DNA from: a phage | Length of the DNA: 1,199 nucleotides | Sequence record: OR846207.1 | Reading direction: 5' to 3' (one strand) | In this document: positions 1-1,199 of the stretch, in pieces | Layout of the letters: every line of letters starts with the position of its first letter | Numbering within the stretch: position 1 is the stretch's first letter | The notes under the pieces: generated by a model | What the model was told of the DNA's origin: nothing | Databases searched by the model: none | Seen by the model: only the letters and a program-made list of their open reading frames with translations | Translations under genes and position numbers: made by a program

Positions 1-1
1 A

Positions 2-151
2 AACCAAACCCTGCTTGACCAGCGCCTTTCAGATCTTGAACTAAAAGATTTGGATGCGCAAATATCAGAAGCAGAAGCCAAGCTATCCAGCTTAAACCAC
101 CGCAGGAAGCAAATCCGCAACAGAATTACTCAGGGACGCGGAAGCTGTTGA
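2..151 (+). CDS. 3' end of a CDS truncated by the window start; 49 C-terminal residues (…NQTLLDQRLSDLELKDLDAQISEAEAKLSSLNHRRKQIRNRITQGRGSC), stop TGA at 149-151; function unknown
   Basis: Only plus frame open across 1-151 (frames 1 and 3 hit stops at 16-18 and about 40). The minus strand has stops in all three frames here. Residues are charged with a heptad-like Leu pattern and a basic tail. No start codon in the window, so it is absent from the ORF track. Confidence 0.45.
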   Translation, partial: NQTLLDQRLSDLELKDLDAQISEAEAKLSSLNHRRKQIRNRITQGRGSC

Positions 152-160
152 AATCCTAGT

Positions 161-478
161 CTATTTTTTCTCAGAGCTCATATTGTAATAGGTGGTATAA
201 ATAGAGATTGATTTCTGACATGCTTCAAGAAATTGCTGCGGAGTCATCCCAAGCCTTGCTTGCTCTGTAGTAAGGAATCTCTGTAAGAATTCATTCCCAC
301 CCGGCATGTTTGTAGATTCTTGGAATATTGCCATTTGTTTGATTGCACCACACATACCAGCCATTTTCGAAGCTATCATGAGGCCTTGTATTTCATCAAA
401 ACTGCTATCGTCTGATTTTGTTTCTGCGTTAGCTATGCTCGAGAGACACAGGAGCAATAGGATAGCGATGCGTTTCAT
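161..478 (-). CDS. Small secreted/periplasmic protein of unknown function, 105 aa, with a Sec signal peptide; co-transcribed with the Mnt-like repressor
   Basis: N-terminus MKRIAILLLLCLSSIANA-ETK has a classic n-region (MKR), a hydrophobic core and an AXA (ANA) signal-peptidase I site. The mature part of about 87 aa has two Cys (GMCGA, EACQK) that could form a periplasmic disulfide. No lipobox is present (LLLC does not fit L-[AS]-[GA]-C). Its ATG (478-476) overlaps the upstream TGA (477-475) as ATGA. An SD-like AAGGGTG lies about 5-7 nt upstream inside the preceding gene. Confidence 0.75.
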   Translation of the reverse strand: MKRIAILLLLCLSSIANAETKSDDSSFDEIQGLMIASKMAGMCGAIKQMAIFQESTNMPGGNEFLQRFLTTEQARLGMTPQQFLEACQKSISIYTTYYNMSSEKK

Positions 479-723
479 TTTTCACCCTTACCATACATGG
501 TTTTCAGCGTCTCAAGCAGCGCCTCTTTGAATTTGTCAGCTTCTTGCTGAGCAAATGACTCAACTGACTTTGGCGACCTATCTTCATCAATCGCGGCTTG
601 CAAAATCATGACGATCTCGGAGTTAACAGAGCGACCATTTTTTGATGCTCTAACAGCAAGAGCCTCGCGTAAAGATTCAGGGATTCTTACCGTAGTTGGA
701 GAAATTGACACACCCTTTGCCAT
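475..723 (-). CDS. Mnt-like ribbon-helix-helix transcriptional repressor (Arc/MetJ superfamily), 82 aa
   Basis: N-terminal beta-strand and helix motif TVRIPESLREALAVRASKNGRSVNSEIVMILQAAI matches the RHH signature and closely parallels P22 Mnt as I recall it (FRMPMEVREKLKFRAEANGRSMNSELLQIVQDAL). A C-terminal extension ending ...LLETLKTMYGKGEK resembles the Mnt tetramerisation helix (...TLKDLYKKTT). Length is Mnt-like. SD-like AAAGGTG sits 4-6 nt upstream of the ATG at 723-721. Confidence 0.85.
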   Translation of the reverse strand: MAKGVSISPTTVRIPESLREALAVRASKNGRSVNSEIVMILQAAIDEDRSPKSVESFAQQEADKFKEALLETLKTMYGKGEK

Positions 724-743
724 AACACACCTTTGGTATTCAA

Positions 744-755
744 TTTGATATCAAA
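744..755. promoter_or_regulatory. Perfect 12-bp palindrome TTTGATATCAAA, candidate RHH operator; extends to an 18-bp near-palindrome CAaTTTGATATCAAAgTG (741-758)
   Basis: Read directly from the sequence. It lies 21 bp upstream of the Mnt-like start codon and 18 bp upstream of the -35 of the plus-strand promoter. RHH repressors bind short dyad-symmetric operators. A related half copy TTTGCTATC occurs at 791-799. Confidence 0.45.
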
Positions 756-763
756 GTGTATGC

Positions 764-774
764 AAAAAAATTTT
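764..774. promoter_or_regulatory. A7T4 tract (AAAAAAATTTT) abutting the -35 element, possible UP-element or intrinsic bend
   Basis: Read directly from the sequence. A/T tracts just upstream of a -35 hexamer are the usual position of UP elements. No functional evidence. Confidence 0.3.
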
Positions 775-801
775 GACTAGATATACTCACTTTGCTATCT
801 T
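773..801 (+). promoter_or_regulatory. Sigma70-like promoter for the Arc-like operon: -35 TTGACT (773-778), 17-bp spacer, extended -10 TGcTATCTT (793-801)
   Basis: TTGACT is 5/6 to TTGACA. Spacer is 17 bp. TATCTT is 4/6 to TATAAT and is preceded by a TG extended -10 motif. Predicted start near 808 gives a leader of about 30 nt to the ATG at 838. Confidence 0.5.
779..800. promoter_or_regulatory. Inverted repeat AGATA-N12-TATCT across the promoter spacer and -10, candidate second operator
   Basis: AGATA at 779-783 and its reverse complement TATCT at 796-800. The position between -35 and -10 is where I recall the Arc operator sitting in P22 Pant. Arms are short, so chance occurrence is plausible in AT-rich DNA. 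Confidence 0.25.
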
Positions 802-827
802 TTGTATTCGAAAAGAGTTGTTTATGT

Positions 828-833
828 GGAGGG
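828..833 (+). promoter_or_regulatory. Shine-Dalgarno GGAGGG for the Arc-like gene
   Basis: GGAGGG lies 4-5 nt upstream of the ATG at 838 and supports 838 over the TTG at 802 as the true start. Confidence 0.6.
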
Positions 834-837
834 TAAC

Positions 838-990
838 ATGGAGAAAGAAATAAGTAAGATTTTGGTAAGGATGCCGCAGTCGTTAAAGGATGCTATCGGT
901 AGCAGGGCAAAGGAAGAGTGTAGGTCGTTTAACTCAGAGGTTATCAAGCGCCTGATAGACAGCCTGAAGAGAGAGGGGGTTACGGTATGA
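838..990 (+). CDS. Arc-like ribbon-helix-helix repressor, 50 aa (MEKEISKILVRMPQSLKDAIGSRAKEECRSFNSEVIKRLIDSLKREGVTV)
   Basis: Aligns along its whole length with P22 Arc as I recall it (…FNLRWPREVLDLVRKVAEENGRSVNSEIYQRVMESFKKEGRIGA): R-[WM]-P beta-strand, RS-x-NSE helix-A cap, ESFKKEG versus DSLKREG at the C-terminus. Strong SD and ATG at 838. The ORF track's 62-aa version starts at an upstream TTG (802) with no RBS. Confidence 0.85.
   Translation: MEKEISKILVRMPQSLKDAIGSRAKEECRSFNSEVIKRLIDSLKREGVTV
971..979 (+). promoter_or_regulatory. Purine-rich Shine-Dalgarno (GAGAGGGGG) for the downstream membrane-protein gene, inside the 3' end of the Arc-like gene
   Basis: GAGG/GGGGG lies 7-10 nt upstream of the ATG at 987; that ATG overlaps the Arc-like TGA stop (ATGA at 987-990). 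Confidence 0.5.
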
Positions 991-1199
991 AGGTGTCATT
1001 GCTTGATCGTTCTTTACAATTTTTGTCTGGCGCAATCATTGTAGTTTGCTTGCTCGTGATTTTTACATCCTTAATCAATATGTATCAATCAGGGGAGCGA
1101 TTGACAAAGACGATAGAGGAAAAGAAATCAGTCTCAAATTACGAAGTATCACATGCACATAACGATTTAGTAGAAAGCCTTGACCGTATTAACAAGAGG
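987..1199 (+). CDS. 5' part of a CDS for a membrane-anchored protein of unknown function (71 aa in window, continues past the window end); one N-terminal TM helix
   Basis: ATG at 987 is in an open frame to 1199 with no stop: MKVSLLDRSLQFLSGAIIVVCLLVIFTSLINMYQSGERLTKTIEEKKSVSNYEVSHAHNDLVESLDRINKR. Residues 11-30 form a roughly 20-residue hydrophobic stretch, with K/R before it (positive-inside) and a charged hydrophilic region after. Absent from the ORF track only because it has no stop in the window. Confidence 0.7.
   Translation, partial: MKVSLLDRSLQFLSGAIIVVCLLVIFTSLINMYQSGERLTKTIEEKKSVSNYEVSHAHNDLVESLDRINKR

Follow-up and report, generated by a model that had tools for sequence, protein, structure and literature searches.

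The 1,199-nt stretch of DNA analyzed here (the window) very probably carries the secondary immunity (immI) control module of a temperate phage of the P22 type, in a form that is functional or was so until recently. The same high confidence, which belongs to the immI reading as a whole, covers the identification of the leftward gene as an Mnt ortholog, consisting of a ribbon-helix-helix (RHH) DNA-binding domain and a predicted C-terminal oligomerization helix, and of the rightward gene as an Arc ortholog heading the operon arc-orf89-ant. The protein families, the gene order, the phage context, a promoter, sar, ant, and repeated or palindromic candidate operators are all present. An earlier sequence-only reading had proposed such a pair of small repressors, and its 82-aa and 50-aa open reading frames (ORFs) and the 114-bp gap between them agree exactly with the ORF list (Table 1). 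The divergent arrangement that it described also stands, whereas its statement that the two genes face each other does not, as they lie back to back.

Table 1 Features of the window and their coordinates (position 1 is the first nucleotide of the window).
Feature	Position	Strand	Basis
orf105, small predicted exported protein	161..478	-	ORF list; PHROG 19844 (unknown function)
mnt-like gene, 82 aa, N-terminal RHH and long C-terminal helix	475..723	-	ORF list
Divergent control region, 114 bp	724..837	.	ORF list
11-mer CACTTTGNTAT, four copies	span 729..798	both strands	motif search
Near-palindrome with perfect 12-bp core TTTGATATCAAA (744-755), center 749.5	738..761	.	palindrome scan, 8/9
Pant-like promoter TTGACT-N17-TATCTT, TG before -10	773..801	+	consensus and position weight matrix (PWM)
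21-mer TAGATATACTCACTTTGCTAT, putative operator, P22 Oarc slot between -35 and -10	778..798	.	alignment
Inverted repeat TCTTTT-N7-AAAAGA, center 807	798..816	.	palindrome scan, 7/9
arc-like gene, 50 aa, single RHH domain, first in rightward operon	838..990	+	ORF list
orf89, 5' part (89 aa in source contig)	987..1199	+	PHROG 27312 (unknown function)

Profile searches place both small proteins in the RHH/Arc family, as had been suggested. Against Pfam PF03869 (Arc; gathering score 20.4), the 82-aa protein, which starts MAKGVSISPTTVRIPESL, scores 41.8 bits (E 9.7e-11), and the 50-aa protein, which starts MEKEISKILVRMPQSL from an ATG at 838 located 7 nt after GGAGG, scores 45.9 bits (E 5.1e-12). 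Because both exceed the gathering score, the RHH assignment is a profile result and no chance motif. The two proteins are paralogous (47% identity over 32 residues). Among PDB sequences, P22 Mnt (1mnt, E 2.4e-6) comes closest to the 82-aa protein, with an alignment that covers residues 12-73 and extends past the RHH domain, and the closest solved relatives of the 50-aa protein are P22 Arc constructs (E 1e-8 to 2e-4), in agreement with the earlier proposal that the pair tracks Mnt and Arc closely. In BLASTP alignments, P22 Mnt is 36% identical to the 82-aa protein over 74 residues, including the C-terminal helix, where LETLKTMYGK of the 82-aa protein is paired with FDTLKDLYKK of P22 Mnt, while P22 Arc shares 39% identity with the 50-aa protein over 38 residues. 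In P22 Mnt, the C-terminal helix is the tetramerization domain. A helix of this Mnt type had been anticipated for the 82-aa protein, and the alignment through LKTMYGK/LKDLYKK, together with the extent of the 1mnt match, upholds it. When eight Mnt alleles including that of P22 are aligned, the RHH residues R13, A26, N29, R31, S32, N34, and E36 are invariant, as are T72, L73, Y77, and K79 in the tail, which carries a shared C-terminal TL..Y.K motif. A single-sequence AlphaFold (AF2) model of the 82-aa protein (pLDDT 72) contains helices at residues 16-28 and 33-47 and a long helix at residues 51-77. The protein also matches PHROG 2685, the Mnt family, over its full length (2.2e-31), as well as PHROG 795. 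The label 'partition protein ATPase' attached to these two PHROGs was traced to a RefSeq mis-annotation of P22 mnt (NC_002371.2), and for this reason it is no evidence for a partition function. NCBIfam matches to TprA and YlcI/YnfO, at 26-31 bits against a cutoff of 150, represent generic RHH similarity only. As for the rightward gene, RefSeq annotates the same 153-nt arc-like gene in E. coli prophages, and in phage phiv205-1 it bears the annotation 'Arc protein'.

The window is found at 100% identity at positions 20651-21849 of the Salmonella phage S.Kent 1-2-1 contig, an unannotated sequence of about 22.9-23.5 kb, and parts of it are present in 245 of 5426 complete E. coli genomes at 95-99.7% identity. 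In E. coli OkiPb01711, strain 400660, and APEC O1, the module is hosted by a P22-like prophage. The left part of the E. coli prophage order comprises terminase, portal, scaffold, P22-type capsid, gp4/gp10, ejection proteins, and a few accessory genes, and the right part comprises the leftward mnt, the rightward arc, small ORF, antirepressor, and tailspike genes, and then the integrase and tRNA-Arg. The source contig, which encodes a homolog of the P22 injectosome translocase, matches this order, with ejection genes, accessory genes, and leftward mnt followed by rightward arc, small ORF, sar, ant, and tailspike gene. P22-type synteny holds for three E. coli prophages and the source contig in comparison with the annotated P22 map (BK000583.1): as on that map, the mnt-like gene is located after the ejection-protein genes and before the tailspike gene and is transcribed away from arc-ant, and the module occupies the P22 immI slot between gene 16 and gene 9 (BK000583.1 annotation). 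Judged by their predicted genes (capsid, gp4/gp10, ejection proteins, tailspike, and integrase) and the tRNA-Arg attachment site, the flanks are those of a P22-like (Lederbergvirus) prophage. The mobile-element context expected by the sequence-only reading is thus found in the structural genes, integrase, and tRNA-Arg site of the flanks, and the P22 immI-type layout that it invoked is recovered in the same genome slot, with ant and sar downstream.

Just beyond the window, the Rfam model RF00262 identifies the sar antisense RNA with 77.3 bits, the gathering score being 43 (E 1.2e-15; source contig positions 21251-21318, minus strand). This RNA, located 52-119 nt beyond the end of the window, is antisense to the ribosome-binding site of ant; its promoter-like site lies within the first ant codons and its terminator just after orf89. 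The Ant protein of the source contig, also encoded outside the window, has 307 aa, contains both P22_AR_N (8.6e-45) and P22_AR_C (3.1e-29), and is 57% identical to P22 Ant. With sar found beside mnt, arc, and ant, all four immI components are therefore present, and the gene order, the similarity of Ant to its P22 counterpart, and the sar score therefore support the immI interpretation. Regulation would be directed chiefly at ant, which lies outside the window, and not only at the two small flanking ORFs, so the earlier view of these two cargo ORFs as the regulated targets has to be amended: the main target is ant, and orf105 and orf89 are accessory. The completeness of the module also bears on a rival view, put forward for phage L and others whose mnt homolog persists without arc and ant, in which the window would be an immI remnant that is decaying or no longer functional. 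Many P22-like phages indeed have only mnt (L, Gally, VSe13), and a good mnt promoter was not found in the window with the sigma-70 PWM; however, the components are all intact in the source contig, where both ORFs have ribosome-binding sites, Ant is full-length with its two domains, and sar scores highly and has a promoter and a terminator. The module is also preserved whole in 98 E. coli genomes and at 25 IMG/VR loci, with changes that are few and mostly conservative. We consider decay of this kind very unlikely.

The control region together with both gene starts recurs in 98 of 5426 complete E. coli genomes at 92-99% identity, always between two Arc-family genes. It contains only one good promoter, which points rightward and resembles P22 Pant, with the -35 element TTGACT at 773-778 and the -10 element TATCTT at 796-801. 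This is the sole plus-strand consensus match in the control region and scores 13.6 bits with the sigma-70 PWM; the same matrix recovers the annotated P22 Pant (16.4 bits) and Pmnt (14.1 bits). Anchored on the -35 element, 21 of 29 positions are identical to P22 Pant, and an A7T4 tract followed by TTGACT is kept across allele classes A-D, which are described below. On the minus strand, no convincing leftward (mnt) promoter was detected in the window, the best PWM score being 6.9 bits compared with 14.1 bits for P22 Pmnt, and the positions of leftward-promoter candidates vary between allele classes.

Several candidate operators surround the rightward promoter. The 21-mer in its spacer is identical to the annotated P22 Oarc ATGATAGAAGCACTCTACTAT at 14 of 21 positions and has an equal offset from the -35 element, with poor internal symmetry. 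The inverted repeat centered at 807, which is weak, overlaps the -10 element and the expected start of Pant and so belongs to the position class of P22 Omnt. The near-palindrome centered at 749.5 is located between the mnt ribosome-binding site and the Pant -35 element and has no counterpart in P22. Across the whole window, only three palindrome centers reach at least 7/9, and the two strongest, 749.5 (the only one at 8/9) and 807, both fall within these 114 bp. Copies of the 11-mer occur at 729-739 (plus strand, two mismatches), 741-751 (plus, one mismatch), 758-748 (minus, no mismatch), and 788-798 (plus, no mismatch); at no more than one mismatch there are three copies, all in the control region, and none elsewhere in the whole source contig (22.9 kb searched). 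We infer operator roles for the 21-mer, the palindromes, and the 11-mer copies, and likewise which protein may bind which site.

In the P22 circuit, Mnt represses Pant, and Arc represses both Pant and Pmnt (Susskind, Youderian, Sauer, Vershon and colleagues, 1980s). By analogy, in the lysogen Mnt would bind the control region and shut the rightward promoter, so that Ant would be off and the prophage stable. After infection, Arc produced from the rightward promoter would shut this same promoter as well as mnt transcription. As in P22, the sar antisense RNA would block translation of ant, whose product would be expected to inactivate the main (c2-type) repressor of the phage. The position of the mnt promoter, the pairing of proteins with sites, and all regulatory outcomes in this scheme are carried over by analogy. 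The bistable expression predicted by the sequence-only reading is an over-reading, as the operators and the mnt promoter are putative here.

The likeness to P22 immI comprises the slot between the gene 16 homolog and the tailspike gene, the divergent mnt/arc pair, similar folds and sizes (Mnt, 83 codons in P22 and 82 aa here; Arc, 53 and 50), a strong rightward promoter with an operator-like 21-mer in the spacer, and sar with a two-domain Ant downstream. In contrast, the allele is only 36% (Mnt) and 39% (Arc) identical to P22, and its operator sequences differ; it therefore presumably has a different immI specificity. The control region measures 90 bp in P22 and 114 bp here, where there is an extra palindrome left of the -35 element, and the distance from mnt to the -35 element is 22 bp in P22 and 49 bp here. 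Whereas P22 has Pmnt, the sigma-70 PWM scan found no P22-like Pmnt consensus here, and Omnt, a perfect 17-bp palindrome in P22, is represented by a 6+6 inverted repeat. Each repressor gene has an additional ORF coupled to it here: orf105 follows mnt, and orf89 separates arc from sar. Among these features, we counted against the immI reading the missing leftward promoter and the mere 6+6 repeat at the Omnt position, as well as the splitting of arc from sar/ant by orf89.

Scanning IMG/VR with the 82-aa protein yielded 76 loci that fall into discrete allele classes (A-G). Class A, the window type, comprises 25 loci with few control-region polymorphisms. The variants T751G (7 of 25 loci) and C795A (2 of 25) both fall on the degenerate N of CACTTTGNTAT, and T751G breaks the perfect palindrome TTTGATATCAAA, which suggests that what is conserved is the 11-mer and not the palindrome. 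Class B (L036) has the same scaffold (A7T4 tract, TTGACT) and its own motif, CACTGTGATAT/TGTGATATCACA, on either side of the promoter, including a perfect TGTGATATCACA palindrome at offset +34.5, equal to that of the 798-816 repeat of the window; P22 Omnt is at +43. Classes C and D (PhiR12 type) carry CAC-NN-TGTAG direct repeats 21 bp apart, and their Mnt and Arc share the N-terminal strand. The stretch from mnt to the -35 element is about 27 bp longer in classes A-D than in P22, and the left element lies in this added sequence. Motif and recognition strand vary together between allele classes, as expected of operator and repressor pairs. Operator assignment from recognition-strand residues across the classes was suggestive and did not settle the protein-site pairing.

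The 11-mer is present both at the Oarc slot and beside mnt, so the P22 scheme of one protein for one operator may not transfer. It is conceivable, if rather unlikely, that the parts are those of P22 and the wiring is different, such that CACTTTGNTAT would be the unit of one repressor, most plausibly the Mnt-like tetramer. Tentatively, classes A-D might then share a control region of three sites based on a single repeated 11-mer, with an extra mnt-adjacent operator absent in P22. Two composite operators about 58-60 bp apart could possibly be formed, one at 728-758 beside mnt and the other at 788-817 over Pant, with Pant repressed and mnt autoregulated, perhaps by looping, and with Arc sharing the 788-798 subsite. 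In other words, and with equal reserve, one repressor, or both sharing a subsite, might control Pant and autoregulate mnt, possibly by bridging these sites. The four 11-mer copies in the control region, with none elsewhere in 22.9 kb at no more than one mismatch, and the position of the natural variants on the degenerate nucleotide of the motif are consistent with such wiring, as is the layout of class B, which repeats it with its own CACTGTGATAT-type motif on both sides of Pant. So are the PhiR12-type alleles, in which Mnt and Arc share the N-terminal strand RDI[S/A]PLGIRIP and four to five copies of one motif are found, and the location of the left element within the 27 bp absent from P22. 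However, the right-hand partner copy at 806-817 matches at 8 of 12 positions only (hand alignment against the 12-mer form CACCTTTGGTAT), and the motif copies partly coincide with the mnt Shine-Dalgarno sequence and promoter elements. Moreover, the strands of this allele differ, SPTTVRIP in the Mnt-like and SKILVRMP in the Arc-like protein, which argues for two specificities.

Earlier reports call this region of P22-like phages the 'ant moron' and describe it as highly variable (PMC2629481, PMC8022706), and one of them counts the prophage of APEC O1 (APEC-1) as one of the P22-like types of this moron (Villafane et al. 2008, PMC2629481). That paper appears to contain no operator analysis of this allele. 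In APEC-1 and phiv205-1, the mnt/arc allele and its control region are those of the window at 97-98% identity, with ant and then the tailspike gene behind them; in APEC O1, a ClpP-like protease gene follows mnt and a 57-aa ORF follows arc, whereas orf105 and orf89 take these places here. The lambdoid siphophage PhiR12 (class D) has a homologous control region with a shared GCAAAAAAATTTTGACT block, a nearly identical C-terminal half of Mnt, and the same mnt/arc/ant order. It differs in that the module is inserted among lambda-like tail genes, that Mnt and Arc share one recognition strand, and that its motif, CACGGTGTAG, forms direct repeats with a spacing of 21 bp. The system is textbook immI, already catalogued in prophage comparisons, and the allele is divergent and uncharacterized; its significance is mainly one of annotation. 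The repressor pair, named 'Arc family DNA-binding protein' or 'hypothetical' in databases, gains the functional names Mnt and Arc, and the window is assigned to antirepressor control in a P22-like phage common to Salmonella and E. coli. A divergent allele with candidate operators is thereby added to the classic model of RHH-DNA recognition, and the allele series A-G, in which each class has its own repeated motif, may provide natural data for an RHH recognition code, a use that would be incremental.

The two small flanking ORFs are morons, accessory genes that are carried along by the two promoters, and are not the purpose of the switch. The start codon of orf105 overlaps the mnt stop codon (ATGA), and its hydrophobic N-terminus ends in ANA. 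It has 11 enterobacterial homologs, all 'hypothetical', and no Pfam, NCBIfam, or PADLOC match; its AF2 model consists of three helices (pLDDT 74), for which a Foldseek search against the PDB returned no fold relatives below E = 1. The start of orf89, located between arc and sar/ant, overlaps the arc stop codon in the same way (ATGA), and a single membrane helix is predicted in its product, with a Kyte-Doolittle maximum of 2.8 at residues 12-30. Both accessory slots are variable, phiv205-1 having the same ClpP-like gene and 57-aa ORF in them as APEC O1. The ATGA overlaps with downstream ORFs, the FitA-like_RHH match of the 82-aa protein (34.4 bits against a cutoff of 27, sub-threshold-to-moderate), and weak VapB/HicB similarity would fit a pair of type II toxin-antitoxin RHH antitoxins, each translationally coupled to a downstream toxin (orf105 or orf89). 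We hold this to be extremely improbable and have rejected it: no cognate toxin of a known family was found beside either RHH gene, orf105 and orf89 match no toxin or defense family in Pfam, NCBIfam, or PADLOC and instead show an export signal or a membrane helix, and the ant/sar context accounts fully for the repressor pair. The downstream partner is swapped between prophages (ClpP-like gene, nothing, or 57-aa ORF) while the repressor pair stays, and in E. coli O139:H1 orf105 itself sits after a different Mnt allele.

Database matches to the window stop at the stop codons of mnt (477) and arc (990), and they also break within the 3′ end of mnt, at either 504 or 556. The break points at 477, 504-556 and 990 are mosaic joints, involving residues ~57-82 in the Mnt protein. 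The C-terminal tail of Mnt, ETLKTMYGK(D/G)EK, is near-identical among alleles whose DNA-binding domains are only ~35% identical. Taken together, the match breaks and the shared tail suggest recombination within the region encoding the Mnt oligomerisation helix, which would shuffle DNA-binding specificities.

Features flanking the repressor genes, and the related module in PhiR12_5 (L003, source contig of the window; L010, Escherichia phage PhiR12_5)
Feature	Window	Contig	Strand	Remarks
61-aa coiled-coil-like ORF, 3′ end	1-151	L003 19966-20151	+	PHROG 7586
orf105	161-478		-	ATGA overlap with mnt
orf89	987-1199	continues to L003 21256	+	between arc and sar/ant
mnt/arc/ant module, related to that of the window		L010 1264-3276		

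The small ORF following mnt, orf105, is translationally coupled to it via the ATGA. Its product is probably exported, with MKRIAILLLLCLSSIANA as the N-terminal stretch and the mature part following, and carries two conserved Cys. The family is small and restricted to Enterobacteriaceae, and neither an assigned function nor a fold match was found for it; in E. coli OkiPb01711 the gene was left unannotated despite 97% DNA identity. Because orf105 would be expressed together with mnt in the lysogen, it is a candidate lysogenic-conversion gene. The 61-aa ORF at the left edge of the window converges on orf105, their stop codons lying just 9 bp apart, and no terminator-like hairpin was found between the two. 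The region of this ORF, whose PHROG family is labelled unknown function, is common to phages Kapi1 and Emek, with 94% DNA identity.

On the other side of the module, the orf89 product (PHROG 27312, a family labelled unknown function) is predicted to comprise one membrane helix (residues 12-30) and a charged helical tail. P22 has nothing at this position; other prophages carry a 57-aa ORF in place of orf89.

The related module in PhiR12_5, a siphovirus, sits as an insertion within lambda-like tail genes, with the L homologue on one side and the K homologue on the other. Its Mnt and Arc share an identical N-terminal recognition strand, RDI[S/A]PLGIRIP, and its control region contains 4-5 copies of CACGGTGTAG. 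In several P22-like phages (L, Gally and VSe13), an mnt homologue directly adjoins the tailspike gene without arc or ant; such orphan mnt genes have also been noted in the literature (PMC8022706). The Mnt family is named ‘partition protein ATPase’ in PHROG 2685/795 and for mnt in the RefSeq P22 record NC_002371.2, a label that is an annotation error and has been passed on to other phage records.

What the first reader, a model, noticed from the sequence alone, without database searches (positions are those of the whole stretch)
161..723. Mnt-like repressor co-transcribed with a small secreted protein
The Mnt-like gene's stop overlaps the start of a 105-aa protein with a textbook Sec signal peptide and two mature-region cysteines. 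P22 mnt has no such partner that I know of. A periplasmic protein under an immunity repressor suggests a lysogenic-conversion or defence factor, for example a periplasmic immunity protein or inhibitor, or a superinfection-exclusion component.
Basis: partly seen in the sequence, partly recalled or inferred. Interest (0 to 1): 0.65.

Follow-up and report, generated by a model that had tools for sequence, protein, structure and literature searches.

The report
Secreted prophage cargo protein behind mnt
A P22-like prophage carries, fused onto the end of its Mnt repressor gene, an optional gene for a small exported three-helix protein of an unstudied but widespread family, which is a reasonable but untested candidate for a factor that protects the lysogen at the cell envelope.

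Summary
On the minus strand an 82-aa Mnt-like ribbon-helix-helix gene (475-723) ends in ATGA with the start of a 105-aa ORF (161-478). That ORF has a canonical Sec signal peptide (MKR/IAILLLLCL/SSIANA|E) and two mature-region cysteines.

The ORF is a real gene: core dN/dS is 0.05-0.12, and it is intact in 53 of 54 E. coli genomes and in 38 of 39 IMG/VR loci (the 39th is cut by its contig end). It belongs to phrog_19844, with at least 257 clusters at 50% identity across diderm bacteria. There is no Pfam, NCBIfam, PADLOC or PDB relative. AlphaFold gives a confident three-helix bundle (pLDDT 89.6) with no fold match.

The gene is optional cargo. Near-identical mnt genes are followed instead by a ClpP-like gene or by nothing.

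Linkage to Mnt-like genes recurs in enterobacterial phages (22 of 22 close loci with the 4-nt overlap, across several Mnt types). It is absent in distant members, which sit in integrase islands and satellites.

Function is untested. My best guess is a lysogen-expressed periplasmic blocking factor.

The parts
475..723 (-). 82-aa Mnt-like ribbon-helix-helix repressor gene
   Evidence: ORF. Pfam Arc PF03869 E 9.7e-11, 41.8 bits against cut-off 20.4. 36% identity to P22 Mnt over residues 11-79, including the C-terminal helix, E 6e-14. Annotated 'Arc family DNA-binding protein' in E. coli prophages.
475..478 (-). ATGA overlap: stop codon of mnt and start codon of the 105-aa gene
   Evidence: Sequence read. 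The same 4-nt overlap occurs in 22 of 22 IMG/VR loci of the 105/104-aa types, although the Mnt types differ.
483..489 (-). Shine-Dalgarno-like AAGGGTG inside the 3' end of mnt, 4 nt upstream of the ATG
   Evidence: Read directly from the sequence. Its function is inferred.
161..478 (-). 105-aa gene of the phrog_19844 family (precursor of a small exported protein)
   Evidence: ORF. phrog_19844 E 1.1e-69. Homologues. dN/dS 0.05-0.18. Annotated as hypothetical protein WP_000820796.1 in E. coli.
425..478 (-). Signal peptide, residues 1-18 (MKRIAILLLLCLSSIANA), with predicted SPase I cleavage after Ala18
   Evidence: Manual n/h/c-region and -3/-1 analysis, no lipobox. Feature kept in 218 of 220 family members. 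DeepTMHMM signal annotation on homologue Kapi1_059.
164..424 (-). 87-aa mature domain, a predicted three-helix bundle. Cys43 (350-352) and Cys87 (218-220) are family-invariant and are a probable disulfide.
   Evidence: AlphaFold2 with a 74-sequence alignment gave pLDDT 89.6 and pTM 0.71, with helices at mature residues 6-38, 43-58 and 62-85. C43, E72, R75 and C87 are invariant in 95 diverse members. The disulfide is inferred and not measured.
724..837 (.). Divergent mnt/arc control region: predicted Pant-like promoter at 773-801 (+), and operator-like inverted repeats at 732-767 and at 747-758/788-799
   Evidence: Promoter scan, inverted repeats, analogy with the annotated P22 Pant/Pmnt/Oarc/Omnt layout. 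No consensus-grade Pmnt was found, so its position is inferred.
838..990 (+). 50-aa Arc repressor gene, divergent from mnt
   Evidence: Pfam Arc E 5e-12. Followed by an antirepressor gene in related prophages.

Best explanation
The 105-aa ORF is an optional accessory ('moron'-type) gene of P22-like and other enterobacterial temperate phages. It has been spliced onto the 3' end of the mnt maintenance-repressor gene.

Proposed sequence of events:
1. It is transcribed with mnt and translated by coupling through the ATGA overlap. It should therefore be made when the Mnt promoter is active, that is, in the lysogen.
2. The precursor is exported by Sec and cut after Ala18.
3. The 87-aa mature protein folds in the periplasm into a three-helix bundle, probably stapled by a Cys43-Cys87 disulfide.
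4. It works alone, with no conserved partner gene, through the strongly conserved face formed by the second half of helix 1, the TKMPGG(D/N)EF loop and helix 2.

The most likely role is a periplasmic binding or blocking factor that protects the lysogen at the envelope. My first choice is interference with incoming phage at the periplasmic stage of DNA entry, which is superinfection exclusion.

What is shown and what is inferred:
- Shown: gene reality, architecture, family, optional-cargo status, recurrent linkage to Mnt-like genes, and location in the sieA slot.
- Inferred: co-transcription, export, cleavage and the disulfide.
- Speculative: the exclusion function.
For: Gene and architecture:
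- Purifying selection.
- Signal peptide and Cys pair conserved family-wide while the signal sequence itself diverges.
- Confident helical model.

Cargo status:
- The same mnt (98-99% identity) is followed by a ClpP-like gene or by nothing.
- The homology break falls exactly at position 477.
- Only 54 of 5426 complete E. coli genomes carry the gene, against 245 that carry parts of the window.

Linkage to Mnt:
- 22 of 22 close viral loci have the 4-nt overlap behind several different Mnt types.
- Three loci lie 57-109 nt behind 142-170-aa Mnt-like genes, and one lies 19 nt behind a P22-type Mnt.
- The Kapi1-type copies lie on the mnt strand, 44-1882 nt downstream of the mnt-like gene in 9 of the 10 loci with a resolved ORF.
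- A Yersinia lambda-like prophage has it directly after a 148-aa Arc-family gene, next to antirepressor genes.

Slot:
- It lies between ejection gene 16 and mnt, where P22 has orf59a and sieA.
- P22 SieA blocks DNA injection by acting on the gp16/gp20 conduit (PMC10883804).
- The same region in related prophages holds toxin-antitoxin and Panacea genes.

Stand-alone, mobile-element cargo:
- No recurrent neighbour in 22 diverse loci.
- Distant members lie in integrase/AlpA islands, in a capsid-plus-primase satellite-like element, and in prophage accessory regions.
- In two cases the neighbour is a PADLOC defence candidate: PDC-S31 at 3e-26 and PD-Lambda-3_B/HEPN at 7e-13.

Only diderm taxa are named among hits. 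A periplasmic effector that blocks phage DNA entry has a recent precedent in the HXS system (PMC13128918).
Against: - No experiment, and no homology to any protein of known function. Pfam, NCBIfam, PADLOC and PDB sequence searches are all empty.
- The family is highly conserved across very different bacteria and mobile-element types. It occurs in podovirus, siphovirus, satellite-like and island contexts. This fits a conserved host or chemical target better than a fast-evolving phage protein, and it argues against specificity for P22-type ejection proteins.
- One distant member looks chromosomal, with no mobile-element genes nearby.
- No consensus-grade Pmnt and no terminator after the gene were found, so the transcript structure is inferred from P22.
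- SignalP was not run.
Confidence: 0.4

Rival explanations
1. The protein is a periplasmic inhibitor or orphan immunity protein against antibacterial enzymes or toxins rather than against phage. Candidate targets are lysozymes or lytic transglycosylases, type VI amidase or muramidase effectors, and bacteriocins. It would then be a fitness factor for the lysogen in competition or in a host.
For: - It is small, exported, disulfide-bearing and stand-alone, with a strongly conserved polar surface (K38, Q53, T56, D/N62, E63, R67, E72, R75). This suits binding of a conserved enzyme.
- It is widely distributed in environmental diderms.
- It is carried on integrative elements, as orphan immunity genes often are.
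- The fact that known inhibitor and immunity proteins share this general build is my own knowledge and was not tested here.
Against: - No effector or toxin gene lies next to it in any of about 20 contexts examined.
- No fold match to Ivy, MliC/PliC, Tai/Tsi-type immunity proteins or any other solved inhibitor.
- No Pfam immunity family hit.
Confidence: 0.25
2. The protein modulates the host envelope itself. Possibilities include O-antigen or LPS assembly, a periplasmic sensor domain of a two-component system, or an action as a small stress chaperone or metal-binding protein. That would be lysogenic conversion without direct contact with an invader.
For: - P22-like phages commonly convert the surface (gtrABC in P22).
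- Phage Kapi1 carries a family member (Kapi1_059) and modifies O-antigen through a gene that its authors could not identify (PMC8787464).
- Conservation across phyla fits a conserved host target.
- Met residues (M49, M58) and the Cys pair are conserved.
- mnt-side genes of the P22-like prophage Gally are induced up to 40-fold in macrophages (PMC9928086). This shows the operon position can respond to host conditions.
Against: - An 87-aa helical bundle has no catalytic signature.
- It is not linked to gtr, wzy or oac-type genes in any locus.
- No similarity to CpxP/Spy or HdeA folds was retrieved.
- The Kapi1 link is circumstantial and nobody has tested that gene.
Confidence: 0.15
3. The secreted protein is a functional partner of Mnt within the immunity circuit, for example a signal-sensing arm that feeds back on antirepressor control, rather than independent cargo.
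For: There is a tight 4-nt overlap, and linkage to Mnt-like genes recurs in several divergent subfamilies.
Against: - Mnt genes 98-99% identical function in prophages without it.
- One strain has it frameshifted.
- P22 itself lacks it.
- Distant family members have no ribbon-helix-helix neighbour.
- The two products would sit in different compartments.
Confidence: 0.03
4. The ORF is a chance reading frame or a decaying remnant with no product.
For: PGAP left it unannotated in one genome where it is frameshifted. It has no database annotation beyond 'hypothetical'.
Against: - dN/dS is 0.05-0.12 with saturated synonymous sites.
- It is intact in 53 of 54 E. coli genomes and in 38 of 39 viral loci, the 39th being cut by its contig end.
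- 257 family clusters exist, with invariant residues.
- The structure prediction is confident.
Confidence: 0.01

Closest known systems
Phage P22 immI region and its adjacent accessory slot (gene 16 | sieA | orf59a | mnt | arc | ant | gene 9)
   Same: - Same backbone order in related prophages: ejection genes, accessory genes on the mnt strand, mnt divergent from arc, then antirepressor and tailspike.
- Mnt is 36% identical.
- P22 also has a small ORF (orf59a) upstream of the annotated mnt terminator, and a lysogen-expressed exclusion gene (sieA) in this slot.
   Different: - The cargo is unrelated. orf59a is a hydrophilic 59-aa protein without a signal peptide.
- SieA is a three-pass inner-membrane protein with its own promoter (PMC10883804). 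hhalign of the family against SieA gives probability 0.1%.
- Here the cargo overlaps mnt by 4 nt and is a soluble exported protein.
T4 Spackle (gp61.3), a periplasmic superinfection-exclusion protein that inhibits the gp5 tail lysozyme (function from my own knowledge of the literature)
   Same: General build: about 100-aa precursor, N-terminal signal peptide, small mature domain with two cysteines (T4 sequence read). It is a stand-alone periplasmic factor.
   Different: - No homology. hhalign gives probability 6.7%, aligned over the signal peptide only.
- Spackle structures were not among the matches listed by the PDB fold searches.
- Spackle is made by a virulent phage early in infection, not from a prophage maintenance operon.
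Outer-membrane lipoprotein exclusion factors Cor (phi80/N15/HK022) and Llp (T5), and Ltp of TP-J34 (own knowledge)
   Same: They are single small exported phage proteins that block entry of other phages.
   Different: They are lipoproteins with a lipobox cysteine. The window protein has none. Only 9 of 220 family members have a lipobox-like string.
HXS defence system, a periplasmic effector that blocks phage DNA entry (PMC13128918)
   Same: It is a precedent that a signal-peptide-bearing periplasmic protein can gate phage DNA entry (title and abstract seen).
   Different: HXS needs an rSAM maturase and an HxS-repeat effector. The present protein has no repeats and no partner gene, and it gives no PADLOC hit.
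PHROG family phrog_19844
   Same: Full-length match, E 1.1e-69. All 95 diverse family members match it.
   Different: The family carries no functional annotation, so membership says nothing about mechanism.

Membership tests
Arc/Mnt ribbon-helix-helix repressors (82-aa gene) | Arc-like RHH domain above the Pfam gathering score | tested here: met
   PF03869 at 41.8 bits against cut-off 20.4, E 9.7e-11.
Arc/Mnt ribbon-helix-helix repressors (82-aa gene) | Mnt-type length and C-terminal extension, with similarity to P22 Mnt | tested here: met
   82 aa against 83 aa. 36% identity over residues 11-79, E 6e-14.
Arc/Mnt ribbon-helix-helix repressors (82-aa gene) | Divergent arrangement with arc, followed by an antirepressor gene | tested here: met
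   arc lies at 838-990 (+). An antirepressor lies downstream in homologous prophages. It falls outside the window itself.
Arc/Mnt ribbon-helix-helix repressors (82-aa gene) | Binding to an operator overlapping Pant | not testable with these tools
   Only operator-like inverted repeats were seen.
Sec/SPase I secreted proteins (105-aa gene) | Positive n-region, 7-15 residue hydrophobic h-region, small residues at -3/-1 | tested here: met
   MKR / IAILLLLCL / SSIANA|E. The feature is kept in 218 of 220 relatives.
Sec/SPase I secreted proteins (105-aa gene) | Positive call by a trained predictor (SignalP or DeepTMHMM) and experimental processing | not tested
   No predictor was available. There is only the depositors' DeepTMHMM note on the 47%-identical Kapi1_059.
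Bacterial lipoproteins (Cor/Llp-type exclusion factors) | Lipobox [LVI][ASTVI][GAS]C at the end of the signal peptide | tested here: not met
   No lipobox.
P22 SieA family | Sequence or profile similarity, and a multi-pass membrane topology | tested here: not met
   hhalign probability 0.1%. There is no hydrophobic segment after the signal peptide.
T4 Spackle family | Sequence, profile or fold similarity | tested here: not met
   hhalign probability 6.7%, over the signal peptide only. Not listed among the PDB fold matches.
Known anti-phage defence proteins (PADLOC-DB 2.0) | Match to any model | tested here: not met
   0 families at E<=1.
phrog_19844 | Full-length HMM match | tested here: met
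   E 1.1e-69 over 1-105 of 105.
Phage 'moron' / lysogenic-conversion cargo | Present or absent between otherwise near-identical phage backbones | tested here: met
   Replaced by a ClpP-like gene or by nothing behind 98-99% identical mnt. Found in 54 of 5426 E. coli genomes.
Phage 'moron' / lysogenic-conversion cargo | Own promoter and terminator | tested here: not met
   No promoter-like site between or inside the genes on that strand, and no terminator-like hairpin downstream. It appears to use the mnt transcript instead.
Phage 'moron' / lysogenic-conversion cargo | Expression from the repressed prophage | not testable with these tools
   Inferred from the role of mnt in P22 lysogens (PMC10883804).

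The most novel reading that the evidence does not exclude
phrog_19844 proteins are a new, widespread class of single-gene periplasmic exclusion or defence effectors. They would be disulfide-stapled three-helix bundles with a new fold variant, carried by prophages, satellites and integrative islands across Proteobacteria and beyond. They would block a conserved periplasmic step of phage genome delivery, for example virion-borne peptidoglycan hydrolases or the trans-periplasmic conduit. In enterobacterial phages they would be wired to the Mnt promoter so that only lysogens make them.
Probability: 0.3. Interest if true: 0.7.

Novelty: new variant of a known kind. Interest (0 to 1): 0.45.

Why it matters
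Accessory genes expressed from prophages decide which other phages, and sometimes which competitors or host defences, a lysogen can withstand. Very few factors are known that act in the periplasm. For short-tailed phages the only studied entry blocker is the membrane protein SieA.

This family has several useful properties:
- It is small and stand-alone, so it is easy to clone.
- It is present in pathogens, including O104:H4 outbreak strains, porcine ETEC/O139 and Salmonella Kentucky.
- It has hundreds of relatives in environmental bacteria and no annotation at all.

Showing what it binds would annotate a whole orphan family. It could also reveal a conserved, targetable step of envelope crossing. 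If it proves to be only a fitness or conversion factor, it still documents that the 3' end of mnt is used as an expression socket for interchangeable cargo.

Tried and rejected
Searches on the 105-aa protein and on 95 relatives:
- Pfam at E up to 10: no consistent family.
- NCBIfam, PADLOC, and PDB by sequence and by profile: nothing.

Fold searches:
- The AlphaFold-database library was not available, so the most useful fold library was never searched.

Profile comparisons with T4 Spackle and P22 SieA were negative.

Collection scans:
- A genome-collection scan with the broad alignment failed for lack of a conserved stretch.
- A narrower alignment gave only 10 loci.
- tblastn against 72,556 plasmids gave no match.
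- tblastn against 50,697 phage genomes gave only two records.

Other checks:
- An all-against-all comparison of neighbours in 22 loci found no conserved partner gene.
- PHROG annotation of neighbours in two Pseudomonas-type viral contigs was uninformative.
- Rfam on the window found nothing, so no sar-like RNA was detected.
- The terminator search and RNA fold downstream of the gene found nothing.
- The composition profile shows no distinct island signature.
- Literature searches for the accession number and for a characterised homologue found none.

Ideas considered and dropped:
- The literal 'GGDEF' string in the family consensus was considered as a diguanylate-cyclase link. I dropped it because this is a helical 87-aa exported domain and the window protein reads GGNEF.
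- An HdeA-like acid chaperone was considered because of similar size and Cys spacing. No fold match was retrieved.
Full report
**What is in the window.**

The window is 100% identical to Salmonella phage S.Kent 1-2-1 (OR850876.1, 20651-21849). It contains these features:
- the 3' end of a 61-aa ORF (2-151, +);
- a 105-aa ORF (161-478, -);
- an 82-aa ORF (475-723, -);
- a 114-bp control region;
- a 50-aa ORF (838-990, +);
- the start of a further ORF (987-1199, +).

The 82-aa and 50-aa proteins both hit Pfam Arc (PF03869; E 9.7e-11 and 5e-12). The 82-aa protein is 36% identical to P22 Mnt over almost its whole length.

In homologous E. coli and Citrobacter prophages the surrounding order is: ejection-protein genes (gp7/gp20/gp16 types), accessory genes, mnt, arc, a small ORF, antirepressor, tailspike, integrase. 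This is the immI region of a P22-like (Lederbergvirus-type) prophage.

**Checking the observation.**

The minus-strand junction reads GGTAAGGGTGAAAAATGAAACGC.
- The TGA of mnt (477-475) and the ATG of the 105-aa ORF (478-476) overlap as ATGA.
- An AAGGGTG ribosome-binding-like string lies 4 nt upstream of the ATG.

The 105-aa protein begins MKR-IAILLLLCL-SSIANA|ETKSDD.
- It has a positive n-region.
- It has a 9-10 residue hydrophobic core, too short for a membrane span.
- It has Ala at -3 and -1.
- It has no lipobox.

Cys43 and Cys87 lie in the mature part. The description is therefore accurate.

The ORF is not a chance frame.
- It matches phrog_19844 end to end (E 1.1e-69).
- dN/dS against five homologues is 0.10-0.18 overall and 0.05-0.12 in the core, with synonymous sites near saturation.
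- It is intact in 53 of 54 complete E. coli genomes that carry it.
- It is intact in 38 of 39 IMG/VR loci; the 39th copy (L055) is cut by its contig end.

**The protein family.**

A word-indexed search found only 11 close clusters, from E. coli, Salmonella and Citrobacter. An exhaustive profile search of 1.84 billion representatives found 257 clusters at E<=1e-3 and 164 at E<=1e-10. Nearly all are about 100 aa long.

Named sources include Pseudomonas fragi, Vibrio fluvialis, Yersinia, Burkholderiales, Rhizobiales/Hyphomicrobiaceae, Chromatiaceae, Thermodesulfovibrionales and Elusimicrobiota. All are diderms and all the proteins are called 'hypothetical'.

In 95 diverse members C43, E72, R75 and C87 are invariant. 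K38, G41, G44, F52, Q53, T56, G61, F64, R67, F68 and Y94 are nearly so. The consensus is AK-x-(A/T)G-x-CG-x3-QM-x2-FQ-x-(S/T)TKM-x-GG(D/N)EF-x2-RF-x2-TE-(A/S)ARLG ... C.

Of 220 full-length members:
- 218 keep an N-terminal hydrophobic segment followed by a small -3/-1 site, although the signal sequences themselves are not conserved;
- 217 keep the second cysteine;
- nine have lipobox-like strings.

No member hits a consistent Pfam family even at E<=10. The profile finds nothing in the PDB by sequence. NCBIfam and PADLOC give nothing.

**Structure.**

AlphaFold2 on the precursor with nine sequences gave a three-helix mature domain with core pLDDT 81-93. On the mature domain with 74 sequences it gave pLDDT 89.6 and pTM 0.71, with helices at mature residues 6-38, 43-58 and 62-85.

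Fold searches were negative.
- Foldseek against the PDB gave no hit at E<=0.001, with TM <=0.41.
- Foldseek against BFVD gave none.
- The AlphaFold-database library was unavailable.

The conserved block covers the C-terminal half of helix 1, the loop and helix 2. Helix 3 is variable apart from Cys87 and Tyr94. A helix 1 to helix 3 disulfide is likely in the periplasm, but I could not measure it.

**Relationship to mnt.**

In IMG/VR, all 22 loci of the 105-aa and 104-aa types follow a Mnt-like gene with the same 4-nt overlap. The Mnt proteins themselves are of several kinds:
- window type, E 2e-49;
- P22 type, E 5e-43;
- a 78-aa type;
- a distant 83-aa type.

The homology of E. coli prophages to the window breaks either exactly at 477 or inside mnt at 556. 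So the cargo travels with, at most, the last third of mnt.

More distant subfamilies are also linked to Mnt-like genes.
- Three loci lie 57-109 nt after 142-170-aa Mnt-like genes, and one lies 19 nt after a P22-type Mnt.
- A Yersinia enterocolitica lambda-like prophage has it directly after a 148-aa Arc-family gene, beside two antirepressor genes, inside the tail-gene region.
- In the Kapi1 type it stays on the mnt strand, between gene 16 and mnt, 44-1882 nt downstream of the mnt-like gene in 9 of the 10 loci with a resolved ORF, with small ORFs between.

Pseudomonas-type and other environmental members have no ribbon-helix-helix gene within 2 kb. The linkage is therefore real and recurrent in enterobacterial phages, but it is not a family-wide rule.

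**The gene is optional cargo.**

Parts of the window occur in 245 of 5426 complete E. coli genomes. The 105-aa gene occurs in only 54, always on the chromosome and always next to the Arc-family gene. These include O104:H4 outbreak strains (76% nucleotide identity) and porcine ETEC/O139 strains.

Behind mnt genes that are 98-99% identical, the slot holds one of three things:
- this gene;
- a 178-aa ClpP-like protease gene (phage phiv205-1 and strain SW070919);
- nothing, with a convergent YafO toxin module instead.

In strain OkiPb01711 a 1-nt insertion truncates the ORF while mnt is intact.

It actually shows that Mnt does not need the protein and that the protein is interchangeable cargo.

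**Comparison with P22.**

The P22 reference record annotates the following:
- mnt at 14519-14770 (-);
- orf59a at 14240-14419 (-);
- a mnt terminator at 14212-14234;
- a sieA promoter, then sieA at 13336-13830 (-);
- the end of gene 16 at 13313.

So P22 mnt does have a downstream ORF within its annotated transcription unit. The slot is the home of the SieA exclusion gene. orf59a is hydrophilic and has no signal peptide.

[quoted passage not shown] It shows no profile similarity to the present family.

**Contexts of distant members.**

Nine further contexts were inspected.
- One is a satellite-like element with a serine recombinase, a VapE-type primase and a capsid gene. There the neighbour is a Hypoth_Ymh protein that matches PADLOC PD-Lambda-3_B/HEPN models.
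- Three are integrase-plus-AlpA or HTH islands.
- One is an integrase island with a filamentous-phage-type replication gene.
- One lies beside a DUF2971 protein that matches the PADLOC candidate PDC-S31 (E 3e-26).
- One looks purely chromosomal.

An all-against-all comparison of neighbours in 22 loci found no recurrent partner. The protein therefore acts alone and is mainly carried by integrative mobile elements, often at their edges.

**How it most likely works.**

Shown:
- It is a selected, exported-type, stand-alone small protein.
- It is cargo, placed in the sieA slot and joined to mnt.

Inferred from established P22 biology (mnt maintains lysogeny by repressing Pant):
- Transcription comes from the Mnt promoter, so expression occurs in the lysogen.
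- Translation is coupled through ATGA.
- The protein is exported by Sec, cleaved after Ala18 and oxidised by DsbA.

Speculative:
- The mature bundle binds a periplasmic target through its conserved helix-loop-helix face and so blocks envelope crossing by incoming phage.

The high conservation across unrelated hosts and element types argues for a conserved target. Candidates are a host periplasmic component or virion-borne peptidoglycan hydrolases, rather than P22-specific ejection proteins.

Rivals are an inhibitor or immunity role against antibacterial enzymes, or modulation of the host envelope. Phage Kapi1, which carries a family member, modifies O-antigen by an unidentified gene (PMC8787464), but nothing ties that phenotype to this gene.

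I put about 0.85 on the descriptive part. I put about 0.3-0.35 on exclusion specifically.

**Comparison with known systems.**

T4 Spackle has the same general build: a signal peptide and a small mature domain with two cysteines. It is not homologous.

Cor and Llp are lipoproteins, and this protein has no lipobox. HXS (PMC13128918) is a precedent for periplasmic gating of DNA entry but is unrelated in composition.

The protein is a member only of phrog_19844, which has no annotation.

**Verdict.**

The arrangement is an example of a known phenomenon, namely accessory cargo in the gene 16-mnt hot spot of P22-like phages. The cargo itself belongs to a sizeable, wholly uncharacterised family of exported proteins with no detectable structural relatives. 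That makes it a reasonable experimental lead rather than a surprise.

Scores: interest 0.45; novelty 'new variant of a known kind'.

Noticed in passing
window 987-1199 (+), runs off the end: A small ORF starts in an ATGA overlap with the arc stop (987-990). It encodes a protein with an N-terminal hydrophobic segment (phrog_27312, unknown function, E 8e-48). It fills a second variable slot, between arc and the antirepressor gene. Related prophages hold unrelated 57-, 73- or 89-aa ORFs there. In P22 this interval holds the sar antisense RNA. Rfam found no RNA family in the window.
   Followed up: partly
L003 6228-6764 (-), and L072 2963-3499 (-) (phage phiv205-1): In prophages with near-identical mnt, the post-mnt slot holds a 178-aa ClpP-like protease gene (Pfam CLP_protease E 2e-11). 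It abuts or overlaps the mnt stop. A stand-alone Clp protease subunit riding on a maintenance-repressor transcript is unusual, and I did not examine it further.
   Followed up: no
window 477 and 556: Homology to other phages and prophages breaks at two sharp points. One is exactly at the mnt stop / cargo start (477). The other is inside mnt (556). The last ~80 nt of mnt (477-556) also match the PhiR12 phages at 92.5%. These look like recombination joints that swap either the cargo alone, or the cargo plus the C-terminal oligomerisation part of Mnt.
   Followed up: partly
window 732-767, and 747-758 / 788-799: An 18+18 nt imperfect palindrome is centred on GATATC. An inverted pair GATATCAAAGTG / CACTTTGCTATC flanks the predicted Pant-like promoter (TTGACT-17-TATCTT, 773-801). 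These are probably the Mnt and Arc operators. No consensus-grade Pmnt was detected.
   Followed up: partly
L001 8148-8471 (E. coli OkiPb01711): A 1-nt insertion frameshifts the N-terminal third of the 105-aa gene. A 72-aa ORF remains from an internal Met, and PGAP annotates nothing there. It is the only disrupted copy among 54 E. coli genomes.
   Followed up: yes
window 2-151 (+): This is the 3' part of a 61-aa coiled-coil ORF (phrog_7586, E 6e-34; annotated with an XhlA motif in Kapi1_061). It converges on the cargo gene with a 9-nt gap. It is kept next to the slot whatever the cargo is. No terminator-like hairpin lies between the convergent genes.
   Followed up: partly
family alignment A3/A4; window residues 59-64 (PGGNEF): Most family members carry the literal string GGDEF (…TKMPGGDEF…) in the loop between helices 1 and 2. 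The window protein reads GGNEF. The context is a helical 87-aa exported domain. The resemblance to the diguanylate-cyclase motif is probably coincidental.
   Followed up: no
proteins P0022 (202 aa), P0156 (174 aa), P0147 (135 aa): A few family members are tandem duplications of the domain. P0147 has a lipoprotein-type signal (…LLLVGC…), so some relatives may be membrane-tethered rather than soluble.
   Followed up: no
L015 4707-4889 and 4941-5249 (phage Kapi1): Kapi1 has two adjacent small genes with DeepTMHMM-annotated signal peptides between gene 16 and mnt (Kapi1_060 and Kapi1_059). Kapi1_059 is the family member. The Kapi1 paper could not identify the gene behind its O-antigen modification. 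It reported toxicity and prophage loss when manipulating a region around 'hyp19', whose position I could not map.
   Followed up: partly
L001 7054-7921; L073 2436-3460: Other occupants of the gene 16-mnt interval in related prophages are a Panacea-domain protein with a partner that weakly matches PADLOC NsnC, and a YafO-family toxin module. The interval behaves like a small defence and toxin-antitoxin hot spot.
   Followed up: partly

Follow-up and report, generated by a model that had tools for sequence, protein, structure and literature searches.

The DNA analyzed here is a 1,199-nucleotide stretch of phage sequence record OR846207.1 (the window), which is 100% identical to Salmonella phage S.Kent 1-2-1 and part of which is matched in 245 of 5,426 complete E. 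coli genomes. Genes for two ribbon-helix-helix (RHH) repressors, one Mnt-like and one Arc-like, diverge from one short control region, and the stop codon of each overlaps the start of a small gene, here called its cargo. The features in the window and immediately beyond it are as follows (L001 is the source phage).

1..151, plus strand: 3' end of a convergent 61-aa open reading frame (ORF), phrog_7586 (PHROG match, 5.8e-44; L001 5966-6151)
161..478, minus strand: orf105, the mnt-side cargo, 105 aa (phrog_19844, 1e-69)
475-478, minus strand: ATGA junction of mnt and orf105 (the plus strand reads TCAT)
475..723, minus strand: mnt-like gene for an 82-aa RHH repressor (Pfam Arc, 41.8 bits)
724..837, no strand: divergent control region of 114 nt between the mnt-like and arc-like genes
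838..990, plus strand: arc-like gene for a 50-aa RHH repressor (Pfam Arc, 45.9 bits)
987-990, plus strand: ATGA junction of arc and orf89, read directly from the sequence
987..1199, plus strand: first 71 codons of orf89, the arc-side cargo (L001 6987-7256; phrog_27312, 3e-60)
L001 7251-7318, minus strand, outside the window: sar antisense RNA, full length (Rfam RF00262, 77.3 bits against a gathering score of 43)
L001 7255-7286, outside the window: sar terminator, at a P22-like position
L001 7320-8243, outside the window, downstream of arc: ant antirepressor gene, 307 aa (phrog_245, anti-repressor Ant)

The Mnt-like protein is 36% identical to P22 Mnt across residues 11-79, matches PDB entry 1mnt (E = 2.4e-6) and aligns through its C-terminal helix with the C terminus of P22 Mnt. 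In E. coli prophages the Arc-like protein carries the annotation "Arc family DNA-binding protein"; it shares 39% identity with P22 Arc over 38 aa. The Pfam Arc match spans residues 8-47 of its 50, and by Pfam coverage there is no partner-binding tail beyond the RHH domain. The control region contains a Pant-like promoter (TTGACT at 773-778, a 17-nt spacer, and TGcTATCTT at 793-801) with a palindrome, AGATA-N12-TATCT (779-800), between its hexamers, the position of the Arc operator in P22. A 12-nt motif, CAC(C)TTTG(G/A/C)TAT, occurs three times, at 727-738, at 758-747 on the minus strand, and at 788-799. Its central bases co-vary with the repressor type across related loci, and we regard the three copies as candidate operators. 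The arc Shine-Dalgarno sequence is GGAGGG at 828-833; no Pmnt passed a consensus scan of the control region.

Sequence comparison identifies the window as the core of the P22-type secondary immunity (immI) module of a P22-like temperate phage. None of the immI parts is missing: mnt, arc, sar, and ant come in the same order as in P22, with Ant 57% identical to P22 Ant (E = 2e-120) and a Psar-like promoter at the P22 position. As in P22, the locus sits between a gene-16-like ejection protein gene and ant/tailspike, the gene-16 position upstream in L001 being occupied by a 718-aa gene. The original prediction that the locus could be read as an immI-type switch is thus borne out in components, order, and genomic position. 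The 61-aa ORF lies outside the switch, as a conserved flank on the distal side of the mnt cargo slot; segment 1..151 alone is 93-95% identical to other P22-like phages, prophages, and plasmids. GC composition is flat (~0.38-0.48 along the window) and uninformative as a sign of foreign origin.

Both repressor genes had been predicted to end in an ATGA stop/start overlap with the next gene, and both overlaps are present exactly as stated. On the arc side, TGA at 988-990 is the arc stop codon and ATG at 987-989 is the orf89 start codon; on the mnt side, TGA at 477-475 of the minus strand ends mnt and ATG at 478-476 opens orf105. A Shine-Dalgarno sequence, GAGGGGG at 973-979, lies inside arc, 7 nt upstream of the orf89 ATG, and the Shine-Dalgarno-like AAGGGTG at 489-483 (minus strand) lies inside mnt, 4 nt upstream of the orf105 ATG. 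The tetramer requires just one thing, a last sense codon ending in A, and the 4-nt overlap is the commonest single junction type in P22 (14 of 61 same-strand neighbor pairs, 23%). Two such junctions in one window are expected ~5% of the time if they are independent, so the ATGA pair is by itself unremarkable. What exceeds chance at these junctions is the long frames that both ATGs open: the chance of an open frame of 89 codons is (61/64)^89, or ~0.014, and that of one of 105 codons is (61/64)^105, or ~0.006.

Translational coupling of each cargo to its repressor is plausible, given the overlap, the internal Shine-Dalgarno runs, which are conserved within the repressor codons of relatives, and the retention of the overlap across unrelated cargos. 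Sequestration of the cargo starts in mRNA structure is marginal or absent. In the arc/orf89 fold the Shine-Dalgarno sequence is paired, at a level that is not significant (z = -1.76, with 8 of 200 shuffles folding as well), and the mnt/orf105 fold is likewise not significant (z = -1.38). There is no promoter-like site ahead of orf105 or orf89, and neither cargo has its own terminator: none lies 3' of orf105 (structure z = 0.05), the last gene of its transcription unit, and orf89 ends in the sar terminator, which belongs to the other strand. The cargos appear to piggy-back on the repressor transcripts, unlike autonomous morons, which have their own promoter and terminator.

The N terminus of orf105 reads as a cleavable Sec signal peptide (MKR, a hydrophobic run, and ANA/ET), and its AlphaFold2 model is a three-helix bundle (helices 26-56, 61-76, and 80-103; pLDDT 72). 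Foldseek searches of the PDB and BFVD gave nothing better than E = 0.4; there was no family match in Pfam, NCBIfam, or PADLOC and no sequence match in the PDB. Homologs form only 11 clusters among 5.8 billion proteins, every one of them named hypothetical. The frame is under purifying selection, with a pN/pS of 0.28 against a 72%-identical homolog, which shows coding constraint.

In the source phage orf89 is 89 aa in full and ends at the equivalent of window position 1256. Its sequence predicts one membrane helix (~residues 12-30) and a charged helical tail; it has no match in the PDB and a weak one to a bacteriocin-immunity PHROG (E = 0.003). Its pN/pS of 0.07-0.18 rests on at most 8 substitutions and is weak evidence. 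The orf89 TGA overlaps the foot of the sar terminator, and sar and ant come next. This cargo separates arc from ant, the gene that is actually regulated.

We compared 104 related loci, non-redundant by sequence and not phylogenetically independent. The arc-side slot holds one of nine small-ORF families or none, and the mnt-side slot one of about ten families or none; cargos at the same position are present, absent, or replaced among related phages, a moron-like trait. All 58 arc-side small ORFs start 4 nt before the arc stop, 45 with ATGA and 13 with GTGA, and all eight of the arc-side families examined end at one TGA overlapping the sar terminator stem. Among the 77 loci with an mnt-side cargo, 47 have a -4 overlap, 21 a -1 overlap (TAATG), and 4 a -8 overlap, and the remaining 5 have a gap of +1 to +12, so that every one of these cargos starts within 12 nt of the mnt stop. 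Where there is no mnt-side cargo (27 loci), a terminator hairpin lies over the stop codon in 19.

The same comparison shows the cargos changing partners. The window-type Mnt is paired with four cargo families or none, and orf89 follows arc genes of at least two types, that of the window and the P22-like one. The GGTGAAAAATGAAACG junction is found in 22 of the 24 loci with an orf105 homolog, behind four different Mnt types; distant orf105 homologs follow their RHH gene after a gap of 92-154 nt, which means that the overlap is not essential for the linkage. As to the proteins encoded, pN/pS is 0.10 for a 69-aa family and 0.18 for an mnt-side ClpP-like family, values that speak for real genes. 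One arc-side family matches the Pfam ClpX zinc-finger domain (42.6 bits against a cutoff of 27), others retain CxxC...CxxC motifs, and a 57-aa GTG-start arc-side family has a pN/pS of ~1.

Cargo is therefore exchanged while the junction is conserved. The overlap appears to belong to the slot and not to any particular repressor-cargo pair, because relatives place unrelated genes, or nothing, at the same junctions. The original prediction had read the overlaps as stoichiometric coupling of each repressor to its cargo. As a specific partnership this does not stand: the same repressor types carry many cargos or none, one cargo sits behind several repressor types, and across the 104 loci cargos reassort and are often absent instead of traveling with their repressors. 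Two things had been named as evidence against coupling, replacement of the cargo genes by unrelated ones and loss of the overlaps in homologous loci; we found the first and not the second, the overlaps being conserved. Nor does the proposed mirror-image architecture hold as a unit. The window's own cargo pairing occurs at 1 of 104 loci. A 4-nt overlap on both sides occurs at just 12 of 104, against ~26 expected if independent, in a sample biased by cargo-centered scans; our sole conclusion from this is that the overlaps on the two sides are not positively associated. The sides are also unlike, the mnt cargo being terminal in its unit and the arc cargo lying between arc and ant.

The other reading offered originally was of two back-to-back antitoxin-toxin-like pairs served by one control region, which we considered as type II pairs in which a toxin gene follows an RHH antitoxin gene. 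Operons of the CopG, ParD, and FitA kind do resemble the locus in having a small RHH gene first, a 4-nt overlap, and a second gene of ~100 aa. The RHH domains here are weakly similar in Pfam to the FitA-like, VapB, and HicB antitoxin RHH families, and relatives carry real toxin-antitoxin genes close by, L005 encoding a YafO toxin and L004 a Panacea-domain pair. Yet neither cargo matches a toxin or defense family in Pfam, NCBIfam, PADLOC, or the PDB; instead, a signal peptide is predicted for orf105 and a membrane anchor for orf89, as for exported and membrane proteins. The Arc-like protein is a bare 50-aa RHH domain without the partner-binding tail of an antitoxin, and the C terminus of the Mnt-like protein aligns with the C-terminal helix of P22 Mnt. 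Repressor and cargo are not inherited together, cargos reassorting freely and being frequently absent. Furthermore, sar and ant, which define immI, are present, and this too counts against toxin-antitoxin pairs. We have rejected that identity for the locus and regard it as hardly credible.

A more substantial alternative is that the overlaps carry no regulatory meaning and are ordinary phage gene packing and mosaic recombination seams, the cassettes swapping via homologous recombination in the conserved mnt and arc 3' ends and the distal flanks and the ATGA merely traveling with the flank. BLAST matches end precisely at 477 and 990, with further breaks within the mnt 3' end at 504 and 556; the last ~10 codons of arc and mnt co-vary with cargo presence; and the overlap is missing in the distant orf105 homologs. 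Because 23% of P22 same-strand junctions are already 4-nt overlaps, part of the conservation could reflect recombination in the conserved repressor 3' ends. What such recombination leaves unexplained is how every new family gained exact ends. All nine arc-side families share the -4 start, which has a probability of ~2e-6 at the 23% baseline, or ~6e-4 if the CxxC families are collapsed to give five independent families, and the stop at the sar hairpin is shared by all eight families examined. The Shine-Dalgarno runs are, moreover, kept inside repressor codons. We consider it unlikely that packing and seams account for the junctions.

The shared stop raises another alternative, that on the arc side an open frame matters more than the protein it encodes, the peptide being secondary or dispensable. 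Translation of the frame would bring ribosomes leaving arc up to the base of the sar/ant hairpin, a point to which the arc stop itself takes them in P22, and would prevent polarity on ant or set the access of sar to its target. A single TGA, located 2 nt inside the sar terminator stem, ends every cassette as well as the cassette-free arcs, and the P22 arc stop lies 6 nt ahead of the stem. The pN/pS of ~1 in the 57-aa family fits a dispensable peptide, and the arc-side families vary too little in sequence for a test of coding constraint. Against this, the ClpX zinc-finger match is significant and the CxxC...CxxC motifs are kept in other families; orf89 has a clear hydrophobic helix and charged tail, with more synonymous than nonsynonymous changes (5 versus 3); and the same circuit is kept in phages lacking any cassette. 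A role for the frame over the protein thus strikes us as very improbable. Somewhat less doubtful, and still unlikely, is the idea that the arc-sar gap is a dedicated, exactly fitted socket for unrelated small effectors in which a chain of translation tunes Ant synthesis. A load would start within the arc stop codon and stop within the foot of the sar hairpin, and would be produced during the brief burst of Pant activity that accompanies infection or induction; the candidate loads are free-standing ClpX zinc-finger look-alikes and, here, the predicted 89-aa membrane protein.

The reading that we prefer, with a probability of about 0.72, is that the locus is an immI switch in which each repressor gene carries an exchangeable passenger at an overlapping docking junction. 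Homology with P22 suggests that the prophage would make Mnt, which would hold Pant off. Infection or loss of Mnt would allow a brief firing of Pant, which would yield Arc and the antirepressor Ant; Arc would then turn Pant off again, and sar antisense RNA would also damp Ant translation. The last codons of each repressor gene would supply a ribosome-binding site and a start codon overlapping the stop codon, so that the same ribosomes could read the passenger, and each passenger would take on the expression timing of its carrier. The predicted exported protein encoded by orf105 would accordingly be made alongside Mnt in the lysogen, like other prophage-expressed accessory genes, and the predicted small membrane protein encoded by orf89, which lies between arc and ant, would appear during the short burst from Pant. 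Lysogens of Kapi1, a related phage, gave no detectable mnt transcripts (PMC12922286), and the P22 timing may therefore not transfer.

If docking at the repressor genes is the correct reading, accessory genes of P22-like prophages attach to both immunity repressors via conserved overlapping junctions, and the junctions predict the timing of each passenger: synthesis alongside Mnt in the lysogen on one side, and alongside Arc and Ant during the first minutes of infection on the other. Such predictions would permit a rational choice of candidates for lysogenic conversion, exclusion, or host takeover among "hypothetical proteins" that occur in hundreds of E. coli and Salmonella genomes. The analysis also removes a tempting misannotation, that of the immI RHH genes as antitoxins.

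The immI module is a textbook circuit, and no new principle emerges from the window. P22 immI (mnt - Pmnt/Pant - arc - sar - ant) is built from the same four components, ordered and oriented alike, lies likewise between gene 16 and the tailspike gene of the late operon, and shares the Pant-like promoter with its inter-hexamer palindrome, sar, Psar, and the sar terminator. The repressors are just 36-39% identical, and the operators differ in sequence. In P22 no ORF separates arc from sar, a gap that an 89-aa ORF fills exactly in the window phage, and P22 orf59a lies 98 nt past mnt, whereas orf105 overlaps mnt by 4 nt.

Cargo turnover in these loci is the same phenomenon as the "ant moron" variability described for P22-like phages by Villafane et al. 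in 2008 (PMC2629481); the conserved overlapping junctions, the fitted arc-sar terminator cassette, and its families are not described in the available part of that paper. In the literature covered, which is thin for older papers and so gives weak evidence on this point, neither the arc-sar cassette nor ClpX-like proteins in immI are described. The exactly fitted arc-side cassette is the sole mildly new point.

The annotated P22 mnt terminator lies past orf59a, which provides a precedent for a passenger co-transcribed with mnt. In the lambda cI-rexA-rexB operon, accessory genes lie downstream of the lysogeny repressor gene and are expressed from the prophage. P22 mnt-orf59a and lambda cI-rexA-rexB are thus like the present locus in having a passenger downstream of a lysogeny repressor; in the window phage, by contrast, the start of the passenger is embedded in the stop codon of the repressor, and the passenger differs among close relatives.

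Both of the ATGA stop/start overlaps that the original prediction had placed at 475-478 on the minus strand and 987-990 on the plus strand are present in the sequence exactly there. The features of the window are as follows.

Features of the window
477-475, minus strand: TGA closing the 82-aa mnt gene (475-723); ATG at 478-476 opens the 105-aa ORF, orf105 (161-478)
489-483, minus strand: Shine-Dalgarno-like purine-rich run AAGGGTG, inside mnt, ahead of the orf105 start
988-990, plus strand: TGA closing the 50-aa arc gene (838-990); ATG at 987-989 opens orf89
973-979, plus strand: Shine-Dalgarno-like purine-rich run GAGGGGG, inside arc, ahead of the orf89 start
773-801: Pant-like promoter (TTGACT, 17 nt, TGcTATCTT), within the 114-nt intergenic region
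1-151, plus strand: convergent 61-aa coiled-coil ORF (phrog_7586), at 5966-6151 in the source phage sequence, L001

orf89 runs out of the window; its complete 89-aa frame is at L001 6987-7256 of the source phage. The open frames behind both junctions are not due to chance, yet the overlaps themselves are ordinary. An ATGA tetramer is cheap, because its sole requirement is that the last sense codon end in A, and exact 4-nt overlaps are the commonest single junction class in P22 (14 of 61 same-strand neighbor gene pairs, 23%), so that two in one window are unremarkable. mRNA structure at the two junctions was not significant.

The window shares 100% identity with Salmonella phage S.Kent 1-2-1, and parts of it were matched in 245 of 5,426 complete Escherichia coli genomes, nearly always in chromosomal prophages. 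Its 82-aa and 50-aa proteins are both Arc-family ribbon-helix-helix (RHH) proteins: the former is 36% identical to P22 Mnt in an alignment that spans almost the whole length, including the C-terminal helix, and matched PDB entry 1mnt, and the latter is 39% identical to P22 Arc. Just outside the window lie an ant gene 57% identical to that of P22 and a full-length sar antisense RNA (Rfam score of 77.3 bits versus a threshold of 43), with the sar promoter and terminator beside it. In annotated P22-like (Lederbergvirus) relatives, the locus is flanked by the DNA-ejection protein genes on one side and by ant, tailspike, and integrase on the other. With all four components present in a P22-like position, the earlier reading of the locus as an immI-type switch stands, and the window with its flank is a complete immI secondary-immunity module, the Pmnt and operator assignments excepted. 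A palindrome (AGATA-N12-TATCT) between the Pant-like hexamers occupies the place of the Arc operator in P22. A 12-nt motif, CAC(C)TTTG(G/A/C)TAT, occurs in three copies (727-738, 747-758, and 788-799), two of them near the mnt start; in a related repressor type, CACnGTGATAT stands at these positions, and across related loci the central bases of the motif covary with repressor type.

We gathered related loci from searches started with Mnt, Arc, and each cargo (the small accessory gene attached to mnt or arc) and analyzed 104 nonredundant divergent mnt/arc pairs, which are not phylogenetically independent of one another; the arc side was readable in 103. A small ORF of 57 to 89 aa lies directly behind arc in 58 loci, and these ORFs, which fall into nine sequence families, without exception (58/58) start 4 nt before the arc stop (45 ATGA, 13 GTGA). 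In the 45 of 103 loci that lack one, arc runs up to the sar terminator, just as it does in P22. All eight families examined (L001 7254-7286, L002-L006, and other loci) have a common terminal TGA, which overlaps the first bases, or foot, of the sar terminator stem (AAA..TGAAGCCCC; ..AAAnnnTGAAGCCCC; window equivalent, 1254-1286), and their last codons form an A-run complementary to the sar U-tail. Because start and TGA are shared, the arc-sar insert is exactly one ORF, its ends embedded in the flanking functional elements with zero spare bases at either end.

One arc-side family exceeds the Pfam threshold for the ClpX zinc finger (free-standing zf-C4_ClpX-like proteins of 60 to 61 aa in L023, L035, L036-L038, and L069; 42.6 bits versus a cutoff of 27), and several others carry CxxC...CxxC motifs. 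Coding constraint was not demonstrable in the arc-side families, in which there is too little variation; in orf89, synonymous exceeds nonsynonymous change, on at most eight substitutions, and in the 57-aa family pN/pS is about 1. That ratio, like the common TGA at the terminator foot, is compatible with an arc-side frame that is mainly a translated spacer bringing ribosomes to the sar/ant hairpin, an explanation that the recognizable domains in other families contradict and that we regard as very improbable.

On the mnt side, 77 loci carry a cargo and 27 carry none; in 19 of these 27, the mnt stop codon is covered by an intrinsic-terminator hairpin.

Junctions of mnt-side cargos relative to the mnt stop codon
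-4 (ATGA): 47 loci; cargo of 105 aa (21), 69 aa (20), 121 aa (4), or 193 aa (2)
-1 (TAATG): 21 loci; ClpP-like protein of 178 aa
-8: 4 loci; family of 89 to 92 aa
+1 to +12: 5 loci; various cargos

The 178-aa ClpP-like protein (L002 3463-3999 and about 20 other loci) is the commonest mnt-side passenger in other P22-like phages and is under purifying selection (pN/pS of 0.18). With it and the ClpX zinc-finger-like passengers, there may be a link between immI and ClpXP proteolysis.

This is the comparison that the original prediction had proposed, to see whether repressor and cargo travel as pairs; the cargos are exchanged for unrelated genes. orf105 is found behind four different Mnt types (ATGA junction in 22 of 24 loci) and orf89 behind at least two Arc types (4-nt overlap in 13 of 13), and the Mnt type of the window is followed by four different cargos or by none. 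In 12 of the 104 loci the 4-nt overlap is present on both sides; the window's own cargo combination occurs in 1 of 104. Of the two observations expected to count against coupled pairs, we thus found replacement of the cargos but not loss of the overlaps. Replacement by unrelated genes excludes a specific stoichiometric partnership and likewise the suggestion of two antitoxin-toxin-like pairs, which is scarcely credible given that every testable feature contradicts it and that neither cargo resembles a toxin. Retention of the overlaps across unrelated cargos implies that the junction is a property of the slot.

orf105 is predicted to begin with a Sec signal peptide of typical form (MKR and a hydrophobic run ahead of ANA|ET), and its AlphaFold2 model is a small three-helix domain (pLDDT of 72). 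It had no match in Pfam, NCBIfam, PADLOC, PDB sequences, or fold libraries, and its homologues form only 11 clusters among 5.8 billion proteins, every one of them enterobacterial and named hypothetical. Its core is strongly conserved (pN/pS of 0.28 versus a 72%-identical homologue). In E. coli OkiPb01711, the homologue (L004, about 4400-4474, minus strand) is broken in an A-run just past the signal peptide, where GCAGAAACAAAATC of the window becomes GCAGAAAAAAAAATC, one base longer, and PGAP annotation is absent; possible explanations are a pseudogene, slippage, or a sequencing error. orf89 comprises a single hydrophobic helix and a charged helical tail, and its sole match is a PHROG of unknown function. 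In a different phage type, two distant orf105 homologues follow a 142-aa RHH gene after 92 to 154 nt; that gene diverges from an Arc-like gene with two Ant-like genes behind it. Their position behind the RHH gene implies an old linkage of orf105 with the Mnt side of immI-like switches, and the gaps imply that overlap is not obligatory. In L169 (139-2809), a different phage type, an immI-like switch has a 56-aa Arc-like gene and then two Ant-like genes, and opposite these a 142-aa RHH protein, a 92-nt gap, and a 102-aa orf105 homologue.

The overlaps might be no more than compaction with seams left by recombination: the breakpoints of BLAST matches coincide exactly with 477 and 990, with others at 504 and 556 within the 3' end of mnt, and such seams account for the spread of existing cassettes. 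We consider this unlikely, however, because it leaves unexplained the shared exact ends (the start in nine families and the TGA in the eight examined). Many of the E. coli prophage matches begin or end at 504 or 556, neither of which is a gene end. With breaks there, the last 9 to 27 mnt codons (the C-terminal helix) go along with whichever cargo or terminator lies downstream, and the N-terminal DNA-binding part of Mnt with the operators and arc, a pattern that points to recombination between Mnt's two domains.

In the model with the best support, mnt and arc each offer at the 3' end a docking site, made up of a ribosome-binding site and a start codon, through which interchangeable accessory genes would come under the immI program. 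Mnt-side passengers would be made in the lysogen, and Arc-side passengers in the short Pant burst, alongside Arc and Ant. Within this model, we infer coupling, expression timing, and cargo function; translational coupling of cargo to repressor is plausible. As a caveat, mnt was undetected in lysogen RNA-seq of the related phage Kapi1 (PMC12922286).

The phrog_7586 ORF adjoins orf105 across a 9-nt gap in which no terminator was detectable. Window 1-151 is the only segment kept, at 93 to 95% identity, by other P22-like phages and by four plasmid-collection records. The stretch from the ejection-protein gene to mnt is variable, with a Panacea-domain protein pair in L004 (3054-3921) and a YafO-family toxin in L005 (3511-3960), and looks like a hotspot for toxin-antitoxin/defense genes, apart from the repressor-coupled slots. 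In phage phiv205-1 (L002 6048-8369), annotated transposase genes separate the tail-fiber gene from a short "bifunctional tail protein" fragment, which suggests disruption of the tailspike region by an insertion sequence.

The immI circuit is classical. In the searchable literature, which leaves out most older subscription papers, we found no description of the conserved overlapping junctions or of the exactly fitted arc-sar cassette and its ClpX-zinc-finger-like occupants. Villafane et al. (2008; PMC2629481) described the "ant moron", which lies between genes 16 and 9, as hypervariable, and this hypervariability was noted again for phage L (PMC8022706). The arc-side socket, the place of the passenger between arc and sar, is the single lead meriting an experiment, and the interest overall is modest. 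P22 itself offers a precedent for expression of Mnt-side passengers, its annotated mnt terminator lying beyond orf59a, and the architecture described here is a new variant of the immI system.

Follow-up and report, generated by a model that had tools for sequence, protein, structure and literature searches.

The DNA analyzed here, referred to as the window, is a stretch of 1,199 nucleotides (record OR846207.1) that is 100% identical to Salmonella phage S.Kent 1-2-1. It is matched by approximately 245 of 5426 complete E. coli genomes, a count that includes partial matches to any part of it. The window carries two small divergent genes, an mnt-like gene and an arc-like gene, whose products are designated Mnt' and Arc', with a short intergenic region between them (Table 1). 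In near-identical E. coli prophages, the order of genes is ejection-protein genes, accessory genes, mnt' (leftward), arc' (rightward), a small ORF, ant, the tailspike gene, and the integrase gene. The ant gene itself lies past the end of the window and is placed from two relatives, L002 and L003, which are 97-99.7% identical to the window and in which ant is found downstream of arc' and the module is flanked by ejection-protein genes on one side and the tailspike gene on the other. The window has the arrangement that characterizes a P22-type immI module, in which an mnt-like and an arc-like gene, both encoding ribbon-helix-helix proteins, diverge from a short regulatory region. By its gene content and position, the window is identified as the immI-type region of a P22-like prophage, a variable module also called an "ant moron".

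Both proteins belong to well-defined families. Mnt' matches the Pfam family Arc (PF03869; E 1e-10), and its best solved structure is 1mnt (E 2e-6), with an alignment over residues 12-73 that runs through the C-terminal helix. The protein consists of a ribbon-helix-helix head and a C-terminal helix homologous to P22 Mnt, and its tail, FAQQEADKFKEALLETLKTMYG, is kept in seven homologues. An N-terminal ribbon-helix-helix domain followed by a predicted C-terminal helical tetramerization region places Mnt' in the Mnt repressor family. Arc' also matches the Pfam family Arc (E 5e-12), and its structure matches are Arc and AmrZ. It fits the Arc repressor family, which is defined by a ribbon-helix-helix protein of approximately 53 aa encoded by the first gene of the ant operon.

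In P22 Mnt, the bases of the operator are contacted by Arg2, His6, Asn8, and Arg10, as established by mutagenesis in the Sauer laboratory. Only the equivalent of Arg10 is kept in Mnt', in which the sequence SPTTVR replaces the PHFNFR of P22 and His6 and Asn8 are changed to Pro and Thr. The P22 Arc contacts Gln9, Asn11, and Arg13 correspond to Lys7, Leu9, and Arg11 in Arc'. The conserved Arg of the DNA-facing strand is the sole contact residue common to P22 Mnt and Arc and the proteins of the window. Since the contact residues differ from those of P22 Mnt and Arc, a different specificity is expected. A preliminary description of this DNA had proposed such a difference from the operator sequences, and it is borne out both by the sequence of the sites and by the base-contacting residues of the two proteins.

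Several other reading frames were observed around the two genes. A 105-aa ORF (161-478, minus strand) has a signal-peptide-like N-terminus, MKRIAILLLLCLSSIANA; no Pfam match was found for it, and L002, a 97% identical E. coli prophage, has no annotation for it. The mnt' stop codon (477-475) and the ATG of this ORF (478-476) overlap, which makes co-translation with mnt' probable. On the plus strand, the ATG of an ORF at 987-1199 overlaps the arc' stop codon (ATGA, 987-990). This ORF encodes one hydrophobic stretch, has no Pfam or Rfam match, and corresponds in L003 to an 89-aa hypothetical protein encoded between arc' and the antirepressor gene. In P22, the arc-ant junction carries the sar antisense RNA, whereas an ORF lies between arc' and ant here. 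An Rfam search of the window gave no match, but the arc'-ant junction sits outside the window. Positions 2-151 (plus strand) hold a gene's 3' end, which shares 94% identity with hypothetical genes in phages Kapi1 and Emek; the remainder of the window is not common to these phages, which places a mosaic boundary near 151-160.

Table 1. Positions of genes, promoter elements, and repeat units in the window
Feature	Sequence or size	Positions	Strand	Remark
mnt-like gene (Mnt')	82 aa	475-723	minus	ORF
Intergenic region	114 bp	724-837		between divergent mnt' and arc'
Unit u1, weaker	CTTTGGTATTC	731-741	plus	overlaps mnt' ribosome-binding site (other strand); four-site motif
Candidate left operator core, 18-bp near-dyad	CAATTTGAT/ATCAAAGTG	741-758		8/9 pairs
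Unit copy overlapping u2	CAATTTGATATC	741-752	plus	1 mismatch
Unit u2	CACTTTGATATC	747-758	minus	0 mismatches to 12-nt unit
A7T4 tract		764-774		between candidate left and right operators; overlaps -35
-35 hexamer of arc'-ant promoter	TTGACT	773-778	plus	promoter scan
AGATA arm	AGATA	779-783		partner TATCT at 796-800; probably no separate element
Unit u3	CACTTTGCTATC	788-799	plus	0 mismatches; contains TTTGCTATC
-10 hexamer of arc'-ant promoter	TATCTT	796-801	plus	promoter scan
Unit u4, weaker	CTTTTGTATTC	799-809	plus	covers expected transcription start; ~10 bp from u3
Shine-Dalgarno of arc'	GGAGGG	828-833	plus	
arc-like gene (Arc')	50 aa	838-990	plus	ORF

Promoters and repeat units in the intergenic region

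A standard promoter scan found only one promoter-like site in the intergenic region, in which the two hexamers listed in Table 1 are separated by 17 bp and a TG is present at 793-794. This site is the top rightward match and stands at the identical place in every clade described below, and its position matches that of P22 Pant. No leftward promoter for mnt' was found by the same scan. A looser scan yielded two candidates, one P22-like with its -10 at 778-786 and the other, TGaTATCAA, inside u2, and both were judged unconvincing.

The preliminary description had pointed out a perfect palindrome, TTTGATATCAAA (744-755), between the divergent genes and a 9-nt sequence at 791-799, overlapping the -10, that repeats its left arm with one change. 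Both are found exactly where they were placed, and the single change is correct; the match, however, is 12 nt long rather than 9. The palindrome and TTTGCTATC represent a single 12-nt unit, CACTTTG[A/C]TATC, in opposite orientations (u2 and u3), and these two copies match each other as an inverted repeat at 11 of 12 positions. Unit u3 covers the TG of the extended -10 and four bases of the -10. The 12-bp palindrome is the center of the near-dyad at 741-758, and u1 and u4 form a direct repeat matching at 10 of 11 positions. The near-dyad, the full length of the half-site match, and the weaker copies at 731-741 and 799-809 had been missed.

Shuffled sequences provided a measure of what could be expected by chance. 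Under dinucleotide shuffling, a perfect 12-bp palindrome is present in 30% of cases for the 1199-bp window and in 3.7% for the 114-bp intergenic region; considered singly, the 11/12 inverted pair (747-758 and 788-799) is reached by 14% of shuffled intergenic regions. The four-site 10-mer motif, allowing at most two mismatches, is reached in the intergenic region by 5 of 300 shuffles (1.7%). The sequence TTTGNTAT occurs four times in the window, all within 732-798, while 0.28 occurrences are expected and none of 200 shuffles reached four. An AGATA/TATCT inverted repeat spanning the spacer had also been proposed as part of an operator. Its arms are at the positions reported, but repeats of this 5-bp type occur at least once in 90% of shuffles, and the region holds five compared to a mean of 3.0. 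Its arm centers are 17 bp apart, which is not one helical turn, and it is kept only in the window and Serratia clades and not in the 611R6, L046, and PhiR12 clades. The palindrome fits no IHF consensus on either strand, as judged by eye. Taken alone, the window makes a modest and suggestive case for operators; the comparative data carry it.

Layout and sequence of the units in related phages

Related loci were collected through a protein search of phage records, from IMG/VR, from one Serratia genome, and through core scans of viral and metagenome contigs. Genome contigs scanned with the Mnt' protein gave one locus only, Serratia L011. Six clades share the core GTGTAnnCAAAAAAAYTTTGACT, which includes the A7T4 tract: the window clade, Serratia L011, 611R6, L046/L228, PhiR12, and L047. 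The tract is invariant across the six save for a single T/C site. It may serve both promoters as an UP element, or its intrinsic curvature may draw the two candidate operators toward each other.

These clades also share a layout in which mnt' is separated from the A7T4/-35 core by two sites, a third lies over the -10, and a fourth follows downstream; their positions relative to the -35 are about -42, -25, +16, and +26 to +36. The four-site motif score is reached by 0 to 5 of 300 shuffles per clade, and the u1 copy is found at the same relative position in all six. Part of the conservation of u1 and u3 has other causes, since the mnt' Shine-Dalgarno coincides in part with u1 and the extended -10 is included in u3. 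The equivalents of u4 are palindromic in 611R6 (TGTGATTCACA) and in L046 (TGTGATATCACA). The u3-u4 spacing is 10-11 bp in the window, 611R6, and L046 clades and 21 bp in the PhiR12 clade, u1 and u2 overlap or abut differently between clades, and the orientation of the units is non-uniform. A rigid geometry, with 7-mer sub-sites CAC-N-GTG every 11-12 bp, was rejected, as it fits the window and 611R6 and fails in PhiR12. At the place of the palindrome, the 611R6 and L046 clades have 8- and 10-bp palindromes, respectively; the PhiR12 clade has no palindrome there, and two abutting inverted units form a 25-bp dyad. In PhiR12_5 (L005, an Escherichia phage; 1235-1734) and also in L047, the mnt'-arc'-ant module is inserted into a siphovirus genome, where the lambdoid tail genes L and K flank it. 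In the more distant immI of CUS-3-type loci (L075-L091), the direct repeat ATGCGTACC is found twice, 21 bp apart, flanking the -10 of a TTGACT promoter, and this distance equals the two-turn spacing of u3 and u4 in the PhiR12 clade.

Three types of unit were distinguished, and they correspond one-to-one to three Mnt' heads. First, the unit CACTTTGnTATC of the window clade and Serratia accompanies the head SISPTT[VI]R. Second, the unit CACnGTGATAT of 611R6, L234, L046, and L228 accompanies RDI[AS]PY[SG]VR. Third, the unit CACnGTGTAGCA of PhiR12 and L047 accompanies RDISP[LM]GIR. Compared to the Mnt' heads, the Arc' heads show no such correspondence. Loci with the Arc' head IS[KR]I[LV][VI]RMP have window-type units in some cases (window, L231, L124) and GTGATA units in others (611R6, L234, L228), while the GTGATA unit is found with two different Arc' heads in L046 and L228. 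Natural recombinants extend these observations. Mosaic Mnt' proteins (L124, L147, L162, and others in IMG/VR) join a window-type head to a 611R6-type tail, and the L124 locus keeps window-type units. In L228 and L214, an L046-type Mnt' head and intergenic region are combined with a window/611R6-type Arc'. Between the window and 611R6, whose Arc' proteins are 86% identical, 5 of 47 positions differ in the central block (744-790), compared to 11 of 20 and 7 of 19 in the unit-bearing flanks, so that the change is concentrated in the units, even beside arc'. This pattern points to Mnt' as the most likely reader of the units. The clades are related, however, and linkage may cause the intergenic region to be inherited together with mnt', so that hitch-hiking could explain part of the co-variation.

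Variation within the window's own clade provided additional evidence. Seventy-one copies were reduced to 15 haplotypes, one of which is the Serratia locus L011 and 14 of which represent the clade itself. In 7 of these 14, a T>G change at 751 gives TTTGATAGCAAA, which breaks the palindrome and keeps the minus-strand unit; read on the minus strand, the variant is CACTTTGCTATC, exactly the u3 of the window. In three haplotypes, a C>A change at 795 converts u3 to CACTTTGATATC. Positions 751 and 795 are the only recurrent polymorphisms within 727-809 in this clade and fall at the same unit position in u2 and u3. The one-base difference between u2 and u3 is a tolerated position toggling at both sites. 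Because u2 and u3 swap the differing base in natural variants, they are most likely bound by the same protein. A palindrome that is not conserved had been named as grounds for refuting the proposal, and this applies in part: the perfect palindrome is lost in half of the haplotypes, but the site is kept.

Operator models for the intergenic region

The region 724-837 is best explained, probably though by no means certainly, by one family of operator units that would be read by Mnt' at two locations, a right and a left operator. The right operator would consist of u3 and u4 (788-809) and would lie over the start point and both the -10 and extended -10 elements of the promoter expected to transcribe arc', the small ORF, and, in relatives, ant. 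A Mnt' tetramer would occupy it with one dimer per unit, about one helical turn apart, and the bound protein would exclude RNA polymerase, leaving ant silent in the lysogen, as P22 Mnt does at Omnt. The left operator would consist of 741-758 and u1, upstream of the -35 and between the rightward promoter and the mnt' start codon, and would sit over the -10 or in the leader of mnt' under either candidate promoter. Its occupancy would lower the expression of mnt' in a negative autoregulation, and it may also aid occupancy of the right operator. The repeats with their statistics and their placement on a consensus promoter, the layout kept across clades, and the co-variation with the Mnt' head are observed; the binding, the stoichiometry, the direction of the effect, and the position of the mnt' promoter are inferred. 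Points against the model include the modest statistics of the window itself, the possible linkage to mnt', and the other causes of conservation of u1 and u3. In addition, the model contains no Arc' operator and is in that respect incomplete, the spacing of the units is non-uniform, and no leftward promoter was found by the standard scan. A more inclusive version, which is possible but unlikely, holds that Mnt' units bracket both divergent promoters across a bent A7T4 tract as a single operator code, that Arc' has no operator in the region, and that in the PhiR12 clade dimer and tetramer compete for one set of sites. If this version is true, Mnt' would silence ant and limit its own synthesis.

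The preliminary description had instead suggested two distinct operators, possibly one per repressor, as in P22; the palindrome would then serve one protein and AGATA...TATCT together with TTTGCTATC the other. Both repressor homologues are present and have different reading heads, and the P22 spacer contains Oarc, with Omnt following immediately after the -10, which would fit such a division. However, the palindrome and the promoter site are 11/12 identical and exchange their single difference in natural variants, so that one and the same 12-nt unit is involved. The 5-bp repeat, at chance level and lost in three clades as described above, has one feature in its favor: in Serratia, its outer pair is changed from A...T to T...A with complementarity kept. 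The spacer does not follow the Arc' type, given that L228 has a window/611R6-type Arc' and an L046 spacer. Two classes of site are conceivable on another basis, as u1 and u4 resemble each other more than either resembles u2 or u3, but across ten natural head combinations the unit type follows the Mnt' head only. An assignment of one operator to each repressor is unsupported by these data and appears improbable. What is supported of the earlier proposal is that these sequences are good operator candidates in a divergent mnt/arc region like that of P22 immI.

A second alternative is that the units are read by Arc', or by both proteins, in which case Arc' would silence the two divergent promoters after infection. 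A precedent is P22 Arc, whose single operator serves to repress Pant as well as Pmnt. In PhiR12 and L047, the heads of Arc' and Mnt' are almost alike (RDI[AS]PLGIRIP, comprising the N-terminal arm and the DNA-reading strand), and both proteins should therefore read the same four units there. In addition, no separate Arc' operator or second family of sites was found in the window. The unit type nevertheless fails to track the Arc' head, both between the window and 611R6, L234, and L228 and between L046 and L228, and the Arc' of L231, a window-type locus, carries K7R with its sites unchanged. This possibility is judged to be no more probable, and no less, than that of one operator per repressor.

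Several specific ideas on how the units are read were tried and rejected. Lys7 or Arg7 of Arc' as the cause of TTG or GTG in the unit fails on the same L231 locus. The spacer element GATATA (780-785) as an Arc' operator fails on L228, which has a window/611R6-type Arc' but the L046 spacer TAATATTA. The sequences GTATTC/GTATGC (736, 758, 804) as a family of Arc' sites are not kept in 611R6 despite nearly the same Arc', and AmrZ-type GGC half-sites for Arc' are absent from the window, as judged by eye. An N-terminal-arm Arg (RD motif) as the reader of GTG was also rejected, since Kapi1-type proteins have the Arg but AAC/GTT operators.

A third alternative regards the repeats as RNA or promoter signals, in which a u2-u1 hairpin in the leader would hide the mnt' Shine-Dalgarno and the TG-N-TAT cores would serve as extended -10s of divergent promoters. 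The minus-strand RNA of 775-721 folds at -10.7 kcal/mol (z = -1.97), with CACUUUG pairing with CAAAGGUG, but the consensus across clades yields a weak structure of 5 pairs (-2.85 kcal/mol). The clades show one compensatory pair, and two copies of a single binding site would be equally expected to co-vary in this way. In L234, two G>A changes in u1 destroy the DNA site and would keep G.U pairs in the RNA. As for promoter signals, the extended -10 falls within u3, and the minus strand of u2 carries TGaTATCAA; in the PhiR12 clade, however, u4 is placed 21 bp past the -10, where it has no role in the promoter. Furthermore, no mnt' leader hairpin would include u3 and u4, yet they change in step with u1 and u2, and the window has no Rfam match. 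These observations make this explanation very unlikely. Least probable is that the intergenic region, being rich in A+T, contains functionless repeats that are alike by chance, since the same four-site layout is found in six clades with different unit sequences and polymorphism is confined to one tolerated unit position, even though the palindrome and the inverted pair are each within reach of shuffled sequences.

Comparison with P22 and other ribbon-helix-helix systems

P22 Arc and Mnt are textbook models of DNA reading by ribbon-helix-helix proteins and of antirepressor silencing in a prophage. The region studied here resembles P22 immI in several respects. The mnt-like and arc-like genes diverge, a strong rightward promoter occupies the same relative place, ant lies downstream, and the module has the same position between ejection and tailspike genes. 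The candidate repressor sites lie over the spacer, the -10, and the start point, and Oarc and Omnt of P22 are annotated across the stretch that corresponds to u3 and u4. There are also clear differences. The intergenic region is 114 bp long, compared to 90 bp in P22, which is 24 bp shorter. P22 has two unrelated dyads, a 21-bp Oarc and an Omnt with a 17-bp core (annotated as 23 bp), and nothing upstream of the -35, whereas one unit family is found here about four times, including a candidate operator upstream of the -35. This putative left operator (741-758 and 731-741) has no counterpart in P22, whose Mnt is not known to exert negative autoregulation through an operator of this kind. The P22 type of Omnt, one 17-bp dyad right after the -10, is also found in L073 and in Kapi1-type loci. 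In the window, u3 and u4 are direct repeats, and the sequence following the -10 holds a 6/8 dyad at 799-815, as judged by eye, rather than an Omnt-like 17-bp dyad. Compared to the separate 21-bp spacer dyad of Oarc, no second family of sites was seen in the window, and its spacer does not follow the Arc' type.

The ant morons of epsilon34, CUS-3, Kapi1-type phages, and ES2 represent the same variable module in the late operon of P22-like phages (PMC2629481). In the literature consulted, the P22 version is the only one of these modules to have been studied (PMC2629481; PMC8022706). The other ant-moron clades keep the single dyad of P22, and the four-unit layout is limited to the six clades with the GTGTAnnCAAAAAAAYTTTGACT core.

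Other members of the superfamily offer partial parallels. CopG, omega, and MetJ bind arrays of short sub-sites that are about one helical turn apart, direct or inverted, and overlap the promoter. Units u1 to u4 are likewise short repeats around a promoter, and array binding is putative here; those proteins differ in acting in plasmid copy control or metabolic regulation and in having tails that are not homologous. AmrZ of Pseudomonas aeruginosa (PDB 3qoq) is the second-best structural relative of Arc', with which it shares a Lys/hydrophobic/Arg pattern on the DNA-facing strand. It binds two short half-sites with an A/T-rich linker (PMC3325190). The AmrZ half-sites are GGC, which is absent here, and the likeness is a resemblance that assigns no site to Arc'.

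Collectively, these sequences are very probably operators with a new specificity in an immI-type switch. The system is a differently wired variant of a well-known kind, with one family of sites repeated about four times and an additional candidate operator on the upstream side of the -35. The gain is incremental, as the kind of system and its general mechanism are already known. The clades provide three natural pairings of head and operator as well as head/tail recombinants, a ready set for testing rules of recognition. These pairings could predict cross-immunity at the antirepressor level among prophages of E. coli, Salmonella, and Serratia.

Follow-up and report, generated by a model that had tools for sequence, protein, structure and literature searches.

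A small gene for a predicted membrane protein at the arc–sar junction of immI in a P22-like phage

Does a small gene that overlaps the end of an arc-like repressor gene encode a membrane protein that stands in for the antirepressor Ant, or a toxin paired with an Arc-like antitoxin? An earlier note on the 1,199-nt stretch of phage DNA analyzed here (the window) had raised both possibilities, and, if true, a membrane protein replacing Ant or an Arc toxin–antitoxin pair would represent a notable rewiring of a textbook module. We do not find this rewiring, because the full mnt–arc–sar–ant module is present. Our best explanation, to which we assign a probability of about 0.6, is that the gene, which we call ORF89, belongs to the exchangeable accessory genes (‘moron’ cassettes) and is carried by a complete P22-type immI operon with arc, sar, and ant.

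The immI region and its downstream genes

The window, a 100% match to OR850876.1 (Salmonella phage S.Kent 1-2-1), comes from a P22-like phage and covers part of its immI region. The genetic elements sar, Psar, ant, and the ant terminator all lie beyond the 1199-nt window and were read from the full record, whose layout parallels the annotated immI region of P22 with the gene order mnt ← Pant → arc–ORF89–sar (antisense)–ant (Table 1). As in P22, the region has the ejection-protein genes on one side and the tailspike gene on the other, and it combines divergent ribbon-helix-helix repressor genes (mnt and arc) with a Pant-like promoter. It lies inside the late operon, with the tailspike gene downstream.

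Table 1 Features of the window and of the adjoining part of the full record (window-equivalent positions beyond 1199)
Feature	Position	Strand	Basis or remark
3′ end of 61-aa coiled-coil ORF	1..151	+	phrog_7586, unknown-function family
105-aa ORF, signal-peptide-like N-terminus (MKRIAILLLLCLSSIANA/E)	161..478	−	phrog_19844, E 1e-69
mnt-like ribbon-helix-helix repressor gene, 82 aa	475..723	−	Pfam Arc E 9.7e-11; divergent from arc
Candidate operators	744..799	strandless	inverted-repeat search and direct reading
Pant-like promoter, TTGACT-17-TATCTT	773..801	+	9/12 matches, TG before −10
arc, 50 aa	838..990	+	Pfam Arc PF03869, E 5e-12
ORF89 (89 aa), first 71 codons	987..1199	+	phrog_27312, WP_001555392.1
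sar RNA	window-equivalent 1251-1318 (full record L001 7251-7318)	−	Rfam RF00262
Psar, TTGATA-17-TATACT	window-equivalent 1354-1326	−	promoter search; inside 5′ end of ant
ant, 307 aa	window-equivalent 1320-2243	+	P22_AR_N and P22_AR_C domains
ant terminator	window-equivalent 2261-2280		

The Arc-like repressor proposed in the earlier note is confirmed. The Pfam Arc model spans residues 8–47 of the 50-residue protein, which consists of the ribbon-helix-helix fold only and is 39% identical to P22 Arc. Weak sub-threshold matches of Arc to the ribbon-helix-helix models of the antitoxins FitA and VapB were also recorded. The Mnt-like protein is 36% identical to P22 Mnt over 74 residues (E 6e-14) and matches phrog_2685, a family labelled ‘partition protein ATPase’; the same words are the product name of P22 mnt in the P22 record. 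The Pant-like site corresponds in position to P22 Pant. The candidate operators comprise (i) a perfect palindrome, TTTGATATCAAA, at positions 744–755 and (ii) a 12-nt inverted pair at 747–758 and 788–799, the second arm of which falls in the spacer and −10 region of Pant; this layout is unlike that of the P22 operators. Upstream, the start of the 105-aa ORF overlaps the mnt stop codon via an ATGA (475–478, minus strand), and the ORF is probably cargo coupled to mnt; it has zero matches in Pfam, NCBIfam, and PADLOC. The 61-aa coiled-coil ORF represents cargo of the gene16–mnt interval and lies outside the finding described here.

Downstream of ORF89, sar matches its Rfam model with 77.3 bits compared to a gathering score of 43 (E 1e-15), and both its terminator and the Psar promoter were found independently of this match. 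As in P22, sar ends just before the start of ant, and Psar lies inside the 5′ end of ant. The full-length Ant contains both antirepressor domains (P22_AR_N, E 9e-45; P22_AR_C, E 3e-29; Pfam) and is 57% identical to P22 Ant (E 2e-120). The proposal that ORF89 lies where P22 carries Ant is therefore not upheld: Ant is not replaced, because sar and ant follow ORF89, and the premise arose because the window stops at nucleotide 1199 and cuts the ORF at codon 71. ORF89 is an insertion between arc and sar and no substitute for Ant. In P22, the stop codon of arc (14861–15022) runs directly into the sar terminator (sar 15021–15090), whereas here a 264-nt cassette encoding a predicted membrane protein of 89 residues separates the two.

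Interchangeable cassettes at the arc–sar junction

A search for the sar terminator located 120 viral loci; 116 loci contain sar and a recognizable arc and underlie the junction counts given here. The arc–sar junction is empty, as in P22, in 67 of the 116 loci, with at most 7 nt between the arc stop codon and the sar hairpin. A small ORF occupies the junction in 45 loci, where this distance amounts to 168–264 nt, and a 33-nt remnant is found in four. At least eight different small ORFs of 57–89 aa, belonging to at least five unrelated families, are distributed over the 45 occupied loci. The known occupants are the membrane protein in its 89- and 83-aa forms, a group of related proteins that mimic the ClpX zinc finger, and three or four further small proteins; the cassettes other than the membrane protein are soluble, and one is a true ClpX-type zinc finger.

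The borders of the insertion are fixed on both sides. All cassette ORFs start 4 nt before the end of arc, at ATGA or GTGA, and they share their stop codon, a TGA in GTTGAAGCCCC, which is the conserved sequence to the left of the sar terminator. The last codons of ORF89 double as the U-tail of this terminator. The ATGA overlap at the arc stop codon, reported in the earlier note, is read directly at positions 987–990, where the arc stop TGA (988–990) overlaps the ATG of ORF89 (987–989); a G-rich Shine–Dalgarno sequence, GAGAGGGGG, precedes this start at 971–979 within arc. The 3′ end of arc is likewise conserved and encodes a C-terminal DSLKREGVTV in the window. Cassette-bearing arc genes all end in DSLKREG[IV]x[VIA] before the stop codon, with AGAGAGGGG...ATGA at the nucleotide level; cassette-free arc genes end in EGRIGA or other sequences. 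These observations show that the arc–sar junction is a recombination-defined slot, in which conserved flanks supply the start and stop codons of at least eight alternative small genes.

The arc allele of the window occurs with four different cassettes (c57, c60, c67, and c89), and the arc alleles found with c89 number at least five and fall into three types. Judged from these combinations, arc alleles and cassettes reassort freely. An ‘ant moron’ of P22-like phages has been described previously (Villafane et al. 2008, PMC2629481), and ORF89 can be regarded as one more such gene; the section of that article considered here contains no description of an arc–sar slot with fixed start and stop borders or of translational coupling to arc.

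ORF89 as a gene and as a protein

Complete ORF89 extends over window-equivalent positions 987–1256, running 57 nt past the window end in the full record. The possibility that it is a chance open frame was rejected on the basis of a shuffle test, dN/dS ratios, and positional homologues. Only 0.1% of shuffles of this stretch with 36% G+C remain open over 89 codons (the G+C content of ORF89 is 0.359 compared to 0.446–0.458 for mnt, arc, and ant). Homologues of 83 aa, 39–48% identical, hold the same slot in other prophages, including those of Serratia, and the N-terminal half is conserved across genera. The dN/dS ranges from 0.28 to 0.6, with 0.28 between close alleles. Between the 89-aa and the 83-aa form, dN/dS is 0.25–0.40 at residues 1–50 and near 1 in the C-terminal half, whereas within the 83-aa form the C-terminal half yields ~0.1. 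As estimated from these ratios, purifying selection on ORF89 is moderate, not strong. Every intact copy keeps the reading frame open over the exact distance between the two borders. The gene was found in 14 of 5,426 complete E. coli genomes. Frameshifted alleles of 60 aa are present in at least five contigs and deletion–fusion alleles also occur; given the frameshifted alleles, ORF89 is dispensable in some prophages.

The earlier note had deduced an N-terminal transmembrane helix and a charged extramembrane region from the truncated ORF, and hydropathy analysis of the full-length protein retains this prediction. An N-terminus of 11 residues (MKVSLLDRSLQ) is followed by a hydrophobic stretch at residues 12–31, with a peak Kyte–Doolittle mean over 19 residues of 2.5–2.8, and by a charged helical tail. 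A juxtamembrane motif, Y-x-SGERLT-x-TIE, is conserved. The AlphaFold2 model consists of a single helix from residue 3 to residue 88 (pLDDT 83). ORF89 is thus predicted to form one long helix that comprises a single N-terminal transmembrane segment, the juxtamembrane motif, and a coiled-coil-like C-terminal half, the latter occurring in two sequence types. The charged residues that flank the transmembrane helix are nearly balanced between its two sides and therefore do not assign an orientation in the membrane. We also considered a cleaved secreted protein and rejected this candidate from the sequence, in which the hydrophobic stretch measures 20 residues and no signal-peptidase motif follows it.

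ORF89 is annotated by PGAP as WP_001555392.1 and matches phrog_27312 over its entire length (E 3.3e-60, residues 1–89 against profile positions 1–89). Searches of Pfam, NCBIfam, and PADLOC returned nothing above threshold and no toxin or defence match; weak matches of coiled-coil type were obtained to DUF1664, DUF948, and phrog_1625, and PHROG families bearing any functional label matched weakly at best. When 1.84 billion representative proteins were searched exhaustively with HMMER, using P0001 (98% identical to ORF89) as the query, only fragments and a single homologue with 47% identity were found. A profile search added two further members and no tie to an annotated family, and a profile search against PDB sequences returned designed coiled coils and noise only. 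No family of known function matched; a match to a housekeeping membrane-protein family was an outcome that the earlier note had counted against its own proposal.

Expression from Pant and possible functions

If the biology of P22 applies, Pant would drive transcription of ORF89, and translation of ORF89 would be coupled to arc, so that the protein would be made only in a short burst after infection or derepression. Arc would next silence the gene, and in lysogens Mnt would maintain the silence, as in P22 lysogens the Pant operon is switched off by Mnt. The antisense RNA sar should not block translation of ORF89, because ORF89 lies upstream of the sar target. It is unlikely that ORF89 is a protein made by the lysogen.

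Within the reading as an accessory cassette, we tentatively infer that ORF89 might be a potentially harmful, host-directed inner-membrane protein of this early burst. The likeliest examples, named with low confidence, are (i) that it halts cell division, or some other process of the envelope, for a short time and (ii) that it keeps out secondary infections while the current cycle lasts. A precedent for a division block from an equivalent immI position may be Icd of phage P1. The P1 immI operon has the order c4–icd–ant1/2, where the 73-aa icd lies immediately upstream of ant and its product inhibits host cell division with FtsZ as target (PMC8198154; PMC11897509). Both systems thus place a small ORF upstream of ant in an immI operon under antisense RNA control. 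They differ in that P1 icd overlaps ant1 and is needed for ant1 expression, whereas ORF89 overlaps arc and is set apart from ant by the 63-nt sar region. The translated sequence of Icd, unlike ORF89, contains no hydrophobic stretch long enough for a membrane span. Icd and ORF89 share no sequence similarity (phmmer E 2.6), and no cassette scores better than E 0.2.

Small phage proteins of similar architecture are the T4 proteins Imm, Sp, and RI, HK97 gp15, and SPO1 gp56, which have ~70–100 aa and an N-terminal membrane anchor, are expressed early or under tight control, and act in exclusion, lysis inhibition, or division inhibition. Their likeness to ORF89 is limited to architecture; homology to an annotated family was not found in the libraries searched.

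A wider and doubtful extension of the cassette reading is that the arc–sar junction serves as a dedicated plug-in slot for early-burst effectors. Any small ORF entering the slot would come under a strong promoter, would be translated in coupling with arc, and would be shut off automatically by Arc; the cassettes would be host-takeover or counter-defence effectors, and ORF89 would target an inner-membrane component of the host or of a prophage via its coiled-coil half of two types. Anti-CRISPR operons with Aca repressors offer a parallel, as they too have a strong promoter that acts early, a small autorepressor by which the burst is terminated, and small ORFs of unrelated sequence that replace one another at a fixed position. 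Here, however, the repressor is Arc and lies upstream of the variable gene, and no cassette has a known anti-defence function; PADLOC comprises models of defence rather than anti-defence systems.

The proposals of the earlier note for superinfection exclusion or abortive infection and for a toxin–antitoxin pair fare poorly. That ORF89 blocks DNA entry of other phages or kills the infected cell is rather unlikely in our assessment, even though several observations agree with such a role. ORF89 is predicted to be a small membrane protein with a single pass, and its gene lies in the region that harbours sieA in P22. Prophages with this gene carry toxin- and defence-like cargo in the gene16–mnt interval (in one case a YafO toxin, in a second a YafO_toxin domain); a prophage with the 57-aa cassette carries a Panacea-domain protein there instead. 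The two types of the C-terminal half, each conserved internally, could reflect a specificity module whose partner varies, and an exclusion protein of the early burst, such as Imm and Sp of T4, would fit the timing of Pant. The predicted expression argues in the opposite direction: no promoter of its own was found for ORF89, Pant being the sole promoter-like site upstream and the only nearby one lying inside the ORF, its start is embedded in arc, and it belongs to an operon silenced by Mnt in P22 lysogens, whereas P22 sieA has its own promoter. By analogy with P22, placement in the Pant operon would be the opposite of the expression mode of known prophage exclusion genes such as sieA. Moreover, no match to a known exclusion or defence protein was found in PADLOC, Pfam, or NCBIfam, and the soluble slot mates, one with a ClpX-type zinc finger, point to host-directed rather than phage-blocking roles.

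We consider it improbable that ORF89 is an accessory protein either of lysis (antiholin- or spanin-like) or of regulation, acting on the spacing of arc, sar, and ant or on read-through into the tailspike gene. Its N-terminal transmembrane segment and coiled coil do resemble i-spanins and T4 RI. The location in the late operon 5′ of the tailspike gene and the codons shared with the U-tail of the sar terminator would suit a regulatory role, and the ant moron has been proposed to affect late transcription that reads into the tailspike gene (PMC2629481). The protein sequence is, however, under purifying selection, which speaks against a pure spacer; ORF89 lies outside the lysis cassette, and its matches to functionally labelled PHROG families are weak.

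A decaying or functionless passenger ORF is very unlikely: rarity among E. coli genomes, the frameshifted and fused alleles, and the C-terminal dN/dS near 1 between the two forms would fit decay, but the C-terminal half is conserved within each form, the N-terminal half is kept across genera, and the frame is exact in every intact copy.

Least probable is a type II toxin–antitoxin system in which Arc would be the ribbon-helix-helix antitoxin and ORF89 a toxin of the membrane. The ATGA overlap between a ribbon-helix-helix gene and a small downstream gene, as in many type II operons, and the weak FitA and VapB matches would fit this reading. It fails because Arc lacks an extra toxin-binding or neutralizing domain and belongs to a complete module continuing into sar and ant, because arc occurs without a downstream gene at the empty junctions, because no toxin family matches ORF89 (Pfam, NCBIfam, PADLOC), and because the free reassortment of arc alleles and cassettes leaves no cognate pair.

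The reading of ORF89 as an exchangeable cassette of the immI operon gives a precise regulatory context to phrog_27312 (WP_001555392.1), which is catalogued as a protein of unknown function. The cassettes of the arc–sar slot constitute a short and defined set of genes that may act early in infection by P22-like phages, and the exchange of cassettes in an otherwise identical phage provides a natural test of each candidate.

The immI operon around ORF89

We regard ORF89, the 89-aa ORF starting at window position 987, as an accessory cassette within an immI operon that is itself complete, with a probability of roughly 0.85. In the surrounding record (L001; window coordinate plus 6000), homology searches and motif scans recover all elements of the P22 immI module (mnt, Pant, arc, sar, ant), and ORF89 appears as added material between the arc stop codon and the sar terminator. 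In the annotated P22 record, arc occupies nucleotides 14861–15022, sar 15021–15090, and ant begins at 15091. The earlier note had placed a membrane protein gene where P22 carries Ant. This position is wrong: full-length sar and a 307-aa Ant (57% identical to P22 Ant from end to end, E 2e-120) are found 3′ of ORF89, and the error arose because the end of the window cuts off both.

Features of the immI locus and its adjoining cargo genes (W, window coordinates; L001, coordinates in the surrounding record)
Feature	Location	Strand	Description
very hydrophobic ORF	L001 5716–5940	−	74 aa; gene16–mnt cargo
cargo gene	W 161–478	−	105 aa; signal-peptide-like N-terminus MKRIAILLLLCLSSIANA/ETK...; phrog_19844
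mnt-like repressor gene	W 475–723	−	82 aa; Pfam Arc E 1e-10; 36% identity to P22 Mnt
Pant-like promoter	W 773–801	+	scan
arc	W 838–990	+	50 aa; Pfam Arc E 5e-12; 39% identity to P22 Arc
ORF89	L001 6987–7256	+	89 aa; window stops at codon 71
sar RNA	L001 7251–7318	opposite strand	Rfam, full-length, 77.3 bits (gathering score 43), E 1e-15
sar terminator hairpin	L001 7286–7255	−	simple scan, independent of Rfam
ant	L001 7320–8243	+	307 aa; P22_AR_N E 9e-45, P22_AR_C E 3e-29
Psar-like promoter	L001 7354–7326	−	TTGATA-17-TATACT; simple scan; inside ant
terminator 3′ of ant	L001 8261–8280		scan

The 1199 bases of the window recur at 100% identity in OR850876.1 (20651–21849; a 23.5-kb contig of Salmonella phage S.Kent 1-2-1 that lacks annotation), and at 98% identity Escherichia phage EC.P3 matches window 477–1199 and Lederbergvirus phiv205-1 window 477–990. 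The Mnt-like protein falls into a PHROG family that shares its label with mnt in the P22 record. RefSeq P22 (NC_002371, 14519–14770) lists mnt under the product name 'partition protein ATPase', which phrog_2685 also bears; this seems to be an annotation error, and the name misleads where the protein is a ribbon-helix-helix repressor. A perfect 12-bp palindrome, TTTGATATCAAA, lies at window 744–755, 5′ of the Pant −35 element, and a 12-nt inverted pair is located at 747–758 and 788–799, with one arm within the Pant spacer and −10 region. The arrangement is unlike that of P22, where Omnt lies 3′ of the Pant −10; where related prophages have a P22-type arc (L129), a P22-like palindrome, GAACCACGGTGGTTC, is retained 3′ of the promoter.

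Coding potential and architecture of ORF89

Signals for translational coupling are present at the start of ORF89. Window 981–990 reads TACGGTATGA, where the arc stop codon TGA (988–990) shares bases with an ATG at 987–989, and a purine-rich Shine–Dalgarno sequence, GAGAGGGGG (971–979), lies within arc, 7 nt 5′ of this ATG. The Arc-like gene at 838 and the ATGA overlap at 987–990, both read from the sequence in the earlier note, are borne out. Its third observation, an N-terminal transmembrane helix with a charged region downstream, holds for the full ORF obtained from the surrounding record: the protein begins MKVSLLDRSLQ-FLSGAIIVVCLLVIFTSLIN-MYQSGERLTKTIEEKK..., the 19-residue Kyte–Doolittle mean reaches 2.5–2.8 in residues 12–31, and the tail carries 11 K/R and 10 D/E.

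ORF89 aligns end to end with phrog_27312 (E 3e-60), is named WP_001555392.1 by PGAP in E. coli prophages adjoining intS, a tRNA-Arg gene and yfdC, and is present in 14 of 5,426 complete E. coli genomes. That the family exists, catalogued as hypothetical, and that the region varies were already known. Searches of very large protein collections brought up nothing beyond close copies, alleles cut short, and an 83-aa form (39–48% identity; one copy from Serratia marcescens), all three copies of which lie in the interval between arc and sar with a 4-nt arc overlap and ant ~63 nt downstream.

The reading frame bears a pattern of selection. Only 0.1% of shuffles of the ORF89 sequence remain open for 89 codons, the variable codons among five close DNA alleles comprise four synonymous and one non-synonymous, and alleles of 90% identity give a dN/dS of 0.28. 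Residues 1–50, which include the transmembrane helix and an invariant SG-x-RL...IE motif, are 48–68% identical between the 89- and 83-aa forms (dN/dS 0.25–0.40); the C-terminal halves share ~25–31% identity, with a dN/dS of ~0.1 within the 83-aa form. AlphaFold2 predicts one unbroken helix for residues 3–88 (pLDDT 83). Identity, dN/dS, and helix model together point to a single-pass membrane helix whose juxtamembrane segment is conserved and whose coiled-coil-like tail occurs in two types. The family is modular (L128, L136, and L138 compared with L001 and L129), combining a common N-terminal half with two C-terminal coiled-coil types, each of them conserved among its own members, and L138 joins an intermediate N-terminal half to a C-terminal half of the 83-aa type. 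Judged from these sequences, the C-terminal half may be a partner-specificity module.

Degenerate alleles also occur. A 1-nt frameshift allele of 60 aa, found at the same site in several E. coli assemblies (L134, L135; 3001–3183), comprises the transmembrane helix, the motif, and 13 out-of-frame residues. In a defective prophage (L133, 4001–4285), a large deletion joins the ORF89 tail to an upstream ORF lying partly over the 3′ end of the gene for the small terminase (GP3_package). ORF89 is dispensable in the prophages carrying these frameshift or deletion-fusion alleles.

The arc–sar slot and its cassettes

Searching IMG/VR for the conserved sar terminator gave 120 loci (L008–L127), and 116 of them have a recognisable arc, for which we determined how far its stop lies from the sar hairpin. 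The distance is ≤7 nt in 67 loci (empty, P22-like), 33 nt in 4 loci (deletion remnant), and 168–264 nt in 45 loci (cassette ORF). These 45 inserts represent at least eight distinct ORFs: a 57-aa cassette with a GTG start; cassettes of 60 (L116, L043), 67 (L089), 74 (L014), and 75 aa (L096), each with CxxC...CxxC motifs; cassettes of 73 and 80 aa; and the 89-aa cassette, the sole one with a transmembrane segment.

Cassettes always start 4 nt before the arc end (ATGA or GTGA), and all eight stop at one common TGA; this lies in GTTGAAGCCCC, which flanks the sar terminator on its left. Cassette-bearing arcs all end in ...DSLKREG[IV]x[VIA]-stop (DNA AAGAGAGAGGGG..GTATGA); cassette-free arcs have other 3′ ends, mostly ...EGRIGA-stop with TAA. 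The fixed start and stop and the conserved arc ends thus define a slot whose two borders provide ribosome-binding site, start codon, and stop codon. The last codons of ORF89, AAA AAA CGT TGA (L001 7245–7260, window-equivalent 1245–1260), double on the complementary strand as U-tail and base of the sar terminator. Since the stop is common to all, cassette C-terminal ends are partly dictated by this terminator; they are K/R-rich (…KKR, …KSKQ, …IKQ, …VKS).

A true ClpX-type C4 zinc finger (Pfam PF06689, 42 bits; cut-off 27) is encoded by the 60-aa cassette, and the three remaining cysteine-rich cassettes show a weak relationship to it. The CxxC cassettes are free-standing mimics of the ClpX N-terminal domain within the Pant operon and might disturb substrate or adaptor recognition by ClpX early in infection. 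The 33-nt loci (L020, L023, L025, L094) retain a 12-codon remnant of the 57-aa cassette, VIRLDAAKKSKQ, apparently left by an internal deletion between two LDA repeats, so that a cassette can be lost with both borders kept. The G+C content of ORF89 (0.359, versus 0.446–0.458 for mnt, arc, and ant) is as expected for imported DNA. The accessible text of PMC2629481 describes the gene16–gene9 region of P22-like phages as hypervariable ("ant moron", ten types in sixteen genomes) and contains no description of the arc–sar slot as such.

Cargo genes and the possible role of ORF89

On its other side, mnt is also joined by an ATGA overlap (475–478) to the 105-aa cargo gene, whose product has no match in Pfam, NCBIfam, or PADLOC. 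Because mnt is a repressor gene expressed in P22 lysogens, a prophage-expressed envelope protein is more plausibly encoded by this gene than by ORF89. EC.P3, phiv205-1, and L007 carry a ClpP-like gene in its place. The cargo between the gene-16 homologue and mnt differs by prophage (L001 5100–6151; L005 3220–4626; L007 3172–4638; L129 2142–3449) and includes a YafO-family toxin with its partner, a YobH-family protein, a Panacea-domain protein, and a ClpP-like protease, a variety consistent with the published 'ant moron' variability.

A role of ORF89 in superinfection exclusion or abortive infection is less likely; exclusion confined to the current infection cycle is possible. Its predicted membrane location suits exclusion, and the gene16–mnt interval of related prophages holds toxin and defence-like cargo (YafO in two ORF89-bearing prophages, the Panacea-domain protein in one prophage with the 57-aa cassette). 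However, the promoter scan gives ORF89 no promoter of its own, and, by homology, Mnt would shut Pant off in lysogens and Arc would do so within minutes of infection, as is established for P22 and mirrored in the annotation of its record; the regulation of a lysogen-expressed exclusion protein such as SieA is opposite to this. The type II-like toxin–antitoxin pair that the earlier note also considered, with Arc as antitoxin and ORF89 as membrane toxin, is refuted as far as sequence can do so: (i) Arc, at 50 aa, has a DNA-binding fold only, (ii) the operon carries on past ORF89 into sar and ant, (iii) arc lacks a downstream partner in 67 of the 116 loci, (iv) arc alleles and cassettes reassort freely, the window's allele also preceding 57-, 60-, and 67-aa cassettes and the 89-aa cassette standing behind at least five arc alleles of three clearly different types, and (v) no toxin or defence model in Pfam, NCBIfam, or PADLOC matches ORF89.

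As an accessory cassette of the immI operon, ORF89 would, by analogy with P22, be transcribed from Pant and translated in coupling to arc, resulting in a brief burst ended by Arc and in silence in lysogens. It would lie outside sar control, because the pairing target of sar, the ant ribosome-binding region, lies 3′ of ORF89. A tight off-state combined with a short burst suggests that the product targets the host and could do harm under continuous synthesis. The closest documented precedent is the immI of P1, where icd, a 73-aa ORF directly upstream of ant, blocks division via FtsZ (PMC8198154; PMC11897509). Icd has no sequence similarity to any of the cassettes, and the parallel is therefore one of operon logic only. 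On these grounds we tentatively propose that ORF89 acts transiently on the host and is directed at the envelope, the leading example being a division block. The defined arc–sar slot with its set of cassettes is the most interesting by-product of the analysis; more speculatively still, it could be a plug-in site for early-burst effectors, possibly for counter-defence or host takeover.
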